Of a stretch of 64,000 nt of DNA, positions 1 through 64,000 are shown in pieces (position 1 is the first letter of the stretch; each line of letters starts with the position of its first letter). Below the pieces are notes generated by a model, which worked only from the letters and a program-made list of their open reading frames with translations, made no database searches and was not told the DNA's origin. Source of the stretch: an uncultured delta proteobacterium (GTDB lineage Bacteria; Myxococcota_A; Polyangia; Polyangiales; Polyangiaceae); assembly GCA_963850305.1 (NCBI GenBank), contig CAWKKR010000001.1:64001-128000 (forward strand), in the 5' to 3' direction. The position numbers and the translations under genes are program-made.

Positions 1-122
1 GGCCCCGCCGTGACATTTGTTCTCAGAAATCCTGGTGTTTTGCCAGGAGCGACGTAGATCTGCGATCCTACTCGCAATGACTAATCCCTGGAGTTAAGCT
101 TCGGGTTCTTCGTGTTTCGGCG

Positions 123-138
123 TGGCGTCCGCTACGCT
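123..138 (+). promoter_or_regulatory. possible sigma54 (-24/-12) promoter of the PEGA gene
   Basis: TGGCGTCCGCTACGCT has GG-N10-GC spacing. It lies about 45 nt upstream of ATG183 and about 100 nt downstream of a TGACA-N5-TCTCA near-palindrome at 11-25. The -12 element is weak. Confidence 0.3.
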
Positions 139-182
139 TGACCGACCAGCTGGTTCATTCGCCTGAGACCATTCCTGCCGCC

Positions 183-1893
183 ATGCGTGAAAAGGGCAGC
201 TCCGACCTCGACATCTTCCAGGGCCTCACGAAAGGGCCCGGTACCGCGGCCGCCAATGCACCCGCAGCGGCTCCCGCGCCTCCCCCTCCCGTGAAGCAGA
301 AAACACTGCTTGGACTGCAAGCCCCTGGTTTCCCGGCAGCTAACCGTGGAGGAGTCGCACCGATTCATTCCGCGCCGCCGGCCATGCCCAGCCGTGCTGC
401 GAGCTTGCCCCCTCCCCCGCCGCCATCGAGAGGAAACGGTCCCCCTCCAATGGCAAGCGGCGTTGGAAGTGCGCGCCCAATGTCCACATCCGGCGTCTCC
501 ATGCCGCCGGCCAAAGCTCCCGCCGGCGCCCCCGCCGCCGTCGACATGGACTGGGACGACGAAGACGAGCAGACGACAATCTACGACAAGATGGGCGAGG
601 GGGATGGGGCTCGTTCCCTGCTGGAGGGAAGTGCGCCCCCACCGGCTCCGTTACCGGCCGCGGGGATGCCGGCTCCGTCGATGCCGCCAGGTCGTATTCC
701 TGCGCCGGCGCCTCCGACGCGACAGAATCCACCGAGCGCCTGTCGCGGTGCCCCCTTCAATCTCACAGCCCATGCAGCAGGCGGCCCCGATGCCGCAGAT
801 GCTGGGCGCGGATCGGCGCTCGAGCATGTTCACGGCGATCGGTGTGGCCGCTGCCGTCGCCCTGGTCGTTGGCGCTTTGCTACTCGTCCTTTGGCCGCGT
901 GCGGGCTCCCTCGTCGTGACGGTGTCGGGACCCGGCAATAAGCCTCTGGACGCCGTCGAGATCATGGTCAACGGCGAGAAAAAGTGTGCGAGTTCGCCGT
1001 GCACGATCGAGGGACTGAAGGCGGACACCTATTACGTGCGTGCGCACGCGGCCGGATATCAGGCCATGGCGGATCTCGCTGTCGCCGTGGCTGGGGGCGG
1101 CAGGGCCGTGCAGAATCTCACGCTCGTCCGAGCGCTCGGCACGGGCATCAAGGTCATCGGTGAAGGTACCGGGCTCAAGCTCTACGTCGATGGCCGCGAA
1201 ATCGGCCCGCTCCCCCAGGAGATCAAGGACATGGATCCGGGGGAACATCTCGTCCGCGTCGCGGGCAGCGATCGATTCGAACCCTTCGAAAAGCGGGTCA
1301 CGGTCGAGGCCGAGCAGATGCAGACGATTGGACCGCTGAAACTTCGTGTCCTCAAGGGCCTGGCCACGATCGTTCCCGGCGCCGGCGCCGACGGAGCCAG
1401 GGTCATCCTCATCAGCGGGTCCGATCGACGGACCCTGCCGAGATTGCCGATCACGCTCGATATTCCAACGAGTGAACCGCACACGCTCGTCGCAACGCGA
1501 CGCGGATACGAACAGTTCAAGCTACCGATCCTGTTCGACGACGGCGAGGTGGAAAAGACGTTCGAGGTTGCCATGGCGCCGATCGGCAGCGGAGGCGGTG
1601 TCTCTCCGTCACCGATGGTTCAGACGTCTGCACCCTCGCCGCGCACGTTCACGCCGGAGCCCACATACACACCGGCGCCCGTCAGCGCGGCCGGCCCTGG
1701 GACGCTCAACATCAACTCGATTCCCATGTCGACCATCATCCTGGACGGGCGTCCCCTCGGTCAAACACCGAAGGTCGGTCAACGTGTCTCGGCCGGGACG
1801 CACACGGTCGTGTTCATGAAAGACGGCACGCGAAAGATCGCCTCGGTCTCCGTGAGCTCGGGGCAGACGAAAACGGTGGCGGTCCGCTTCTGA
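183..1893 (+). CDS. PEGA-domain membrane protein (Pro-rich N-terminus, one TM helix, several PEGA-like repeats); +1 frameshift near 735
   Basis: ORF 138..941 supplies MREKGSSDLDIF...MDWDDEDEQTTIYDK...QNPP. ORF 310..1893 continues APVAVPP, a TM helix (AIGVAAAVALVVGALLLVLW) and PEGA-like units (KLYVDGREIGPLP; GTLNINSIPMSTIILDGRPLGQTP). Removing A735 joins them. Confidence 0.7.
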
Positions 1894-1895
1894 CC

Positions 1896-2828
1896 TCACT
1901 CCGTCGAGGGGTCGACCTGAGCGGCCCAGTCGCGGAACGTCGTGGCGCACGTGGCCTTCGCAGCGGGGGCCGCCCCCGCACAGGCAGCTGTATCCACGCT
2001 CGGCCCGAGGATGAGCATCATGTCCTTGGAGATGAATGGAAGGTCGCCCTTCCACACCGCCCGAAACATGTCCTTCCGGCGCAGCTCCAGATCTCGTTCT
2101 CGCTCGCCCAGTTTTTCTCGCAAGAAGCCGAGAGCTAGTTTTTCGACGTGCGGATCGTCCGTGACGGCGAGCAACCGGCGCATCGACTCGATCGCCGCCT
2201 CGCGCTCACCCACGCGTTCGAGCAGAGGCCCGGCCGTCACGCAGTTGTACGGGACGTTCGCGTTCTTGTCCGTCAGCTCGCACGCCCGCGCGAGAACCTT
2301 CGCCCCCTCGAGCCTGAACGACTCCCTGAGCTTCGGATCGGCAAGCTGCATCGGCGCGAGGTACGTCAGATATTGTCCCGCCGTCAGCCAGAGCTCCGTG
2401 TCATAGGGTAAATTCCGCATCCCCCGTTCGAGGATCTCTCGCGCCTTCAGGTATTCCTTGAGACGGGGTGGCTCGGGAGCCATCACGAGCAGTGTGTCCG
2501 CGAACCGATAGGGCTCCCGAAAGGTCGGGTCGAGCGCGTTGATCGTGTCGAGATATTCTCCTACGAACTCGAACCGTCGGTTCTCCTGAAAGTGCAGGCC
2601 GTAAGAAACGAGGACGCTCGCGAAGAGGGCGCCGGCAAGCGCAGACCGGTAGCCGAGGCTCGCGACGACCATGTCTTCGGGCGGGGCCAGTGGGTACACG
2701 TCCGACTTGACCCGCAACCGATGGAACCTCTCGGCGGCCACGGGTCGGACCAGGCCGACGACGAGCGCCGCCGCACCGATGACTGCGTACGCCGGCGCGG
2801 CCCGGCGGAACGCGTGTGGAGCGCTCAC
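1896..2828 (-). CDS. PilG-like (myxobacterial) pilin-cluster accessory protein with N-terminal TM and TPR-like helices
   Basis: Directly downstream of the pilin genes, with GTG2828 overlapping the upstream stop. The motif DTINALDPTFREPY...AREILERG resembles the protein that follows pilA in Myxococcus (from recall). Confidence 0.55.
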   Translation of the reverse strand: MSAPHAFRRAAPAYAVIGAAALVVGLVRPVAAERFHRLRVKSDVYPLAPPEDMVVASLGYRSALAGALFASVLVSYGLHFQENRRFEFVGEYLDTINALDPTFREPYRFADTLLVMAPEPPRLKEYLKAREILERGMRNLPYDTELWLTAGQYLTYLAPMQLADPKLRESFRLEGAKVLARACELTDKNANVPYNCVTAGPLLERVGEREAAIESMRRLLAVTDDPHVEKLALGFLREKLGERERDLELRRKDMFRAVWKGDLPFISKDMMLILGPSVDTAACAGAAPAAKATCATTFRDWAAQVDPSTE

Positions 2829-3310
2829 TCGACCTCGCGCCACGACTCCAGTGGCTTCACGGTCGGCTCGGCTCCGTCGCGCGACTCACCGGACACCTGG
2901 AACGTGCTGAGCAGGCCGTCACCATCGAGATCGCCGTGCGCCGTTGCCTGGAACGTGGCGACGCCGGGCGCGTTCCGGCTCTCGAATTCGAAGCTGTACG
3001 AGTGCGCCACATCGAATGAAAAGTCGAGCTCGCGCCAGGTCGGTGCGTCCCAGGTGCCGGGCGGATCTACCATCGGCACTCCTCTCGCGACGTGTTCGGG
3101 GGTCAGTGGGACGGACTCCGGATAGGCTTCCGCCGCAGGTTTGGCCGCCGCAAGCGCCGTCGCGTGCGCGGAGATGCGCGAGAGACCATCGATCGGCTCC
3201 GAAAGCCGTGACGCATGCAGATTGGTGAAGAATGTCGGGATCGCGACGGCCAGGACCGACCCAAGAATGGAAACCCCCGACGCGGCTTCGAGTGGACTCA
3301 GCGGGCGCAC
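2825..3310 (-). CDS. type IV pilin-like protein with atypical cleavage site
   Basis: MRP-LSPLEAASGVSILGSVLAVAIPTF hydrophobic N-helix with Glu at +5. C-terminal AHGDLDGDG motif is shared with the neighbouring pilins. Start placed at GTG3310 because 3361 lies in the pilA terminator. Confidence 0.7.
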   Translation of the reverse strand: MRPLSPLEAASGVSILGSVLAVAIPTFFTNLHASRLSEPIDGLSRISAHATALAAAKPAAEAYPESVPLTPEHVARGVPMVDPPGTWDAPTWRELDFSFDVAHSYSFEFESRNAPGVATFQATAHGDLDGDGLLSTFQVSGESRDGAEPTVKPLESWREVE

Positions 3311-3360
3311 GCCACGTAGCCTATCACCGGTCTCTCCGTTCGGAGCGCTCGAGAAGTCCA

Positions 3361-3397
3361 AAATGAAAAACGCCCCGGGCCGTAGATGCCCGGGGCG
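3361..3397 (-). terminator. Rho-independent terminator after pilA
   Basis: CGCCCCGGGC-N7-GCCCGGGGCG 10-bp stem (3371-3397), followed on the minus strand by TTTTTCATTT. Confidence 0.85.
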
Positions 3398-3418
3398 TCT
3401 TCCACTCGAGAGGGACGC

Positions 3419-4006
3419 TTATTCGTCCGGTTGGCTCTCGAGAATGTTCGGGGCGATCGTGACGACGAGCGTGTTGTTCGTCGAGTCCTTCTGGATCTGC
3501 CCGAGGAGCGTGAACGATGACAGGATGGTGTTGCCATCGAGGTCGCCTTGAGCTCCCGCGGTGAAGATGTCGTTGGCCGCGCCGAGCGTGCCCGATGAAG
3601 TGTACGAGTACATGTAGTACTGCGGATCCTGCATCGTGAACTTGACGCACGTCCAGCCGCTCGACTGATCGCCAGTCGACCACTCGCTCGGCTGCGACTG
3701 GTACTTCTTCCCCTGGATATCGGCCGCAGCGTTGGGAACGGTGGTCGTCGACCCACCACAGAGGTGATTCGTGACGCCAGTGCTGGCTCCCATTCCCAGC
3801 ACCGCCGCGGACATTCCTTCACGGTTGTACGCAGCGGCAGCGTCCTTCGCCATCTGACCGATGCTGTTCCGCGCCTCCGCCGTCTTCGAGTTCAAGATGT
3901 ACTTGCGGACACCGTAGATGGCGAGTGCCGCCAGAACGCCGATGATCGCGACCACGATCATCAATTCGACCAGTGTGAATCCTCGCTTGCCCTTTATCGC
4001 ACGCAT
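3419..4006 (-). CDS. pilA: type IV major pilin
   Basis: MRAIKGKRG|FTLVELMIVVAIIGVLAALAI class III signal peptide, strong RBS (AGGAG at 4020-4016), its own terminator, a Cys pair, and a Ser/Thr/Gly-rich head domain. Confidence 0.85.
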   Translation of the reverse strand: MRAIKGKRGFTLVELMIVVAIIGVLAALAIYGVRKYILNSKTAEARNSIGQMAKDAAAAYNREGMSAAVLGMGASTGVTNHLCGGSTTTVPNAAADIQGKKYQSQPSEWSTGDQSSGWTCVKFTMQDPQYYMYSYTSSGTLGAANDIFTAGAQGDLDGNTILSSFTLLGQIQKDSTNNTLVVTIAPNILESQPDE

Positions 4007-4118
4007 TTTTCTTTTCTCCTTCGGTGACTGGGTGGGTCTCTTGCTTCCTTGCGCCGGCGGGCCACCCATTCACCCGCACTGCGTTTCCAAACTCTGCCGG
4101 CAGAGCGCCGGAGAAACG

Positions 4119-4700
4119 TTACTCTTGCTTGATGTAGACCTCGTTGGTCAGACTGTGACTCATCACGTAAGTGTCGTTGTCGCCGCTGCCGTCGAGGTCC
4201 GCCCTGGCAAGCGCCACGTACGTCCACTGGGACGCCGCGCCGGAGAGGCCGAACGCCGAGTTGGACTTGCCGAGATCCGTCGGGAGCGTGGGGATGTTGG
4301 AGCCCGGGGCAACTGCGACGCAGGCGTACTCGAACAGGACGGGGCCGTCCGGTTGAACGCCGAGCGTCGCCCAATTCTTCGCCGCCGTGCTCGTACCACC
4401 TCCCCATTGCACTTTCGTGGTTCCAGGACCGCCCCCCGACGGCCACGTCGGATACCAGTTCGACTCCGCGGCAAAGTCGCTGGACACGTCCAGATAGACG
4501 AACGTCTCTCCCTTGAACGCCTCCTCGGCGCTCTTGATCGTCGTCATCATGGCCGTTGCCTCCCCAGTCTTCGACGCCATGATGTATTTCCGGACGCCGT
4601 ACACCGCGAGCGTGGCGAGAATGCCGATCAGGATGACGACGGTCATCATCTCGATGAGGGTGAACCCTCGAAGGCTGGAGCGAGATTGGGAGACGATCAC
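4119..4700 (-). CDS. type IV pilin paralogue
   Basis: LRG|FTLIEMMTVVILIGILATLAVYGVRKYIMASKTGEA. True start is probably GTG4700 or 4706, because 4720-4736 is a sigma54 promoter. Confidence 0.85.
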   Translation of the reverse strand: MIVSQSRSSLRGFTLIEMMTVVILIGILATLAVYGVRKYIMASKTGEATAMMTTIKSAEEAFKGETFVYLDVSSDFAAESNWYPTWPSGGGPGTTKVQWGGGTSTAAKNWATLGVQPDGPVLFEYACVAVAPGSNIPTLPTDLGKSNSAFGLSGAASQWTYVALARADLDGSGDNDTYVMSHSLTNEVYIKQE

Positions 4701-4719
4701 GACCACGGCACTGGTCGGA

Positions 4720-4735
4720 AGCAGCCCCCGTGCCA
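4720..4735 (-). promoter_or_regulatory. sigma54 promoter
   Basis: Minus strand reads TGGCACGGGGGCTGCT, a near-perfect match to TGGCACG-N4-TTGCW. Confidence 0.8.
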
Positions 4736-4820
4736 ACGCGGCCGAATCGATTGCCTACATCGCCATACCGCCGTCGTTCGCGACGATTCGTCCGCTCCGA
4801 GCGCGAGTGGACGGCTCAAG

Positions 4821-4835
4821 TGACAAAAATTGTCA
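4821..4835. promoter_or_regulatory. palindromic enhancer-like site TGACA-N5-TGTCA (candidate PilR UAS)
   Basis: Perfect inverted repeat TGACAAAAATTGTCA about 85 bp upstream of the sigma54 promoter at 4735. Confidence 0.55.
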
Positions 4836-4928
4836 GCGGCAGGGGCGAGCGACCGACAATCTCCGCCACCCACACGGGAGCAGCGCCGCGCAGGGGTGCG
4901 CACAGACCGCGGCCGCACGTCAGGCGCC

Positions 4929-5541
4929 CTATTCGCCGTCGTTCTCGTGGTAAACGTCCGCGCGAACGCTCGACGCCAGGAACTTGGAATACACCTGATC
5001 GCCGTTCGCATCGGCGATCGCCTGAATGACGTACCAGTGCTCGGTGTTCGTAGGCCATCCACTCCACCCCGTCGGCCTCGCGAGGGAGTCCGGTTCCGTC
5101 ATCACCTGGGAAGGGGGGCCCGCCGTCACCATGAAACTGAACTCGGTTGGACCCGGGATCGTCGGATTCAAGAGCTTCCAGCGACAATCATCCGTGTCGG
5201 GCAAGGGGATGCCACACACACCCGTGTTGTAGAAGGCGTGTTTCGTCAGAACCGAGGAATTGTGCCCCGACGTGGCGGGGTCCGTGCCCGGAAGCACCGG
5301 GTACCAGCTCGACGTCCGTGTGACGTTCAGGTACATCAAGTTGTCGGCTTTCCAGCGTTCTTCGGCCGCACGAATGCTCTGGATCATCGCCAATGCATCC
5401 GCGGGCTTCGAATCCATAGACATACTTGCGAAAGGAGGTGACCCCGATCACGCTCAGAATGCTCATGATGACCACGACGACCAACAGCTCGACCAGCGTG
5501 AAGCCACGCACAGCCGCGCGAGGACGAACTCGGCCTCTCAT
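4929..5541 (-). CDS. type IV pilin paralogue, frameshifted at 5418
   Basis: MRGRVRPRAAVRG|FTLVELLVVVVIMSILSVIGVTSFRKYV then one extra base, then MDSKPADALAM. The joined RKYVMDSK aligns with RKYIMASK and RKYILNSK of the neighbours. Confidence 0.8.
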
Positions 5542-5558
5542 GAAGTTGCTAGCAAGCA

Positions 5559-5574
5559 TGCGAAACGCGTTCCA
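5559..5574 (-). promoter_or_regulatory. probable sigma54 promoter
   Basis: Minus strand TGGAACGCGTTTCGCA (GG-N10-GC), ending 18 nt upstream of ATG5541. Confidence 0.55.
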
Positions 5575-5642
5575 ACTTGTCGAACGATAGCACCCCGGAC
5601 GTCGCGGGCCGAAAATCGGAGCAATCCGGAAGGGGCGGAGGC

Positions 5643-7082
5643 CTACTGATTCGCCGGGTCTAGCCCACTCTCCCCTACATCATCGGTGTCGACGTCGAGC
5701 CCATGTTTTTCGAGGCGGTAGCGAAGGGATCGAAAGGTGATACCGAGCAACTTCGCGGCGGCAGTGCGCAGCCCGCCGGTGCGCTCGAGCGCATCGACGA
5801 GGAGTCGTCGCTCGAGCTCGTTGAGGACTTCGTCGAGTAAACAGCCCTCTGCAGGGAGAGTCGCGAAGGAATGGGACGCGGAAGCGGCCATACCGCTCAC
5901 CTCGCGTGGGAAATCGCCGAGACCTATCGTACGCGCACTCGCCAGGGCGACGGCGCGTTCGATCATGTTCTCCAGCTCACGAACGTTGCCGGGAAAGGCG
6001 TAGCGCTCGAACGCCCTCAGGGCATCCGGACTGAGCGAAGAGACCTCCTTTCCCATCTCCCGGGTGTAACGGTGAAGAAACCGTTCCGTCAGAATCGCGA
6101 TGTCCTCGCGTCGTTCGCGAAGCGGGGGCAGCTCGACCCTGATCACGTTGAGGCGATAGTAGAGGTCCTGCCGAAACTTCCCGGACGACACGTCGGCTTC
6201 GACGTCCCGGTTCGTGGCGGCGAGGAGACGTACGTCGACGTTCACCTCGGTCGTCGCCCCCACCGCCCGGACCTTCTTCTCCTGAAGCACACGCAGGAGC
6301 TTGACCTGCAAGCTCGTCGGTAGCTCGCCAATCTCGTCCAGGAGAACGCTGCCTCCCTCGGCATTGCGGAAGATGCCGGCGTTCTTCGCTGTCGCACCGG
6401 TGAACGCCCCCTTCTCGTGGCCAAAGAGTTCGCTCTCCATCAGGGCTTCGGGAAGCGCGCCGCAGTTGACGACGAGGAACGGCTTTCCGGCTCGCTCGGA
6501 TTGCTCGTGAATCGCGCGCGCGATTCGCTCCTTTCCGGTTCCGCTTTCCCCCGTGATGAGCACGGTGGTCCGTGTCCTTGCGACCCGACTCACCAGGTCG
6601 AGCACCGCCCGCATCGCGGGGCTCCGCCCGACGACCATCGAGTCGTCGCGAGCCTCGTATTGCGCGCGCAGACGCGCGTTCTCCTCACGGAGAGACCGCT
6701 TTTCGAGCGCCTTCGTGACGAGCGCCGCAAGCTCGAGCGGATCGAAGGGCTTGGTGACGAAGTCGTACGCGCCGTTCCGCATCGCGACGATGGCATTATC
6801 GACGGACGAGTGCGCGGTGATGAGGATGACCTCCGTTGAGCTCGATCGCGCCTTCGCCGCGGCGAGTACGTCGAGGCCCGTCCCGTCCGGCATCGCGAGG
6901 TCAGTGAGCACGACGGGGAATGGCTGCGGGCTCTGCGCGATCGCCTCGAACGCGAGCCGCGCGCCTGGAGCCGAGATCACTTCGTGCCCCTCGCGGCGGA
7001 AGAGGATCTCCAGCATTTGCCTGAGCGCGGGTTCGTCGTCGACGACCAGCAATCGATTGGGTTGCGAAACGAGCGACTCCAT
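5643..7082 (-). CDS. pilR: sigma54-dependent NtrC-family response regulator (PilR-like)
   Basis: REC domain (LLVVDDE...LTDLAMP), Walker A GESGTGKE, GAFTGA, Walker B LLDEIG, C-terminal Fis HTH. Lies directly upstream of the pilin genes. Confidence 0.8.
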   Translation of the reverse strand: MESLVSQPNRLLVVDDEPALRQMLEILFRREGHEVISAPGARLAFEAIAQSPQPFPVVLTDLAMPDGTGLDVLAAAKARSSSTEVILITAHSSVDNAIVAMRNGAYDFVTKPFDPLELAALVTKALEKRSLREENARLRAQYEARDDSMVVGRSPAMRAVLDLVSRVARTRTTVLITGESGTGKERIARAIHEQSERAGKPFLVVNCGALPEALMESELFGHEKGAFTGATAKNAGIFRNAEGGSVLLDEIGELPTSLQVKLLRVLQEKKVRAVGATTEVNVDVRLLAATNRDVEADVSSGKFRQDLYYRLNVIRVELPPLRERREDIAILTERFLHRYTREMGKEVSSLSPDALRAFERYAFPGNVRELENMIERAVALASARTIGLGDFPREVSGMAASASHSFATLPAEGCLLDEVLNELERRLLVDALERTGGLRTAAAKLLGITFRSLRYRLEKHGLDVDTDDVGESGLDPANQ

Positions 7083-7207
7083 TCTCGGCGAAATCGAAGC
7101 GGGACTCCGGTCCGGAAGATCTCGGACCTCGCCCTGAGGCGGAACATACTCGAGTTTCGGAGCTCGGAGGGGTGGCAGTGACCCAGATCCGTTGTACGAC
7201 TCGGGTC

Positions 7208-8249
7208 GTGGCGAACCGCACGCCAGCCGACGTGCGCCTCGGCGCAAAATGGACTGTCGCTCAGGAGTTCAAGAATTTCTTCATCGTGTGCGCCGTGCGG
7301 GCTGGCCTGATCATCAGCGGATCGCCTTCCCGAGCGCGTCCTCCTCGCGGTGGGACGTGGCCTGGGACGCCTCGCTCGAGTGCTCTTCGGCGACGCGCGA
7401 AGGATCGCAGTTGAAAACGCCGTGGAGGCTCTTGCGCCCGAGGATGCGGCCATCGTCGCGCGCACTTGCTTCGAGCGCGCCGGGCAAAATCTGGCAATCT
7501 CGCTCCTGCTCCGTCGCAGACGCACCCGAGCCCTCGACTGGGTCGAGGTGCCGGACTCTTCGCGTGCTTGCCTCGTTGACGCCTTGGCGCGCGGGCGCGG
7601 CGCCATCTTCGTGTGCGCACACCTCGGTCCGTTCGAGCTCGTGCCAGCCGCCCTCGCTGAACTCGGCATCGCTCCGACCATCGTCGTTCGTGAAAGCTAC
7701 GACCCTCGATTGGACGAGTGGGTCGACGCTCATCGTCGAGCTCGCGGAGCGCAGGTGATCCACCGGGGCGACAGCGGGGCTGCCGCTGGCATCGTCCGCG
7801 CACTCCGCGCCGGACGACCAATCGGTCTCCTTCCAGATCTAGGGGGCCGCGTTCCGTCGACTGCAACGACCTTCCTCGGTTCAACCGTCGCCTTCCCTAT
7901 TGGTCCCGCCCATTTGGCATGCCGCCTGGGCTGCCCCCTGGTGGTCGGAACACTGGTGTCGCGTTCCGGGCCCGGGGTCGGTACCCTGTCCTTCGAGCTT
8001 CGAATCCGCGAGCTCGACACGGACGCTCCCCTCACCGAACTGACGCAACGCATTGCGCAAGCCCTGGAATCGGAGATCCTGCGCGTGCCCGAAGAGTGGC
8101 TTTGGATGGCAAACCGCCGCCGGCTGGACCTCCAGCACGACGACCAGCGCGAGCCCGTGGAGAAGCTCGCCGCGGGCCTCGAGATCTCCCCCGGGGAACA
8201 ATCTGCTCGAGTAGTGTTATCGTTGTCGGCTAATTCAAGATCCGCATGA
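7208..8249 (+). CDS. LpxL/HtrB-family (lipid A late) acyltransferase; +1 frameshift at 7316
   Basis: CAHLGPFEL (H-x4-E), GLLPD and PEEWLWM motifs. The N-terminus VANRTPADVRLGAKW...GLII joins ADRLPERVLL after removing A7316. Confidence 0.75.
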
Positions 8250-9886
8250 CGGGAAACGCGCCTGGGAGTCGAGATGTGACACAGGGCGAACAGGGCAAGG
8301 CGACTTACACGCCGACGCTTATCGCAACGGTGAACGTGCGTGCGCTCCCGATTGGCCCGCTCGAAGCCTTCGTGCTGTCCCGGGTAGACGGGCAAGCCAC
8401 GGATGCCGGGATCGCGCTGGCGACGGGGCTTGCCGTCGCGGAGGTCGAGGCAACGCTCTCTCGACTCGCGACGCTGGGCGCCGTCAACTACCGTGACCCT
8501 CGGCCATCCGGGACGAACCCCACTCCACCGACTCAGGCGGGCGAGCTCTCGGGAATGCACGAGCGGATCCGGGATCCGGCGATCATCGACGCGTCGCCTC
8601 ATCCCTTCGTCGACCGCACGGAACTCGACGAGCCAGCAGACCTCGATCTGGACCGGAAACGCCTCATTTTGGAGACTTACAAGGCGCTTCCCGACTTATC
8701 GCACTACGAGGTCCTTCGGGTCTCGCCGTCCGCCGACAAGAAGGCCATCAAAGCCGCCTACTTCGAAGTCGTGGGCCTTTTCCACCCTGATAAGTACTTC
8801 GGTAAATCGCTCGGCTCCTTCAAGCTCAAGCTCGAGAAGATCTTCACGCGGGTGACCGAGGCGCACGACACCCTCTCGCGGCAGAGCCGCCGAGCGGAGT
8901 ACGACAGTTACCTCGCCAGTCAACGCGCAACTCGCGCTCTCGACAACGTCGTCGACGAGAAAAGCGCCCGCGCGACGCTCGAGGACATTCGTCGTGAGAT
9001 CGAGCGGAAGGCACTTGCAGGGGGCTCCGGCGAAAGGCCGAGCGCTCCCGCGGGTGCGGCACCGCCCCTGCCGGAAACAGGTCTCGTCCGAGACGGAATG
9101 ACAGGTCCGCCAGAACCAAGGCGCCCGTCCTCCAACGACCCCGGGCGCGATCGTGGGCACCCTGTCCCGATCGAGTTTCGGCAAGCCGCGCCAGCGACAG
9201 CCGAAGAAAGGCGTCGAGCCCTTGCTCGAAAGCTCGGCGCGAGCGTCCCGCCCCCTGCACAGCGGGGAATCTCTTCTTCGCCGCCGCCAGCCCAGGGGCC
9301 ATCGGCACAAGAGGTCGCGACGGAATCGTTGCGGCGACGGTACGAAGCTCGGCTGACTCAAGCCCGCGACGAGCAGGTCGGTCGCTACATGAAGCAGGCC
9401 GAACAGGCCATGACCAGCCGCAATCTCACCGCGGCCGCCAACGCCCTCCGCATCGCGGTGTCGCTCGCGCCGGAAAACAAGAGCTTGGGCGAGGAATACG
9501 AGCGAATAGAACGGCTGGCGAGTGCGGCCCTTAGCGACCAGTACCTCGAGCAAGCCCGTTATGACGAGCGCCGTGGCCACTACGCAGAGGCAGCTCAGGC
9601 CTACGAACGCGTGCTCCGAGGGCGGCCGAGTCCACACATCTACAACCGAGCAGCCCACTGCCTTCTCGAGGCGCGAGGCGACGCCAAGCGAGCCGGCGAT
9701 CTGGCACGAAAGGCCGTCGAACTGGCACCCGCCGAGACCGCTTATAGAATAACGCTCGCGCGCGTCTACGCGATGGCGGGAATGGACCAGAGCGCGCTGG
9801 GAGAACTCGAACGGGCGCGCGCGCAGGACCCGAGCGATGATACGATCAAAGACTGGATCAAGCGCGTGAAACGCGGAGAGATCTAA
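8246..9886 (+). CDS. J-domain co-chaperone with N-terminal wHTH-like module and C-terminal TPRs
   Basis: SHYEVLRV...IKAAY...FHPDKY...EAHDTL...RRAEYD J-domain, TPR-like C-terminal helices, immediately upstream of dnaK. Confidence 0.85.
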   Translation: MTGNAPGSRDVTQGEQGKATYTPTLIATVNVRALPIGPLEAFVLSRVDGQATDAGIALATGLAVAEVEATLSRLATLGAVNYRDPRPSGTNPTPPTQAGELSGMHERIRDPAIIDASPHPFVDRTELDEPADLDLDRKRLILETYKALPDLSHYEVLRVSPSADKKAIKAAYFEVVGLFHPDKYFGKSLGSFKLKLEKIFTRVTEAHDTLSRQSRRAEYDSYLASQRATRALDNVVDEKSARATLEDIRREIERKALAGGSGERPSAPAGAAPPLPETGLVRDGMTGPPEPRRPSSNDPGRDRGHPVPIEFRQAAPATAEERRRALARKLGASVPPPAQRGISSSPPPAQGPSAQEVATESLRRRYEARLTQARDEQVGRYMKQAEQAMTSRNLTAAANALRIAVSLAPENKSLGEEYERIERLASAALSDQYLEQARYDERRGHYAEAAQAYERVLRGRPSPHIYNRAAHCLLEARGDAKRAGDLARKAVELAPAETAYRITLARVYAMAGMDQSALGELERARAQDPSDDTIKDWIKRVKRGEI

Positions 9887-9896
9887 AAAGGGCTAC

Positions 9897-11723
9897 ATGG
9901 AGCGCGTCATCGGCATCGACCTCGGGACGACCAACTCGTGCGTGGCGATCATGGAGGGTGAAGCGCCCGTCGTGATTCCAAACCGCGGTGGCTACAAGAC
10001 GACCCCTAGCATGGTGGCCGTGACAGAAGCCGGAAAGCGTCTCGTCGGGCACATTGCGAAGCGGCAAGCCATCACGAACGCCGAGAGCACGGTCTACGCA
10101 GCCAAGCGATTGATCGGCCGAAAGTGGAACTCCCCTCAGGTCAAGAACGCACTCATGACGTCAAGCTACTCGATCGTCGAGGGACCTCATGACGACGTCC
10201 GCATACGCCTCCGCGACAAGGAGTACAGCGTTCCCGAAGTTAGCTCGATGATCTTGCAGGAAATGAAGGTCATCGCGGAGGATTACCTCGGGGAACCGGT
10301 GAACAAGGCGGTCGTTACCGTGCCGGCCTACTTCAACGACAACCAGAGGCAAGCCACCAAGGACGCCGGCGCGATCGCGGGACTCGACGTCATCCGTATC
10401 ATCAACGAGCCGACTGCCGCGTCGCTCGCCTACGGGTTCGGCAAGAATATCGACAAGACGGTCGCAGTTTACGACCTCGGCGGCGGCACGTTCGACGTGT
10501 CCATCTTGGAGATTGGATCCCACGGTATCTTCAAGGTCATCGCGACCACGGGCGACACATTCCTCGGCGGAGAGGACTTCGACGCGCGCATCATCGATTG
10601 GCTCGTGCAAGGGTTCCAGGAAGAGCATTCGATTGATCTGAGGCAAGATCGAATGGCGCTTCAGCGGCTTCGAGACGCGGCGGAAAAAGGCAAATGCGAG
10701 CTCTCGAGCGTGAGAGAAGCGGAGATCAACCTCCCCTTCATCATCTCGACAGGCAGGAACGAAGCGCTCCACTTGCAGAAGACATTGTCCAGGGACACGC
10801 TGGAGCGGCTGACCGGCGATCTCGTCGAGCGCACGGTTTCAATCTGCCGGGAAGCACTCCAGGACGCGAGTCTGGGCACCGACGAGATCGACGACGTGAT
10901 CCTGGTCGGCGGCATGACTCGGATGCCTTCCGTTCAGCACGCGGTCGCGGCTCTGTTCAAGAAGGAGCCGAACAAGAGCGTGCATCCAGACGAGGTTGTC
11001 GCTCTCGGTGCAGCGATTCAGGGCGCCGCGCTGACGGACGACAAGCGCGAAATGATCCTGCTCGACGTGACGCCGCATGCCCTCGGCATCATGACCTTCG
11101 GAAGTTACTTCGAAGAGCTCATTCCTCAGAACACGACCGTCCCAACGAGCCGCACCAAGGTCTTCACTACCAGCCGCGACAACCAGACAGCGGTGAAGAT
11201 TCTCGTCATGCAGGGGGAAAGCAAGAAGGCCCACGACAACGAACTTCTCGGCGAATTCATCCTGACGGGTCTCCGCGCCGCACCGAAGGGCCACGTCGAG
11301 ATCGAAGTCACCTTCGAGATCAACACGGACGGAATCGTCAGCGTCCACGCGAAGGATCTGGAGAATGGTCAGGCGCAGTCGATCCAGGTGACCGCCTCGA
11401 GCGGCCTCACCCAGGACGAGATCAGTCACATGATCGAGAACGCCCGCGACTATCTCGTCGAGAGACGCACTGACGAAGAATTCGAAAAAGCGAAGCAGGA
11501 AGCCGAAACTTTGATCTCCGAGATCGAACGAATGTTCCCGGAGGTCGAGAGGATCGTCGCGTCGAGCGATTTCGGACGCGACGCGATAAGCAAGGCGCGC
11601 AGCGTCCTGGAGAAGTCCCGCGACGCCATCCGAAAAAAGGAAGCGCAGGGCGTCCGGGAGCAGGTCGAGGGGCTCGCGCGTACGCAGCGGATGTTCAAAG
11701 GCGTAGTCTCGCGGGCACAATAG
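9897..11723 (+). CDS. dnaK: Hsp70 chaperone DnaK paralogue
   Basis: [46 protein letters not shown] linker, substrate-binding domain and helical lid. 608 aa. Confidence 0.95.
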   Translation: MERVIGIDLGTTNSCVAIMEGEAPVVIPNRGGYKTTPSMVAVTEAGKRLVGHIAKRQAITNAESTVYAAKRLIGRKWNSPQVKNALMTSSYSIVEGPHDDVRIRLRDKEYSVPEVSSMILQEMKVIAEDYLGEPVNKAVVTVPAYFNDNQRQATKDAGAIAGLDVIRIINEPTAASLAYGFGKNIDKTVAVYDLGGGTFDVSILEIGSHGIFKVIATTGDTFLGGEDFDARIIDWLVQGFQEEHSIDLRQDRMALQRLRDAAEKGKCELSSVREAEINLPFIISTGRNEALHLQKTLSRDTLERLTGDLVERTVSICREALQDASLGTDEIDDVILVGGMTRMPSVQHAVAALFKKEPNKSVHPDEVVALGAAIQGAALTDDKREMILLDVTPHALGIMTFGSYFEELIPQNTTVPTSRTKVFTTSRDNQTAVKILVMQGESKKAHDNELLGEFILTGLRAAPKGHVEIEVTFEINTDGIVSVHAKDLENGQAQSIQVTASSGLTQDEISHMIENARDYLVERRTDEEFEKAKQEAETLISEIERMFPEVERIVASSDFGRDAISKARSVLEKSRDAIRKKEAQGVREQVEGLARTQRMFKGVVSRAQ

Positions 11724-11763
11724 GATCGTATGAGCGCGCGACCAGTCTCGGAGATCGCCTGAA

Positions 11764-12621
11764 GTGGCCACGCGAGGGACCCCCCCACCTGCTTCGCGCC
11801 GTCCCGAGACGGCACCGATAGACGATAGCTGGGACGAGCTGGTCGTCGGCGCGCTGAGAAGCGAGAAGCCCGCCTCCGGTGCCGACGCTTTCGATCGAGC
11901 GACGGTTCCCACTTCACCCCCCGGCGCCTCCGGTCTTGAGCTCGACACGACGTCGGAGCCCCCACGAGCGTCACCCGGTGCACTTTCCCGGCTGGCACAA
12001 AATCCCACCAACGATAGGCGGAACACCGTCCCCGAACCGGTCATGGAGCGTTATCTGTCGCGCCTGGAGAGCGGGCTAGCCTCCGCCGCCTCGTCCCTCG
12101 AATCGGAGCGAGACTCGGAGCCAGTCAGCGGTGAGGCCGACCGAAACTCTCCGCTCGACCTGGTCGAGACGTATCGCCGCGCGACACAATCGCTACCGCA
12201 ACCAACCGCTGACGGCCCCACCGATGGCGACCGCGCCGGGCGCGAGAGCGGCACTCTCCGCGACATGCAGGACCGGTACGCGGTCGGCGATTTCACCGGC
12301 GCCCTGGTGGTCGCCGAGAGCATCCTCGAGGCAAACCCCGAAAATCCGGACGCAAAGCGCTATGCGCAAAGCTGTCGCGAGGTTCTCACACAGATGTACG
12401 CCGCCCGCCTCGGACCGATGGACCAGGTCGCGGTCGTCTCCGTGCCGCAGGAGCAGATCACGTGGCTGTCCCTCGATCATCGGGCCGGTTTCCTTTTGTC
12501 CCTCGTGGATGGTGTTTCCTCGATCGAGGAGATCCTCGACGTCAGCGGGATGACTCGCCTCGACGCGCTCCGGATCATGTACACACTCTACCAGCAGAAC
12601 GTGATCACGTTGCACCATTGA
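11764..12621 (+). CDS. hypothetical protein (disordered N-terminus, TPR-like pair, C-terminal wHTH-like module)
   Basis: Co-oriented ORF ending in WLSLDHRAGFLLSLVDGVSSIEEILDVSGM...; start codon uncertain. Confidence 0.7.
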   Translation: MATRGTPPPASRRPETAPIDDSWDELVVGALRSEKPASGADAFDRATVPTSPPGASGLELDTTSEPPRASPGALSRLAQNPTNDRRNTVPEPVMERYLSRLESGLASAASSLESERDSEPVSGEADRNSPLDLVETYRRATQSLPQPTADGPTDGDRAGRESGTLRDMQDRYAVGDFTGALVVAESILEANPENPDAKRYAQSCREVLTQMYAARLGPMDQVAVVSVPQEQITWLSLDHRAGFLLSLVDGVSSIEEILDVSGMTRLDALRIMYTLYQQNVITLHH

Positions 12622-12653
12622 GGTAGCCCTGGGCCGCGCTACTCTCGCGCGCA

Positions 12654-14708
12654 ATGTCCACCCTCTCGGCGTTGAGCCGCGTAGTCGCGGGGGGGCTCCT
12701 CGCCGTGTCGGGCGAGTTGGCGTTTTCTCGCGGCGCCCCCGCCCCGGTCTCGGCAACGTCCTTCGCGAACCGGCTCCCGATGCGAGACGAACGGCGCTCC
12801 GACGTCCAATCGTTACGTGACGCCGAACCGCCGCAGCAGGTGGGCGCTGCCTTCGACGACGACCGGAGCATGCCCCTGCACGCCGCGAAAGTCGCTTCGT
12901 ACGTCATCGCCGCGCGCCTCGACGCGCTCGCGCACACCATCGATGGCCACGCGACGCTTTCATGGGTCAACGCGTCGAGCAGACCTGCAACCGAACTTTA
13001 CGTTCACCTCTATCTGAACGCGTTCAAGAATAACCGCACCGTGTTCTTGCGTTCCCCCTTCGGCGCCGGCCGAAGCGGCCAGGGCGCGAGGACGTGGGGA
13101 TTCATCGACGTGAAGAGCTTCGTCATCCGTGAACTCGGGAGTGGCGACCTCTGGCCTCACGGTGCCCATGACGACGACGACCCGAACGACGAAACGGACA
13201 TCCGCGTCCCGCTCCCTAAGCCAATCGAACCCGGCGAGCACATCACGGTCGACTACGCGTGGTCGAGCCAGCTTCCGGAGGTCGTCGAGCGGACAGGGTA
13301 CGTCCGCGACTTTTACATGGTCGGCCAGTGGTTCCCGAAGATCGCTCGACGAGAACCGGATGGCGTATGGGCGCACTTCCCCTTCAATGCGCAGAGCGAA
13401 TTCTACTCGGATTTCGGCAGCTACGACGTCACCCTCGACGTTCCGGCAAACATGATTGTCGGCGCGACCGGTGAACGCGTCGCCGACGACGTCGTCGCCG
13501 ATCGTAGACGCGTTCGCTATCACGCCGATGACGTGCACGACTTCGCGTGGACGGCATGGGCCCGCTTTCGCGAACGCGACCGAACCCTCGACGGTGTCGA
13601 GGTGCGCCTCCTCTACCCGCCCGGCAATGAAGCCAACGCCGACGCCACAGTCCTTGCCGTGGATCACGGGCTCCGTCAGTTCGGTGCCGCGTTCGGTCGC
13701 TATCCATACCCGACTCTGACCGTCGTTCACCCGCCGGTCTGGGCGCCCGCCGCTACCGGCATGGAATATCCGACGCTCATCACGACCGGATTTCCCTGGT
13801 ACACCGCGTTCGTCTCGAGCCTCGTGGAACGTGTGACGCTCCACGAACTGGCGCACCAATGGTTCTACGGCCTCGTCGCGACCGACGAGCATTCGTGGCC
13901 CTTCCTCGACGAGGGCATCACCACGTATGCCGAATCGTCGGCCATGCGAACGCTCTTCGGCGGTGCGAGCGGATTTCGTGCGCCCGGAATCGCCATCGAC
14001 GGCGACACGTACCTGCGGGGGCTTGCCATCGACGCCGGGCACGACGACGTCGTCGCGCGGCCCGCCGCGGACTTCGCGAACTTCGGCGAGCTCGGCGCAC
14101 TCGTGTACGCACGCACGGGCACGATTCTCGAAACGCTGGCCCGGGTGTACGGACGCGACTCCCTACGTCGAGCGATCGGCCGGTATGCGCGGCGTTACCG
14201 CTTCGAACACCCGAACCCGAAACACCTCGTCGCGACGTTGCGAGAGGTGATGGGTGATGAACCCGCCGATTTCCTGAGCTCCGCACTCTTCGAGGGCGGC
14301 ACCGTCGACTTCGTCGCGAAGGATCTGCAATCGCTACCCGCTCGTGACGCGGCCGGAGTCTTCGACGGACCCCGCGGCCGCGAGACGACCGCGCAGCACA
14401 CGCATCCCGACGACTGGGCGTCCCGCGTGCTCGTTTACCGCCACGGGACACTGCGGGTACCGGTGGACGTGGAACTCTTTTTTGCCGACGGTTCCAAGAC
14501 ACGACGTCACTGGGACGGGCAGAGCCGCTTTCAGGCGTTCTCGGCTCGCGGCCGGAGTCCCCTCGTCGCAGCTCAAGTCGATCCGGACCAGCGAGTGCTG
14601 CTAGACGACGACCTCGCGAACAATGCCGTCGGAAAAGGCGCGCGCGCACGTGTCGTCGAACGTTCCCTCTACGCCGCAGAGCTCGCGTTCGGAGCCGTTG
14701 GCCCATGA
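12654..14708 (+). CDS. M1-family zinc aminopeptidase, probably exported
   Basis: GMEYP exopeptidase motif, HELAHQW...LDEG zinc motif, N-terminal hydrophobic segment. Confidence 0.9.
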   Translation: MSTLSALSRVVAGGLLAVSGELAFSRGAPAPVSATSFANRLPMRDERRSDVQSLRDAEPPQQVGAAFDDDRSMPLHAAKVASYVIAARLDALAHTIDGHATLSWVNASSRPATELYVHLYLNAFKNNRTVFLRSPFGAGRSGQGARTWGFIDVKSFVIRELGSGDLWPHGAHDDDDPNDETDIRVPLPKPIEPGEHITVDYAWSSQLPEVVERTGYVRDFYMVGQWFPKIARREPDGVWAHFPFNAQSEFYSDFGSYDVTLDVPANMIVGATGERVADDVVADRRRVRYHADDVHDFAWTAWARFRERDRTLDGVEVRLLYPPGNEANADATVLAVDHGLRQFGAAFGRYPYPTLTVVHPPVWAPAATGMEYPTLITTGFPWYTAFVSSLVERVTLHELAHQWFYGLVATDEHSWPFLDEGITTYAESSAMRTLFGGASGFRAPGIAIDGDTYLRGLAIDAGHDDVVARPAADFANFGELGALVYARTGTILETLARVYGRDSLRRAIGRYARRYRFEHPNPKHLVATLREVMGDEPADFLSSALFEGGTVDFVAKDLQSLPARDAAGVFDGPRGRETTAQHTHPDDWASRVLVYRHGTLRVPVDVELFFADGSKTRRHWDGQSRFQAFSARGRSPLVAAQVDPDQRVLLDDDLANNAVGKGARARVVERSLYAAELAFGAVGP

Positions 14709-15547
14709 AGGCGGCCTTCCGCGCCGAACTGCGTGGAGCGGTCGTGCTCTACGCCTTTCGCTTGCTCGCCGGGTTCCTCGTCGCTTATCCCTTCGCTCGT
14801 ACGCTGACCTCGTTCGGGCCTTCGACCTCGCCGTACGGCGATCGCACGCTCTTTGCGCCTGGCGGATGGTTGCTCCTCGAAGCACTCCGTCTCGGCAGTC
14901 GTGCAGTGACGGCCTCGCTCGAAAGTGCGAGCGTCGCCATCGTGCTCTTGTCGATCGCCGGCCTCTTACCGCTCGCGTTCGTTGTTGGCCTGATTTCAGA
15001 TCCTGGGGCGCGCGGAACGGACCTGGTCAGGCGAGCAACCGAGCGTTTTCCGATCCTGGCGTTCGTCGCGGGGGTGGTCATCCTGGTGCAGGCGCTGGTC
15101 GTCGTCGGCACCTCGGTTCTCCTTGCGCACGCGATCGTACCGCTGGGCACACTCTTCGATGAACCCGGCTCGGATCTTTGTCTCGCGCTCATCGCAGCCT
15201 CCGGGGCTGCAATGGCGCTTGGCGCCGGTGTCCTTCACGACGTCGCCAGCATAGCCGTCGTTCGGAATCGCGCTTCTGCCGGAGAAGCGTTGACGGCGGG
15301 CTTCCGGGCAATGGCCGTCAGACCCAGGTCGATCTTCTTCAGCTGGGGCAGCGCGGTCCTAGCCGCAGCCGCCGCCATCGGCGTTGCCGCGTGGCTCACT
15401 GGACGCATCGACGTCTCGCGCCCGGGAGTACTGCGCATTCTCGGCGTGCTTGCAACACACCAGCTCGCGGCCTTTGCGCTCGCGATCGTCCGCATGCGCT
15501 GGCTCGGCGACGCGGCGCGCGTGCTCGAAGGACCGCTCGGGGTCTGA
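14705..15547 (+). CDS. multi-TM membrane protein
   Basis: About 6 hydrophobic segments; ATGA overlap with the M1 peptidase stop. Confidence 0.75.
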   Translation: MKAAFRAELRGAVVLYAFRLLAGFLVAYPFARTLTSFGPSTSPYGDRTLFAPGGWLLLEALRLGSRAVTASLESASVAIVLLSIAGLLPLAFVVGLISDPGARGTDLVRRATERFPILAFVAGVVILVQALVVVGTSVLLAHAIVPLGTLFDEPGSDLCLALIAASGAAMALGAGVLHDVASIAVVRNRASAGEALTAGFRAMAVRPRSIFFSWGSAVLAAAAAIGVAAWLTGRIDVSRPGVLRILGVLATHQLAAFALAIVRMRWLGDAARVLEGPLGV

Positions 15548-15561
15548 GTCACGCGAGCGGT

Positions 15562-16977
15562 CTATGTCTTGGCGCGCACCGTCATTGCTTGCTTGTAGAC
15601 CTGGACGTACCGGCGGGCGGGGCGATCCCACGACAAATCGAGCCGCATGACCCGGCGTCGGAGAACGGGCCATTCGGGGGACGCGTATGCCGAGAGGGCG
15701 CGATCGACGGCGCTCGCGACCCCCGACGGAGTGGCGTCCTCGAACAGAAAGCCGGTGCCGGTCTCCAGCGCGGCGTCCGCGTCCACGACCGCGTCCATCT
15801 GGGCTCCCCGGGCGCGGGCCACCGGAAGCGCACCGTACCGCTGAGCCGTCCGCGCGAGCGTTCCCGTTTCGTCGTACGACGCAGGAAGCAGCACGATATC
15901 CGCGGCCGCCGAGACGCGCCGGACGAGCGCCTCGTCCATGGCGCGCTCGATCACCAGACGCTCGCCGAATTCGCCGCGCAGGGCGTCGAGAGCCGAAAGG
16001 GGCCGAGGACTGCGGTTCAAAACGAAGAACGTCAGATCATTCTTGAAGAGTCCCTCTGCAGCTCGCTCAACGAGATCCGCCCCATCTTCATCCTCCACGA
16101 TTGCAGCCACGAGCGGGCGGCTCGTCTCGAGCTCCAGCCCGCGGCTCCGAACGAGCTCCGTCTTCGAGCTCCCCTTGTTCGACGGATCTTCCGCATCGTA
16201 ACGAGACCTCAGTGCGACATCCGTCGACGGATTGAACAGCGCATAGTCGAGCCCGCTCGGAATGCCGACGACCGGTGATGCGAGGCCCGCCGCGACGCGG
16301 CCGAGCGCACCGAAACGCATCGGATCCGAGAGGTCGCTGGCCACTGTCGTCGACACGGTCGTAACGGCGTGCGCCGCCCGTGCCCCGCATGCGAGCAGGC
16401 TGACTCCGCCCGGTTCGCGGCAGCTATCATCGACGTTCTCGAAGGAGAATTGTTCGACCTTCGCTGGCGCCACGACGCCGCGCCTTGAGCCGTCATGAAT
16501 CGTCAGCACCGTCGCGACCGCGTTCGAGGAGCGGAGGACCGCTGCCGCCGCGCCAGCAGCGGGCCAATCGTGGAGGTGAGCCACGTCGAATGGCTCGCGC
16601 TCCGCGCGCTGCTGAACGAGCGCCGCCGACGCCTCGCAGAGAAACGCGAACCGCTCGGCGTTGTCGTCGTAGGACGCCTGCTCACCATAAATGCCGGCGC
16701 GATCGAACAGCGCCGGCGCGTCGAAGAGGACGAGCGACACGCCGGTCGGAAGCTGCGCGTCGTGGACGGTGACGTGTACGTCGTTGCGGAGTTTCAACGG
16801 CGTCAGCCGCCGGGCGGCGAGGAGTCCGCTCGACTCGAAGCCTGGGTAGCGCGGAACCGCAACCGTGACGCGGTGACCGAGCTGGCTGAGCGTCTTGCTC
16901 AGCGCGAACACGGCGTCCCCGGCGCGCGTCGCCCGTGCCTGAGGCGACAGTTCTGGCGTCACCATGAGGATTTCCAT
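15562..16977 (-). CDS. glgA: glycogen/starch synthase (GT5)-like protein with degenerate catalytic motifs
   Basis: LFDRAGIYG, DNAERFAF, HLHDW, TIHD, VTTVS, QRYGALPV, TGFLF and LSWDRPA..Y match the GlgA fold, but KTGG is absent. Confidence 0.75.
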   Translation of the reverse strand: MEILMVTPELSPQARATRAGDAVFALSKTLSQLGHRVTVAVPRYPGFESSGLLAARRLTPLKLRNDVHVTVHDAQLPTGVSLVLFDAPALFDRAGIYGEQASYDDNAERFAFLCEASAALVQQRAEREPFDVAHLHDWPAAGAAAAVLRSSNAVATVLTIHDGSRRGVVAPAKVEQFSFENVDDSCREPGGVSLLACGARAAHAVTTVSTTVASDLSDPMRFGALGRVAAGLASPVVGIPSGLDYALFNPSTDVALRSRYDAEDPSNKGSSKTELVRSRGLELETSRPLVAAIVEDEDGADLVERAAEGLFKNDLTFFVLNRSPRPLSALDALRGEFGERLVIERAMDEALVRRVSAAADIVLLPASYDETGTLARTAQRYGALPVARARGAQMDAVVDADAALETGTGFLFEDATPSGVASAVDRALSAYASPEWPVLRRRVMRLDLSWDRPARRYVQVYKQAMTVRAKT

Positions 16978-17071
16978 CGGGCCTCGTGTACCTCAGCGTC
17001 ACCCCGAGCCGCAACCGAAGCCGCGGGAAACCCCTGGCTACCGCTGAAAAAGCGACTACCCTCCGCGCCTG

Positions 17072-17965
17072 ATGGATGACCTGGTCCACAAGGCCGCGAT
17101 CCTTCACGAAGCCCTCCCCTACATACGGCGGTTCCACGGACGCACGTTCGTGGTGAAATACGGGGGCCACGCAATGATCGATCCCGCGCTGAAGGAGAGC
17201 TTCGCGCGGGACGTCTGCCTCCTGCGCTACGTCGGAATTCAGCTCGTCGTCGTCCACGGCGGCGGCCCGCAGATCGACCTAACGCTCGAGAAGATGGGCA
17301 TAAAGGCGCATTTCTCCGGCGGCCTGCGCGTCACGGACGATGCGACCATGGACGTGGTCGAGATGGTGCTGTCAGGGTCGGTGAATTCCGATCTGGTCGG
17401 ACTCATCTGCAAGCAGGGAGGCCGGGCAATGGGCCTCTCCGGGCGCGACGACGCGTTCCTCCGCGCGAGGCGCATGCCGCAAATCGACGCCCAGGGGGAC
17501 GACGGCGCCAAGGTGAAGGTCGATCTCGGCCGTGTGGGGGAGATCTCGCAGGTCGATCCGAGCTTGGTCAGGAACCTCATTTCGAACGGCTTCGTTCCCG
17601 TCATCGCCCCGGTTGCGATGGACACGGATGGACACGCTCTGAACGTGAACGCGGACTCGGCGGCGGGCCGCATTGCCGAGTCCCTCGGCGCGGCGAAGCT
17701 CATCCTGATGACCGACGTGGACGGGGTGAAGACGAAAGACGGCAGTTTTCTCTCGTCGCTCGGCGCGGCAGAGGCGTCGCGCATGATCGAGGACGGCACG
17801 ATTTCAGGCGGCATGATCCCGAAGGTAGAGTGTGCTCTCGAAGCGGTGTCGAACGGCGTTGAGAAGGTTCACATCATCGATGGGCGGCGCCTCCACGCGA
17901 TGCTGCTCGAGATTTTCACGGACAAGGGCGTCGGAACCGAGATCCACCATCGCTCGGGAGCCTGA
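17072..17965 (+). CDS. argB: acetylglutamate kinase
   Basis: VVKYGGHAM, VVHGGGPQI, GLRVTD, NVNAD, GGMIPKV, EIFTDKGVGT. Confidence 0.97.
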   Translation: MDDLVHKAAILHEALPYIRRFHGRTFVVKYGGHAMIDPALKESFARDVCLLRYVGIQLVVVHGGGPQIDLTLEKMGIKAHFSGGLRVTDDATMDVVEMVLSGSVNSDLVGLICKQGGRAMGLSGRDDAFLRARRMPQIDAQGDDGAKVKVDLGRVGEISQVDPSLVRNLISNGFVPVIAPVAMDTDGHALNVNADSAAGRIAESLGAAKLILMTDVDGVKTKDGSFLSSLGAAEASRMIEDGTISGGMIPKVECALEAVSNGVEKVHIIDGRRLHAMLLEIFTDKGVGTEIHHRSGA

Positions 17966-17969
17966 AACC

Positions 17970-19019
17970 TTGGGGGTCCTGGGTCAGCCCGAGCGCCCCT
18001 GGAAGGCTGCGACGCGTCCCCCGGACGTCGAGGACGCTGCCATCGTCCGGGTATTTCGCGTGCCGCCCGAGGCGGCGGGCACCCGGGTGGACGTGTTTTT
18101 GAGCTCGCAGCTCCGGAACACGAGCCGGACGCGCGCAAAGCGCATCGCCGAGCGCGCCGTATACACGCTCGACGGCCGGAAGCTTCGGGGAAACGATCGG
18201 GTCCGCGTCGACGATCACGTCGCCGTATGGCGGCTTCCGCCCGACGAAGCCGACGACCCTGTTTCCCTCCCCGTCGTCTACGAGGACGAGCACCTGCTCG
18301 CGATCGACAAGCCGCCGATGCTCGCCGTGCACCCGACGGCAAGGCACCACAGGGCGACGGTGATCAAGCTGCTCCAGGCACGATTTCCGGCGCAGTTCTT
18401 CTCGCTCATCCACCGGATCGACCGCGAGACGAGCGGCGTCCTCCTTTGCGGCCGGTCGCCCGCCGCCGACCGAGCCTTCAAGCGGCTCATCGAAGATAGA
18501 TCCATCGCCGCGTCGAAGTCCAACTCGCGCCCCGTGGGTCCGAAAATTCAGAAGACCTATCTAGCGATAACCTGGGGCATTCCCGACTCCGGCATCATCG
18601 ACTTACCCCTCGAGCGCGATCCGACGAACCCGCTTCGCGTGAAGATGCGCGTCGCGAAGGGCGCCCTCGAATCGCGAACGGAGGTCTCCGTTCTCGAAAC
18701 TGCGGACGGCTATGCGCTCGTCTCGTGCGATCTGCTCACGGGACGCCAGCACCAGATCCGCATTCACCTGGCCGAAGCTGGCTGCCCGATCGTCGGTGAC
18801 AAGCTCTACGGACCCGACGAGCGCATGCTCGCGCGGGCCGCCGATCGCGAGCTGACGGCGGAGGACCTGGCGCGCCTCGAGCTACCTAGGCACGCGCTTC
18901 ATGCGCACCGATACCGGCTGCCACATGCCGTCACCGGCGCGCCGTTGGATCTCGTCGCGCCGCTTCCGCCCGATCTCGCCGCATTCTGGCACTCGCGACC
19001 GCAGATTCGCTCGACGTGA
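17970..19019 (+). CDS. RluA/RluD-family 23S rRNA pseudouridine synthase
   Basis: S4-like N-terminus, DKPP, HRIDRETSG catalytic Asp motif, TGRQHQIRIH, GDKLY, LHA. Confidence 0.93.
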   Translation: MGVLGQPERPWKAATRPPDVEDAAIVRVFRVPPEAAGTRVDVFLSSQLRNTSRTRAKRIAERAVYTLDGRKLRGNDRVRVDDHVAVWRLPPDEADDPVSLPVVYEDEHLLAIDKPPMLAVHPTARHHRATVIKLLQARFPAQFFSLIHRIDRETSGVLLCGRSPAADRAFKRLIEDRSIAASKSNSRPVGPKIQKTYLAITWGIPDSGIIDLPLERDPTNPLRVKMRVAKGALESRTEVSVLETADGYALVSCDLLTGRQHQIRIHLAEAGCPIVGDKLYGPDERMLARAADRELTAEDLARLELPRHALHAHRYRLPHAVTGAPLDLVAPLPPDLAAFWHSRPQIRST

Positions 19020-19026
19020 ATCGCAC

Positions 19027-19581
19027 TCAGTCGCGAGCAGCGTCGCGCGGCCCGGCATCGGTGCCTCGGCCGCCATGCGGCGCTCGGGCGTCGCCGACCG
19101 CGGCATCTGGCTTCGATGCCCCCCCGCTGTCCGCCTCGCCGCCCTGCGGTCCCGAATCTGGAAGCGCTGCCGGGGCGTCTTCACCAGCGTCCCCGATCGC
19201 GTTCGTTGCGCCGCAGGACGATGCTTCGACCGTGACAACGCAAGGGTGCGTGTCGAAGTCTGCGCAGGCGCTGTAGGAGGAGATCGCCGATACACAGGCG
19301 GCCACGGTCGCGCTCTCCACCTCGCCGCAAGAGGACGAGCCGGCGACTCGCAAATACCCGGGACAAGATACCGCGGAGGCGCTGCATCCGAGTCGAGTCC
19401 GCGCCGCCGTCACGGCGGACAGCAGCGTTCCGCATGCGGCGTCCAGCGAAGTCGTCGCGCCGCCGTCCGACTTGGGTTGCGTGATGCCCACCAGAGGCGG
19501 CACCTCATCTTCGATCTTGGGGTCTTGTACGCATCCCGCCGCCAGAACCAGAGCGCTGAGCGCCGAAAGAATCCGGGACAT
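19027..19581 (-). CDS. Cys-rich lipoprotein
   Basis: MSRILSALSALVLAAG|C lipobox, multiple Cys, DAG/DSG low-complexity tail. Confidence 0.75.
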   Translation of the reverse strand: MSRILSALSALVLAAGCVQDPKIEDEVPPLVGITQPKSDGGATTSLDAACGTLLSAVTAARTRLGCSASAVSCPGYLRVAGSSSCGEVESATVAACVSAISSYSACADFDTHPCVVTVEASSCGATNAIGDAGEDAPAALPDSGPQGGEADSGGASKPDAAVGDARAPHGGRGTDAGPRDAARD

Positions 19582-19772
19582 GGCGCGACATCCTAACACC
19601 GAAGGTGCCCCCCATCGTCCGTCCTCACTCGCTCCCGCTCGCTGCGAGCGGCCGGTTCCCCGCCAGGCCTCGCCCCGAGGCCGGGCCGAGGCGGGGGGAA
19701 CGCCGGCACGCGGGTCGAACGGCGACCCGTTGACGGCCGCCCCCACCGACGATATCCGAAACCCTGGGTCCC

Positions 19773-20348
19773 ATGACGCTTCGCACGGCACTGCTTTCCG
19801 TGTCCGACAAGACCGGCATCGTCGATTTCGCAAGAGGGCTCGAAAAGCTCGGCTTCACGATGCTATCGACCGGCGGCACGTATCGCAGCCTGGTCGACGC
19901 GGGCGTCCGCGTCGGCACCGTGGAGGCCTACACGGGCTCCCCGGAAGTGATGGACGGCCGCGTGAAGACACTCCATCCACGCGTTCATGGCGGACTGCTC
20001 GCCCGCGCCGGTAAGGACGACGCGGACCTCGCGCGGCTCGGCGGCAGCTACATCGACCTCGTCGCCGTGAACCTCTACCCGTTCGAAAAGACGCTGGAGA
20101 AACCGAACGCTACCCGGGCAGAGCTCATCGAGAACATCGATATCGGTGGACCCAGCATGCTCCGCTCCGCGGCGAAAAATCACGACCGCGTCGCCGTGAT
20201 CTGCGATTCCGCGGACTACGCTCTCGTCCTCGAAGAAATCCGTGAAGCCGGCTCCGTCCGCGCCGAGACCCGTCGACGGCTGGCAGGCAAGGTCTTTGCG
20301 CACACGGCAGCGTACGACTCGGCCATCGCGAGCTGGTTGAACGGTTGA
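19773..20348 (+). CDS. purH: stand-alone IMP cyclohydrolase (N-terminal MGS-like domain of PurH)
   Basis: ALLSVSDK, STGGT, GRVKTLHP, VNLYPF, IENIDIGGPSMLRSAAKN and AYD motifs. Stops at 191 aa with no AICAR transformylase domain. Confidence 0.9.
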   Translation: MTLRTALLSVSDKTGIVDFARGLEKLGFTMLSTGGTYRSLVDAGVRVGTVEAYTGSPEVMDGRVKTLHPRVHGGLLARAGKDDADLARLGGSYIDLVAVNLYPFEKTLEKPNATRAELIENIDIGGPSMLRSAAKNHDRVAVICDSADYALVLEEIREAGSVRAETRRRLAGKVFAHTAAYDSAIASWLNG

Positions 20349-20532
20349 GGTCCTGACCTCGAACTTGCAGTGCTCACGCGCGAGATGGTCCGGTCACGGG
20401 CCGCAATTTTCAGCGCAAAGTTGGCCCCGCGCCGACTCGCATGACATTCCCTGTCGCATCCAACCTCCGCCCCGCGGGCGGGGCCAACGGAGCGGGCGCA
20501 CCCGTGCGCCATCGCTCTAGCAGGAGGACGAC

Positions 20533-20832
20533 GTGAGCGAACGCGAATTGAGAGAGGCTACCGCAAGGGTCCTCCACGCAGACGATGATCGAGGCTCGGG
20601 CGCGTTTTTCGCACCGCCGAAACCGGTGGTCGGCGCGGGAAGCGAAAAGGCCGAAAGTAAGCCCCTTCACTACAAGGTGATTTGCATTTCGATGTACACC
20701 GATGACCTCAAGCGTCTCGACACGATGGTCGAATCGCTGAAGGCTCGCGGACTCACGAAGGCCAACCGAAGCGCGCTCATCCGCTACGCTCTATCCAACG
20801 TCGATCTGGAGCAGGTGCCCAAGGGACTCTGA
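20533..20832 (+). CDS. small ribbon-helix-helix-like protein
   Basis: AGGAGG RBS at 20522. The C-half [15 protein letters not shown]....K......[10 protein letters not shown] has a beta-alpha-alpha RHH pattern. Confidence 0.7.
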
Positions 20833-20845
20833 AGCGGCCGCCACC

Positions 20846-21913
20846 TTGACTCCGGCAAGACGCGACTTCGATCCGGTCCGGATTGCGCTCAGGCTCGGTA
20901 TCTCGAGGGAAGCCATCGAGCTCTACGCGACAAGCGACGTGGTCGATCTTCACGCGGATACGTTCATCTGGACCCGGCTGTTCGGGTACGACCTGAACCG
21001 TCGTCACGGTCCCGGACCGCTCGGGGCGCGGTTCATGGGCCAGGTCGACATCCCTAGACTCATCGAAGCCGGTGTCACAGGCGCGACCTGGGTCGTCACC
21101 ACGAACCCCCTGCGCTCAGCGCGCGGGCGCGCAAAGACATTTTTCGAGAACCTCGGGCGTCTGAGGTCACTGCTCCGGCAGTGTCCGGAAAAGGTCGCTC
21201 TCGTACGCAATGCGGCCGAATACCGAGCAGCGCGCGCCGCGGGCAAGCTCGGTGCGTTCATCGGCATCCAGGGCGGAAACGCCCTCGACCACGATCTCGA
21301 CGATTGGGCGAAGATTCCCGAGGATCTCGTCACGCGCGTGACCCTCGTGCACCTATCCCCCTCGAGGATCGGGACGACGAGCTTTCCGGTGCGCGGCCGT
21401 GACGCCGGACTGACGCCGCTCGGGCATGCCGTCGTGGAGCGCCTCAATCAACGACGCATTCTGGTCGACCTTGCGCACGCTTCGAAGAAGACCTTCCAGG
21501 ACGCCGTGGCGTGCCATGATCCCGCGCTCCCTTTCGCCGTAACCCACACTGGTGTTTCCGGCGTCCGTCCTCACTGGCGCAATCTCGACGACGATCAGCT
21601 TCGCGCCGTCGCGAGAGCGGGCGGGACCGTCGGCATCATGTACCACGGCGACTACCTGAGCTCGCGACGCGGCAGGGCTCGAGTGTCCGACATCGCGGAC
21701 CACTTGCAGCACGTCGTGCGCGTGGCGGGGGAAGATCACGCTTCACTCGGCAGCGACTGGGATGGCGCTATCGTGACGCCGAACGACATGCCCACCTGCC
21801 TCGAAGTGCCGCGTCTCGCGCAGATTCTACTCGAACGGCGGTGGAGTGCGGAACGCGTTGGGAAGGTCCTCGGGGGCAACTATCTCCGCGTGTTGACCGC
21901 ACTCCGCGGCTGA
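20846..21913 (+). CDS. membrane dipeptidase family M19
   Basis: [42 protein letters not shown]. Confidence 0.9.
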
Positions 21914-22627
21914 TCACACCTCAAGCAAATCGGCGTCGACCGACTCGCTCGCCGGCTCTAGGTCGACGTCCTCGACGTCATCGTCGTCGTCGTCCGGGAC
22001 GGGCAGATCAGCCTTCGAGAGCTGGGGCAAGCGTCGCTTTCCAACCGGGCCTTCGTCCACGTATTCACGAAGCGCCTCCATGTCTCGCAGGGCTTCGAGC
22101 TTGGCGAGAGCTTTTACTTCGACCTGTCGAATGCGTTCGCGCGTCAGATTCATGATCGCCCCTACATCCTCTAGAGTGGTTCCGCCGCGATCGGCAACGT
22201 CGAGGGCGCAGGATTCGCCCATGTCCCAGACCTCGAGATCGGGAAAGTTCAACTTGATGGCACCGGTCCGCGGCGAAACGTCGATGAACAGATGATGCTT
22301 GCAGGAAACGAACGGGCACGGACGCGGGCCATCGAGACACTCCTCGCGAGCGCGCGGCTTCCAGTACTCGGTCTCGGGATAGAGCAAGCGCCCGATCTCG
22401 AGCTCCCGCTTGGTCATGCGCTTCACGCTGATCGTGCGAGCACGAACGACGCGCTTTCGTCGCGAACGGCGCTGTTCCCGGGTGATGACTTCTTCGTTCG
22501 AGTCGCTCGAGAGAGCCGTCGCACCCTCCGTCGCGGGCGCAATCGGGCTTTCTGCTAATTCCGCTGCCGCGTCGATCGTTTCCGCAATGTTGGACATGAT
22601 GGTTGCCTCCACTCGCATTTTCGCCAT
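21914..22627 (-). CDS. Cys/His-motif protein with sigma70 region-4 HTH only
   Basis: C-x6-CPFVSCKHH...ESCALD followed by [27 protein letters not shown] (sigma 4.2), with an acidic tail. Start could be ATG22597. Confidence 0.8.
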
Positions 22628-22779
22628 TCGGTGAGCACACGATCCCCGTCGCGTCCCGAGGGCGTTGCCCCCTCGGCGCCTGATCCATGTTTGATTCGAG
22701 AAGAGAAAGAGGTCCGAACGCCCTCAGGCGCGCGTACGCACCTCCACTGACCGCCGTGCCGCTGAAGACACGTCCGCGC

Positions 22780-23295
22780 TCATGACGCCGACACCCGCCT
22801 CAACGTCGATCGCGCCGAAAGCCGCGATTCAATCGTTCCAAGCCGGACCACAAGATCGCGACTCAGTGCCTTTGCACCTTCAACATCGCGAGCGACTGTC
22901 TGCGCATACGCCTCGGCGCGGCGCTCCTTGAGGACGCGGCCGAGCGTGTCGAAAATGTTGTCGAGCGTGGCCTCGAGCGCCTGGATGTCGCTCCGCATGA
23001 ACAGGACATCGCGCTTGATCTGCTCGATCGTATAATTGTCCGCCATCATCTCCTTGATCCGTAGGATCTGGCGAATGACGGTTACGGGATAAACCCCCTG
23101 GGAACCCTGGTGTTTGCCCTTCCGACCGACGCGGACGCTGCGCGGCAGGAGGCCGACCTGCACGTACTTACGCAGTGTCGCCTCCGTCAGATGAACGCCA
23201 CCGGTCGCAAAGAGATCGAGGATCTCGGCGGAAGTTAGGCCCGCCGCATGGTCGCGTTCGATGCGGTCCAAAGTGCTCTCGTCGATTCGGTCCAT
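22780..23295 (-). CDS. MerR-like HTH protein
   Basis: LTEATLRKYVQVGLLP...Y...IRQILRIKEM....YTIEQI MerR-type pattern plus a coiled-coil C-terminus. Confidence 0.75.
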   Translation of the reverse strand: MDRIDESTLDRIERDHAAGLTSAEILDLFATGGVHLTEATLRKYVQVGLLPRSVRVGRKGKHQGSQGVYPVTVIRQILRIKEMMADNYTIEQIKRDVLFMRSDIQALEATLDNIFDTLGRVLKERRAEAYAQTVARDVEGAKALSRDLVVRLGTIESRLSARSTLRRVSAS

Positions 23296-23407
23296 CGGTT
23301 TCAGGGGCCTCGGGTGCGTCAATCTCACCGAAGCACGCGCGAATATATTCTACTCAGTGGATTCACCAAACGATTTTCCAAGGAATTATTTGGCCATTCC
23401 ATGCGAC

Positions 23408-23484
23408 AGCTCCATGGACCCGGGTTCGCCTCGAAGACGTGACATTGATTGTCACAACTAACGAAATGTCCATGGAGCTTTTTT
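23408..23484. repeat. nested inverted repeats in AT-rich divergent intergenic region
   Basis: AGCTCCATGGAC (23408-19) and GTCCATGGAGCT (23468-79) enclose GTGACA-TTGAT-TGTCAC (23439-55), followed by a T-run. Confidence 0.8.
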
Positions 23485-23606
23485 AGCGTCCATACACACA
23501 TGGACACACATTGGACGGGGCGCCCGTTCAGCGGACGTCACGGAGCGCCGGCCGATCGGAAATCTGCGTCGCGGCCCGGCGCTTTTCCGCTGTAATCTCC
23601 GCGCCG

Positions 23607-24440
23607 ATGTCCGGGCCGGAGCGCCATCGCGACGTTAAGGCGAACGGGGTTCGTCTCCGCGTCGCCGAAGCTGGAACGGGCGCACCCATCGTACTACTGC
23701 ACGATCTCCTGGTCGATCACCGGGCGTGGAACGGCGTGATGCGCTTTCTTTCGACGGAGTTCCGGCTGGTCGCGCCGGACTTTCCCGGCTTCGGCGAGAG
23801 CGAAAAGCCGTCACCAGCTCGCTTCGCGTATGATGTTCCGGCGTTCGCCGAGGTCGTGGCGGATCTTTACGCTGGCCTCGATCTGGGTCGCGCCGCGATC
23901 GTGGGGCACGGTCTGGGGGGCGCCGTGGCCATCGCGCTGGCGGCGCAACACCGGGAGCTGGTCTCGCGCCTCGTACTCGTCGATTCCGTCTGTTGCGACG
24001 GCCCTCTCGATCTCCGACGACGGGTCGCCTCGCTACCCGCAGTGGGTGGCTTCGTGATGAAGCAACTCTGGGGACGCGCGACTTTCCGGGGCTTCTTTCG
24101 CGAGGTCGTCTCATCCGGGCGAACCTCGCTGCCACTCGAAGTGATTGACCGATATTACGACGCCTTCAACGACCCGGCGTCACGCGGGAGCGCGCACGCC
24201 ACGCTGCGAGCAACCCTCGACACTCGGTCGGTGGCGGCGCAGACCGCCCGGATCGGGGTGCCGGCCCTGGTGATCTGGGGACGAAATGATCGAATGTTTC
24301 CTGCGGGCCTCGGCCAACGGCTTGCCCGTCAGATCAGAGGCGCCGGATTCGAGTTGATGGACGCGGGACACGCTCCCCACGAGGAGTCTCCGGAAGAATT
24401 TTCGGCCATCGCGGGACGGTTCCTGCGCGCGGAGAGATAG
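23607..24440 (+). CDS. alpha/beta hydrolase-fold protein
   Basis: APDFPGFGES, GHGLGG elbow, VIWGRND, AGHAPHEE. Confidence 0.9.
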   Translation: MSGPERHRDVKANGVRLRVAEAGTGAPIVLLHDLLVDHRAWNGVMRFLSTEFRLVAPDFPGFGESEKPSPARFAYDVPAFAEVVADLYAGLDLGRAAIVGHGLGGAVAIALAAQHRELVSRLVLVDSVCCDGPLDLRRRVASLPAVGGFVMKQLWGRATFRGFFREVVSSGRTSLPLEVIDRYYDAFNDPASRGSAHATLRATLDTRSVAAQTARIGVPALVIWGRNDRMFPAGLGQRLARQIRGAGFELMDAGHAPHEESPEEFSAIAGRFLRAER

Positions 24441-24486
24441 CGGCCGCGCGGTTCATTCGGGGGTTCCGCCGCTCGAGACAGGGCCT

Positions 24487-26733
24487 TCACTGGATGGGGA
24501 ACGACGCGGTCGGCGGATTCTCCGACGGATGGACCGGCGTCGATGGCCGATGCGGCTCGGGCGCAGGCTCCGGCTCTTCGACAGCGGGCTGCAATCTTCG
24601 CGGCGATGGCCGTGGAAGATACGGCCGCTCCAGCGGTCTGGCGCGTTCGACGGGGCGCATCGGCGTGACGGCGGGGACAGTCGTGACGACTTTCGAGAGC
24701 CCTGCTCGTGGCGGAGGCTCCTCTGAATTTGCAGCTGTGGACGGCGTCGGCGGCGCCGATTCTGCGGACATCGTGGGGAGTTCGATTGGTACTTCCGGGG
24801 CGTTCCGAACCGAAGGCTCGAGTTGCCCCGGAGTGCCTAGTTTGGCCGGCGCCGATCTCCTGACCGCTGGAGCGACTGGCACCACGGCATGAACACTTTG
24901 TTGCGCGTCTTTGCGCTCCCTCTGTAGCCAGACGCCGATCACCAGCCCCACCACCAAGAGGCCGACGACCACCGCCACCAGCGCCTTCAGGCGTTCCCGT
25001 CTCGCGATCTGCTCTGGCGTGCGGGAAACGAGGGGCCCGTCGTAAGTGGTCGGCGAGGACTCCCCGAGCCCCGATGCCGCCGGGCCCCCTTCATAACGCC
25101 CCTCGTCGCCAGCAACGAAGAAGTCCTTGTGAATCGGATCCCCGTGATCGGGCAACGCGTCAGCGAACGGCGCCTCGACTGCGAGCGCGGCTCCACGCGG
25201 CTCCGCTTCGCGGTGCGTGAGCGGCAGCGGCTCGTTGGAGTCGCTGTGATGCTCCTTCTGTGCAGGAAATGGTATCAACTTCCCCCCATGGCTCCTGGCC
25301 GCAAGCGACGTCCCGGCGGTGCCACCGCCGAGTTGTGACGCCCGCGGCGCTCCAGCGCCCTCGGCGATAGCCGCGCGGGCCTCCGGAGTCGCTCGCACGG
25401 TCGAGGCGGCCGCCTCTCGGATCTCGGCTTCGATCTGGTCCAGCCCGATGCGCGGGGCACCCACCCCCGCCAGCGTTTGGCCCACGATCTCCGCACGAGT
25501 CGTGGTTCGCACGTAGGCAGCCGTGGACGGCGCTCCGTCCGCCAGATCTCCGGGTGGTGCCGAGCGCTCCTGAGGCGGGCCTTGGGGACCCGGCGGCACC
25601 GACTCGAAACCGATGAGCGTCTTCGTTACGAGCTCAGCACCGATGGCGGGAGCTGGCGGACGGGAGGCCCTCGACGCGGCATCAGGGCGTGGCTCCCTCC
25701 CTTGGCCGGGCACGACATCGTATTCGTTACCGACCTTGTCGTGAGCGGGGGCACTATCACCGTCGAGGTTCGGTACGACCTGCTCTTCCCGCTCGGCGAG
25801 GACAAGTAGTCCCTCGAAATAGAGCTTGGAAATGACGGAAAGCGTGGACAGATCGTCGAACGGCGATTCATCGATGATATCGATCAGATTTCGGCGCCCG
25901 TCGAGAAGCCGCAGGATCGCGTTGAGCTCGTCGGGAATCTCCGTGAGCCGCTCCACGAGCGTCTCGTGATCGACGTCGAAGACCGCGTCGAGAGACGGCA
26001 ACTGTTCCGACAGGCGACCCCATTCGTCGACGCGGCGCATCCCCTCCATCAAGAGGCCCTGCGTCGACGTGGCGATCATCTCCGGATTGTCGACGTGCTT
26101 GAACTCGACTTCGAAATTCCCACTGGTCCAGAGTAGCGCGCGATAAATTGCTTCCTCGCCGCGGAGCTTGCCGATCTCGGCATCCACGAGCTTGCCCTCA
26201 CGGAAGTACACCATCGCTTCTCTCCGCCCGTCGGTAATCCGCGCAGTCCCGCTCTTGCGACTCACTTCGATCGTCTGCAGGAGGTCCACGACGCCCATAT
26301 CCTCGAGCGAACCAGCGAACCGCGTCCGTGATGCTGGGCCCGTGGCGATGCGTTCTTGCGTTCGACGCGCCAGCAGCATGTGCACGCGGGTGATGAGCTC
26401 CCGAACGAAAATCGGCTTGATGAGGTAGTCCTCGACCCCGAGTTCGAGTCCGCGGATCTTGTCCTCGATCGACTTCTGACTTGTCAGAAAGACGATCGGA
26501 ATCGCCGCGTGCTCGGGGCGCGACTTTAGCTTTCGCACCATCTCGTAACCATCGATACCCGGCAGACGCGTATCGCTCAGGATCAGGTCGGGCGTCGCGT
26601 ATTCGAGCTTCGCGAGCGCATCGGAACCGTCCGACGCGGTGGTGACGTTGAAGCCTGCGTTCTTCAAGCTCACTTCCAGGACCCGAACACTGCGCGGGTC
26701 CCCGTCCACTAGGAGCAACTGCTGCTTCGCCAC
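24487..26733 (-). CDS. response regulator with REC + DUF4388-like domain, TM helix and Pro-rich tail
   Basis: LLLVDGD...[12 protein letters not shown]...KP REC domain; [13 protein letters not shown]...KSG...YFREG...GEEA DUF4388-like segment; [21 protein letters not shown]. Confidence 0.85.
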
Positions 26734-26818
26734 GCAAACCTTGTCCTATCAGATTGTCGCCCTAACGCTGACCGAAGACGTACCCACCCGCGAAATCATG
26801 CGCTTCCGGACGGCACTG

Positions 26819-28339
26819 TCATCGCGACCATGGATCGACGATGTCGCTACCGCCAATTTTTTCTTTGCCTTTCATCGGTTTGGTGCCCGGTCGCTCCGTC
26901 GCCGCTGGCGGAATTCGCCCGCCCGTCCGGGAGGCCACGACTGGCGTCGCGTGGACCCGACCGGGGACGGTCGGTGCAGAGTCCTTCGTGGCCCACGCGC
27001 TCGGTTCTGGCTCAGGGACGGCGCCCCGCAAGGTTACTGGCACCGCCAGCGGCGGGGGTGCGGCGGCGCTCCGGGGCCGGCTAGGGACGTAAGGGATGTA
27101 GGCCGCATGCGACGACGATGGGCGGTGTGCCCAAAACAAGGTTGCGGTGCCGAAGGAGATCACTGCGAGAACGCTCGCCCATGAGATGATGCGAGCTTTC
27201 CTGCTCGTTCGCGTATCGGCGCTCCTGTGGTCGGATCCTCGGCCGCTCGCGACCGGTTCTCGTGGCGGGTCCTTCCGAGCGCGGGGCTCCGCGGGGATCA
27301 CCCGGACCGTTCCGTCACCGACGTGCCTGGCGACCCTGCGGAGCTCGGCCCCGAGGGCTAGCATGGTCGGAAATCGGCGCTCTGGTCTCTTCTCCAAGCA
27401 ACACAACGTGACTTGTTCCAGAGCGCCCAGCGCCGACGCGTCACCGAGGCGGACGCTGGGCGGTGTTGGATCGGCGTAGAGATGCTTGGTGAGGACGCCC
27501 ATGGATGTGTCGGCCTCGAACGGCACGCACCCCGTGAACATCTGATACATCACGATACCGAGCGCATAAACGTCCGTGCGCTCGTCGATCGTGGCGCCGG
27601 CTGCTTGCTCCGGACTCATGTACTGTGGAGTGCCGAAGACGATTCCGTTCTGGGTCAGCCGGCTCTGACCCGCAACTTTGGCGAGCCCGAAATCGAGTAC
27701 CTTCACGCACTCACCCGACGGCGTGTCGCAGACCAAAATGTTGTCCGGCTTCAGATCGCGGTGGACGACACCCGCTGCGTGCGCCGCAGCTAGGGCGCCT
27801 ATCATCTGCTCGAGTAGCGGCACCGCGCGCGAAGCCGGGAGCGACCCGTCCTTGCGAATCAGCGCGCTGAGCGATCGGCCTGAAACGAGCTCCATCACGA
27901 AGTAAGGCTGGCCCGACGGCAAATTGCCGAAGTCCGTGATCTGCACGACGTTCTGGTGCGAGATGGACGCCGCCGCACGCGCCTCGCGGAGAAACCTCAA
28001 ACCAAGCTCTTCGTCGCGAGAGAGATCCGCACGCAGCACTTTCAGGGCGAACAGTCGTTCGATGACTCGATGACGAACGCGATAGACCAGACCCATCCCG
28101 CCCTCCCCGAGTACGGCATGAACCTCGTACCGCCCGTCAATCACGGTCCCGATCAGCGGATCCCTGCGCCGCTCGCCCTCGAGTGCCGCTCGCAGCGGCG
28201 CGCCGTCGAAGGGGCAGAACCGCGCGTCCGACGAAGTGAAGCGGCTGCTGCAACGATCGCAAACCCGACCTGGCGGCGGGGCCGCCTCGAGGCTCACGAC
28301 CTCTTCCGCAAACTGCCGCGATGTCGGATCGCTCACCAC
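26819..28339 (-). CDS. membrane Ser/Thr (Hanks) protein kinase with N-terminal zinc ribbon
   Basis: CDRC...FCPFDG, LGEGGMG, ALK, HRDLKPDN, DFG, GTPQYMSPE, TM helix, terminal DIVDPW. Confidence 0.92.
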   Translation of the reverse strand: MVSDPTSRQFAEEVVSLEAAPPPGRVCDRCSSRFTSSDARFCPFDGAPLRAALEGERRRDPLIGTVIDGRYEVHAVLGEGGMGLVYRVRHRVIERLFALKVLRADLSRDEELGLRFLREARAAASISHQNVVQITDFGNLPSGQPYFVMELVSGRSLSALIRKDGSLPASRAVPLLEQMIGALAAAHAAGVVHRDLKPDNILVCDTPSGECVKVLDFGLAKVAGQSRLTQNGIVFGTPQYMSPEQAAGATIDERTDVYALGIVMYQMFTGCVPFEADTSMGVLTKHLYADPTPPSVRLGDASALGALEQVTLCCLEKRPERRFPTMLALGAELRRVARHVGDGTVRVIPAEPRARKDPPREPVASGRGSDHRSADTRTSRKARIISWASVLAVISFGTATLFWAHRPSSSHAAYIPYVPSRPRSAAAPPPLAVPVTLRGAVPEPEPSAWATKDSAPTVPGRVHATPVVASRTGGRIPPAATERPGTKPMKGKEKIGGSDIVDPWSR

Positions 28340-28367
28340 GCCCTTGAAACGTGCCCCGTGTGCGGAA

Positions 28368-29624
28368 TCACACCAGTGACCCGCCGCACTCGGTGCAGAA
28401 CTTGGCGCCCATGGGGTTGCCGGCGCCGCAGCGCCCGCACGGCACCAGGCGCGCCGCATTCCCCGCGGACGGTTGGGGCGGCGCAGGAGAGGGGTCCGGA
28501 GGGCGCGGCGCGTAGCCCTGCGGCGAAACGGCGTAACCCGGAGCGGGCTGCGCCTGCGGGTACGCAGGACCTTGGCCGTAACCAGACGGGGGATATCCTG
28601 GAGGGTATCCTTGTGGATACCCAGGCGGGTAGCCGTGCCCGGCATTTGCCATGCCCATGGCCATCCCCATCCCGGCCGCCACGCCGGCGCTGGCCACCCC
28701 AGCAGCAGGCCCATCGCCTCCGCGACTCATACCCTGACCCATTCCTAGCATCGCTTCAGCGCCGGCGTATTGTTGATAGGCGGGCATATTCATGTTCTGG
28801 AGGTATCGCTGTCGATTCGCGAACTCCTGATCGAGCTGAAACTGCTTTTGCTGCGCTTGCGACTCCGCCTGGGAGACGGCAATATGAGCCTTCCGCGCGT
28901 CCAGCTTGGCCTGGACGATCTGATCTTGAAACTGATCGATGCGCTTCTGGTCTTCATCCGACAAATTCAGAACGAGTTTCGCGATTTCGAGAACCTGGAC
29001 GCCAATCCTCGCAAGGTCCGGGCAATCCTTGACGATCGCACGCCCAACGTCCGGACCGGCCGTCCCGAGATCCATGAATGTGAGCTCACCCGATTTGATC
29101 AGCCGGGTGAGCGTGGAGCGAAGGCCCATCATCAGCTGATCCCTCACCCACGTGAGTGTCGCGTCGGGGTCGGTCGACGCCTTTTGACCCCAAAACTCAA
29201 GCACGAAGCGCACGGGTTCGACGACGCGAAATGCGTACGTGCCGTAGGCGCGCGGCTCGACGCGGAGTTCGAGTTCGGGATCGCGCATGGACCCGATGGG
29301 ACCACCGAATCCTTGGTTGTAGAGTGGCCGCGTCGTGACGAAAAAGAGCTCGCTGATGAACATGTTTCCGCCGCTGAACTTGTCGACGAGGTTGTTCAGA
29401 AACGGCACGTTCTGAGTCTGCAGCGTGTGGCGACCGGGACCGAGAGCGCCCACGTACTGCCCGTCCTTGAAGAACAGGCAGACTTCGTCGGAATCGACGG
29501 TCACCTGGGACCAGAAGGGAAAGGTTTGGTCTGGATGCTTGTAGACGACCGCATCCTTGTGAGAGTCCGCGCGCGCGATCATCATGCGCTCGACGCCGCT
29601 CTTGACGAAGTTCAGGATTCCCAT
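28368..29624 (-). CDS. SPFH (YdjI-like) domain protein with C-terminal zinc ribbon
   Basis: GPGRHTL, F.SELFFV, RDPE...RAYGTY, AGMGMAMG, YPPG repeats, CGRCG...AKFCTECG. Confidence 0.85.
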   Translation of the reverse strand: MGILNFVKSGVERMMIARADSHKDAVVYKHPDQTFPFWSQVTVDSDEVCLFFKDGQYVGALGPGRHTLQTQNVPFLNNLVDKFSGGNMFISELFFVTTRPLYNQGFGGPIGSMRDPELELRVEPRAYGTYAFRVVEPVRFVLEFWGQKASTDPDATLTWVRDQLMMGLRSTLTRLIKSGELTFMDLGTAGPDVGRAIVKDCPDLARIGVQVLEIAKLVLNLSDEDQKRIDQFQDQIVQAKLDARKAHIAVSQAESQAQQKQFQLDQEFANRQRYLQNMNMPAYQQYAGAEAMLGMGQGMSRGGDGPAAGVASAGVAAGMGMAMGMANAGHGYPPGYPQGYPPGYPPSGYGQGPAYPQAQPAPGYAVSPQGYAPRPPDPSPAPPQPSAGNAARLVPCGRCGAGNPMGAKFCTECGGSLV

Positions 29625-29729
29625 GCGTTTCGCCTCCGCTGAAAGAAGGGCTCGTGTTCTCCGGCCTTCTTGGCATCATGCCATAGTTCCGGAGCCCTCG
29701 CCTTTGACGGACTCCAGGGCCGATTTCCC

Positions 29730-30866
29730 ATGACCCGTCACCACGACATCGATCTCTCGAAGCTCGCTCCCCAGGCTCAGAGGGTTCTCGCCCCCGGCGC
29801 GCCGCTTCCCGCCAAAATGATGGCAGCGAGCGGCGTCGTTCCCGGGCTTCAGGCCGGCGATGTCGTGTGCGTCGTCACACTTCTCACGGGATCGGACGAA
29901 TCGCAGGTCGCCGCGAAAGCGAAGGAGACTCTCCGGAGGCTTCCCGGACCGATCCTGAATGGTGCCCTCGGGGCGGACCTTCCGGGCTCGGTGCTCGAGC
30001 AACTCGCGGACGCCTACTCGTCCGATGCGGCCGTCGTCACGAAGTTGCTCCGTATGCCCCGCATCGGCGCTCTGGCCCTCGAAATCCTGGCGGAGCGCGC
30101 AGACGAAAGCATCGGCGAGATCGTCGCGACGAATGAACAACGGCTTCTCGAAAACCCTACGGTCATCGAGAAGCTCTACATGAACAAGAGGGTCCGCATG
30201 TCCACCGCGGACCGCATACTCGAGCTCGCCGTTCGCAACGGACTCGAGCTCGCAATCCCCGCGTTCAAGGAGGCCTCCCAGGCGATCAAAAACGAGCTCA
30301 TCCCCGAGCCGGGCCCGGAGCCCACGTTCGAAGACAATATTGCCAAGGAGCTCGACGAGATTGCGTCCAAGCTCGAGCTCGACGCCGCCGTGGAAGACAC
30401 CCACGTCATCGACGAGGAGGGCGAAGAAAAAGTCTCAGAAAAGGTATTGCCTCTCCACGCGCGCCTCGCGGAGATGACCATCGCCCAGAAGATCCGGCGC
30501 GCCACGCTCGGAACATCGGCGGAGCGACTGCTTCTCGTACGCGACAAGAATCGGCTCGTCGCGAGTGCGGCGGTCCAGAGCCCGATGCTCAACGAGCACG
30601 AAGCGGCACGCATCTCTGCAAGCCGACAGGTCTCGGAAGACGTTCTACGCCTCGTCGCGATGAACCGCGAGTGGACGCGGAGCTACCAGATCAAACTGAA
30701 CCTCGTTCAAAATCCAAGGACTCCCTTCTCGTTCGTGTCGCGGCTCATTCCCCAGTTGCACGACCACGACGTGCGCGGGCTGTCCAAAAGTAAGAACGTG
30801 CCCGCGTCGGTCCAGCAGCTTGCCCGGCAGCAGATGTCCCGAAAGCTGGCGGGCAAGAAGGGCTGA
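29730..30866 (+). CDS. conserved hypothetical alpha-helical repeat protein
   Basis: Long ORF; C-terminal QKIRRA...ERLLLVRDKNRLVA...LVQNPRTP...LSKSKNVP pattern familiar from deltaproteobacterial hypotheticals. Confidence 0.8.
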   Translation: MTRHHDIDLSKLAPQAQRVLAPGAPLPAKMMAASGVVPGLQAGDVVCVVTLLTGSDESQVAAKAKETLRRLPGPILNGALGADLPGSVLEQLADAYSSDAAVVTKLLRMPRIGALALEILAERADESIGEIVATNEQRLLENPTVIEKLYMNKRVRMSTADRILELAVRNGLELAIPAFKEASQAIKNELIPEPGPEPTFEDNIAKELDEIASKLELDAAVEDTHVIDEEGEEKVSEKVLPLHARLAEMTIAQKIRRATLGTSAERLLLVRDKNRLVASAAVQSPMLNEHEAARISASRQVSEDVLRLVAMNREWTRSYQIKLNLVQNPRTPFSFVSRLIPQLHDHDVRGLSKSKNVPASVQQLARQQMSRKLAGKKG

Positions 30867-31011
30867 ATTCGGGTCGCAGACGCCGGCCCGCCGGGGAGAA
30901 TCATCGCGTGCCGCCGTAGATCAGCGAAGTTCACCACTTTGGTGGAACCCACAACAGTTTCTCAATAATTCGCTTTTATCGTGGCGCGACTCGAATTCGG
31001 AGGTGATCGCG

Positions 31012-31266
31012 ATGAATCCCTGGAAAGTCTCCACGCTCGTTCTCACGGTTGTTCTCGGTGGCGTGATGTCACTGGATCTCGTTCAGGTCGCTCAGGCGTT
31101 CGAGCAGCCCCGCATGCGAGCGGCCGAAGAAGCGTTGCATCGCGCGAAGGACGATGTGGTCCACGCTGAACACGACAAAGGCTGGCACAGGGCAAAGGCG
31201 ATCGAGGCCATCGATAGGGCGATCGCCGAGGTGCACGCCGGCATCGAGTACGCCGATCACCACTGA
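31012..31266 (+). CDS. small secreted His-rich helical protein
   Basis: GGAGG RBS, signal peptide ending AQA|F, then QPRM..A...L..A......A.HDKGWHR..A...I..AI.EV.AGI. Confidence 0.75.
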   Translation: MNPWKVSTLVLTVVLGGVMSLDLVQVAQAFEQPRMRAAEEALHRAKDDVVHAEHDKGWHRAKAIEAIDRAIAEVHAGIEYADHH

Positions 31267-31382
31267 CTGATCGACTGTTCTCCGAGCTCCGACTCTGTCG
31301 AGCAAGGCCGGCCGGGAGTCCTTCCGATCGCCTAATCAGCAGGCCACGAAACCGCCGCCGGGGGGCCTTTGCGCACCGGGTA

Positions 31383-31847
31383 CTAGCGCCTGCTTCGGCC
31401 GCCGGACCGGGGCTTCCTCGGTAAGTGAGCATGGGACGGCTCATCGGGGAGTGCCGCAGCCGCGACATCGCCTGACAGCACCCCCTTCGCGCCCAGGAGA
31501 CGCTCGGACAATCGTTTGATGTCGGCGGCGGGACCGCGCGCGGCGATCACCTCCATGCAGTGATCGTGGTCGAGGTGCACGTGCAGTGTCGAAATGATGC
31601 GCGAGCCGAAGTCATGCTGGATCTCGGTCAATCGCTCCGTCAATTCACGGACGTGGTGATCATAGATCAGCGTCACCGTCGCGACAATCTTGCCGCCGGA
31701 CTCCCAGGTATCGCGGTCGAGCTCGTGCCGAACTAGGTCGCGCAGGGCCTCCGAGCGATTGGCGAACCCGCGGCGGTCAATCATCTCGTCGAAGCGGCCA
31801 AGGAGTTCCTCCTCCATGGCGACGCCGAACCGAACCAGCTTCGTCAT
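31383..31847 (-). CDS. nikR: nickel-responsive regulator
   Basis: RFGVAM RHH, NRSEALRDL, YDHH, HVHLDHDHCMEV nickel site. Confidence 0.95.
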   Translation of the reverse strand: MTKLVRFGVAMEEELLGRFDEMIDRRGFANRSEALRDLVRHELDRDTWESGGKIVATVTLIYDHHVRELTERLTEIQHDFGSRIISTLHVHLDHDHCMEVIAARGPAADIKRLSERLLGAKGVLSGDVAAAALPDEPSHAHLPRKPRSGGRSRR

Positions 31848-31854
31848 GAGGAAA

Positions 31855-32685
31855 CTATTGTTCCTGAACGTCGGGACGCGACGCAAGCTTCGATGCGCGC
31901 AGCGCCTCCTGACGCTTGACCTTGGCAGGGTCGACGAGAAACGCGGTCATTCGCTCCTTCTTCTCGAATGCTTCCTTGTATTTCTCCGCGCTGAACTTCG
32001 TCTTGAACGGACCAATTCGGACTCGCTGCCACAGCCCCCGATCAGCAACGTATGCAGGTTGTCGATACGCCCGATGCCCTCGCTTTAGCAGCGCTTCCAC
32101 GAAGCGATCAGCCTCCGCTTGATCCTTGAAGCTCGCGACCTGGAGCTGGTACCCCCCGTCACCCCCCGGCATGACCGATATCGGGGCGTCGATCCTGGAC
32201 ATTTCGGTCGCGAGCGTCGTGAGCGGGTCCCTGGGCTCCTCCGTCACCGAACTTTGATCGAGGAGGGTGCCGGCAGGGAGCGGCACGACCGCCAGCCTGT
32301 CCGCCGGCGGCGGTGGCGCGATTGGTGAGACCGCTTCCGGCGCTACGCCGGGTTCGACCAGATGCCCGCGTTCGTCCTTGACTGCGGCAAGAGCAGTGGT
32401 CGGACGCTCGGAATCACTGAGAATCGAGGGGAATGTAACCTCGGACGGGCGCACGGCCTCGGGGGGCGTCGCTTCGGGACGCTTCGCCTTCGCAAGGAGC
32501 GCGGCCAGCGGATCCGCTTGCGACTGCGTCGGCGGAGCGGATTGTTTCATCGATAGCGTGGCCGCTATCACGAGCGCAGCTCCGCCGATGCCGGCGAGAA
32601 ACACGGTCGCGACGCGCATCGAACGGCTGCCGTCGGAGTCGGCTTCCTGGATCTGTTCGAGGTTTCGCACGTTGACGGAGTCCAT
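31855..32685 (-). CDS. SPOR-domain membrane protein
   Basis: N-terminal TM, Pro-rich linker, YQLQVASF...A...L...G...WQRVRIGPF. Confidence 0.88.
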   Translation of the reverse strand: MDSVNVRNLEQIQEADSDGSRSMRVATVFLAGIGGAALVIAATLSMKQSAPPTQSQADPLAALLAKAKRPEATPPEAVRPSEVTFPSILSDSERPTTALAAVKDERGHLVEPGVAPEAVSPIAPPPPADRLAVVPLPAGTLLDQSSVTEEPRDPLTTLATEMSRIDAPISVMPGGDGGYQLQVASFKDQAEADRFVEALLKRGHRAYRQPAYVADRGLWQRVRIGPFKTKFSAEKYKEAFEKKERMTAFLVDPAKVKRQEALRASKLASRPDVQEQ

Positions 32686-32877
32686 GGCAGGAACGGCGTA
32701 CGCCTCGCCGGCAATTCCGGCCAAGTTTGCAGGCGCGGCCCCAGCGCGCCCTCAATCCCGCGGATCGCCCGAGTCGACACGGCGTTTCGTCTTCACTGCT
32801 GGGCCAGGCGTGGCGAAACACGCCCTCGCGCTACCGCTCTGATCCCCGGTGCAGATTGTCTCCGCGGTGCACTGCGT

Positions 32878-34158
32878 CTAGACGGCGCGGCAACGGAATC
32901 CGCTGAGGAGTCGTTCCAGTTGCACGGCCTTCCAGCGCGTTTCGGCGACCTCGAGTGCGGGGCTACTTTTCGCCACGATACCTCCGCCCGCAAAATAGTG
33001 TCCGATACCATCTCGAACGGTCAACGTGCGGATGGCCATCGCGAGACGGAGCGAGGCGTCATGACGGAGAGCTCCGAAGGCCCCCGTGTAAAGCCCCCGG
33101 CGAGCGGCCTCGAGCGTCGCGATGACCTCCATTGCGCGAATCTTCGGCGCGCCGGTCACGCTGCCACTCGGGAGCATTGCATCAAGGAGCTGCGCGCGGC
33201 CAACCCCGGCGCGAAGACGCGCCGCGACGGCCTGCAACCGATGATGCACGCTGCCGTGCGCCTCGACCCGCGCCGGTCCGCGGAGCCTGACGGAACCCGT
33301 GCGCGCTACACGGCCCAGGTCGTTCCGCTCGACGTCGACGACCATGGATAGCTCCGCGCGCTCTTTGGAATCGGAATCCAAAGCCAGCGCGAGAGCGCCG
33401 TCGGTCGTTCTATCTTCGCCGCGCGGCCGCGTGCCCTTGATCGGCACGGTGACCATCCGGCCATCGGGGGCGAGGTCGAGGAACATTTCGGGCGACGAGC
33501 TCGCCACCGTGAGACCGTCGACAGCAAATGCCGCCGCGAACCGGGCTGGAGTCCGAGCCGTGAGTCCTTCAACCAGATCCACGGCCCGCGCGGACACCCG
33601 AAAATCGAATCGTCTCGAAAGGTTGACCTGATAGATTTGACCCTCGGCAATGAGTTCGATGGCGTGTTCGATCCGGGCACCGTGAAGTGCGTCCTCCTCG
33701 CTTTCCAATCGTACGAGGCCGACGTCGCCTCCGCATCGCGACCCCGAACGGATTCGTGCCGCGAGGGACGTCACGCGATCCTCGTCGTCGCCCGCAACGA
33801 GCACATCGTCGCCCACGCGCGCGACAGCGCCGAACCGATACCAGATCACCTCGGACATATGTGGAGCGGCACGTTCCTCGTGACGCGCGCGCCCGGCTCG
33901 CTCGAGCCCGCGGCAAGCCTCATATGGCAGGAGACCGATCCATCGAGGGAACGTCCCGAGTGTCGACTCGGACGGGCCGAGCGACAGTGACGGCTCGGGG
34001 TCGAAAGCAAAAGACCGTGCGATCGGATCGCAGGCGATGTACGACGGCTCACCATCCACGGCGCTCCAGAGAAAAGCGAATCCCGGCTCTTCCGCCACCG
34101 TCCGGGCCACGAGCAGCGGATCCGGAGCGACATCGACTCGACGAGCAAAGAGTTTCAT
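32878..34158 (-). CDS. pabB: aminodeoxychorismate synthase component I (chorismate-binding family)
   Basis: YQVNLS, SSPEMFL, PIKGT (PabB-type Lys), KERAEL.MVVD.ERND, SVTGAPK, RGLYTG, AGGGIV. Confidence 0.8.
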   Translation of the reverse strand: MKLFARRVDVAPDPLLVARTVAEEPGFAFLWSAVDGEPSYIACDPIARSFAFDPEPSLSLGPSESTLGTFPRWIGLLPYEACRGLERAGRARHEERAAPHMSEVIWYRFGAVARVGDDVLVAGDDEDRVTSLAARIRSGSRCGGDVGLVRLESEEDALHGARIEHAIELIAEGQIYQVNLSRRFDFRVSARAVDLVEGLTARTPARFAAAFAVDGLTVASSSPEMFLDLAPDGRMVTVPIKGTRPRGEDRTTDGALALALDSDSKERAELSMVVDVERNDLGRVARTGSVRLRGPARVEAHGSVHHRLQAVAARLRAGVGRAQLLDAMLPSGSVTGAPKIRAMEVIATLEAARRGLYTGAFGALRHDASLRLAMAIRTLTVRDGIGHYFAGGGIVAKSSPALEVAETRWKAVQLERLLSGFRCRAV

Positions 34159-35045
34159 CGATCCACCGGAACGACTTGCCCCGCGGTAGTGACAACAGCA
34201 TTGCTCAAGGGCGCCCGCACGACCGCGCCCGGCCAGATGACGACTCGCTCGACGAGCCCGTGACCCTCGAGCGTCGCACCAGCGCCGATCACCGAGTCGC
34301 GGACATTCACGCCGGGTGCCACGCGGGCGCGAGCATGCACCCACGCCGCGGACTGACCGGCCACGAGCTCGAGCCAGTCGAGATTTGCGGCGTGATACGC
34401 CGCAACGGTGCCGATGTCCGTCCATCCGCCAAGCAGCGTCACCGAGGCGATCCGTTCGCCCCGGGCGAGCGCAGGTATCGCGACGTCGGCGACCAGGCAG
34501 CCTCGCGCAGGTAACGCTTCGAGCGCACGCGAGCCGAGCGCGGCGATGCCGACGTAGTCTCCGCCGCTATCCTCGCGGCCAACGCCGACGCAGCGCAGTC
34601 GAACGACGCGGCCAGTCTCGTCGAGCCCGACCGTTCCCGCGCCACGAGCGCGCCTGGCGACGAGAAGCACAAGACCGCCGTCCTCTTCCGCGCGCGTCGC
34701 GAGTTCCAGTATGGGGGGCTCGGCCAAGACATCCCCATTCCAGACTATGACTGGACCCGCGCCGAGCAGCGCCCGCGCACCAGCAATCCCTCCCGCCGTT
34801 CCGCGGATATCGACTTCATGTATAAGATGAATTTTTCTGGATAAAGAGTCGATAGCACCAGCAAAATGTTCGTGCCGATGATGCGTATTCACGACGATTT
34901 CCGAGACGCTCCCGCGTCCCAGGCGGTCGGCGATATGCGCCAGGACGGGCCGATCGCCAAGGGGCACGAGCGGCTTCGGGACCTCGTCGGTGAGCGGCCG
35001 GAGTCGAGTACCGAAACCAGCGGCCAGGATCATCGCTCGAGACAT
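34155..35045 (-). CDS. NDP-sugar pyrophosphorylase family nucleotidyltransferase (MurU/GMPP-like)
   Basis: AMILAAGFGTRLRPLT..PKPL, GTAGG, NGD, WTDIGT, short C-terminal beta-helix. Confidence 0.88.
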   Translation of the reverse strand: MSRAMILAAGFGTRLRPLTDEVPKPLVPLGDRPVLAHIADRLGRGSVSEIVVNTHHRHEHFAGAIDSLSRKIHLIHEVDIRGTAGGIAGARALLGAGPVIVWNGDVLAEPPILELATRAEEDGGLVLLVARRARGAGTVGLDETGRVVRLRCVGVGREDSGGDYVGIAALGSRALEALPARGCLVADVAIPALARGERIASVTLLGGWTDIGTVAAYHAANLDWLELVAGQSAAWVHARARVAPGVNVRDSVIGAGATLEGHGLVERVVIWPGAVVRAPLSNAVVTTAGQVVPVDR

Positions 35046-35126
35046 GGCTGCGCCCGTCTTGCCCCGACCGAGCCCACTTCGCAAGAAACTCGCCCGCACC
35101 GGAAGAGCCATGGTACCCGCGCCGAG

Positions 35127-35576
35127 ATGCCAGGTCGCGGCGGTCCCGCGCTTCTTCTTGCGCTCGCGCTAGCCGGTACGGCGTCCTGCGGCACTCATGC
35201 CGTCGGGGTCTCGGACTGCGCGGCTATCGAAAAAGCGCGCTGTATCGCGGCGCGCGGCTGCAATGACGGCCTTGATACGACTTCCGCCCAAGCCGAATGC
35301 GAGCGCTTCTCCCATGACAATTGCTTGCACGGACTCGAGGCAACCGAGGTGCCGCGCACCAGCGACTTGAACGCGTGCGTCGCGGACATCCAGGCCGCCG
35401 GGGATTGCGCAGCAACGAGTGGGGCGAAGCTCCACGCGACGGACTGCGTCGCAATTGGTGGAGTGCTCGCGAATTCCAGAACGACGGTTTGCGATGTCGT
35501 CGCGAGCCCGGAAAATACGTCGTCTTGCTCCTTCTTGTTGCCCACGGCCTCACCCGTCGATGCAGGCGCGGATTGA
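35127..35576 (+). CDS. Cys-rich lipoprotein
   Basis: LLLALALAGTAS|C lipobox and about 10 further Cys. Confidence 0.75.
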   Translation: MPGRGGPALLLALALAGTASCGTHAVGVSDCAAIEKARCIAARGCNDGLDTTSAQAECERFSHDNCLHGLEATEVPRTSDLNACVADIQAAGDCAATSGAKLHATDCVAIGGVLANSRTTVCDVVASPENTSSCSFLLPTASPVDAGAD

Positions 35577-36118
35577 TGGGGATTCCATTCCGCGCTGGGC
35601 TGCTGGCGCTACCCCTCGTGGTCGGCGCGGTCGGATGTGCCGCGGGGCAGCCGGAAGCTCAGGCACCAATCCTCCGCGAAACTCCGGAGGACGAAGTCCT
35701 GCAGGTGGCGAAGAAATGGGTGTCGAGCACCGAGGACAAGGGCTTCCGAGGCGCGCCGAGCCGCATCACGGTCTTCTCGGCAAGAACGACAAGCACCATC
35801 ACCCTCCACCCAGGGGGGGCGACCGCCTCGGAGGACCTGACCTTCTCCGAGTCGTTCAAGCTCACAGACAGCTCCGAGTTCCGATGCCAATCGCACGCGA
35901 CCGTCGAAGTACCCTTGGCCTTCGGTGACCATGCCGGCGAGGCGGGCATCGAACTCCGGCGCCCTGCCCTCCACCTTGCGAGAACGTGCGACAGACCTGG
36001 GTTCCCCGAGCCGACGCTCGACCTCGCGGCGACCAACGCTCGTTTCGTGCTGCGGGGCGACCAGCTGGTTCCGATCGAGCCGCCGACGGAGGCTCGTGTC
36101 TACCTGCCCGTCCCCTGA
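35576..36118 (+). CDS. lipoprotein, beta-rich
   Basis: LPLVVGAVG|C lipobox; TGATG overlap with the previous gene. Confidence 0.72.
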   Translation: MGIPFRAGLLALPLVVGAVGCAAGQPEAQAPILRETPEDEVLQVAKKWVSSTEDKGFRGAPSRITVFSARTTSTITLHPGGATASEDLTFSESFKLTDSSEFRCQSHATVEVPLAFGDHAGEAGIELRRPALHLARTCDRPGFPEPTLDLAATNARFVLRGDQLVPIEPPTEARVYLPVP

Positions 36119-36185
36119 GGCGACCATCCGGGACCGAAGCGTCTCTCTTTCCAACGCGCGCCCGTGCAATGCTAGGGCGTTGCGG

Positions 36186-37148
36186 ATGAGTCGCTTCTCG
36201 GTCCCCCTCGGCGGGGCGCTTCTGCTCCTTGGCTGCACGAACTCCGACGTCGCGACCACGGCCCCGATTCCGGCGACGGCGGTTGCGATCGACCCGACAC
36301 GATTTCTCGATGGGGTCTCGTGCGTCGACGCCCCGGGCGCCATGCGCGTCTACGTTGCGACGCTCACCGACGTGTCTCCGCTGACGGTGGTCGCACCTTC
36401 CGCGGATGGAGGGAACACGCAGATCGTGCTCCCGAGTTCGGCACCCACCCCTTGTTACGAGGAAGTCGTCTTCGAACGCATCGTCGTGGGGCGCGAGTAC
36501 GTCGCCGACATACAGGGCTACGACCGCGCCGATATCGAACCGCTCGGCTGCCCCAAGAACGCCAATGATGTCACCAATTGCGCGGGAAGCCCGGTAATGG
36601 TTACCCGCGCGACCGGCGATTATGTGGCACCGCGCTGGACCACCTCGTGCGGTAGGCATCCGGTCGTCGAAGACGCAGGACCGATAGCCCCTCCACCCCC
36701 AGGCTTCGATGCAGGGTTTCGATACCTGGCATGTTCCGCACCGCCCTATCGCGATGGCGGCAAGCCGCAACTCGACGGCCCGGTCTGCGCTGAGACCGAG
36801 GACACCGTCGTAGTCGGCGGATGCGCGCCTCTGGTCGCCGCGTCCTCGTCACCGACGGGAGTGACGGTGGATCTCACCGACGCGCTCGGCGGCCAATCGT
36901 GCCAGATCAGCGGGGTGAGCGTGTTCTCGGCCAACATCGAAGGAGCGGGAGCTTCCACCGCGAACGCGGCTTGCGGAGCGTCCGCCGAATTCGACGGCCT
37001 GACGCCTGGCCAGGGGTACACGTTCGCCGTCACGGCAGCATCCGGCGACGCTGGCCCTCGTCTCGGCACGACGTGTTTCGCGACCGCCGTCATCGGGGCC
37101 GTCGTCCGCGCTGCGTGCGACCCGTTCGTTGCGCTGAACGCCGACTAG
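36186..37148 (+). CDS. Cys-rich lipoprotein
   Basis: GALLLLG|C lipobox, many Cys, DAG/DGG motifs, FN3-like FDGLTPGQGYTFAV. Confidence 0.75.
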   Translation: MSRFSVPLGGALLLLGCTNSDVATTAPIPATAVAIDPTRFLDGVSCVDAPGAMRVYVATLTDVSPLTVVAPSADGGNTQIVLPSSAPTPCYEEVVFERIVVGREYVADIQGYDRADIEPLGCPKNANDVTNCAGSPVMVTRATGDYVAPRWTTSCGRHPVVEDAGPIAPPPPGFDAGFRYLACSAPPYRDGGKPQLDGPVCAETEDTVVVGGCAPLVAASSSPTGVTVDLTDALGGQSCQISGVSVFSANIEGAGASTANAACGASAEFDGLTPGQGYTFAVTAASGDAGPRLGTTCFATAVIGAVVRAACDPFVALNAD

Positions 37149-37246
37149 CGTGCGCCACGGGGTCCGCAGGTCCGAATTCGCGGGCAGAACGCCTGGAACC
37201 GAGCCATGGTTGCTCAGGTCGCCCCGCGCGATTACGAAATGAGCGA

Positions 37247-38071
37247 ATGCCACCGAACGACTTCACTCCGCGCAGTCTCGGCCTTATGAAGCCAGGGCCC
37301 GTCGTGACTGCGGCCATGGTGGCGCTCGGAGCCATCTGGCTGATGTTCGCCGTGGCCATCAACTGGGGCGGAGCAACGGAGGAGCTGTTCCTCCTGTTTT
37401 GCGGCAACACCGAGCGGATCCTGCATGGCCAGGTCTGGCGGCTGTTCACCGCGCCATTGATGCACATGCCGAGCGGCACCATCTGGCACATCCTGTTCGC
37501 GATCCTGGGGCTGCTATTTCTCGCACCTCCCCTCGAAGAACGCTGGGGAACGGGGCGGACGATTCGCTTCCTGATTTTCTCAGGCGTCATTGCGTACGCG
37601 TTTCAGATGCTGCTCGAACTCGTGCTTCCCGGGACCCTGGCGCGCCGATTCGTCGGGCACTACTGGTTCGGGTCGCTTCCGGTTCTCGAGGCCGTGGCCG
37701 TCGCGTGGGCGCTGAGCTTCAAGGGCCAGACCGTGCGGCTGTGGTTCGTTCTGCCGGTGACGTCTACAATGATGTTGATGTTCATCTTCGCAATGAGTGC
37801 CCTCAGCATCGTGGCGGACGCGAGCGGACCGGAGGGGCTGCTTTCGCCGTTCGGGGGCATGTTCGCGGGATGGCTTCTCGGCGGCAGCACGCCGTCACCT
37901 CTCCGGCGCGCTTATCTCAAATTGAAGCTGGCCCAGCTCGATCATGAGGCCGCGCGAGGAACGCGGGGAGCAGCGCTCCGCCGCAAAGAGTCCCAGCTTC
38001 GCGTCATCGAGGGCGGCCGCGGGCGCTCGGACGGCGATGACGGGCGCGGCGGCGGCCGCATGCTTCATTGA
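37247..38071 (+). CDS. rhomboid-family membrane protein, probably catalytically inactive
   Basis: GQVWRLFT..LMH, HILF, LEERWG, WFVLPV; C-terminal LRVIEGG...MLH tail. Catalytic GxS and His motifs not seen. Confidence 0.8.
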   Translation: MPPNDFTPRSLGLMKPGPVVTAAMVALGAIWLMFAVAINWGGATEELFLLFCGNTERILHGQVWRLFTAPLMHMPSGTIWHILFAILGLLFLAPPLEERWGTGRTIRFLIFSGVIAYAFQMLLELVLPGTLARRFVGHYWFGSLPVLEAVAVAWALSFKGQTVRLWFVLPVTSTMMLMFIFAMSALSIVADASGPEGLLSPFGGMFAGWLLGGSTPSPLRRAYLKLKLAQLDHEAARGTRGAALRRKESQLRVIEGGRGRSDGDDGRGGGRMLH

Positions 38072-38118
38072 ACCGTCGGCGCTTGCCGTCTCGGGCGCGC
38101 TGATTTACGACTCACCGG

Positions 38119-38670
38119 ATGCGCGTCGTGCTCGACCCGAGTGACGTCGCACGCGGGCTCCGCCGCGTCGCGGGGGAGATCGTGGAGCGCAATCGAGGAA
38201 GCCACGACCTCGTCATCATCGGCGTGCGGCGAGGCGGAGTGCCCATCGCGGACGCGGTGGCCAGCTGGGTTCGCGAAATCGATGGACACCACGTTCCGGA
38301 AGGCAGCGTGGACATCACCCTTTATCGGGACGACGCAGCGACCGCGCTCCCGAATCCTCGCATCGGAGCAAGCGCCGTCCCATGCAGTCTCGAAGACAAG
38401 AACGTCGTACTCGTGGACGACGTCATCTACACCGGGCGGACCATCCGGGCGGCGCTCGACGCCCTGATGGACTATGGCCGCCCCCGTCGTATCGAGCTCG
38501 CCGCCTTGGTCGATCGTCGGGGGCGCGAACTGCCGATTCAACCCGACTATGTCGTTCGAGTGCTCGAGATAGGCGGTCACGAGCGCGTCGATGTCATCGT
38601 CGACGAAGCCGGACTCCGTGCGATCGTCCAACCCAGATCCGCACCGACAACCCCTCCTTCGTCATCATGA
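38119..38670 (+). CDS. pyrR: PyrR pyrimidine regulator / uracil phosphoribosyltransferase
   Basis: [32 protein letters not shown]. Confidence 0.95.
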
Positions 38671-39608
38671 ACGAGCCGCGACTGCGCCACCTGTTGTCGA
38701 TAAGCGACATCGACCGCGCGACAGCTGAGCGGATCCTAGCCACTGCTCGCGCCTTCCAGGAGGTTGCACGTCGCCCGGTGAAGAAGGTGCCTACACTGCG
38801 GGGCAAGACGGTCGTGAACCTTTTCTACGAAGCTTCGACGCGGACGCGAACGTCGTTCGAGCTAGCCGGGAAGCGATTGAGCGCCGACGTCGTGAACGTC
38901 AGTGGATCGTCGTCGAGCGTGAGCAAGGGAGAGACGCTCGGTGATACCGTTCGCACACTGGACGCGATGCACCCGGACGTCATCGTGATCCGGCATTCTG
39001 CCTCGGGCGCGGCGGCGTACGTCGCATCTCGCACTCGAGCGGCCGTGATCAACGCGGGTGACGGCCTCCACCAGCATCCCACACAGGCGCTCCTCGACGC
39101 CTTCACGATCGAATCCCACAAGGGGAAGCTCGAAGGCCTGACGATCGCAATCTGCGGCGACATCCTGCACAGCAGGGTCGCGCGTTCGAACGCCGAGCTC
39201 TTGCCGATGCTTGGAGCCAAAGTTCGACTCGCCGGGCCTCGGACGCTCCTCCCGAGAAGCTTGGAAACGCTCGGGTGTGAAGTCCACGACCGAGTGGAGC
39301 CAGCGCTCGTGGCCGCCGACGTCGTCATGATGCTCCGCATTCAGCGCGAACGACTCGGCGGCGCTTATTTCCCGACCCTCCGGGAGTACTCGCGCGTTTA
39401 CGGCTTGAATAGAAGCCGGCTCTCGCTCGCCAAGGCAGACGCGTTGGTGATGCATCCTGGGCCCTTGAACCGTGGCGTGGAGATCGCCGATGACGTCGCC
39501 GATGGCGCTCAAAGCGTCATCCTCGAACAGGTCGAGTCCGGCATCGCTATACGGATGGCCGCTCTGTATCTTGCAGCGAACGAACCCGACGCACCGGAAC
39601 CGCTCTAA
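38667..39608 (+). CDS. pyrB: aspartate carbamoyltransferase catalytic subunit
   Basis: [40 protein letters not shown]. Confidence 0.97.
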
Positions 39609-39648
39609 CCGCGGCTCATCGGTTCGGGGCGGCGTCCGCGGGCCACAC

Positions 39649-40485
39649 TCAGATATCGATCTGAAGAACCGCCGGCGCACCGGCGCCAAGACAGCGCTCG
39701 GTCATTGCGGAAAAGCTCGACGGAAAGTCGGTGACCAGGAGCTCGAGGGGATCGCCCGAAAGGCGCGACCTGGCGAGCCCACGCGATTCGAGCAGGTTCG
39801 CGACGACTTCCGAGGTGGCCTCCGCGCTGTCCACGACGGCAATAGGGCGACCCGCAAGCCTGGTCGCGGTAGCCGCGATCATGTGCTTGAGCAAGGGATA
39901 GTGAGTGCAGCCGAGCACAATCACCCCGACGTCAGCCTCGACGAGCGGCAGGAGATACCGCTCCACGGCCAGGCGCGGCACGTCGCCTTCGAGCCAGCCT
40001 TCCTCAACCAGGGGGACCAGGAGTGGCGCCGGGCTGCCGATGATTTCGAGGCGCGTCGAGATCATCCCGACCGCGCGCGAGTAGGCGCCGGAAGCGATCG
40101 TGCGCGCAGTACCCAGCACGCCAATGCGCGCGCCGCGCGAATCGCCTTCCGCGGAGAGACGGTCGGCGACGGCCACGGCCGCCGTCGCACCAGGGTCGAT
40201 AACACCGATCACGGGTAGATCGAGCTCTGCGCGCAACATCTCCAGTGCAACGGCACTCGCCGTGTTGCACGCGATGACCAGCGCCTTGATGCCACGGCGA
40301 GTGAGGACGGCCGCGCAGGACCGCGCGTAGCGGAGAATCGTGTCCGGCGAACGTGTCCCGTAAGGAACGCGCGCCGTATCTCCGAGGTACACGATCCGCT
40401 CCGCGGGGAGCCGATGACGGAGGGCTCGAACGACGGTGAGCCCTCCAAGACCGGAATCGAACACACCCAGAGGAAGATCGTTCAC
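39649..40485 (-). CDS. murI: glutamate racemase
   Basis: FDSGLGGL, PYG, IACNTAS, LGCTHY. Confidence 0.97.
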   Translation of the reverse strand: MNDLPLGVFDSGLGGLTVVRALRHRLPAERIVYLGDTARVPYGTRSPDTILRYARSCAAVLTRRGIKALVIACNTASAVALEMLRAELDLPVIGVIDPGATAAVAVADRLSAEGDSRGARIGVLGTARTIASGAYSRAVGMISTRLEIIGSPAPLLVPLVEEGWLEGDVPRLAVERYLLPLVEADVGVIVLGCTHYPLLKHMIAATATRLAGRPIAVVDSAEATSEVVANLLESRGLARSRLSGDPLELLVTDFPSSFSAMTERCLGAGAPAVLQIDI

Positions 40486-41792
40486 ACGGCCTCTATGCGA
40501 ACGAGTCGCGGGCGCGCCTTCATGAACGGAGCCTCAGCGATCCTGTCCACCGCGAGACGAACGGCTCCTTCGGTACACGAATGCGTGATCATCAGCACGA
40601 GCACGGTGGAAGCGCCGGTGCCTGCGCGACCTTCCTGCACCATCTGCTCGATGCTGACCCCTCGTTCGCCGAGCGCCCCCGCAACAAATGCCAGCACGCC
40701 GGGGCGGTCATCGACCTCGAATCGCAGGTAATAGCGCGATTCGACCTCGATCATCGGGACCAGGGTTCGTTCGCCGATGCGAATCCCGCGTGTGCTCAGA
40801 CCTGCTTGTCCTTCTATGCGCGAACGCGAGACGTCCACGATATCGGCCACGACGCTCACGGCGGTCGGCATCTCGCCCGCGCCGCGACCCACCAGCAGAC
40901 AAGGGCCCAGCGCCCGCCCTTGAATGTACACGCAGTTCAGAACGTCGTTGGTGTTCCCGATGACGCTCGATGCAGGGACCATGACCGGATGCACCCGCAG
41001 TTCCAGGGCCCCGCCCCGGTCACGCCCGATGCACAGGTGCTTGATGTTGAAGGCGAATCGCTCTGCGAATCGAAAGTCGACGTCATCGATCTCGCGAATG
41101 CCCTCGACGTGGATATCAGCCGCATTCACGCGAGCTCCAAAGGCGAGCATGGAGAGAACGATGAGCTTGTGCGCCGCGTCGTGTCCGTCCACATCGAGGG
41201 ACGGCTCCGCCTCGGCGTATCCGAGCCGTTGCGCGTCTGCGAGAATCACATCGAATGGCAGCTTCTCCTCGCGCATTCGCGTCAGAATGTAGTTGCAGGT
41301 TCCGTTGAGGATCGCGTGCACACTGAGGATCCGGTCGCTCGTCAAGGCTTCTCTCAGGGTGCGGATCACTGGGATCCCCCCGCCGACTGATGCCTCGAAC
41401 GCCAGATCCACGCCCTTTTCCGAGGCGAGCCGAACCAACGACGGACCGTCACGGGCGAGGAGCAGCTTGTTGGCCGAGACGACGCTCTTGCCAGCATTGA
41501 GCGCACGCTCGATGTAACCGCGGGCGGGTTCCTCGCTCCCCATAACCTCCACGACCACGTCGACGGCATCGTCGCCGAGCACGCGCTCCGCGTCGGTCGT
41601 GACAAGGGCAATGTCGCATTCCGGCACCCGCATCCGAGTCGCGTCCCGAACGAGAATGTGCGCTATTTCGAGAGGCGCGCCGATCTTCGACTCGAGGTGA
41701 TCCTCACTACCACGGATCAGGCGCACCACACCGCCGCCGACGGTGCCGCATCCGAGCAACGCGATCCGCACTGGCCTTTTCTCGCTCGACAC
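40482..41792 (-). CDS. hom: homoserine dehydrogenase with ACT domain
   Basis: GCGTVG, SANK, EASVGGGIP, NGTCNYIL, GYAEAEP..DVDG.D, GRGAG, DRPGVLA. Confidence 0.96.
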   Translation of the reverse strand: MSSEKRPVRIALLGCGTVGGGVVRLIRGSEDHLESKIGAPLEIAHILVRDATRMRVPECDIALVTTDAERVLGDDAVDVVVEVMGSEEPARGYIERALNAGKSVVSANKLLLARDGPSLVRLASEKGVDLAFEASVGGGIPVIRTLREALTSDRILSVHAILNGTCNYILTRMREEKLPFDVILADAQRLGYAEAEPSLDVDGHDAAHKLIVLSMLAFGARVNAADIHVEGIREIDDVDFRFAERFAFNIKHLCIGRDRGGALELRVHPVMVPASSVIGNTNDVLNCVYIQGRALGPCLLVGRGAGEMPTAVSVVADIVDVSRSRIEGQAGLSTRGIRIGERTLVPMIEVESRYYLRFEVDDRPGVLAFVAGALGERGVSIEQMVQEGRAGTGASTVLVLMITHSCTEGAVRLAVDRIAEAPFMKARPRLVRIEAV

Positions 41793-41873
41793 GACCGTTA
41801 ATCTCCTTGAACCGTGACTCTGCCCGAGCCTTGCCCGTGACGGGCGTCTTTTTCAAACAGCGCATCCGTCTTG

Positions 41874-43499
41874 TTACATGGACGCCGGTACCGGCCTCGG
41901 ATCGACATGCGCCGGGCCCTGAGCGCCCGCGACCGCCTCCAGCCATCCGAGCTTGGGCCGAATGCGCGCGCGGATACTGCGCAGCGGGGCACTCGTCATC
42001 TCCGCTTCGAAAGGTCGGATCCTCGGTCGCCCGGCATTCGCAGCGACGAGACTGGGAGCACCGGTCACGACGTCCGATTCGTATACGAAAAACGAGTGAT
42101 AGTGCATCTTGCCGTCCGCACGCTCGCCGTAGATCGCAATGATGTCGCCGGGCCGATACCGATGGCGGTGCGCGAAGAGATCGGCGAAGAACGCCACCCG
42201 ACGTGCATACGGGACCCGTTCGTTGTCGGGGATCTCCTCGACGTCGAAGGACTGCGGGTGAGTCTTCGCGAAATCGATGAACCGTTCGACGCTGCGCTCG
42301 TTGTCAATGCCCAGCGATTCGAAGTCGAGGCGACCTTCGACCCGTTCGCGAGGCTCTCCGCGTCGACGATACCAGGTGCCGCTAGCGCGCTCGAACGTAT
42401 CGGTCACGAAGTCGATGCACACTTGCGGCACTCGCGGTCTTCCGAGCTGGTCGAACACCTCGTAGCGGTCATCATTGAAATCGAACCCGCTGCGGCCATA
42501 GCGGTACGCCCAGACCCAACTCTGGCGGAGCTTACCGTCCTGCTGCCCGATCTCCGTCCTTGGCTCATCGAATGGCAGAGCTTCGGCAACCTCGTCACGC
42601 ATGACAGCCCGCAACCGATCGAGAACGACGTCGCGCCGCAGCACGTCATCGCGGGCCCGAGCGACGGCGTCGTCTCGTCCGCGCGGAACCGAGTCGCATT
42701 GGAATACGAGCCGCGAGCCCTCGGCTCGCAAGACGGTCGGCACCGATACCGCGCCGTAAAGCAAATCGGCCACCACCTCCGTCTCGGACAGATGCCGGAT
42801 CCTCATCTCGGAGAACCCTAATTGACGCGCAACGGCACGGACGTCCCGATGAATCGGATGCCCCAGATCCTCTCGACGGAGCGCGACTCGATCCATGAGC
42901 AATAATTTCACGCGAGACCCGGCGTCCACCCCGTCCGCGTAGACGTAGCTGAGCCCGGATACATCCCTCCTCAGGATGACTCGAGAAATGACCCCGGCGC
43001 GGTCGATCCAGACGACCGGCTCGCGAAAGATATCCTCCAGTCGGACGACGCTCGACAACGCGGCAGCCAGGGCCGGCGACGACGCATAGAGATAGCCCTC
43101 CGTGAGCAGTACCTCGCGTGCAAGATCGGGACGCCGACGAAGCGCTGCGTAAGCATCGAAGAGCGATTCGACGGGATCCGAGGCGGTGAAAATGGAACTA
43201 CGTAACGCGGCCGCTTCCGGCGATAGCCCCGTCGAAACAGGCGCGCGAAGCAAGATCACGGGCTCCACTCGAGCGCGCGCGAACGTCTCCGCACGACCTC
43301 GGTCGAATTCCGGCGTTCCGGGTAACGACTCGGTCTTCTCGATCCGTGCAATTTCGTCCGCGCAGTTCCGAGCGTTGATCCGCGCCGGCGCCACCCGTCG
43401 CGGGCTCGGCGCAGGCGATCGAGTTCGCTCCGATCGCGTAGCCGCACCGTGGCACGAGGCCAGTAACGGCAACAAAGTGACGAGGTAGCGACACCTCAT
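41874..43499 (-). CDS. large lipoprotein of unknown function
   Basis: LLPLLAS|C lipobox; C-terminal PQVCIDFV...RPGDII...YHSFFV. Confidence 0.75.
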   Translation of the reverse strand: MRCRYLVTLLPLLASCHGAATRSERTRSPAPSPRRVAPARINARNCADEIARIEKTESLPGTPEFDRGRAETFARARVEPVILLRAPVSTGLSPEAAALRSSIFTASDPVESLFDAYAALRRRPDLAREVLLTEGYLYASSPALAAALSSVVRLEDIFREPVVWIDRAGVISRVILRRDVSGLSYVYADGVDAGSRVKLLLMDRVALRREDLGHPIHRDVRAVARQLGFSEMRIRHLSETEVVADLLYGAVSVPTVLRAEGSRLVFQCDSVPRGRDDAVARARDDVLRRDVVLDRLRAVMRDEVAEALPFDEPRTEIGQQDGKLRQSWVWAYRYGRSGFDFNDDRYEVFDQLGRPRVPQVCIDFVTDTFERASGTWYRRRGEPRERVEGRLDFESLGIDNERSVERFIDFAKTHPQSFDVEEIPDNERVPYARRVAFFADLFAHRHRYRPGDIIAIYGERADGKMHYHSFFVYESDVVTGAPSLVAANAGRPRIRPFEAEMTSAPLRSIRARIRPKLGWLEAVAGAQGPAHVDPRPVPASM

Positions 43500-43583
43500 T
43501 CTTCCAGGATATCGCTTCTCAGCTCGCTCTGCTCATTGTGGCGACCCACCCGACCGGAGAACCGCCGCATCGATGCGTCGCGA

Positions 43584-46031
43584 CTAGTTCGATTGACTAG
43601 TCTGAGCCAAAGCCTGCTGTTTTGCCATTTCTTCGGTCCATTCCGGCGATGGCTGCGGGATCCGCTCCAGCGCCGCGGCCAGCACCTCGTCGAGTTTCGT
43701 GACGAAGACAAACTCGAGCTCGTCCCGGATCTCCTGCGGAACCTCTTCCAGATCCGCCTTGTTGCGGTCGGGCACGATGACGCGCTTGATACCAGCGCGG
43801 TGCGCCGCAAGCGTTTTCTCCTTGAGCCCGCCGATGGGGAGCACGCGACCGCGGAGCGAGATCTCCCCGGTCATCGCCACGTCGTGGCGGACCCGGATGC
43901 CGGTGAGGAGTGAAACGAGGGCAGTGAACATCGTGATCCCAGCGCTCGGACCATCCTTCGGCATGCCGCCTGCCGGGATATGAATGTGCACGTCGCTCTT
44001 CTCGAGGAAGTCCTTTCCGATGCTGAATTTTTCAGCGTTCGCCCGCACGTAGCTGAGGGCAGCGTGCGCGCTCTCCTTCATCACGTCCCCGAGCTGGCCC
44101 GTGAGCTGGAGCTTGCCGGTGCCGAACATTCGCGTCGCCTCGATGAAGAGAATCTCACCCCCCGCGCTCGTCCAAGCGAGACCGGTGGCTACGCCGGTCT
44201 CCTCCGTGCGCTCCGCAACCTCGCTCGTGTACTTCACCGGACCGAGGAACTCCCTCAGCTGGTCCTCGGTCTTGATGACGCGCCTCTGTTGATCACCCTC
44301 CGCGACCTTCACGGCGACACCACGAATGACGCTCGCTATCTGACGTTCTAGGGAGCGAACACCGGCTTCGCGGGTGTAATGCTCGATGATTTCCTCGATG
44401 GCCTCGTCCGTCACGTCGAGAAGCTCGGTAGTAATCCCGTGCTCCTCGAGTTGCTTCGGGATGAGGTGTTGCCTCGCAATCGCGAGCTTTTCCTTTCGCG
44501 TGTATCCGGGCAGCTCCAGGATCTCCATTCTGTCGCGGAGAGGTGGCGGAATCGGGTCCGCAATGTTCGCGGTCGCAACGAACATCACCTTCGAGAGGTC
44601 ATAAGGGATCTCGAGGTAGTGATCCGCGAACGTATTGTTCTGCTCGGGGTCGAGCACCTCGAGGAGGGCAGCGCTCGGGTCGCCCCGGAAATCGTGACCA
44701 ATCTTGTCCACCTCGTCCATCATGAATACGGGGTTCACGGTGGCGGCCTTTTTCATCCCCTGGATGATCTGTCCGGGCAGCGCGCCCACGTAGGTCCTGC
44801 GATGGCCGCGAATCGCTGCTTCGTCGTGGACGCCGCCGAGCGACACGCGCACGAACTTCCGTCCGAGAGACCGGGCGATGCTCTTGCCCAGAGAGGTCTT
44901 GCCGACACCTGGAGGGCCGAGGAGACAGAGGATCGGACCCTTCTTGTCCTTCTTGAGCTTTCGCACCGCGAGATATTCGACGATCCGCTTTTTTACTTTT
45001 TCGAGGCCATAGTGGTCCTCGTCGAGGACCCGACGCACCTCGAGAATCTGAAGGTTGTCCTCCGTGGTGCTCGTCCAGGGAACGTCCAGAATCCAGTCGA
45101 GGTACGTCCGCACGACCGTGTATTCGGCGCTGCCCACCTGCATCGTCCGGAGGCGCTTGAGTTGCTTCTTGGCAACTTGATCCGCCTCCGCAGGAAGCTC
45201 GGCCTTCGCGAGCCGCTCCTCGAGACCATCCAGATCTCCCTGGTCGCCATCCTCTTCGCCGAGTTCCTCTTTGATCGCCTTCAGCTGCTGACGAAGGACG
45301 TACTCACGCTGATTCTTGCCCATTTCCTCTTTGATCTGGGAGTTAATGCGTTCACGCATCTTCAGGATCTCGAGCTGCCGCGTGAGCAACCGGAGCACCT
45401 TGCGGATGCGCTCCTTCACGTCGACGGTTTCGATGAGCTGCGCCTTTTCATCGACCGGCGCGTCGAGGTTCGTCGCGACGAGATCGGCGAGCGCGCCGGG
45501 CGCCTGGATCGAGTCGATCAGCGAACCCGCCTCCCGAGGCAACTCCGGCATGAGCTGAATCACCTGCTTCGCGATGTCCCGCAGACTCATCGCCAGCGCC
45601 TCCGCCTCGACGTCTTCGGTCGCGACGGATTCGATGCGCCTGATCTTCGCTCGAAGATACGGGCCCGTCTGTGTGATCGTCTCGAGGCGGATACGCGTGA
45701 GGCCCTGGAGGATCAGAGAGTAGTTGCCTGAGCTGTGCTTCAAGGCCTTGAGCACCCGCGCCGCGCACCCCACCGGATACAGATCCTCCGCCTCGGGGTC
45801 GTCGGTCGATGGATCTCGTTGAGCGAAGATCGCGATGACCGGGGTTGGTAGATCCTGTACGTCCTCGACTAGCGCCACCGACTTCTCTCGTCCCACGTCG
45901 AACGGGGCAACGCCGCCCGGGAACAGAACCGCATTCCGAATGGGCAGCACGGCGAGTTCGTCAGCAAACTTCAGCTCGTCGTCGCTCGGCTGAGCCAGCG
46001 TGGCGGGGGCTGCCTTCTTTTTGTCGCTCAT
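43584..46031 (-). CDS. lon: ATP-dependent Lon protease
   Basis: Lon N-domain, [21 protein letters not shown] catalytic Ser, GGLKEK catalytic Lys. Confidence 0.98.
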
Positions 46032-46364
46032 GTTTCTTCCTTGGTGAATCCCAGACCTGCCCGAATCAAGGTACTCAGCCCGAAGCTAATCACACATTCT
46101 CGACTGGCCAGCCCTCTACATCGAATCTCGGCGGCTCGATCAGGCCGAGCGCTGAGCAGCGCGTCAGCGATACCAGCTGCGATAAAACTGGCGACTCAGG
46201 TTTAGCTCCGTTTGGGGGGCCGGTCGCACGCTTCGAAAAGACCCCAGGAACTGCTTGAAATAAAGGCCGGAAGCGGCTGTTTCCGCTGGCTTCTCCAATG
46301 CCCACCCCCTTCCCCTTCCCTTTTTGCCGGTCTCGGCAAGTCTGCGCAATAGTACTTTGCCCGC

Positions 46365-47300
46365 GTGCGAACGATTTTCTTCGGAACCCCGGAAATCGCG
46401 GTACCCGCCCTTCGCGCGCTCGCGGCGACCACCGATCTCGTCGGTGTGGTGTGCCAGCCGGATCGTCCCTCCGGTCGCGGTCTCGACGTGACGTCTCCGG
46501 CCGTCAAACGCGCGGCGGCGGAGCTGGGCATCCCCGTACACCAACCCACTCGGGTGAAGGAGGCGCTCGACGGCTGGGTCCGGTCGCAGTCGCCGGACGT
46601 CGCCGTCGTCATGGCGTACGGCCGCATATTGCCCAAGAGCGTCCTCGACGTCCCTCGTCTGGGGTGTGTGAACCTGCACGCCTCCTTGCTTCCAAAGTTT
46701 CGCGGCGCCGCCCCGATTCAATGGGCACTCATTCGAGGTGAGACCGAGACCGGGATGACGCTCATGCAGATGGACGAGGGGATGGACACCGGTCCCGTCT
46801 TCTGCGAGCGACGCGTTCCCATTTCGACCGAAGACACAGCTGGCAGCCTGGCGCCGAAGCTCGCAGCGCTCGGCGCAGCCGTCGTAACCGACGATCTTCC
46901 GCGGGCGCTTTCGGGCGACCTTCCTCTGGTGGCCCAGGATTCGAAAAATGCGACGTTTGCTCCGCCGCTGACCCGAGCCGACGGGGTTCTCGACTGGACA
47001 TCGACCGCACGCGCGCTCGTCAACCGCGTCCGGGGACTCTCTCCGAAACCCGGAGCGTTCACGATGCACGGTGATCGTTCGCTGAAGGTACTGTCCGCCG
47101 CCGCCCTGAGCACGCAGGAGGCTTGCAGGGCGGGAACGGTCGTTCGGGCAGACAGGGGCGGAGTGTACGTCGCCTGCGGCATGGGCACTCTCGAGATCGT
47201 CCGTGCTCAAGTCGAGGGACGAAAGCCGACGACGGGGCCTGACCTCGTGAATGGCCGCTTCATCCGTCTCGGAGATGTGCTCGGTTCCCGCCGCTCGTGA
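46365..47300 (+). CDS. fmt: methionyl-tRNA formyltransferase
   Basis: FFGTP, QPDRP.GRG, AYG, NLHASLLPKFRGAAPIQWA, MDEGMDTG. Confidence 0.97.
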   Translation: MRTIFFGTPEIAVPALRALAATTDLVGVVCQPDRPSGRGLDVTSPAVKRAAAELGIPVHQPTRVKEALDGWVRSQSPDVAVVMAYGRILPKSVLDVPRLGCVNLHASLLPKFRGAAPIQWALIRGETETGMTLMQMDEGMDTGPVFCERRVPISTEDTAGSLAPKLAALGAAVVTDDLPRALSGDLPLVAQDSKNATFAPPLTRADGVLDWTSTARALVNRVRGLSPKPGAFTMHGDRSLKVLSAAALSTQEACRAGTVVRADRGGVYVACGMGTLEIVRAQVEGRKPTTGPDLVNGRFIRLGDVLGSRRS

Positions 47301-47310
47301 CGAGCGATTC

Positions 47311-48969
47311 TCACTCGCGATGCAGGCGATCCTCGAAGGCGGTTCGGCGCTCGGGATCCTGGACCCCGTCGAAATAGAACAGCCGGAACTTGCGGTAGTC
47401 GCTGCGGACCTCGTCGCCGGAGCGCCCGTTCATCGTTCGAATGTATCGATCGAGGTACGCAACGAAGTCGGGGAATGAAGCTCCGCGCGCGCCCAACGCC
47501 TTCATCAAGGCAGGATCCCAGCGCAGAGCCCTAACGGTCACAGGGCCGAGGTGCACCAGGACATTCGGAACCACGTTCGAAACATCGATTCTGTCGGCCT
47601 CACCCGACGTCAGCAAGAAGTGCGGTCTGAACGTGGCGACGAGGTAGCGCACCCCCGCATCTCCGAGGTGAATGGCCCGACCCCCGTCGATCGCGAAGGG
47701 CGCGTTCGCGTCGAACACGAGCCGAGCCTCGCGGTCAGCGAACGCAACACGAACGGCCAAGCCGCCGAAGAAGTGCGACAACACAGCAGCATCGCGCCGC
47801 TCGACTCGGAGCGCGTTCTCGTCGGTCTTCGCGTACTCGTTAACGATAACACCCCGTCGTTCGACGCCGCTCGTGGGACGTGGCGTGACCATCGGTACGG
47901 CCAGCGCGGCGATGACGAGTTCCACGTACGCGAAGGGGCGCTCGAACGAGACCGAGCAGAGAGCCAGCTCGAGCAAGATGGCGAGATACGGCGTCACCGG
48001 GATCAAGAGCCGCGCGAACGTCGCGCTGCCGCCGACGCAAACGACGTAACCCGTGTACGCCACCGCGAATGCGCTTGCAGCGAGCGCATGCACGACGAGC
48101 GGGTCCGGTGACGCATCCGCTCGCAGTAGCGCGCCGCGCCCCTTCCAGAGAGCCGCATCTATCGTGAAAGGCGACAAAAAGAGTACCCAATATTTCTGCA
48201 AGTACGTTCCGAGATACGCGAATCCTCGCGCCGGACCGCCGAACCTCGCCTCGTAGGGAGAGGCAGCGCCTGCCCCGTAGTACAGATGGCGGACTGCGGC
48301 CGCGAAGCCGAGGATCGCCGCGAGACAAAGAAGGAACCGCATCGCGGTCGCTGCGCGTCGGGGCGGCGTGATCAACAGGAGTAAAAATGCGACCGCGCCG
48401 AAGACTAGCCCATCGGGGCGAAGCAATGTCGAGACGCCGAAGAGCAGGGCGGACAGGATCGGCCGCGGGGTGCCGCCGGTGAGACCCGAAACGAGCATCC
48501 AATATCCGACGAACACGCTCGCCATGAATGCGGACGTCTCGAGACCGCTCGTCGTGAACAGACTGAAATCCGGATGCAATGCCGTGGCAAGACACGCAAC
48601 GGGGAGCGTGTGTTTGCGAACGGGGAGACGCCCACGGAGGTCGAGATGGAAGGCGAGAAGCAATACGAGGATGATCGCGGCGGCGATCACACCCGATACG
48701 ACCCCCCAACTCTCCGGAGATACACGAAAGACCATCCCAAGCGCGATCCAGAGTGCCCAGAGTGGGTTCTTCAGGCCATCTACCCGCTCCCCCACGTTGA
48801 ACACTAGGCCGTGTCCTTCGACCAGGTTGCGGGCATAACGAAAGGTGATGAAGGCCGCATCCGCGGTCCACGCGTTCCACGCCGCGAGCCCGAGCCCCAC
48901 GAGCACGGCAGCTGCACCGGCCAACGCCGCCGGTTCGCGCGCGTCGAACTCGGCAGGCTTCGCGGTCAT
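47311..48969 (-). CDS. GT-C fold polytopic glycosyltransferase (AftB-like N-terminal motif)
   Basis: D.AFITFRYARNLVEGHGLVFNVGERVDG, SGLET, LLRPDG, RLLIP, many TM helices. Confidence 0.75.
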   Translation of the reverse strand: MTAKPAEFDAREPAALAGAAAVLVGLGLAAWNAWTADAAFITFRYARNLVEGHGLVFNVGERVDGLKNPLWALWIALGMVFRVSPESWGVVSGVIAAAIILVLLLAFHLDLRGRLPVRKHTLPVACLATALHPDFSLFTTSGLETSAFMASVFVGYWMLVSGLTGGTPRPILSALLFGVSTLLRPDGLVFGAVAFLLLLITPPRRAATAMRFLLCLAAILGFAAAVRHLYYGAGAASPYEARFGGPARGFAYLGTYLQKYWVLFLSPFTIDAALWKGRGALLRADASPDPLVVHALAASAFAVAYTGYVVCVGGSATFARLLIPVTPYLAILLELALCSVSFERPFAYVELVIAALAVPMVTPRPTSGVERRGVIVNEYAKTDENALRVERRDAAVLSHFFGGLAVRVAFADREARLVFDANAPFAIDGGRAIHLGDAGVRYLVATFRPHFLLTSGEADRIDVSNVVPNVLVHLGPVTVRALRWDPALMKALGARGASFPDFVAYLDRYIRTMNGRSGDEVRSDYRKFRLFYFDGVQDPERRTAFEDRLHRE

Positions 48970-51230
48970 TGCGCCGGGCCTCCCAGCAGCGGCTGCGCCC
49001 ACCAGACGACGGGCCCCGTTGGCTTCCTGAGAGCCCGCAAACGGGGCGGCAGTCTGTCACGCGCGTCCCGAACGAGTTCTTCTCCCCGAGCTTGCCCTAG
49101 TGCACGCGTCGCGACGGCGGTCGCGTCTGCGTCGAGACCTGCAGCGACGAGCAAGTCGACGTAGAGCGGGCCGATGCCGGGAAGGTCCCGCCCTGCATCA
49201 ACCAATGGCTTGAGCTCGCGCAGAGAACGAAGGTAAGCACCGAGTTCGAGAAACCCCTCGGCGCGAAGAAGACGAGCCTGTCCGTCATCCGCTTCGCCGC
49301 GCGCTCCGCGAAAGAACATTTCGGCCCGATCGAGCCGTCGGCGCTCGGCGGCGATCGCCTCTTCGGGGTAACGAAATGGGAGCTTCGCTCCGATGGCTGA
49401 AAGCCAGGCATCAGCCGCCTTGAACTCGCCCAGCCGCGCGTAAGTTAGCGCGACGTTCTGAGCGTTCGGGAGGACCTCTAGGTCATCGTCGTCGTTCACC
49501 ATGGAGAGCAGTCTTCGAGCGCGAGCGTCGTCGCCAAGCCGACTTGCCAATAGCGCCGTTTCCGCGGCGAGAAACTCCCTGGCGCGGTTTTGCAGGGCAT
49601 CAGCTTGCGCCTGTCGGCTGACGCGGCGGCCGACCCTCAGCCCGCCGACACGGGTTACCTCCGGCGGGGGCCGATCGTCGATCAACGCGTTCAGTTCCCG
49701 GTAGATCACTTCGAGATCGCGCAAATTGCCATCAGCGGTTCGCGCCACCTGCAGATCCAGCAACCGGAAATAATCCTGATAATCGATCCAGTCCGGCATG
49801 AGGAGCGCGTACTTCCTGCTCTCTGGACGCGACGCGAGCAGGAGCAAATCGAATGCCTGGTCGATTTGCCCCTTCTTGGCGCTCTCTTCGCTAAGGGCCT
49901 TCAGGACGAACGGATTGTCGGGGTTAATGCTGAGTTCATGCAAGTAGATGGAGTCTTGATCCTTGTAGTCGAAGGTCCGACGCGTGCAGACGGCGCCGTA
50001 GAACGTGAGGAGCGCGACGAACGCCGCTCGCGCCCGTGGGGATGCCGCGACTACTGCCAGAGGCTCTCTGGCGAGGCGGGCGATGGCGGAGAGGAACAAG
50101 AAGAGAGGCAGATAAAGAAAGTGATCGGACGTCGTGACGAAGATGCCCGTATAGGTGAAATTGAGAAGCGGACCGAGGGCGGCTGCTGCAGCGACGAAGA
50201 GGATTGCCGCCGGCCGATCTCGCCGAAATGCGACCACGGTGACGCCCAGGTACGCGACGGCCGCGATGACCCCACCGACGACGAGCGGTGTCGGAAAAAT
50301 GAAGTTGCCGTGCGACGCGACGAGGGGGCGATAGAAGAATGTCTGGGGCAGCGGCCAGATGACTCGTTCGAGATACGCGAAAATCGTCAAGAAGCCGTAC
50401 TTGGGGGTGAGGATGAGGTGATCTTTGGGGCGTACTGGAAAGACGAATATCCGCAGCGCGACGTAAAGGAGCGCCATCCCGGTCTGAATGACGAAACCGG
50501 GAAGAAATCGCCGACGCGACTCCCGATCCGCCGCCGCCACGTCCGGAGCCAGCATGAACGGCAACATGGCCGACGTCTCCTTGCAGAGCAGGGCCGCAAC
50601 GAAGCTGACGGCGGATGCCGCGATCAGCCTGCCCCGAGCCGCGCCTTCGCGTCGGGCGGCCCGATAGGAGAGTTCGACGCAGCCGAGCAAAAAGAACGTC
50701 ATCAGTACGTCCGTTCGCCCCGCGATCCAGATCACGCTCTCCGTGCGCGACGGATGGAGCGCGAAAAGTGCGCCGACCGCCACCGCGAGCGACGTGCGCC
50801 CCGTCCATCGACGTGCGACGACCACCACAAGAACGGTCGTCAGCGCGTGAAAGACGATATTGAAGAGGTGGTAAAAGGAGGGTCTGTCGCCGACGATCGC
50901 CCAGTTCACGAGGTAGCTCACCGTGACCAGCGGCCGGTAATAGAGGGACCACCCGCTGCCGCGGTCGTCGAGCTGCCAGAAATAGTGGGTGAAGGCGCGC
51001 CCGACGTAGGACAGCCCGTGCGCGTACGGGTTGTCGCGGATGAGGAGGAGATCGTCATAGACGAACCCCGCGGCCAGGCTTGGAAGAAAGCACAGGAACG
51101 CAAGCAGCCCGACCTCGAACGCCGGACGGTCGGGGCGGTCGCGCGTGATGAGGACAGGCACAGCAACGGACGGGCGCACCGATTCCATTTTTTGAGGAGA
51201 CGCTACTTGAGAGACCGCGCTCGCTTGCAT
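48966..51230 (-). CDS. TMTC-like GT-C glycosyltransferase with C-terminal TPRs
   Basis: GFVYDD, YYRPL, H..N...H, LFALHP..TESV.WI.GR, CKE, H.LYLP, then TPR-like helices. Start is 51230 or 51188. Confidence 0.8.
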   Translation of the reverse strand: MQASAVSQVASPQKMESVRPSVAVPVLITRDRPDRPAFEVGLLAFLCFLPSLAAGFVYDDLLLIRDNPYAHGLSYVGRAFTHYFWQLDDRGSGWSLYYRPLVTVSYLVNWAIVGDRPSFYHLFNIVFHALTTVLVVVVARRWTGRTSLAVAVGALFALHPSRTESVIWIAGRTDVLMTFFLLGCVELSYRAARREGAARGRLIAASAVSFVAALLCKETSAMLPFMLAPDVAAADRESRRRFLPGFVIQTGMALLYVALRIFVFPVRPKDHLILTPKYGFLTIFAYLERVIWPLPQTFFYRPLVASHGNFIFPTPLVVGGVIAAVAYLGVTVVAFRRDRPAAILFVAAAAALGPLLNFTYTGIFVTTSDHFLYLPLFLFLSAIARLAREPLAVVAASPRARAAFVALLTFYGAVCTRRTFDYKDQDSIYLHELSINPDNPFVLKALSEESAKKGQIDQAFDLLLLASRPESRKYALLMPDWIDYQDYFRLLDLQVARTADGNLRDLEVIYRELNALIDDRPPPEVTRVGGLRVGRRVSRQAQADALQNRAREFLAAETALLASRLGDDARARRLLSMVNDDDDLEVLPNAQNVALTYARLGEFKAADAWLSAIGAKLPFRYPEEAIAAERRRLDRAEMFFRGARGEADDGQARLLRAEGFLELGAYLRSLRELKPLVDAGRDLPGIGPLYVDLLVAAGLDADATAVATRALGQARGEELVRDARDRLPPRLRALRKPTGPVVWWAQPLLGGPAQ

Positions 51231-51299
51231 GCTTGCCCAGTTTGCGGGAGCGGCAAAGCCGAAAACCAAGTGGCAACGCCGGCGCCTGCAGAACCTGGT

Positions 51300-51848
51300 A
51301 TGATGATGCGGTTGGACCTCGCCGCGACCTGCATCTCGCAGATTCAGGAGGAGTTTCCCGAATTCAGGATCGTGCCTAAAGCCGGCAACGGGTTTTCCCG
51401 GGCCATCGACAACCTCCTCAAGCTCGTCACGGCCGGCGGGCAGCGTCGCTACCTGACGCACTACCACACGGCCATTGGTTACACCCTTTACGTTCCGACA
51501 TCATGGGGTTCCTCGAGCGATATCGATCGGGTCATTCTGCTTCGGCACGAGCGAGTTCACCTGCGCCAGCGTCGGCGCCTGGGGATGCCCTTGATGGTCT
51601 TCCTGTACCTGGTGCCGTTCTGCCCGCTCGGCCTGGCGTACGGACGGGCGCGGATGGAATGGGAGGCGTACGAGGAGACTCTCCGAGCGACGGCCGAGTT
51701 CTATGGGACCGCGGCTGCACGCGGCCTGAGGGAAGCGCTCGTCCAGCGTTTCACCGGACCAGACTACGGGTGGATGTGGCCGTTCCGAAGAACGGTGGAG
51801 CGCTGGTTCGAAACGACGATGCGCGCCATCGAGCGGAGCACGCCGTGA
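51300..51848 (+). CDS. small HExxH (zincin-like) protein
   Basis: YHTAIG, LRHERVH, hydrophobic segment, EWEAY. Only the last 182 aa of ORF 49590..51848 look coding. Confidence 0.75.
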   Translation: MMMRLDLAATCISQIQEEFPEFRIVPKAGNGFSRAIDNLLKLVTAGGQRRYLTHYHTAIGYTLYVPTSWGSSSDIDRVILLRHERVHLRQRRRLGMPLMVFLYLVPFCPLGLAYGRARMEWEAYEETLRATAEFYGTAAARGLREALVQRFTGPDYGWMWPFRRTVERWFETTMRAIERSTP

Positions 51849-51863
51849 ACCGGGGCATGTAGG

Positions 51864-54572
51864 GTGGCCGTCGTCGGCATCGACCTTGGAACGACGAACA
51901 CCGTGGTCGGCATTGCCCGCGACGGACAGGTCAGGGCCATCCGCGATCCGGATGGCGAATATCTCATCCCTTCGGTCGTCTCGTTTCATCCGTCCGGCAA
52001 CATCCTGGTCGGACGCGCCGCAAAAGAACGTCGTGTCATAGACGCCGCGAACACCATTTATTCGATCAAGAGGCTCATCGGACGCAGCTGGAACTCAGAA
52101 GAGGTTGCGCATGCACGCGCACGCTTCCCGTTCGAAATGCGGGAGGGGCCGGGTCAGGCAGCGCTGGTCGTGGCGCGCACGGAGACGTTCACTTTGCCGG
52201 AGATCAGCGCCTTCGTCCTTCGGCATGCCAAGGCAGTCGCCGAAAAGAGCCTGGGCGAGCCCGTGGAACGCGCGGTCATCACGGTTCCCGCAAACTTCAA
52301 CGATCTCCAACGAGCGGCAACCAAGGTTGCCGGACGCGTCGCCGGACTCGAAGTCTTGAGAATCCTGAACGAACCCACGGCCGCCGCGCTGGCGTACGGA
52401 TACGGCAAGGGGAAAGGCGAGCGCATAGCAATCTACGACTTCGGAGGGGGCACCTTCGACGTCACCTTGCTGGATCTGTCAGGGAACGTTTTCGAAGTTT
52501 TGGCCACAGCCGGCAACACGTTCCTCGGCGGCGACGACGTCGACGTCGCGATCGCGGAGCGCATGGCTAACTCGTGTCTCGAGCGGCATCGCGTGGACGC
52601 GCGGGCGGATGCTCAGATCTTCGAACGTCTTCGCTACTACGCCGAGCAACTCAAGGTGGAGCTCTCGTCCGCGACCGAAGCGACCATCGACGTACCGGAT
52701 ATTGGTCACGACGCGAGCGGCAGGCCGATCCGGTTTTCGTTTGCGATGACTCGCGCCGAGCTCGATGCCCTCGCCGAGCCGATGGTGGCTCGCACGTTCG
52801 AAGTCTGCCAGGAGGCCATGAGCGTGGCGCGGCTCACACCAGAAAAGTTCGATCAGGTGGTCTTGGTGGGAGGTTCGACTCGTTTGCCGATAGTACGCCA
52901 CCGCGTTCTCGAACATTTCCACCGCGAGCCTCTCGACCGGATCAACCCAGACGAGGTCGTCGCAATCGGGGCCGCGATCCAGGCGAACGCACTCACCGGG
53001 CAGGAAAAGCGACGGAGTGTCATTCCGCGACCGCCCATGCCGGCCGCCCGCGCCGGCGATGACCGAAAGTCGCAGCCGCCGGCACGAGCCCGAAGCACCA
53101 ATCCCTTCTCGCCGAGTCCGCAGGGGCTCGCCCGGCCGAGCGACGCCAAGGTCGACGACCCGAGCGCGGGTCAACGCCGTCGGGTGATCACGGGCATGGG
53201 GCTAGGGCCTTCTCGTTCGTCGCGACCCCCGCCGTTGCCGGAGCGGAAGGGCGCGTCGAAGAAAAGAGGAGGGACGTGGGGCGGAGTCGGTGGCCCTTCC
53301 CCGTCCTTGCCCAAGCCCGGACAGACACTGCCAGAAGGGAGCGGCCATCGAGCGCCGACCTTCGACGAGGACCGGAAGTCGGAAGGGCTGCGGCGCACGA
53401 TTAGCTCGCGACCTGGCGCGCTCGACGAGCCCGGAAAGCCGATTAGCTCGCGACCCGACGCGCACGAGGCGCCGCGGAAACGCATGGGGTCGAGGCCCGA
53501 TGCGACGGAGTCAAGGTTCGACCTCGCCGACGAGCCGCTCACTGCCCCGATCGATCGGGGATTCGATCTCCCGACCCCTACCGTCCCGATACTTCCGGAC
53601 GACGAGATGACGACGGTCGGCTCGGCGCCGTTGGGCGGTGTCAATCACGAGGCGCCGACGCTCGATGGTTCCTGGGGTGCCGTCCCCGAGGAAGACGGCA
53701 GCGACGACGAGGTGACGTCGGCCGACCTACGGTTCGACAAGCTGCGACTACCCGCCCTGCCGCCGGCCAAGACGGACCTAGGTGGAACGCGCGTAGGCCT
53801 CGCGCCTCCGATCGAGGTCACGAGCCCGAAGGCTGGCGCGAGCGCAACTCCGCGCGGAGCTTCGGAGACGAACGGGGTCGACGACCAACCCAAAGCGGGC
53901 AGCCAAGGGCCGATAGGGGTACCGAGCCGACCCCATCCGACACGGAGCGGCCCGGCAGCGAACGAGCCTCCTGCGGATCTCGGCTTCGCACGCACCACCA
54001 TGCCGGAGACGCCACTCATCGCGAGGGGGCAGGCGGCTCTGCCGGTGAAGCCGCCGCTGGAACCCCGGATTGAACGAAACGCTGCGACGTTCACGTCTGC
54101 GACTCCCGACGCGCACCGGTTGTCCTTTTCCGAGGCGCCTGTCTCGCCAAGGCCCGTGCTACCGCTTCTCGTCGACGTTACTCCCCTCAGTCTGTGCGTG
54201 GAGACGGTACGCGGCTTTCATGACGTTATCATCGCGCGCAATACGCCCGTTCCCTGCGAACAGTCTCGCACCTTCGTCACGGCAACACACGGCCAAGAGA
54301 CGGTCCTCGTCCGCGTTGGCCAGGGAGAGGGCTCGCGTTTCGCGGAGAACACGCTCCTGGGCGAGGTGGAACTCTCCGGCCTCAGGCAGGCGACGCGCGG
54401 TGAAGTGCACATCGTCGTGACGTTCTCCCTCGACACCGACGGCGTGCTGAACGTGAAGGCAGCCGACGCCGAGACCGGCAAGGCCGCAACCGCACGCCTG
54501 AAGTTGGTCGGGCTGCCCGATGCGGAAGAAGTGGGCCGCATGACCGCACGCCACCTGCAGCGAACGCTATGA
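51864..54572 (+). CDS. Hsp70-family protein with large disordered insertion between NBD and SBD
   Basis: [37 protein letters not shown], then about 385 aa of Pro/Arg/Asp-rich insert, [10 protein letters not shown] and SBD-beta; essentially no lid. Confidence 0.9.
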
Positions 54573-55109
54573 GCACGGCGAAAGAAGAGCTAGAACGCCT
54601 GAGAGCGTGGGCCGAGGTGCTCGACGACTCGAGCTACTACGAATTGCTCGGCGTGCTCGACCTCGCTGATGGGGACGCCATCAAGACCGCGTTTCACGAG
54701 TTCGCCCTCGCGTTTCATCCGGACATTCACGTCGGGGGAACCGAGGAGACCAAGCACGTTGCCCGATGCGTTTTCCGGCGCGGAGCGGAAGCCTACCGCG
54801 TGCTGTCCGATCCGGCGCTCCGAGCCGAAATACGATCTCGCGCTCGCCGGAGGGTACTTGAGGCTCGTGGCCGGCGAACCGACGAGCCGCGCGCACGGCA
54901 AGGTCGCTCTCCAGTCGCTCGAAGACATTTGTAAAACTCCGGCGGCAAGGTCGTCGGCCAGGCGAGCTGACGACCTCATCGGGCAGGGGCGGCTTTCCGA
55001 AGCCCGGGCGGTGCTCAAGGACGCGCTCAGCCAGGAGGGTTATGAGAATCCGATCTTGGAGGACCGCATCGAGGCGCTCGACCTAGCGATCTTTGCGACC
55101 GGCGGCTAG
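54569..55109 (+). CDS. J-domain protein with C-terminal TPR-like helices; +1 frameshift at about 54829
   Basis: SYYELLGV...IKTAF...FHPD...[13 protein letters not shown], then extra A, then YDLAL continuing in ORF 54669..55109. Confidence 0.8.
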
Positions 55110-55377
55110 CGCATTGCGTTATACTCAACGGTTTGCGGACCTGGCACCCAAAGGCCGGGTTACCGGCTTCGGTCGCTACGCCCCCTCATTAAGGCACTGA
55201 TATAATTATATATTTTCATGCTGGAAAAGCAGGCTTCTGCGACAGAAGAGAAGAAGGGCGCGAGCACCGAGGCGCGAGCATGATAGACCGGCACTTCACT
55301 TAGAATGTAATCTGCATTCGGGTCCTGTTGAACGATCGCCCCGTTCGAGCTCGGACGGGCTTTGACCAAGGGTCGCT

Positions 55378-56730
55378 GTGAAGCTCTCCTGCCCCTCCTG
55401 TGCCGCCAAGTACTCCATCGCCGACGAGAAGGTTCAAGACCGACTCGCGAAGATTCGCTGCCGAAAGTGCAGCGCGACGATCATCGTCGACGGAAAAGTG
55501 GATCCGCCCAACGTCTACACTTCGGACACCGGCGCGGCTCCCGCTGCTGACTACGGGGACGGCGGCAACGACACCGGTGCCGGCGAATACTCGGTCGACT
55601 TCGGCGACAACGATCAGCGGTCGATGAGTCTCGACGACATCGTGCGCGCGTATCGCCGCGGGGAAATAACCGCGGACATGTACGTCTGGGCCGAAGGCAT
55701 GAGCGACTGGACGCCGATCTCGTCGGTGCCTGACATCATGGACGCACTCGGCGGCGGCGCACCCACCGCGGCAGCTCGGCAGGCCGCGCGCACCGGTGCC
55801 GGACGAGGCTCGGCGACCGATCTCTTCGGCGGAATCGATCGCGCGGGCAGTGAGGAAGACGTCATGACCAGCGCGCCGCACGGGCAAGCGGCGGCCGGCC
55901 TGGCCACTGGTGCACGGAACGAGTCGTCGGTGCTCTTCTCGCTGAGCGCGCTCACGGCGTCGGCACCCGCAGCGACGGCGCCCGCGCGCAGTGCCGTCGC
56001 GTCGGACGTCAAGGGTGACGACTCGGGCTTGATCGATCTCAAGGCACTCACCTCCACCGTCGGGAGCCAGCCGCCCCCCGGCCCGCTCGGGCTCGGCTCG
56101 GCGCCACTCGGACTCGGAGCGGCACCGCTCGGCATGGCCGCCCCGCTGGGCGGCATGACTGCGCCCGCCATGGCCGTCGACGGTCCGCTTCCAAGACCAC
56201 AGAGCAGCAAGACCGGTCTCTACATCGGGGGCGCGCTCGTCATTGTCGGCGCGCTCATTGCGGGCGCGATCGTCCTCAAACCGAGGGACGTCCCGAGCGC
56301 CGCAGCACCCCCTCCTGCCACAGCGCCCGTGGCCGTTGCGGCGACGGCGGCGCCCACGACCGAAGCCAAGAAAGACGAACCCACCGCCCAGCCTCCGGCA
56401 ACGGGCACCGCAGCAGTTGCCGACGCCCCCAAGGAGACCGCCGCGAAAGTGGCCGCCGCACCGTCGCATCACGCGCACTACGAGGGCAGGCCGCATTCCA
56501 GCGGGAGCAGCAAGAGTTCCGAGAGTTCATCGGGAAGCAGCAAGAGTTCCGAAACCTCGGGCTCCTCAAGTGGATCATCTGCCGCGTTCTCGGGCGGTTC
56601 GAACACGAGCGCGTCGAGCGGCAGTTCGGATTCGAGCGGTGGCGAGAAGAAGCACCACAAGAAGAAGGAAAAGAGCTGCAATTGCTCTCCTGGCGACCTC
56701 ATGTGCGCCATGCAGTGTGCGGCCAACTGA
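55378..56730 (+). CDS. GltJ/AgmX-like protein: zinc ribbon, GYF_2, TM, Ser-rich linker, Cys tail
   Basis: CPSCAAKY.I.DEK....K.RCRKC; TADMYVWAEGMSDW GYF_2; RNESSVLFSL and DSGLIDL motifs; TM helix; terminal CNCSPGDLMCAMQC. Confidence 0.8.
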   Translation: MKLSCPSCAAKYSIADEKVQDRLAKIRCRKCSATIIVDGKVDPPNVYTSDTGAAPAADYGDGGNDTGAGEYSVDFGDNDQRSMSLDDIVRAYRRGEITADMYVWAEGMSDWTPISSVPDIMDALGGGAPTAAARQAARTGAGRGSATDLFGGIDRAGSEEDVMTSAPHGQAAAGLATGARNESSVLFSLSALTASAPAATAPARSAVASDVKGDDSGLIDLKALTSTVGSQPPPGPLGLGSAPLGLGAAPLGMAAPLGGMTAPAMAVDGPLPRPQSSKTGLYIGGALVIVGALIAGAIVLKPRDVPSAAAPPPATAPVAVAATAAPTTEAKKDEPTAQPPATGTAAVADAPKETAAKVAAAPSHHAHYEGRPHSSGSSKSSESSSGSSKSSETSGSSSGSSAAFSGGSNTSASSGSSDSSGGEKKHHKKKEKSCNCSPGDLMCAMQCAAN

Positions 56731-56746
56731 AGTCCTTCAGCTCAGC

Positions 56747-59197
56747 TCAGAACGCGAGCGGCGCTGGAACCGCCAGCCGAACGGGTCCGGCTGGCGCCGC
56801 GAATTCGTAAACGCTGCCTCGACGATCGGTGAGACCGAGTCGCACGAACCCGTCGGCACGAACGAGGGCGAAAGGAGCGAGCGGCGCCGGCTCGGATTCG
56901 CCCTCCGGGACGACATAAACGCTCAGGGGCGCAAACTTGGATGGTAGCGGGGCGCTCGAATCCGCGCAGTACGCCGCGACGGATGTCGTGCCCTCCTCGA
57001 CGGCGCATCGCGAAAGCGCGGCCGCATCTTGCCGGACATCGAGAGACGGAACGGTGTGGATCAATCGAGCCGCTTCTCGTCGGACGAGGACGGCTGGGTC
57101 GCGTGCGAGCAGCGAGCGTTCCGCGGATGGACATCGCGATCGTGACGCGAGAAGCCCCGCGAGGGCGTTCACGCGCACGTACTCCCGATCCGAATCCAGC
57201 GACGCGCATAGTTGCTTCGTGACGGGGACTCCGCGGGCGCCCAGACGTCCGAGCGAAGCTGCGGAATCTCCGCCCACGGCGACATTGGTGTCGAAAAGCA
57301 AGCTCGCGATGAGGGGCACTTGCTCGGCGCCCCCAGCAGCTCCGAGCGACCAGACAGCGTTGGCGCGCACCGATGCATCGTTATCCCGGGCCAGCAGGAG
57401 GAGAGTCGTCAGCGCTTCCGGATGAGCGGCGAGCGCCTCCGCGATCTTCGCGCGCGTCGGAGTATCGGCCCCGGGAAGCAGTCGGATGAGTGCGTCGCTT
57501 CCGAGCGCACCCCCGACGGCTCCCAGCGCCTCGATCAACGCATCTGCATCTGCTCCGGTCGCAACAGGGATGAGGGAAAGGGCCCGATTCACGACGCGGC
57601 GGTCCTCCGTGGCGGACAGAGCGCCGACGAGCGCGACGCCGATCGCACCTCGATCCTGGTCGGCGGAACGCTCGAAGCGATCCAGCAGAAGACCCGCTGT
57701 GGCCGCCGACGCAGTCCGCCGCAGGGATAGCGCGGCGGCGCGTCGAACCGCAGCGTGTTCGTCGTCAAGAGCAGCAAGCAAGGGAGCATCCTGCCCGGAC
57801 CGACCGAGAAACCCCAGCGCCTGAATGGCGACGAGCCGGAGCGAAGTATCCGTCGCGTCGCGTGTCAGTGCGGAAAGGACGGGGATCGCCCGAGGTGAAC
57901 CCGTCCGCCCGAGGAGCGCGACGAGCGAGGCTCGCTCCGCGCGACGCGCGTGGGCGGCGTCTAGCGCCCGAAGAATGGGCTCCACGGCACGTCCGTCCGG
58001 GACCTCCGGCTCGAGAAGCGCCGTGGCGGCGTCGACGGCCGCGTGCCGTACGCGCGGGTCGTCCGAGCGGAGGGACTCGAGCACGAGACCGAGTTCCCTC
58101 GAATCACGCGAGCGGCCGATCGCATCGAGAGCAATCTCGGTTTTCACGGCGCCGCGCCGCAGGCCGTCGGCGACCGCGTCGACTGCAGCCTGTGTTCCGA
58201 TCTCGCCCAAGGCGAGCACGCATCCATCCGTCCGATCGAACGCCGATCGAACTCGAACGCATTCGATCAGAGTCGGCACGGCCCGGTCCCCGGCATGCAC
58301 GAGAGCCGCCCGACCCGGCGATGCCGCGCGCGGATCGTCCCCTCGAAGCGTTTGCACCAGAGCATCGAGCCCCGCTTGTGACGGGATGCTGCCGAGTGCC
58401 GCCAGCGCAGCCTGACGGACGAGTGGCCGCCGCTCCTCCGCGAGGAGCGCAACGATGGTGCCCACGGCTTCCTCGGCATGCAGGCGACTTAGCGCCGTCA
58501 GCACGGCGATGCGCACGTTCTCGTCGGGGTCGCGTAACATGAGGGTCAGCGCACTCGCAGCACGCGCATCCCCGAGTTCGCCAAGTGCCATCGCGACGCT
58601 CCGGCGCACGCCAGGTCTTGGGTCCTGACTCTTCCCAACGAGGGGGACGACAGCTCCGAGATCCCCGATACGCGCGAGCGCGGTGGTCACGGCCTCGCGA
58701 ACGTCCGCGTCGGTGTCGTCGAGGCGCCCCAGTAGAGGCACCACCGCACTCTTTGCGCCGGATGCCCCGAGCGCGCGAGCGGCGGCGACGCGAACGGAGG
58801 GCTCTTGGTCGCCGAGAATTCTTCCGAGCGCGCCTACGGCGTCATTCACTGGATCGCGAGCCAGGGCGGCGGCGGCGGCGCGGCGGATGCGGGCATCGGG
58901 ATCGCCCAACCACGAAATGACACGCCGTCCGAGTCCATCGACCCGATCTTCGATGAGCGCGTCGAGCGCTGCGATACGAACGTCGGGATCCGGATCATCG
59001 AGGGCCGGCAACGCGATGCGCCGGAGCGACGCCCGAGGCATCGCGCTGAGCCTCCGCGCGGCGTTCCGTCGCACCCCGACATCTGGCGCGGACAGATCAC
59101 GAGCGGTCGCATCGATGGTGCTCGGCCAGACGAATGCCTCCGCCCCTGGAGCTCCCAGGCAGACCGCGACGATCAAACTCGAGAGCACAAGACGCAT
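56747..59197 (-). CDS. exported HEAT/PBS-lyase repeat protein
   Basis: Signal peptide ending AEA|F, followed by more than 15 repeats of the LxDxDxxVRxxAAxALGxIG type. Confidence 0.88.
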   Translation of the reverse strand: MRLVLSSLIVAVCLGAPGAEAFVWPSTIDATARDLSAPDVGVRRNAARRLSAMPRASLRRIALPALDDPDPDVRIAALDALIEDRVDGLGRRVISWLGDPDARIRRAAAAALARDPVNDAVGALGRILGDQEPSVRVAAARALGASGAKSAVVPLLGRLDDTDADVREAVTTALARIGDLGAVVPLVGKSQDPRPGVRRSVAMALGELGDARAASALTLMLRDPDENVRIAVLTALSRLHAEEAVGTIVALLAEERRPLVRQAALAALGSIPSQAGLDALVQTLRGDDPRAASPGRAALVHAGDRAVPTLIECVRVRSAFDRTDGCVLALGEIGTQAAVDAVADGLRRGAVKTEIALDAIGRSRDSRELGLVLESLRSDDPRVRHAAVDAATALLEPEVPDGRAVEPILRALDAAHARRAERASLVALLGRTGSPRAIPVLSALTRDATDTSLRLVAIQALGFLGRSGQDAPLLAALDDEHAAVRRAAALSLRRTASAATAGLLLDRFERSADQDRGAIGVALVGALSATEDRRVVNRALSLIPVATGADADALIEALGAVGGALGSDALIRLLPGADTPTRAKIAEALAAHPEALTTLLLLARDNDASVRANAVWSLGAAGGAEQVPLIASLLFDTNVAVGGDSAASLGRLGARGVPVTKQLCASLDSDREYVRVNALAGLLASRSRCPSAERSLLARDPAVLVRREAARLIHTVPSLDVRQDAAALSRCAVEEGTTSVAAYCADSSAPLPSKFAPLSVYVVPEGESEPAPLAPFALVRADGFVRLGLTDRRGSVYEFAAPAGPVRLAVPAPLAF

Positions 59198-59269
59198 GCG
59201 CCACGGAGCTTACATCACCACGCGGCGCGCGCTCCTCCTGCGCGCAGACGATGGCCCCGCGAGGCACCG

Positions 59270-61171
59270 CTATTCGGCGTCGCTGGGGGCGAGCGCCGCC
59301 CGCGGGGAGCTGCGGAGCATCGTCCGACGCGAGAGCACCCGTTCGAAGGCCCTGGCGCACCGGGCATTTTGCTCCTGCGTCCCTACCGTCACACGCACGA
59401 AACGCTTGGTCGCATGATGAACCTCGAGCGACCGAATCAAGATGCCCTCCGCCAACACCGATGCGACGAAATCCGCGGCTGAAGTCCCCGTCGCCGAGAT
59501 GTCCACGAGCACGAAATTGCCGTCGCTCGGCAGCACCGAGACCCCCGCAAGGGTCTCCAGCCGCGCCACGAGCTCCGCGCGCCCGGCCTTGAGCGCGTCC
59601 ACTCGGGTCTCGAATTCGGCAACGTCGTCCAGCGCAGCTTCCGCTGCCGCCAGCGTCACCGACGGAACGTTCCACGGGATCTTCACGCGCGACAGGAGCT
59701 CGATCACCGCCGAGTGACCGAGCGCGTACCCAAGCCTCATGCCCGCGAGCCCGAACGCCTTCGAGAACGTCCGCAGCAGTATCATGTTCGGGTAGTCGCG
59801 CAGAAGACGCGCGAAGCTTTGCGCATCCCCAAGCTCCACATATGCCTCGTCGACGACCGTCGGCAGACCGAGCCCCAGGATGCGCCGAAGATCGGTCTCT
59901 CCGATGCCGTTGCCGGTCGGGTTGTTCGGCGTGCAGAGGAAGACGATCTTCGTCCGCTCGGTGACGGCGCGGATGAGACTGCCCACGTCGTGATCGTGAT
60001 CGTCGGTCATCGAAACGATCACCGGAATGCCGCCGACGACCCGGGTTCTCGCTTCGTACATGCTGAACGTCGGTACACTCAGCAGCACCTCCTCGCCCGG
60101 ACCGACGAAGGTGCGAATCACCAAATCGATGAGCTCGGTCGAGCCCATCCCGAGCAGCACGTTCGACGCCTCCAGACCATCTCGCCCCGCGATCTTGGAC
60201 TTCAGGCGGGCGCCGTTCGGTGGATAGTGATTTGCGTTGGTGGCTGCGTCGACGATCGCGCGGATCACGCGCGGACTCGGCGAATATGGGCTCTCGTTCG
60301 ACATCATCCGCAGGACGTCGCCCCGCTCGGCAATGGCGAAATGTCCCTCGTTATACGGCTTCGCCGCCCGGACCCAGCTCGGCGCGAAGAGCTCCACGCT
60401 GTCGGGCTGCACGGCCCCACCGCTCCCCGGCTCGTCGCCCAGCGCGTCGCCGAACACCCGGATCATCGCCTCGGCGCGGTCCATCGCTTCGGGAGTGTCC
60501 ACGTCGATCCAGCGCGCGTCCCCGACGTCGCACGCGAAGAATGCACCCTTCGCCGCGAGCGCACGAACGCCCTCGGAAAGCGAGGCGTCGCCCATCCTGG
60601 CGACGACCTCCTCGAGCTCGCGTACGAGCGCCGGCCCGATCCGGAACACGCCCGTGTCGATCGCGTCGTATTCCGGCAGTTCCTTCCCGATCTCGGCGAT
60701 GCGTCCCTTCTGCGTCACGACCTTCGTCGCGTCGTCGAGGTCGAAGCAGCGCGCGATGTCGCGATCGACGCCCAGCGCGCATGCACCCTTCGGCAGCTCG
60801 GCCGCGAGCAGCCGGCGCGGAAGCTCTGGCGAGTAAAGGTGGTCCGACATCGTCAGCAGGCAGTCGCCGTCGATGAATTCCTTCGCTGCGAGCAGAGAGA
60901 CGCCGTTCTTGGCGTGGAAGTTCGGATTCTCGACGAAGCGAATTTCGAGTCCGAGCCCCGACGCCGTCTGAAGCGCACGTCGTACAACGTCGCCGCGATG
61001 CCCCAGCACGACGACCGCTTCTCGAATCCCGACCTCTTCGAGGGTGCGGAGGACTCTCACCAGCAACGGGATGCCGCTCACTGCACGCACCGGCTTCGGG
61101 ACCTGGCCGTTCAGCCGTGAGCCGAGCCCAGCCGCCAGTACGATCGCCCGGGTGACACGCCTGTCTCTCAT
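59270..61171 (-). CDS. fusion: IPCT-like cytidylyltransferase + HisC-like class I/II PLP enzyme
   Basis: N-half AIVLAAGLGSRL..PKP, NGVSLL, MSDHLY, DATKV, IGKEL..YD.IDTG.F, WIDVDT. C-half SNESPY, PNNPTG, VDEAY, RTFSKAFGLAGMRLGY, RVTVG. Confidence 0.9.
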   Translation of the reverse strand: MRDRRVTRAIVLAAGLGSRLNGQVPKPVRAVSGIPLLVRVLRTLEEVGIREAVVVLGHRGDVVRRALQTASGLGLEIRFVENPNFHAKNGVSLLAAKEFIDGDCLLTMSDHLYSPELPRRLLAAELPKGACALGVDRDIARCFDLDDATKVVTQKGRIAEIGKELPEYDAIDTGVFRIGPALVRELEEVVARMGDASLSEGVRALAAKGAFFACDVGDARWIDVDTPEAMDRAEAMIRVFGDALGDEPGSGGAVQPDSVELFAPSWVRAAKPYNEGHFAIAERGDVLRMMSNESPYSPSPRVIRAIVDAATNANHYPPNGARLKSKIAGRDGLEASNVLLGMGSTELIDLVIRTFVGPGEEVLLSVPTFSMYEARTRVVGGIPVIVSMTDDHDHDVGSLIRAVTERTKIVFLCTPNNPTGNGIGETDLRRILGLGLPTVVDEAYVELGDAQSFARLLRDYPNMILLRTFSKAFGLAGMRLGYALGHSAVIELLSRVKIPWNVPSVTLAAAEAALDDVAEFETRVDALKAGRAELVARLETLAGVSVLPSDGNFVLVDISATGTSAADFVASVLAEGILIRSLEVHHATKRFVRVTVGTQEQNARCARAFERVLSRRTMLRSSPRAALAPSDAE

Positions 61172-61403
61172 GGGATTCTCGCGCCCGCGACCTGGTAGCA
61201 CGCTCGTGGAAATCACGGCAAATCCTTTTCAGTTCAGATAGTTAGGTGACGGTGAAGCTGTCGCAGTCGAACCACACTGTCGTCATTTAGCTACACCAGA
61301 ACGCCCGGGACCGCGCCCCAGCGAAAGACCAGGTGTGATGCGCAAATATAATGATTTCAGTTATTTCCATGGCAAACAGGCCGGTCAACCCGGCCAGCCA
61401 TTA

Positions 61404-61419
61404 AGCAAGCCGGATGCCA
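61404..61419 (-). promoter_or_regulatory. sigma54 promoter upstream of the fusion gene
   Basis: Minus strand TGGCATCCGGCTTGCT = TGGCA-N6-TTGCT with exact consensus spacing. Confidence 0.75.
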
Positions 61420-61545
61420 ATGCCCGGTGCGTCAACCATTTCGCACCTCGCGGTGCCGATCGCGGCTTTTCCCTGACGTCAACGTCACATGCCGCGCATG
61501 GCCGCTCGGACCCTGTTGCACCTCGGCAACACCGTGCCCGGAATG

Positions 61546-62274
61546 TCAGTGCGAAAAGAGTTCCCTCGCTTGATCCAGATCCTCGAGCGAATCCACTTCG
61601 CACCAGCGAAGCCCGGTGATGTCCACCGCCCTGACGCGTGCTCCGCGCAGGATCAGTCGGGAATACACGTCCTCGTAGTAGAGGTGGGTGTCGCCCGCGG
61701 CGCGCGCGCCGTCGAGAGCGTCAAAGAGCTCCTCGCAAGCGCTGGAGTCTATTCGCTCGATCCCGATGCTTTCGCCCCCACTCTCGGACAGCGGAATCCC
61801 TTTCCCGAAGGCGGCGATGTCCTGGCTACCACGCTCGAGACGCACCTTCATTGCCTCGTCGTCGAGCTTTCGCTCTCGGTCGACAGCAGCGGAGATGTAG
61901 GCGGAGCTCGAATTCAATCGCGAAAGAATCTCCGCGTCGAAAACGACATCGCCGTCGAGTCGAAAAAAGGAATCGCCACCGACGGCATCACGACAGAGCG
62001 CCAGCGAAACCGAGTTTTGCGTCGCCGCGTAGTCGGGATTCGGGCAAAAAGTGACCTCCAGCGACGACTCCGCGAGGGCATGTCGAAGCGCGTGCTCCTT
62101 GTAACCCGTGGCAACTACGAGCCTCGACACGCCCGCGCCGACCAGCGCGTCGACGGCTCTGGACAAAATCGTCCCGCTACCCAAGGGGACCAGAGGTTTC
62201 GGCCGGTCGTCAGTGAGCGGCCGAAGCCGGGAGCCGGTACCCGCAGCTAAGATCACGGCCAGACGAGTTGCCAT
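61546..62274 (-). CDS. phosphocholine cytidylyltransferase (LicC-like) family protein
   Basis: ILAAGTGSRLRPLT..PKPL, NPDY..TQNSVSL, DGD, EAMKV, GESIGI, YYED, WCEVD. Confidence 0.88.
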   Translation of the reverse strand: MATRLAVILAAGTGSRLRPLTDDRPKPLVPLGSGTILSRAVDALVGAGVSRLVVATGYKEHALRHALAESSLEVTFCPNPDYAATQNSVSLALCRDAVGGDSFFRLDGDVVFDAEILSRLNSSSAYISAAVDRERKLDDEAMKVRLERGSQDIAAFGKGIPLSESGGESIGIERIDSSACEELFDALDGARAAGDTHLYYEDVYSRLILRGARVRAVDITGLRWCEVDSLEDLDQARELFSH

Positions 62275-62334
62275 CGGGAGATGGCGCGACGATTGCACAG
62301 TCCCCGGGATCTTGATAGGAGCCCGCACGAATCC

Positions 62335-63648
62335 ATGAAGCAGCCTGAACGCATTGGAAAGCCGCACGGCAAGCTTGCCGTGTTTTTGCCCGGCCTCGGA
62401 GCCGTGGCCACCACATTCATCGCGGGCTGCATGCTCGCCCGGAAGAGCAAGGCGTTACCCATCGGGTCACTCACCCAGATGGGCACCATCCGGCTCGGAA
62501 AGCGCACCGATAAACAGGCCCCTAAGATCAAAGACTTCGTGCCTCTCGCGTCGCTCGACGATCTGGAATTTTGCGCCTGGGACCTCTTCGCCGACAACGC
62601 CTACGAGGCGGCGGTGAAGGCAGAGGTTCTGGAAGCGCGACATCTCGACACCATCAAATCCGAGCTCGAGAGCGTGGTGCCGAAGCCCGCGGTCTTTTAC
62701 ACGGAGTACGTCAAACGGTTGAGCGGGTCGCACGTCAAGAAGGGTGCAACCAAAGCAGACATGGTCGAAGCCCTGCGCGAAGACATTCGCACGTTCATGA
62801 AGGAGCGCGGGTGTGCTCGCGCGGTCACAGTGTGGTGCGGCTCGACTGAAATTTATCTCCAGGCGACCGCCGTGCACCAATCGATCGACGCGTTCGAGGC
62901 GGGGCTCCGTGCGAATGACGCGTCGATCTCGAGCTCGCAGATCTACGCTTGGGCGTGCATACTGGAGGGGGTTCCCTTTGCGAACGGCGCTCCGAACCTG
63001 TGTGTCGACTTTCCCGCAGCGCACGACCTAGCGAAGAAAACGAGGACGCCTATCTGCGGAAAGGACTTCAAGACCGGTCAGACTCTCATGAAAACGATCC
63101 TCGCGCCGGGTCTGAAGGCGCGGATGCTCGGGATCGACGGGTGGTTTTCTACGAACATCCTCGGCAACCGCGATGGAGAGGTGCTGGACGACCCAGATAA
63201 CTTCAAGACCAAGGAAGTCAGCAAGCTCAGCGTACTCGAGCACATCCTGCAACCGGAGACCTACCCCGATCTCTACGGCCACGTTTATCACAAGGTGACA
63301 ATCAACTATTACCCGCCCCGCGGTGACGCCAAGGAAGGGTGGGACAACGTGGATATCCGCGGCTGGCTCGGGTACCCGATGCAAATCAAGGTCGACTTCC
63401 TCTGTCGGGACTCCATCCTTGCTGCGCCCATCGTGCTGGATCTCGCGCTGTTCATGGACCTCGCGAAGCGTGCCGGGTTTCACGGGGTGCAGGAATGGCT
63501 CAGTTTCTATTTCAAGAGCCCGATGACGGCCGAGGGGCTCTACCCCGAGCATGATCTCTTCATTCAAAGCATGAAATTGAAAAACACGCTTCGCTGGATG
63601 ATGAACCACGAGCTCATCACCCACCTCGGCAACGAATATTACGACTGA
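62335..63648 (+). CDS. ino1: myo-inositol-1-phosphate synthase
   Basis: GLGAVATT, STE, ANGAPN, GKDFKTGQT, NILGNRDG, KEGWD, RDSILAAP, FYFKSP. Confidence 0.96.
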   Translation: MKQPERIGKPHGKLAVFLPGLGAVATTFIAGCMLARKSKALPIGSLTQMGTIRLGKRTDKQAPKIKDFVPLASLDDLEFCAWDLFADNAYEAAVKAEVLEARHLDTIKSELESVVPKPAVFYTEYVKRLSGSHVKKGATKADMVEALREDIRTFMKERGCARAVTVWCGSTEIYLQATAVHQSIDAFEAGLRANDASISSSQIYAWACILEGVPFANGAPNLCVDFPAAHDLAKKTRTPICGKDFKTGQTLMKTILAPGLKARMLGIDGWFSTNILGNRDGEVLDDPDNFKTKEVSKLSVLEHILQPETYPDLYGHVYHKVTINYYPPRGDAKEGWDNVDIRGWLGYPMQIKVDFLCRDSILAAPIVLDLALFMDLAKRAGFHGVQEWLSFYFKSPMTAEGLYPEHDLFIQSMKLKNTLRWMMNHELITHLGNEYYD

Positions 63649-63803
63649 TCGATTCGAGCGCGCGGGCATCTCGGCGCTCTCGCTCCTCGCCGTACATTCG
63701 TACGGCTCCGGGGCTCACCCGCGGACCTCCCGACGCGGTCTTCGCCTTCGACAACGCGCCTCGAGCGCGGCCGTCTCGGTTCGCTCGGCGCTCCGCGTGT
63801 CGA

Positions 63804-63998
63804 TCAAGCGAGGCCGGCTCTTCGGCGCGACACCCAATGGACGCCGAGGACGACGGACGCCGCGACGGCCCAGGACCAGGGGGGCATCACCGGGAAGACG
63901 TGGCGTTCCGTAGCGATCTCGGTCGAGTCTGGAACAGGAAGCGAAGCAACGTCGTCGTCGTCGACCGAACGACCTCCACTGACCTTCGCGATCCGATC
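63804..63998 (-). CDS. C-terminal end of a membrane-anchored protein (partial, runs off the window)
   Basis: Minus frame reads ...PVMPPWSWAVAASVVLGVHWVSRRRAGLA*, a TM plus RRRxGL terminus of the kind seen on VWA/glutamine-amidotransferase-like membrane proteins. Confidence 0.65.
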   Translation of the reverse strand, partial: DRIAKVSGGRSVDDDDVASLPVPDSTEIATERHVFPVMPPWSWAVAASVVLGVHWVSRRRAGLA

Positions 63999-64000
63999 GA

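Follow-up and report, generated by a model that had tools for sequence, protein, structure and literature searches.

The systems closest to the locus described here concern inositol lipids, amino-alcohol phosphates and soluble CDP donors. Ether inositol lipids of Rhodothermus marinus are attributed to an ino1-IPCT-BEPIS operon, according to a secondary account in the accessible part of PMC4587543. In Bacteroidota, a cluster of MIPS, an NTP transferase, a CDP-alcohol phosphatidyltransferase and a HAD gene is a putative inositol-lipid route, unconfirmed in the available portion of PMC9246714. According to the excerpts available of these two papers, myxobacteria are also reported to make inositol lipids, and our literature searches found no gene assignment for them. 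For the conversion of DHAP to serinol phosphate there are two precedents in the available texts, Cj1437 (PMC11800397) and RtxA (PMC3222319). Further, the CpgABCD system of Caulobacter, which makes ceramide-phosphoglycerate, uses a LicC-fold cytidylyltransferase, a lipid kinase and a soluble CDP donor (accessible part of PMC13228409).

We studied a locus in a window of 64,000 nucleotides (CAWKKR010000001.1, 64,001-128,000) from an uncultured member of the Polyangiaceae, whose genome is 95% complete; all coordinates are positions in this window. In our best reading, to which we give a probability of about 45%, a lipid head group is supplied by CDP-inositol together with a CDP-amino-alcohol, which is likely CDP-serinol.

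The locus and its two cytidylyltransferases

The gene ino1 (62335-63648, + strand) encodes a myo-inositol-1-phosphate synthase of 437 aa, with Pfam matches to PF07994 (E 2e-95) and PF01658 (E 7e-33). It is divergent from L (61546-62274, - strand), a LicC/PntC-type cytidylyltransferase of 242 aa, and 60 bp (62275-62334) separate the two ATGs. Next to L lies a fusion gene (59270-61171, - strand) of 633 aa counted from the ATG. Its N-domain (residues 1-240; 60452-61171, - strand) is an IPCT-like cytidylyltransferase, and its C-domain (residues ~261-615; 59327-60391, - strand) belongs to a separate subfamily of HisC-like PLP aminotransferases. This is the arrangement that an earlier note on this DNA had given, and the ORFs and coordinates agree with it. 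The fusion is followed by a gap of 72 bp (59198-59269), where many relatives have a gene for a CDP-alcohol phosphotransferase, here called P, which is absent in the host.

The IPCT motifs that the earlier note had recognised in the N-half are present (NGVSLLAAK, MSDHLY, ATKV..IGKEL..DTGVF, WIDVDT), and its IPCT-like character is supported by the PDB matches. The best of these is the A. fulgidus IPCT 2xme (E 1.3e-27), followed by 4mnd and 4jd0 (E 8e-16) and by other nucleotidyltransferases at E>=3e-8. M108, D110, H111, K150 and K163 are invariant in 71/71 sequences. Closest characterised homologue and motifs are those of an IPCT, and so is the gene linkage: among 80 related loci, 63 have ino1 inside the examined flank and 56 have P inside the operon (44 directly after the fusion, 12 before L), the host locus itself being without P. 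A bifunctional IPCT/DIPPS is rejected for the fusion, as NF041135 reaches 133.7 bits across residues 8-237 with a cut-off of 580, and the C-half is a PLP enzyme instead of a CDP-alcohol transferase. From its sequence, the N-domain is predicted with good confidence to make CDP-inositol from CTP and inositol-1-phosphate.

A profile built from 32 L sequences has PntC 6pd1 (E 4e-27) and LicC 1jyk (E 8e-27) as its best matches. The amine-binding acids of both enzymes and the choline aromatic box of LicC are described in the available part of PMC6697681. In the profile, neither Asp107 nor the Glu of the YYE motif varies, and they align with Glu104/Glu196 of PntC and Asp105/Asp192 of LicC. L thus has the two acids that in PntC serve a primary amine, and these are missing from the fusion N-domain. 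Ala141 of L occupies the position of the EW Trp of LicC, which we take to be part of the choline aromatic box. As a LicC phosphocholine enzyme L is rejected on the missing Trp and on choline kinase (PF01633) being unmatched in the 95%-complete genome; as an AEP cytidylyltransferase of PntC type, on PEP mutase (TIGR02320) being unmatched in the host genome. Since neither kinase nor mutase is matched there, another supply of an amine phosphate appears to be absent. The residue pattern leads us to predict that L activates a primary amino-alcohol phosphate.

The aminotransferase domain

The C-half was described earlier as an intact PLP enzyme of HisC/CobD type, and the HisC side of this description holds: TIGR01141 (hisC) scores 311 bits with a cut-off of 276.55, while TIGR01140 (CobD) scores 190 bits with a cut-off of 290.55. 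K471, D441, Y444, N417, R479, R580, R593, Y273 and Y316 are invariant in 71/71 sequences, and the predicted model resembles HisC folds (TM ~0.89 by target). Passing TIGR01141 is not specific for HisC, since P0127, a sister enzyme from a catabolic operon, passes it too (286 bits).

The best PDB sequence match of the domain is 4r2n, the Mtb aromatic aminotransferase. The pocket of the PLP domain (T345, F369, M371, W500) is more hydrophobic than that of Mtb HisC (Asn103, Tyr127, Met129, Tyr261), position 345 being T, A or S among relatives, and the polar imidazole pocket of HisC is not found. Phe at the second pocket site is also frequent among ordinary HisC-like proteins.

Neither does the domain consistently co-occur with the histidine pathway. 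hisD is unmatched in 9 of the 60 genomes that carry the PLP domain (these nine are 86-98% complete), and IGPD is also unmatched in 4/4 of those tested. In three carriers with hisD (94, 76 and 83% complete), no further hisC exceeds the cut-off. On the earlier question of a separate hisC, the host genome has two others, and the C-domain is not the sole one. We consider it improbable that the PLP domain is the histidine enzyme.

The motifs are HisC-type, and HGG, DFS-N-NP, RSLTK and RxAxR of CobD are missing. In the tree the domain is separate from both host HisC proteins, from Klebsiella CobD and from the host's own CobD-like fusion, and a CobD-type decarboxylase is rejected on score, motifs and clade. 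It groups instead with stand-alone enzymes (SH-aLRT 91.4, UFBoot 95). Among 80 loci of these sisters, 54 of which come from one lineage, transaldolase-like or class II ketose-bisphosphate aldolase genes occur in 54 and alanine dehydrogenase in 29. The sister operons include transaldolase-like genes and also CbbY-like HAD and transketolase-like ones; this gene content would suit a longer amino-alditol phosphate as well. Between a transaminase of serinol-phosphate type and a decarboxylation to ethanolamine phosphate we favour the transaminase, and the domain is predicted, with indirect support from gene context, to be an amino-polyol-phosphate (serinol-phosphate) transaminase.

Conservation, the membrane transferase and upstream motifs

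Full-length in 57 of the 151 genomes of the family, the fusion also occurs in two further, related families of soil myxobacteria, so the conservation across Polyangiaceae that the earlier note proposed to check is there. Fusion, L and P occur together in 54/80 related loci and in 16/18 loci of the two other families; in 9/80 related loci the fusion is without L or P. Across the three families the fusion is as well conserved as the N-domain (66% vs 67% identity). Of the 71 genomes having the N-domain, 68 have ino1. L is present in 52/60 genomes with the PLP domain, in 3/11 with the N-domain only and in 0/80 with neither, counts in which kin are not independent. At the displaced L loci that were inspected a CDP-alcohol transferase adjoins L in 9/9, while no match to P was found in 16 of the 60 PLP-domain genomes. 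One genome (G012) has lost the PLP domain and kept ino1, L, the N-domain and P, and several N-only genes still hold remnants of a deleted PLP domain. Stand-alone N-domain loci have CDP-alcohol transferase, DAG/ceramide-kinase-like, MMPL, HAD and glycosyltransferase genes as neighbours.

As noted earlier, the window contains no CDP-alcohol transferase: none of the 8 PF01066 matches of the host genome falls inside it. The gene missed at that time is P of the operon in most relatives. In the host genome no P orthologue was found at E<=1e-35, and one other genome of the genus is likewise without; two paralogues, 33-40% identical to P, lie elsewhere in the host genome on contigs C2 and C4.

The nearest annotated relatives of P are Bacteroidota CDP-alcohol phosphatidyltransferases. 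Four of these were inspected: two are in clusters with ino1, an NTP transferase and HAD, which correspond to the putative CDP-inositol lipid route of PMC9246714, a third is in the same cluster block with ino1 not in view, and one adjoins a TagD-like gene with no inositol genes. The top PDB match of P is Af2299, a weak one (E 3e-7), and its structure matches in rows 3-5, 7 and 9 are clusters named IPCT/DIPPS. A lipid is favoured over a polymer because P sits in the operon of most relatives.

Upstream of the fusion there is a TGGCA-N6-TTGC motif (61405-61419, - strand), preceded by TGACGCA at 61428-61434; we take it to be the sigma-54 consensus and presume a promoter function. Such a motif lies <=420 nt from the fusion start in 28/76 family loci, with 0.18 expected from shuffles, and in 0/18 loci of the two other families. 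The whole host genome has 29 such sites, and rpoN is present. Two conserved boxes follow (61219-61280, - strand): ACA[C/G]TGTG at 61273-61280, seen in 43/76 loci (0.9 expected), and AAAAGGATTTG at 61219-61229, seen in 30/76 (0.04 expected). They are possibly a second promoter or a regulator site.

Proposed pathway and comparison with known systems

The locus likely supplies the soluble part of a pathway to a lipid head group. Here ino1 and the N-domain would provide CDP-inositol. In the PLP domain a ketose phosphate would undergo transamination, probably giving serinol phosphate from DHAP, and CTP-dependent activation of this amino-alcohol phosphate would be the task of L. A membrane CDP-alcohol phosphotransferase, P in most relatives and in the host one of the paralogues on C2 and C4, would move phospho-inositol and phospho-amino-alcohol onto a lipid alcohol, which may be diacyl- or alkyl-glycerol or ceramide. 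The data show the genes, how they are conserved and linked, the residue patterns and the persistence of the PLP domain where hisD is missing; from these we infer all substrates as well as product and acceptor. That the PLP domain and L are linked in an amine arm is fairly probable, and a lipid product is only slightly less so; serinol phosphate as the specific amine is a tentative choice. The earlier proposal of CDP-inositol plus an amino-alcohol gains from the conserved fusion, from P in the relatives' operon and from the amine residues of L, and is weakened by the host having no P orthologue.

The product may instead be a soluble solute, with P joining CDP-amino-alcohol to inositol-1-phosphate, which would yield the amine counterpart of glycerophospho-inositol, or giving di-myo-inositol phosphate. 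One transferase and two potential substrates share the operon, the closest solved relatives of the N-domain serve di-myo-inositol-phosphate synthesis, the structure matches of P point the same way, and a sigma-54 motif would fit a stress or development response. We nevertheless find this unlikely, as P is nearer to Bacteroidota transferases adjoining lipid genes, lipid-kinase-like and MMPL genes surround the N-only loci, and the annotated recurrent neighbours include no phosphatase (a HisJ-like one is in 3/80 loci). It is very improbable that the CDP donors decorate surface polysaccharide or protein: the constant partner is a PF01066 transferase and no LicD or TagF family is among the annotated neighbours, even if glycosyltransferase genes flank some loci and PntC and LicC serve surface tailoring (available part of PMC6697681).

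The other alternatives concern the amine. The inositol arm alone, leading to an inositol lipid, could be the pathway, with the PLP domain a passenger that is an aromatic aminotransferase or a back-up HisC. The hisC score, the match to 4r2n with its hydrophobic pocket, the deletions with remnants and the three hisD genomes without another hisC would agree with this, but the domain is kept in 9 genomes without hisD, forms a clade apart from both host HisC proteins, is tracked by L and persists in the fusion of three families as well conserved as the N-domain; we rate it slightly below the soluble solute. Lower still, and about equal to each other, are two further readings. In one, a CobD/Cj1436-type decarboxylase turns phosphoserine into ethanolamine phosphate, and L and P continue in Kennedy fashion to phosphatidylethanolamine or ceramide phosphoethanolamine. 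Two residues of the domain, T345 and W500, are reminiscent of the GxTE and PW positions of CobD, the acids of L suit ethanolamine phosphate, and Cj1436 is a precedent in the accessible text of PMC11800397; against this stand the CobD score, motifs and tree position given above, and sister operons whose genes (alanine dehydrogenase, aldolases) suggest that amino groups are removed. In the other, a 2-amino-alditol-1-phosphate longer than serinol phosphate, or an amino-cyclitol phosphate with inositol phosphate as its source, is the amine passed between the fused domains. The fusion could imply such channelling and the sugar-phosphate genes of the sister operons would suit it, but no dehydrogenase recurs in the operon, and the N-domain lacks amine-binding acids and persists beside ino1 without the PLP domain.

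Returning to the lipid with two CDP donors, the operon offers testable candidates for the myxobacterial inositol lipids, and its soluble enzymes are open to direct assays. Should the amine arm be true, a new lipid head group is predicted, and a family that databases call histidinol-phosphate aminotransferase is corrected, including the widespread catabolic operon around its stand-alone sisters. The widest claim, which we hold to be unlikely in full, is that Polyangiales make an undescribed membrane lipid with phospho-inositol and phospho-serinol through the two CDP donors of one operon, and that the PLP domain is a member of a subfamily, unrecognised so far and misannotated as hisC, of serinol-phosphate (amino-polyol-phosphate) transaminases; the stand-alone enzymes of this subfamily would mark an unknown catabolic pathway of uncultured bacteria, Anaerolineales among them.

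Among known systems, the A. fulgidus IPCT/DIPPS (2xme, 4mnd) is the best solved match of the N-domain and shares its motifs, and the R. marinus operon has the same logic of ino1, IPCT and CDP-alcohol transferase. In contrast to both, the fusion partner of the IPCT is here a PLP aminotransferase instead of a membrane transferase, and the locus has an amine-type cytidylyltransferase in addition. For the Bacteroidota cluster, ino1 is 54% identical to the Prevotella inositol-cluster synthase and the transferases are 25-28% identical to P along the full length, whereas the NTP transferases are a distant clade, only E ~1e-5 to the N-domain; the cluster has HAD and lacks the PLP enzyme and L. In CpgD numbering, as far as the available text of PMC13228409 gives it, L keeps the T-x-N-x-x-S/T cytosine motif. 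The substrate of CpgD is phosphoglycerate, and its Asn110 appears, when matched by numbering, to take the place of Asp107 in L; CpgABCD has no inositol or amine arm.

Cj1437, Cj1436 and the RtxA N-domain are PLP enzymes that yield amino-alcohol phosphates, a likeness to the function predicted for the PLP domain. The serinol phosphate of Campylobacter jejuni is amide-linked to a capsule sugar and that of Bradyrhizobium is used for rhizobitoxine, neither being CDP-activated. Treponema PntC-AEPT (6pd1) is also a fusion of cytidylyltransferase and aminotransferase, but of a class V aminotransferase with an amine-type cytidylyltransferase, whereas here class I/II is joined to an inositol-type one; further, the host has no match to the PEP mutase or choline kinase of PntC and LicC systems. 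HisC and Mtb Rv3772 have the fold and the PLP- and phosphate-binding residues in common with the PLP domain, which differs by Thr/Ala/Ser and Trp in place of the imidazole-side Asn and Tyr, by a distinct lid motif, by its separate clade and by its retention without hisD. In our literature searches we found no report of the amine arm. In general, the inositol arm resembles the known Rhodothermus and Bacteroidota clusters, while the amine arm is predicted to be a new branch.

Architecture and conservation of the fusion

The three genes of the locus are open reading frames lying where the earlier note had placed them: the 633-aa fusion (59270-61171, minus strand), L, a 242-aa nucleotidyltransferase and the second cytidylyltransferase of the locus (61546-62274, minus strand), and ino1 (62335-63648, plus strand); ino1 and L diverge, their start codons separated by 60 bp. 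The N-half of the fusion has its closest match in the A. fulgidus IPCT 2xme (E 1e-27), and the C-half, a PLP enzyme of class I/II, scores over the hisC and under the CobD cut-off of the family models. A model of the fusion from 57 sequences (mean pLDDT 83) predicts two domains and a low-confidence linker, with a C-domain resembling HisC structures; the single-sequence model of L (pLDDT 41) was set aside. All PLP and phosphate-binding residues examined are invariant in 71/71 fusions. Further, conservation is equal in both halves, the mean identity to the window protein being 67% (N) and 66% (C).

A scan of species genomes gave 170 relatives, of which 80 were retained, mostly titled Polyangiaceae, Polyangiales or Myxococcales. 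A full-length fusion is present in 57 of the 151 family genomes (window genome counted) and a partial or split one in 3 more; it is conserved, a point that the earlier note had proposed to test, and its presence intact in 57 genomes rules out an assembly artefact. Sampled across the order, the PLP domain occurs in 7/23, 9/9 and 21/23 genomes of three families and in 0/95 others; in a phylum sample a match at E<1e-120 is seen in 5/250 other genomes, each of which belongs to the same order. Plasmid records hold no close relative of the PLP domain, the best being HisC-like genes about 37% identical.

About 235 nt upstream of the fusion start there is a sigma-54-type motif, which recurs in 28/76 family loci against 0.18 expected, so the fusion may have its own promoter, judging by the consensus alone. 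Two further conserved boxes lie upstream of the fusion, and a scan for sigma-70 promoters and terminators gave nothing beyond chance.

Directly downstream of the fusion is a gene for an 816-aa HEAT-repeat protein (56747-59197, minus strand), syntenic in about 51/80 family loci. It is absent from the recurrent neighbours in two other families and was rejected as a pathway member. At 51864-54934 and 55378-56730 (both plus strand) the window also holds an Hsp70 that a long proline-rich insert splits, next a J-domain gene whose frame appears to shift near 54900, and then a zinc-ribbon/GYF protein.

The PLP domain and its predicted substrate

Two further genes of the window genome score above the hisC cut-off, and one of them belongs to a pheA-hisC-aroA-cmk operon. 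The check for a separate hisC proposed earlier is therefore positive, and the PLP domain is not the sole hisC of its genome. Among the 60 family genomes with the PLP domain (carriers), 9 that are 86-98% complete have no hisD match, two of them scored by absence from the match list; in the four of these examined IGPD is also absent and the fusion is the sole hisC above cut-off. The PLP domain is therefore retained where the histidine pathway seems gone. In three carriers (94, 76 and 83% complete) hisD is present and no other hisC lies above cut-off, so a back-up HisC role is possible. In general, 25/151 family genomes are without a hisD match (G036, G048, G049, G050, G073, G075, G077, G114, G115 and 16 others), which suggests repeated histidine auxotrophy in the family.

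At the imidazole-binding positions, as taken from the accessible part of an account of Mtb HisC (PMC4703992), the PLP domain carries T/A/S, F, M and W. It shows HisC-type and not CobD-type motifs, and nothing scores above the CobD family-model cut-off in 61 phylum genomes. A second nucleotidyltransferase-PLP fusion of the window genome, CobD-like and not HisC-like, lies at G000:C8:30546-32153 (L129) and adjoins a methyltransferase, an ABC transporter and an ATP-grasp gene.

Stand-alone relatives with the same distinctive lid motif were found among 1.84 billion representatives. Trees were built from 150 representative matches with FastTree, sequences below 300 aa being excluded from this first tree, and with IQ-TREE on a subset of 50 sequences. 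In the latter, the fused PLP domains form a group with the stand-alone relatives (91.4/95) that excludes CobD and the two local HisC proteins. The named members of one sister branch are Anaerolineales (3/120 rows). Among the best 80 sister metagenome loci (L155-L234), 54 of which belong to one lineage, the neighbours are transaldolase-like (44), phosphonate-type ABC permease (41), alanine dehydrogenase (29), FAD demethylase-like (17), class II ketose-bisphosphate aldolase (12) and HAD phosphatase (8) genes. The sister genes are annotated hisC, and their operon also has a PhnS2/T2/U2-like ABC transporter and a GntR regulator. From gene content, the sisters appear to define an uncharacterised catabolic operon, in which an amino-polyol phosphate would lose its amino group and become a ketose phosphate.

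HisC chemistry converts a 2-keto-1-phosphate into a 2-amino-1-phosphate, and DHAP and serinol phosphate are therefore the simplest substrate pair for the PLP domain. It is possible that the substrate is instead a longer amino-alditol phosphate. A glycerol-kinase-like gene is found in 4/80 fusion loci (L079, L084, L085 and L086), three of them also with a gene for a HisJ-like PHP phosphatase (3/80), and in these loci such genes replace L and its usual partner, the CDP-alcohol phosphotransferase P; this company would also fit a C3 amino-alcohol. Precedents for DHAP/serinol phosphate are Cj1437 (PMC11800397) and RtxA (PMC3222319), as far as the accessible portions of these papers describe them.

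The second cytidylyltransferase and the CDP-alcohol phosphotransferase

A profile of 32 L sequences has PntC and LicC as its best matches. PntC binds a primary amine through two acids, according to the available text of PMC6697681; both are invariant in L, the N-domain and IPCT have neither, and the LicC Trp position is Ala in L. Neither a choline kinase nor a PEP mutase is matched in the window genome, and phosphonate or choline tailoring was rejected on this ground. L is found in 52/60 carriers (44 close orthologues, 8 paralogues), in 3/11 genomes with the N-domain only and in 0/80 with neither domain, all counts in which kin are not independent; as an exception, one genome (G012) has lost the PLP domain and kept L and P.

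In the same gene run as the fusion, ino1 is present in 63/80, L in 65/80 and P (PF01066) in 56/80 retained loci, and in 9/80 the fusion is accompanied by ino1 but by neither L nor P, several of the loci lacking partners stopping at contig edges. In two other families the order P-L-fusion is seen in 16/18 loci, with ino1 nearby in 7. At E<=1e-35 there is no P orthologue in the window genome or in one congener, and there is one in two other congeners. The earlier note had seen no CDP-alcohol transferase in the window; a 72-bp gap lies at the usual position of P, and the 8 PF01066 genes of the genome are all outside the locus. Two of these are P-like, at G000:C2:55900-57050 (L128) and G000:C4:487290-488350 (L127); they are 60% identical to one another and cluster (support 1.0) with transferases adjoining L paralogues in four other genomes. 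The C2 copy adjoins MMPL, radical-SAM and membrane-protein genes. In 9/9 opened loci that have L or a paralogue apart from the fusion, a CDP-alcohol transferase stands next to it, indicating that L and P act as a module.

The nearest look-alikes of P are in Bacteroidota clusters. Of four P matches opened in the plasmid collection, two lie in clusters of ino1, NTP transferase and HAD genes, and a third in the same block with ino1 not in view. In the fourth (L272, NZ_OY725759.1, Parabacteroides) a TagD-like cytidylyltransferase, an SDR and a lysophospholipid acyltransferase stand alongside, possibly a CDP-polyol lipid pathway. The ino1, NTP transferase and HAD cluster is described, in the accessible part of PMC9246714, as a putative CDP-inositol lipid route, left unconfirmed there.

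The inositol arm and a proposed route

The N-domain occurs in 71/151 family genomes, 68 of which have ino1. Eleven of the 71 lack the PLP domain; among their N-domain genes one is clipped by a contig end and two are more distant (44-47%). Several retain a remnant of the first residues of the PLP domain or the last of the fusion, which suggests secondary deletion. Besides ino1, their loci contain further CDP-alcohol transferases, HAD and glycosyltransferase genes, MMPL transporters and a DAG/ceramide-kinase-like gene, and this company supports a lipid product as well as an inositol role that does not depend on the PLP domain. In the window genome a DAG/ceramide-kinase-like gene 65% identical to the copy beside ino1 in such loci (G000:C1:180362-181363, L247) adjoins GT2 and methyltransferase genes. 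Another ino1-like gene, distantly related (31% identical), lies at about G000:C8:124000-129600 (L132), where the reading frames appear disrupted. Its neighbours are an inositol monophosphatase, an MMPL gene and what we take to be a DegT-like aminotransferase.

We observe an intact and conserved P-L-fusion(-ino1) set, with the residue patterns given above, that does not depend on hisD. In the route that fits best, the N-domain would make CDP-inositol and the C-domain an amino-alcohol phosphate, with serinol phosphate as the leading candidate, which L would activate; P or a paralogue would then transfer the units onto a lipid alcohol. The window genome has a serine-palmitoyltransferase-like gene under cut-off and a lipid-kinase-like gene, which makes ceramide a possible acceptor. 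Both units may sit on one lipid, or two separate lipids may be made.

The published literature searched, largely without subscription papers or supplements, holds no report of the fusion or the amine arm, and nothing on phosphatidylserinol or serinol-phosphate catabolism. The inositol arm, on the other hand, would work like two known systems, the IPCT/BEPIS route of Rhodothermus, as outlined in the accessible part of a secondary account (PMC4587543), and the inositol cluster of Bacteroidota, as far as the available text of PMC9246714 describes it.
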